From IMG/VR virus record IMGVR_UViG_3300045988_003890, positions 1 to 6,168 of that record: DNA of 6,168 nucleotides. One strand, given 5' to 3'. Origin of the DNA: a virus. Shown here piece by piece: positions 1 through 6,168 of the stretch. The first letter of the stretch is position 1, and each line of letters begins with the position of its first letter. The notes beneath the pieces are model-generated. The model saw only the letters and a list, made by a program, of their open reading frames with translations. It ran no database searches and was not told the DNA's origin. The position numbers and the translations under genes were made by a program.

Positions 1-99
1 AGCACTAGGGGCAAAAGTAGGCAAAACAGGTCTTCAATAATTATGTGCCTATATCCAAAACTCATACCAAATAAGCGGTACCTACCAACAAAAAAAAAT
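1..99. repeat. Terminal redundancy of a circular genome (left copy). It contains the last 13 codons plus stop of the VP2-like gene (2..40) and the first 19 codons of rep (43..99).
   Basis: Read base by base, 1..99 is identical to 6070..6168. Both copies span the same VP2 stop / rep start junction (caaTAAttATGtgc). Confidence 0.95.
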
Positions 100-1074
100 G
101 GCGGGGTACCGCCTGTTTGCCCTGACGAAAGACTACGTTATGTAACAGCAGCATGTGGGGACTGTTATGAGTGCAGGAAACAAAAGCAAAGACAATGGGT
201 AGTAAGAATGTCAGAGGAAAACAGACAAACACCAAATGCATATTTCCTAACACTGACAATCGATGATAAATCCTACAAGCAACTAAAACAAAAATACAAG
301 TTAAAAGACGATAATGATATTGCAACAAAAGCCATAAGGTTATGCCTAGAAAGAGTACGAAAATTAACCGGAAAATCCGTAAAACATTGGTTTATTACAG
401 AACTAGGGCACGAGAAAACAGAAAGATTACATCTCCATGGGATAGTATGGGGCCTAGGAAATGGAGAAAAAGTAACAAACAATTGGAAATACGGAATCAC
501 ATTCACCGGATATTTCGTGAATGAAAAAACTATCAACTACATTACAAAATACATGCTAAAAGTAGACGAAAAGCACCCAAAATTCAGAGGAAAAGTGTTA
601 TGTTCGGCCGGAATAGGCTCAGGCTACCTCAAACGAGAAGACGCTAAAAGGCATGTATATATCCCAGGCAAAACAAATGAATCATACCGGATGAGAAACG
701 GTGGAAAACTCAACTTACCTATCTATTACAGAAACAAAATATTTACAGAAGAAGAACGCGAAAAACTATTCCTAGACAAAATCGAAAAGGGAATAGTCTA
801 TATACTAGGAATCAAAATAGACCTCAAAACAGAAGAATCAAGATACCACGGTGTAATCGTAAGCGAACGAGAACGCTGTGAAAGACTATACCACGATAAT
901 CCGAAAGAATGGGATAAAAGAAAATATTTTAACAGGCTTAAAAAACAAAATCAATGGATAGAATCTAAAGCGACTATGGTCGCCGAGAAGGAAAGAAGAA
1001 AGGAAGAAAGAAGTGAAAAACGATTAAATAAGGACATTGATTTATTCGCCAATCTATATTTCAACTCAAATTAG
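43..1074 (+). CDS. VP4: Rolling-circle replication initiation protein (Microviridae VP4 / gpA-like HUH endonuclease), 343 aa
   Basis: RCR motif I is FLTLT (aa 68-72, nt 244..258). The HUH motif is LHLHGIVW (H130/H132, nt 430..438). The catalytic double-tyrosine motif is Y166-ITK-Y170 (nt 538..552), the YxxKY arrangement known from phiX174 gpA. The N-terminal cluster C26...C38GDC41YEC44R matches the CGxCxxCR signature I recall from non-phiX microvirus Reps. The ATG sits 2 nt after the VP2 stop. Confidence 0.93.
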   Translation: MCLYPKLIPNKRYLPTKKNGGVPPVCPDERLRYVTAACGDCYECRKQKQRQWVVRMSEENRQTPNAYFLTLTIDDKSYKQLKQKYKLKDDNDIATKAIRLCLERVRKLTGKSVKHWFITELGHEKTERLHLHGIVWGLGNGEKVTNNWKYGITFTGYFVNEKTINYITKYMLKVDEKHPKFRGKVLCSAGIGSGYLKREDAKRHVYIPGKTNESYRMRNGGKLNLPIYYRNKIFTEEEREKLFLDKIEKGIVYILGIKIDLKTEESRYHGVIVSERERCERLYHDNPKEWDKRKYFNRLKKQNQWIESKATMVAEKERRKEERSEKRLNKDIDLFANLYFNSN

Positions 1075-1347
1075 GGGCTGCGCTATGGCACGTCCAACAG
1101 GGTTCCGTGTTTATATCATACGGGTCTGTATTTAACACCTCAAACGCCGGGTGGCTTCGGTGTATAGCGGGTGGGTGAGGTGTGCCTTTATCCGAGAGAC
1201 AGCTACCTTAAGACCAAGATAAGGCGTGAAGTGCACCCGACCTACGGTCGTGGTGTGCGGCTTCGCCGATACTATGGTGCTAGTCGCTAAGGAGAGGCTC
1301 GGCGCCTCTCTGTTACTCTAATCCTCGTTCAAACGCCACGAAGGCTT
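1075..1347 (+). other. GC-rich, highly structured non-coding element (candidate structured ncRNA, or ssDNA complementary-strand origin / packaging structure); unclassified
   Basis: The track lists no ORF (its shortest entry is 60 aa) on either strand here. My hand count gives about 150 G+C in 276 nt (~54%), against roughly 20% in the adjacent 1351..1645. Verified helices follow. 1231-1242/1246-1258 has 12 bp including 2 G-T pairs and one bulged T1251. 1292-1298/1304-1310 is GAGAGGC/GCCTCTC (7 bp). 1135-1142/1176-1183 is ACACCTCA/TGAGGTGT (8 bp) and encloses a C(TTCG)G motif at 1155-1160. 1184-1192/1218-1225 is GCCTT(T)ATC/GATAAGGC (8 bp, one bulge). That last helix competes with 1206-1210/1220-1224. 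Strand of function is unknown. Confidence 0.55.
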
Positions 1348-1457
1348 AAAGATACTATTGCTAATAATAATTAAATACTTCAGATAAATATCAGAAAATT
1401 TATAGAATTCAGAAAAATCAATTATATTTGTAATGTCAATAAGAAAGGAGGTGAACA
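1348..1457 (+). promoter_or_regulatory. AT-rich spacer with candidate promoter and repeated TCAGA-A/T-rich motifs upstream of the small-gene block
   Basis: TATATTTG at 1423..1430 fits the Bacteroidetes -7 consensus TAnnTTTG. TATAGAAT at 1401..1408 is a possible sigma70-type -10. TCAGA(T/A)AAA(T/A) occurs three times, starting at 1380, 1391 and 1409. AAGGAGGTGA lies at 1445..1454. No transcript-mapping evidence is possible from sequence alone. Confidence 0.3.
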
Positions 1458-1532
1458 ATGAAAAATTAAAGTTTCTTTATAGCAAAGAAAAAAAGGAGTT
1501 TATTAGATTTTGTAAAACAAAAAAAGAAAATT

Positions 1533-1643
1533 ATGAATACGGAACTTATAAAACTATTAGTTTACAAAGATTACTTTACAGACTTTTATTATCTTGATTA
1601 CGAGACATTTATAAATAAAATTAAAGAACTTAAAGACAATTAA
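1533..1643 (+). CDS. Small hypothetical protein, 36 aa (MNTELIKLLVYKDYFTDFYYLDYETFINKIKELKDN); possibly the remnant or re-initiated part of a longer frame open from 1470
   Basis: The frame has 57 consecutive sense codons (1470..1640) in a stretch of roughly 20% G+C, where stops should be frequent. The ATG at 1533 has the AATTATG context shared with five other gene starts. Its stop forms the same TAATTATG junction with the next gene as the VP2/rep junction. The ORF is below the size shown in the supplied track. Confidence 0.5.
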   Translation: MNTELIKLLVYKDYFTDFYYLDYETFINKIKELKDN

Positions 1644-1645
1644 TT

Positions 1646-1858
1646 ATGGCAGCAACAAAATTTTCAGTAGTAAAAGAGAACAAAAATACAGGTGAATTAC
1701 TCATTATCAACTATGCAGGTGAATGGACATACAAAACAGCACTTGCAATTGCAAAAGAAGCAAACAGAGAATTTAACGAGGAAGGATGGAAAATCGTATG
1801 TGTAGTAGAAACGAAAAAATTATATCCTAACGAAAATGAAAAAACCGAAAAAGATTAG
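1646..1858 (+). CDS. Hypothetical protein, 70 aa
   Basis: ORF in the supplied track with AATTATG start context, placed 2 nt after the upstream stop. I recognise no family. Confidence 0.65.
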   Translation: MAATKFSVVKENKNTGELLIINYAGEWTYKTALAIAKEANREFNEEGWKIVCVVETKKLYPNENEKTEKD

Positions 1859-2090
1859 AAAATATGAAACAGACGGATATATTTTCAATACATTTCGAGA
1901 GTTAAAAAATTACGTGTATTTCAACACGTCAATAAAAATGAAGAAAATATGTTATGAACTGGATGAAGATGTTATTACAAAAAAATACATCTTCACAAAA
2001 CAAGAAAGGAGGTTAATATGTGAAAAAACTTATGACAAAGACAATGAAGATTTAGAAAAATGGAATCAAAAACAACTTAAATTATTTTAA
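1836..2090 (+). CDS. Hypothetical protein, 84 aa (Lys/Glu-rich)
   Basis: ORF in the supplied track that overlaps the previous ORF by 23 nt. There is no SD and the start is uncertain. I recognise no family. Confidence 0.55.
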   Translation: MKKPKKIRKYETDGYIFNTFRELKNYVYFNTSIKMKKICYELDEDVITKKYIFTKQERRLICEKTYDKDNEDLEKWNQKQLKLF

Positions 2091-2092
2091 AC

Positions 2093-2185
2093 ATGCCTAG
2101 AGAAGTATTCGGAATAGTAATATTACTATTAATAATCGCCTTCATAGGCGGAAGTTATTTATACATTAAAAATGGAGAATTATGA
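2093..2185 (+). CDS. Small single-pass membrane peptide, 30 aa (MPREVFGIVILLLIIAFIGGSYLYIKNGEL)
   Basis: My manual translation gives an ATG at 2093, 2 nt after the previous stop. The hydrophobic core GIVILLLIIAFIGG is flanked by charged residues. The stop TGA (2183..2185) overlaps the next ATG (2182..2184) in an ATGA coupling arrangement. The ORF is below the size shown in the supplied track. Confidence 0.55.
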   Translation: MPREVFGIVILLLIIAFIGGSYLYIKNGEL

Positions 2186-2388
2186 AAATCAACGGGACGC
2201 AATGGGTAGAAGTTATCCGAGCTATTTCGACCGCAATAATTGCAATCATTACTACGCTTTGTGTGCAAAGTTGCACAATGAGTTTAAGCGTCAGCAAAAA
2301 CAATCAAAACTCAACGCAAAAGACCGAACAAACAACAACGTCAAGCGTTGATAGTACAAAAATCAATATTAACCCTAAAAACTATTAA
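2182..2388 (+). CDS. Small secreted or membrane-anchored protein, 68 aa. It has an N-terminal hydrophobic segment followed by Cys residues (possible lipoprotein) and a Ser/Thr/Asn/Gln-rich tail.
   Basis: The hydrophobic stretch AISTAIIAIITTLCV is followed by QSC. TTLC or VQSC are weak lipobox-like sites. GGAG lies at 2174..2177 and the start has the AATTATG context. The C-terminal half is low-complexity and polar. Confidence 0.65.
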   Translation: MKINGTQWVEVIRAISTAIIAIITTLCVQSCTMSLSVSKNNQNSTQKTEQTTTSSVDSTKININPKNY

Positions 2389-2391
2389 AAA

Positions 2392-2658
2392 ATGGAAAGA
2401 GAATTTAACGACATGAAAGATGTATTCAGAGTATTACCAACAACTCAAGAAGAAAAAGAATACATGATTGTAATTGGAAAGCATTTAGCAACAACTGAAA
2501 AGTTTCCAACACGTGAAGCAGCAGAAGAAGTAATCAACTCTATAAACTGGAATCTAGTTGCAGCAATGATATATGCATGTAAAGAAGCAGACGAATACGA
2601 GAAGAAACTTAAACGTTCTGCAAAAAAGATTGACAACAACACTAAAAAGGAGGACTAA
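2392..2658 (+). CDS. Hypothetical protein, 88 aa, acidic body with a basic C-terminal tail (KKLKRSAKKIDNNTKK)
   Basis: ORF in the supplied track, placed 3 nt after the previous stop and 3 nt before VP1. Its 3' end carries the VP1 Shine-Dalgarno sequence. Function is unknown. A DNA-binding or packaging role is only a guess from the basic tail and the position. Confidence 0.65.
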   Translation: MEREFNDMKDVFRVLPTTQEEKEYMIVIGKHLATTEKFPTREAAEEVINSINWNLVAAMIYACKEADEYEKKLKRSAKKIDNNTKKED

Positions 2659-2661
2659 ATT

Positions 2662-4578
2662 ATGGCAATAACAAAAAATATTGGTAAAAATACCATAGGT
2701 GACAATAATAAAATGTCGGTAAGTCTGCATAACTATAACATGTCTACACACGACTTGTCGACAATTGTAAGAAACACACAGAGCCCAGGAACATTAGTAC
2801 CGAATCTATGTTTAGTAGGACAAAAAGGAGATACAATCGACATTGACATCGACGCAAATGTGCTGACACATCCGACGACGGGTCCGTTATTCGGGTCATT
2901 CAAATTAGAACACCATATTTATACAGCACCTGTAAGATTGTACAACAGTTGGCTACACAACAACCGTACAAAAATAGGTCTGAATATGGCACAGGTAAAA
3001 TTACCTCAAATAACCGTAGTGTTAAAAAAAACATACGATAACGTATATAAAAAAAACGAAAAGGAATTCCAATGGACGCAAGTAAATCCAAGTTGTCTAC
3101 TAGCATACTTAGGAATCAGAGGTTTTGCAAACTTACAAAATGTAGAAACAAAAACAGCAACAAAAAACGCCGTACCAATTCTTGCATACTATGACATATT
3201 TAAAAATTTCTACGCCAATACACAAGAAGATAATTTTTATATCATTGGAGGTACACCAGAACTAACCGTAGGATACAACGGTAATCCCGTAGATGCAAAA
3301 AATATGAATATAACATTAAAAAATAATGACATATTCACATTTGATAATCTAGTATCACAAAATGGATTAATAATCTATGGAAGCGAAAACAGCCGCTACA
3401 GAGAATGGAAAGCAACAGACATAGGAACATGGAAGTCCAAAACAGAATTATTAATAGACAAAATAAACTCCAAGTCAACCTATATAGTCTCAAAAATGGC
3501 ACAACAGGGTACAACAGCATTACAACAAATACCATTAGAAAACCTCGATACAATCAGAGACAAAATACTATTAACACCAGGAGATATAGTATTTGATATC
3601 GGAAGCAAAATAAGCAGCGTAGCGCCTTTTAACACATTAACAGAAAGATTCAGCAACAATAAATTAAAAACAAGCGCGCCACAATTCGGACTATGTTTAA
3701 AAACATACAATAGTGACTTATATCAAAATTGGATTAATACCGAATGGATAGAAGGAGTAGACGGAATCAATGAAGCAAGCGCTGTAGACGTATCAGACGG
3801 TACACTATCAATGGACGCTTTAAACCTATCACAAAAAGTATACAACTTCCTAAATAGAATCGCAATAAGTGGTGGGACATATCGAGACTGGCTAGAAACT
3901 GTATACACAGGAGGCAACTACATGGAAAGATGCGAAACACCAATGTTTGAAGGGGGTGTAAGCCAGGAAATCGTATTCCAAGAAGTAATTAGCAACAGCG
4001 CATCCGAAAATGAACCACTAGGAACACTAGCCGGACGAGGTGTAACAACAGGAAGACAAAAAGGCGGACATATCCGTATCAAAGTAACAGAACCATGTTA
4101 CATTATAAGTATTTGCTCAATTACTCCACGTATAGACTACGGACAGGGAAACACCTGGGATACCTATCTGGAAACCATGGACGATTGGCACAAACCAGCA
4201 CTAGACGGAATCGGGTACCAAGACTCAATAAACGGAGAGCGTGCATGGTGGGCGGACTACTATACAGCAGACCCAGATTTAAAACGTACAGCAGCAGGTA
4301 AAACCGTAGCCTGGATTAACTACATGACAAATGTTAACAGAACATTCGGAAACTTTGCGCCTGGGATGAGTGAGAGCTTTATGGTATTGAATAGAAATTA
4401 TTCAATGAACAATTCAGCATCACCACAAATCGAGGATTTAACAACATACATAGACCCAGAAAAATTCAATTACATATTCGCAGACGCAAACCTAGATGCT
4501 ATGAACTTTTGGGTACAAACAAGATTTGAAATTAAAGCAAGACGGCTAATCAGTGCAAAACAAATTCCTAACTTATAA
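2662..4578 (+). CDS. VP1: Major capsid protein (Microviridae VP1 / F-like), 638 aa
   Basis: This is the largest ORF. The N-terminal region (HDLSTIVRNTQSPGTLVPNLCLVGQKGDTIDIDIDANVLTHPTTGPLFGSFKLEHHIYTAPVRLY) follows the pattern I recall for microvirus F/VP1 jelly-roll N-termini: S..T...G.L.P...(L)PGD then a (F)VP.RL-type motif. A strong SD (AGGAGG, 2648..2653) lies 8 nt before the ATG. Size and position are typical of non-phiX microviruses. Confidence 0.92.
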   Translation: MAITKNIGKNTIGDNNKMSVSLHNYNMSTHDLSTIVRNTQSPGTLVPNLCLVGQKGDTIDIDIDANVLTHPTTGPLFGSFKLEHHIYTAPVRLYNSWLHNNRTKIGLNMAQVKLPQITVVLKKTYDNVYKKNEKEFQWTQVNPSCLLAYLGIRGFANLQNVETKTATKNAVPILAYYDIFKNFYANTQEDNFYIIGGTPELTVGYNGNPVDAKNMNITLKNNDIFTFDNLVSQNGLIIYGSENSRYREWKATDIGTWKSKTELLIDKINSKSTYIVSKMAQQGTTALQQIPLENLDTIRDKILLTPGDIVFDIGSKISSVAPFNTLTERFSNNKLKTSAPQFGLCLKTYNSDLYQNWINTEWIEGVDGINEASAVDVSDGTLSMDALNLSQKVYNFLNRIAISGGTYRDWLETVYTGGNYMERCETPMFEGGVSQEIVFQEVISNSASENEPLGTLAGRGVTTGRQKGGHIRIKVTEPCYIISICSITPRIDYGQGNTWDTYLETMDDWHKPALDGIGYQDSINGERAWWADYYTADPDLKRTAAGKTVAWINYMTNVNRTFGNFAPGMSESFMVLNRNYSMNNSASPQIEDLTTYIDPEKFNYIFADANLDAMNFWVQTRFEIKARRLISAKQIPNL

Positions 4579-4591
4579 AAATTATAACATT

Positions 4592-4909
4592 ATGAAATAT
4601 TCATCTCCAACAAAAAATAACGGTAGATTAAAATCAGTTGAAATCTACGAGGGTGAAAGCATTGAAACAAAATGCGCAAGAATCCTACAGAACAAGGAGC
4701 CAATCACAGATACAGCACCTATCATTTATACGGCAAAGGAAGATGGTGTACTACCTGCATATAATATCCGAACGGACAGATTCGATATAGCAATGGACGC
4801 TTATGACAAGATTACAAGAAGTTCAGCGAAGAAAGAGATAGCTCCAAAACCGGAAGATTTCGGAAATGTACCAAATAAGACAGAAGGAGGTTCACCTAGT
4901 GAAAACTAA
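4592..4909 (+). CDS. Small structural-module protein, 105 aa; possible internal scaffolding protein (VP3-like)
   Basis: The track ORF 4553..4909 would overlap the VP1 3' end. The ATG at 4592, 13 nt after the VP1 stop, is the more likely start. The gene sits between capsid and pilot genes. The segment PIIYTAKEDGVLPAYNIRTDRFDIAMDA resembles what I recall of gokushovirus VP3 scaffolds. That recall is unverified, so the functional call is about 0.4 while existence of the CDS is about 0.85. Confidence 0.6.
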   Translation: MKYSSPTKNNGRLKSVEIYEGESIETKCARILQNKEPITDTAPIIYTAKEDGVLPAYNIRTDRFDIAMDAYDKITRSSAKKEIAPKPEDFGNVPNKTEGGSPSEN

Positions 4910-5071
4910 ACTGTTTAAAGAGGTATCTTTAAAGCCTTGTAGGTAACAAGCACTTCGGAGTATTTGTAAAGACAAAATACTTTAAAATACACGAAAGTAC
5001 GCACCTACAATTTATTATCAAGTAATATGAATATCGCTTTGAAATATCAAAGCGCGAAAATGTAAATAATT
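4910..5071 (+). promoter_or_regulatory. Structured intergenic region between the VP3-like and VP2 genes
   Basis: A perfect hairpin CGCTTTGA-AATA-TCAAAGCG lies at 5035..5054. A second hairpin pairs 4959-4967 with 4972-4981 (9 bp, one bulge, loop AAAG). A long-range 8-bp pairing joins TTGTAGGT (4937..4944) to ACCTACAA (5003..5010). C(TTCG)G is at 4953..4958 and C(GAAA)G at 4992..4997. No T-tract follows any hairpin. Confidence 0.35.
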
Positions 5072-6109
5072 ATGCTAGGAACAATTATCGGTATAGGTGG
5101 GGCAATTGGAAGTGCAATTGCTAATAACAGCGCCAAAAGTAGCCAATACCAAGAAAATTTAGCTTTAATGAAATACCAGGCTAAATTGAATCAAAAACAA
5201 GCTTATTACAGCACAGGATTAGCAAAGGATTTATGGAATTACACCAACTACGAAAATTCAATGAAACATATAAAAGCCGCAGGACTTAGTCCTGGGCTTA
5301 TATATGGACAAGGCGGAGCAGGCGGAACAACTAGCGGAGCAGGTCAAGCAAACGGAGTAGGAATGCCAAGTAAAACAGGAACAGAAGCAGGACTACAAGC
5401 GCAAGGAATGGCACTACAATTAGCAAATATGGCTAGTCAAGTAAGGCTAAATGAAAGCCAAGCAAATAAAAATGAAGCCGATGCCGACAAAACAAGAGGT
5501 GTAGATACTAAATTACAAGAAGCTACAATTGATAACCTAATAGCCCAGACTTCAAATGAAAAAGTGAAAAAAGGGCTCATATTAGGACAAATCAGAGTGG
5601 CAGATGCGGAAGAGGAACTTAAACGAAACACAGCCGATTGGACTAAAGACAAAGCCGATGAAACACGCTGGAACATCAAAAGCCTACAAAAAGGAATTGA
5701 TAAACTAGCCGAAGAAATCAACGGAATGAAACTCGACAACGAGTTAAAAGAACGGACAATCGACAATAAAACAAAAGAAAGCGCATTAACACTCCAAAAC
5801 CTAATGGCTGAAATACTACTTAAAGGAAGTCAGCAAAAAGTCAATGAAGAGCAAGCAAAAGCGATTCCGGCACAAATCCTACAAGGATGGGAAGAGCTTA
5901 CAAAAAAGGGTAAAGCACTAATCATCCAAAAAGAACAAATGGAAGCCTATGCACAAGACGTAATAAACAGATACGAACTAGGCAAAAAAGGCCTGGACAT
6001 TGAAGAACAAAAGCTCGTCAAAGACATTGTACTAGGAATGCTTGAAATAGCCTCAAAAGGAGCCGGAGCAGCACTAGGGGCAAAAGTAGGCAAAACAGGT
6101 CTTCAATAA
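5072..6109 (+). CDS. VP2: Minor capsid / DNA pilot protein (Microviridae VP2 / H-like), 345 aa
   Basis: The N-terminus is Gly/Ala/Ile-rich (MLGTIIGIGGAIGSAIANN). It contains the motif KAAGLSPGLIYGQGGAGG, followed by a long charged heptad-like region typical of pilot proteins. The C-terminus is again Gly/Ala-rich. The gene lies immediately upstream of rep across the circular junction. Confidence 0.85.
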   Translation: MLGTIIGIGGAIGSAIANNSAKSSQYQENLALMKYQAKLNQKQAYYSTGLAKDLWNYTNYENSMKHIKAAGLSPGLIYGQGGAGGTTSGAGQANGVGMPSKTGTEAGLQAQGMALQLANMASQVRLNESQANKNEADADKTRGVDTKLQEATIDNLIAQTSNEKVKKGLILGQIRVADAEEELKRNTADWTKDKADETRWNIKSLQKGIDKLAEEINGMKLDNELKERTIDNKTKESALTLQNLMAEILLKGSQQKVNEEQAKAIPAQILQGWEELTKKGKALIIQKEQMEAYAQDVINRYELGKKGLDIEEQKLVKDIVLGMLEIASKGAGAALGAKVGKTGLQ

Positions 6110-6168
6110 TTATGTGCCTATATCCAAAACTCATACCAAATAAGCGGTACCTACCAACAAAAAAAAAT
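6070..6168. repeat. Terminal redundancy (right copy). It includes a duplicated partial rep 5' end at 6112..6168.
   Basis: Identical to 1..99. This is an assembly or linearisation overlap of a circular molecule, not a biological repeat. Confidence 0.95.

Follow-up and report, generated by a model that had tools for sequence, protein, structure and literature searches.

What is the role of a GC-rich non-coding island lodged directly behind the replication gene of a small, AT-rich single-stranded DNA phage? The question arises from the record IMGVR_UViG_3300045988_003890 of IMG/VR, a stretch of 6,168 nt hereafter referred to as the window. Its two ends share an exact overlap of 99 nt (1-99 = 6070-6168) and the window is therefore a circular microvirus assembly, one unit of which measures 6,069 nt. 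The long ORFs are all located on the + strand: rep, the capsid gene (2662-4578) and the pilot gene (5072-6109). The island begins directly after the rep stop codon, and the abrupt compositional switch reported at this point in a preliminary description of the locus was readily reproduced: G+C amounts to 54.3% over 1075-1350 and to 20.7% over the following 300 nt (1351-1650), the value for the whole genome being 36.3%. The island is also the 283-nt segment with the highest G+C of the genome, the runner-up elsewhere reaching 47%. The same description had regarded this DNA as non-coding, which is correct. It contains no ORF of at least 60 aa and no conserved reading frame, its substitutions keep base pairs and not codons, and the indels in an alignment of 100 sequences are mostly 1, 2 or 4 nt long. 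A GenBank record (OP549868.1, L003) displays a 'hypothetical protein' spanning the element at 1433-1675; this is probably an ORF-calling artefact, since the helices described below covary and the indels are non-triplet. The limits of the module were taken from the sole stretch of non-coding similarity to unrelated viruses of the second carrier clade (clade B, see below), which covers 1075-1357 with 85-86% identity. The span proposed originally, 1075-1347, thus had the proper start and a 3' end that must be shifted to about 1357.

In order to delineate the family, IMG/VR was scanned with three degenerate core patterns and metagenomes with one, and the matches were then confirmed by profile search, resulting in 127 module copies in 126 loci. 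True matches are confined to microvirus-sized contigs and a few contigs of 7-13 kb. Of these longer contigs, one (L110) is an inverted-dimer assembly and another (L145, 10,976 nt) holds two different copies of the element that are about 83% identical to each other; a further carrier (L164) displays a partial tandem duplication within the 5' domain. In blastn searches, no other non-coding DNA of otherwise diverged faecal microviruses is as well conserved as parts of the island, and the comparison of the island with 50,697 phage records returned matches to uncultured gut or faecal microviruses exclusively. The element keeps the same location across more than 120 independent assemblies, which come from numerous studies and hosts. 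It is nevertheless missing at this position in some relatives, such as Dulem virus 201, where no island follows rep (CDS of 1,038 nt versus 1,032 nt in the window). In Microvirus mar40 (L182), the same site, after rep and before the promoter, is filled by a different GC-rich non-coding island (4711-4947) having no profile similarity to the element family.

Not one of 185,579 bacterial and archaeal genomes matches the core pattern, and the island shows no similarity to plasmids. A comparison with Rfam, advised in the preliminary description, matched no family: with release 15, no hit was obtained at E<=1 in the window and none that was consistent at E<=10 in 12 diverse homologues, the unmatched classes including ribozymes, riboswitches, tmRNA, RNase P, 6S and group I/II introns. 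A hit to Gut-1 in one clade-B 5' domain (E = 7) was not reproduced in relatives. ARAGORN detected no tRNA or tmRNA in the island; a tmRNA-like UAGUCGC resembling the resume region is accompanied by no conserved tag frame in the alignment, and the frames of small SD-AUG ORFs in the Pd loop are not conserved. A scan of genomes for the capsid protein returned one MAG-binned contig of 4.9 kb only. The element is undescribed in the literature searched and defines, on either of the two leading readings weighed below, a new and widespread non-coding family in gut microviruses. The initial argument that a genome under such space constraint would devote this length to a functional element is borne out by its conservation in 126 loci.

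The fold was evaluated on a MAFFT alignment of 100 non-redundant copies. Taken alone, the island folds no better than dinucleotide shuffles, either as RNA (z = -1.4/-0.7) or as DNA (z = -0.96/-0.74), so that the helices found by hand in the preliminary description do not count as evidence on their own. A strong signal comes from comparison: covariation scores 0.306 versus 0.119 in shuffles, none of 500 shuffles reaches 0.306 and slid registers do not exceed 0.082, the paired cells of the whole fold amounting to 88.9% versus 77.6% in shuffles. Covarying secondary structure of the type that generally characterizes structured non-coding RNAs is present on one strand, and both pseudoknots covary. 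The 3' core (about 1198-1347), common to all copies, comprises five covarying helices and two short covarying pseudoknots; pairing reaches 85-98% in Pa, Pb, Pc, Pd, Pe, PK1 and PK2, and a single position shows as many as four pair types. The coordinates are collected in Table 1.

Table 1. Coordinates of the features of the window and of the element, with the observations attached to them.
Feature	Position	Strand	Observation
rep	43..1074	+	From the ORF list; gene complete without the island; stop codon 1072-1074
Whole module (about 284 nt)	1075..1357	+	Strand as written is 'element-sense'; the complement may be the functional strand
Variable 5' domain	1075..1158	+	Lineage-specific hairpins, e.g. 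1075-1095 and 1104-1124; from alignments
P0	1159-1164/1181-1186	+	GGUGUA/UGUGCC; window-type lineage only
Conserved junction GACAGCUACC and hairpin Pf (1206-1210/1220-1224)	1198..1224	+	Conserved columns
Pa	1232-1237/1252-1257 and 1238-1242/1246-1250	+	T1251 bulged; 96.7% paired
Pb	1258-1261/1265-1268	+	Directly abuts Pa; 98.5% paired
Conserved junction CGAUAYYAWGGUGCUAGNCGCUAAG	1269..1290	+	Invariant columns; contains mini-hairpin Pc
Pc mini-hairpin	1279-1280/1286-1287	+	G-C to A-U and C-G to U-A compensations
Pd	1291-1298/1304-1311	+	90% paired; both-sided changes in 6 of 8 pairs
PK1	1301-1302 (Pd loop)/1323-1324	+	2 bp in the window, 3 bp in clade B
Pe	1325-1328/1338-1341	+	94.8% paired
PK2	1332 and 1335-1337/1343-1346	+	Interleaved with Pe
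Conserved 3' tail (U)AAAGAUACUA	1347..1357	+	Common to the window type and clade-B type 2, L002 and L003
Main Bacteroidota-type promoter TTTA-N20-TATATTTG	1399..1430	+	About 65 nt 3' of the module
Second intergenic region, hairpin-rich	4910..5071	-	phiX-origin-like ACTTGATAATAA at 5022->5016; candidate Rep nick site

The inner pairs of Pa occur in up to four types. Its outer pairs are invariant apart from singleton compensations (A-U to G-C, G.U to A-U, U.G to C-G, and C-G to U-A in Tortoise microvirus 13). Exchanges are abundant in the other elements of the core: pair 1260/1266 of Pb reads GC in 56 sequences, CG in 27, AU in 15 and UA in 1; in Pe, pair 1325/1341 is CG 46/GC 37 and pair 1328/1338 is UA 67/CG 19. 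The pairs of PK1 are UA 32/CG 21/AU 20/GC 6 and GC 56/CG 20/UA 8, and its 3-nt match is found in 54 of 100 sequences versus 19+-3 with shuffled partners; those of PK2 are AU 56/GC 27/CG 11, CG 73/GC 14 and CG 68/UA 11. Two of the helices listed in the preliminary description, 1231..1258 with its single bulge and 1292..1310, correspond to Pa and Pd and were found to covary. The remaining ones did not survive the comparison. The helix 1135-1142/1176-1183 keeps its two outer pairs in only 12-13 of 41 sequences and does not covary, and 1184-1192/1218-1225 is nearly invariant, hence uninformative, and receives no comparative support. The kissing contact suggested between CTCGG and CCGAG holds its central pairs in 15 of 99 and 9 of 83 sequences, and the loop of the 1292-1310 hairpin pairs with 1323-1324 rather than with this partner. 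A three-way junction drawn by RNAalifold (GCACC/GGUGC together with UGGUGU/AUAYYA) was also discarded: the compensation for the GGUAC and GGAGC variants lies in Pc and not on the GCACC side, and the long Pa hairpin is the structure that GCGCC/GGCGU supports.

The region upstream of the core is more variable. The 5' domain (1075 to about 1158) is exchanged for replacement sequences or a ~170-nt expansion in other lineages, and its pairing of 64-74% comes with no covariation support. In one clade-B subtype (L037, L085, L120, L137 and L170), an extra GC-rich, hairpin-rich insertion of ~170 nt is found between the 5' domain and the conserved core. P0 is 97.6% paired in the 41 window-type sequences, with one-sided changes between G.U and Watson-Crick pairs, and 69% paired across all lineages; Pf is 95.6% paired in the window-type lineage and 74% overall, and does not covary.

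The carriers belong to exactly two backbone clades. In clade A (54 complete genomes, window included), the element is in gene sense and directly follows rep; the 40 clade-B genomes have it antisense to all genes, with the pilot stop codon on one side and the promoter region on the other. The element is 85-97% identical between the clades while their replication proteins share no tblastn similarity, as expected of a host-specific, not a Rep-specific, signal. The synonymous composition is mirror-imaged as well, 4-fold sites of the coding strand being A.63/T.14 in clade A and A.14/T.65 in clade B, so that the element is always carried by the A-rich strand. With each contig read in the direction of its element, the remaining sequence is A-rich in 124 of 126 loci, spread over these two clades; the exceptions are an inverted-dimer assembly and a 1.5-kb fragment. 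The orientation of the element therefore tracks the strand asymmetry of the genome and not the direction of the genes. As only two clades carry the element, this agreement is worth a Bayes factor of about 2. If the replication signals had once been inverted with respect to the gene block, this single event could explain both the orientation and the skew, and inversions of mitochondrial control regions or origins do reverse strand skew (PMC13602327, PMC2939890). Apart from the element, the only DNA common to both clades is a coding stretch of 103 nt (window 2296-2398) that lies at the end of a 68-aa ORF (2182-2388) and is 79-82% identical to clade-B viruses, its counterpart being located for instance at 4579-4680 of L009. 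This stretch keeps the gene sense between clades, and transfer is thus possible in either polarity.

Single-stranded DNA phages overuse NNT codons, with T-rich third positions, on the packaged strand (PMC3278643). The 4-fold sites of phiX174 (61% T), Chp2 and SpV4 are T-rich like those of clade B. An A-rich coding strand similar to that of clade A is present in an isolate, the cultured gokushovirus phiMH2K of Bdellovibrio (L177; 4-fold A.47, T.23), and the equation of T-rich with packaged is consequently not absolute. CTTGATA motifs are restricted to the non-coding strand in phiMH2K, the virion polarity of which is perhaps worth re-examining. The second intergenic region of the window forms long hairpins as ssDNA (z = -6.2/-5.7) and shows 88-97% identity among relatives that share ~75% in their capsids; this region and the island are the two most structured parts of the genome as ssDNA, and the only ones to fold strongly in a strand that is otherwise skewed. 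The phiX-origin-like heptamer of Table 1 sits there in a small hairpin loop of the non-coding strand. The motif TA(T/A)ACTTGATA(T/A)(A/T)AT...GCGTA occurs on the T-rich non-coding strand in 41 of 54 clade-A genomes and in all sub-lineages, with variable flanks, and resembles the origin core ACTTG/ATATTAATA of phiX174 (rep_origin annotation). The conservation of a phiX-like nick motif on the T-rich strand suggests that this strand is packaged. Taking the NNT rule and this nick-like motif together, we infer that the T-rich strand would be nicked and packaged in both clades, which designates the minus strand in the window. The clade of the window mirrors the usual NNT bias, suggesting that its genes are carried by the strand complementary to the packaged one; it would then probably be negative-sense. 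With the T-rich strand packaged, the virion would hold the complement of the element in every carrier. A phiX-origin-like TATTAATAAC adjacent to the clade-B element was set aside, as it corresponds to C-terminal codons of the pilot gene.

Three hypotheses had been put forward for the island: a structured RNA, an ssDNA replication signal and a host-derived segment used for integration. The second one is best supported, with the twist that the virion strand probably carries the complement of the written sequence. Our preferred reading, to which we assign a probability of about 0.42, is that of an exchangeable, host-factor-specific complementary-strand (second-strand) origin cassette. The virion single strand would enter the cell with most of its length too compositionally skewed to fold. 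The GC-balanced island would fold into Pa, Pb, Pd, Pe and the two short pseudoknots, with conserved unpaired junctions, and would thereby show the priming machinery of the host, be it RNA polymerase or primase, where to begin the complementary strand. This priming function is one that we infer. If the T-rich strand is packaged, the functional fold would be the Watson-Crick mirror image formed on that strand. A conserved and covarying single-strand fold in 126 microvirus loci fits such a cassette, and so does its placement in both clades, where it fills the main intergenic region by rep, from the last gene to the main promoter. Composition and element are inverted together relative to the genes in clade B, and both the T-richness of packaged strands and the clade-A motif agree with the polarity proposed. 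The rank of the island among the two most structured parts of the genome as ssDNA points in the same direction, and the different island occupying the same place in mar40 recalls the alternative types of plasmid single-strand origins (sso). Conserved intergenic hairpins with compensatory changes have been tentatively tied to minus-strand initiation in small microviruses (PMC9865509). Against the origin cassette are the agreement of orientation and skew being drawn from two clades, the A-rich coding strand of phiMH2K, the missing island in Dulem virus 201, and a sequence devoid of similarity to the phiX/G4 origins and of conserved ssoA motifs.

The serious rival is a structured non-coding RNA, folding on the strand as written and either binding a host or phage factor or being catalytic, a reading that we hold to be possible but less probable. 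Several properties of the fold count for it and against the origin cassette. The thermodynamic stability is no higher than that of same-composition shuffles (z about -1). The helices span 2-8 bp and the two covarying pseudoknots 2-4 bp, and the unpaired junctions are invariant; such an architecture is commonly seen in RNA tertiary folds, whereas it is doubtful that DNA coated by SSB would adopt it. The wobble pairs point clearly to neither strand. Pairing throughout the core helices and the two pseudoknots is almost purely Watson-Crick (the differently organized L005-type being set aside), so that the complement forms a mirror-image fold equally well, which fits the origin cassette. Fixed G.U pairs, two at the base of Pa, one closing Pd and others in P0, together with the wobble changes of P0, favor the strand as written over its complement and speak for RNA. 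A first count of G.U against A.C gave 4:1 for the strand as written and was driven by three fixed terminal wobbles. At the other, covarying positions G.U is nearly absent, with 5 cells versus 38 for A.C, which counts against RNA and is confounded by a G to A mutation bias.

Transcription was considered next to the fold. In clade A, the element precedes a canonical Bacteroidota promoter by 60-90 nt, and exactly one TTTG-N17-23-TAnnTTTG is found on this strand at this place in 40 of 54 genomes; the rep transcript would there end in the RNA as its 3' tail. For clade B, the RNA would need an unrecognized start of its own, perhaps with the incoming virion strand as template and a primer or early RNA as product, and our estimate for the RNA reading as a whole includes this virion-templated form. 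A Bacteroidota-type promoter on the element strand was found in 0 of 40 clade-B genomes, which argues for the origin cassette and against RNA, and sigma-70 promoter and terminator scans remained at background level. Upstream of the clade-B element, sigma-70-like candidates are nevertheless present, in the form of T-tract-TTGAGA-N16-18-TAATAT or TGCTATAAT. L009-type loci display two long hairpins ~60-190 nt upstream of the element (e.g. L009 ~4965-5155), an AT-rich one, GTGCTATAATAATAT...ATATAGCAC, containing the perfect extended -10 TGCTATAAT, and a GC-rich one, ACGAGGAGCACA...TGTGCTCCTCGT; the pair may be an ssDNA promoter-like structure or a terminator. RNA is further favored by the variable, expandable 5' peripheral domain with its ~170-nt insertion, by a patchy, accessory-like distribution with horizontal exchange, and by the separate, classical hairpin-rich intergenic region of the window, which could serve replication. 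It is disfavored by the lack of any consistent Rfam match in the 12 diverse homologues even at E<=10 and by the failure to find an RNA gene of Microviridae in the literature searched, and an RNA alone does not explain why the orientation follows strand asymmetry. A combination in which clade A is negative-sense, its packaged T-rich strand being antisense to all genes, and a pseudoknotted RNA is always templated by the incoming virion strand (primer or immediate-early) and exchanged as a polarity-locked cassette, appears unlikely.

The remaining explanations are weaker. A viral-strand origin, in which the flanking hairpins would extrude as cruciforms and expose a Rep nick site within the conserved junction, is quite improbable. 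The complement of the junction does read CCTTGATATCG, with the phiX/pC194 nick core CTTG/ATA, in 74 of 124 copies and on the T-rich strand, this being the only non-coding CTTGATA in clade B types 1 and 3, and all-Watson-Crick helices would suit cruciforms forming on both strands. CTTGATA as a nick site within the element was rejected, however, as it is missing from the window copy and about 40% of copies, which read CCATAGTATCG or CCTTAGTATCG. Such 7-mers occur 1-4 times per genome by chance, the core is common to clades with dissimilar Rep proteins and a better-conserved phiX-like motif is available in the other intergenic region of clade A. A very low probability is also given to a selfish mobile element (ribozyme-like or an HUH-mobilized miniature) that would settle in either orientation at the only permissive intergenic site. 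The discrete, sharp-edged module on unrelated backbones, its opposite orientations relative to the genes and its patchy presence among relatives would be in keeping with mobility. The boundaries, however, display no terminal inverted repeats or target duplications, the element was not found outside microviruses or in cellular genomes, and it has no match to models of self-cleaving ribozymes or introns; a single orientation and position per clade fits two old acquisitions and patch conversion, not active transposition. The integration hypothesis, in the form of a host-derived attachment site, and a chimeric assembly artefact, such as the fusion with a bacterial genome evoked in the preliminary description, have in their favor the abrupt compositional switch and nothing else. 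Both were rejected, their probability being negligible, because the core is absent from the 185,579 cellular genomes and from plasmids and the same element recurs at the same place in so many independent assemblies; in addition, the island contains no tRNA/tmRNA and the long ORFs of the window include no integrase gene.

To our knowledge, no mechanism is known for the start of the complementary strand in microviruses outside the phiX174 group, and no conserved non-coding family has been defined so far in the abundant gut microviruses. The element provides a concrete candidate for such a second-strand start; it is present in more than 120 genomes and its base pairs are individually defined. Mirror-image composition and opposite element orientation suggest in addition that one clade, probably that of the window, has its genes complementary to the packaged strand. 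If true, a negative-sense clade would overturn the assumption that all Microviridae are positive-sense. Should the RNA reading be the right one, Microviridae would gain with the element their first structured RNA gene.

Several known systems are comparable to the element. GOLLD and ROOL are phage-associated structured RNAs without known function in Rfam. They share with it a complex conserved fold, variable peripheral domains, carriage by phages and a patchy distribution; the element differs in having no Rfam match, in residing in a 6-kb ssDNA phage, in lacking an identified promoter in one clade and in its near-pure Watson-Crick pairing. Among ssDNA phages, the minus-strand origins are the n' (PriA) site of phiX174, the primase origin of G4 and the RNA-polymerase origin of M13. 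These are folded intergenic regions of the virion strand that start the complementary strand, the role proposed for the element, and phiX174 and G4 belong to the same virus family. The element has no blastn homology to them, is larger and more intricate and, in the clade of the window, is probably carried by a virion strand antisense to the genes. The hairpins of reekeekee- and roodoodoo-microviruses are likewise conserved intergenic structures with compensatory substitutions, tentatively assigned to negative-strand initiation; they consist of one or two simple hairpins of 13-64 nt in one clade (PMC9865509). The element, in contrast, is a multi-helix, double-pseudoknot module of ~284 nt distributed across two clades. 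Mitochondrial origin inversions (PMC13602327, PMC2939890) offer another case in which the sign of the genome-wide compositional skew is linked to how a non-coding replication region is oriented relative to the genes. The replication system is different and the comparison is an analogy only. The rolling-circle replication (RCR) plasmids carry single-strand origins of the ssoA, ssoU, ssoT and ssoW types. A further comparator is the sso1 of ICEBs1 (PMC4595007). No sequence similarity to these origins was found, and the short helices and pseudoknots of the element differ from the long imperfect hairpins of sso. The hallmarks of ssoA (RS_B, and CS-6 TAGCGT/A in a terminal loop) are not conserved in the element: a TAGCGG is present at 1165-1170 of the window where other copies read TATAACGGG or TATATAGGG. 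Like these sso, the element would be specific to the host and not to Rep, and its orientation would be tied to the strand that is displaced. In its general design, it is nonetheless similar to the sso of RCR plasmids and ICEBs1: a structured non-coding region of 150-300 nt beside rep, exchangeable as a cassette with alternative types at the same position.
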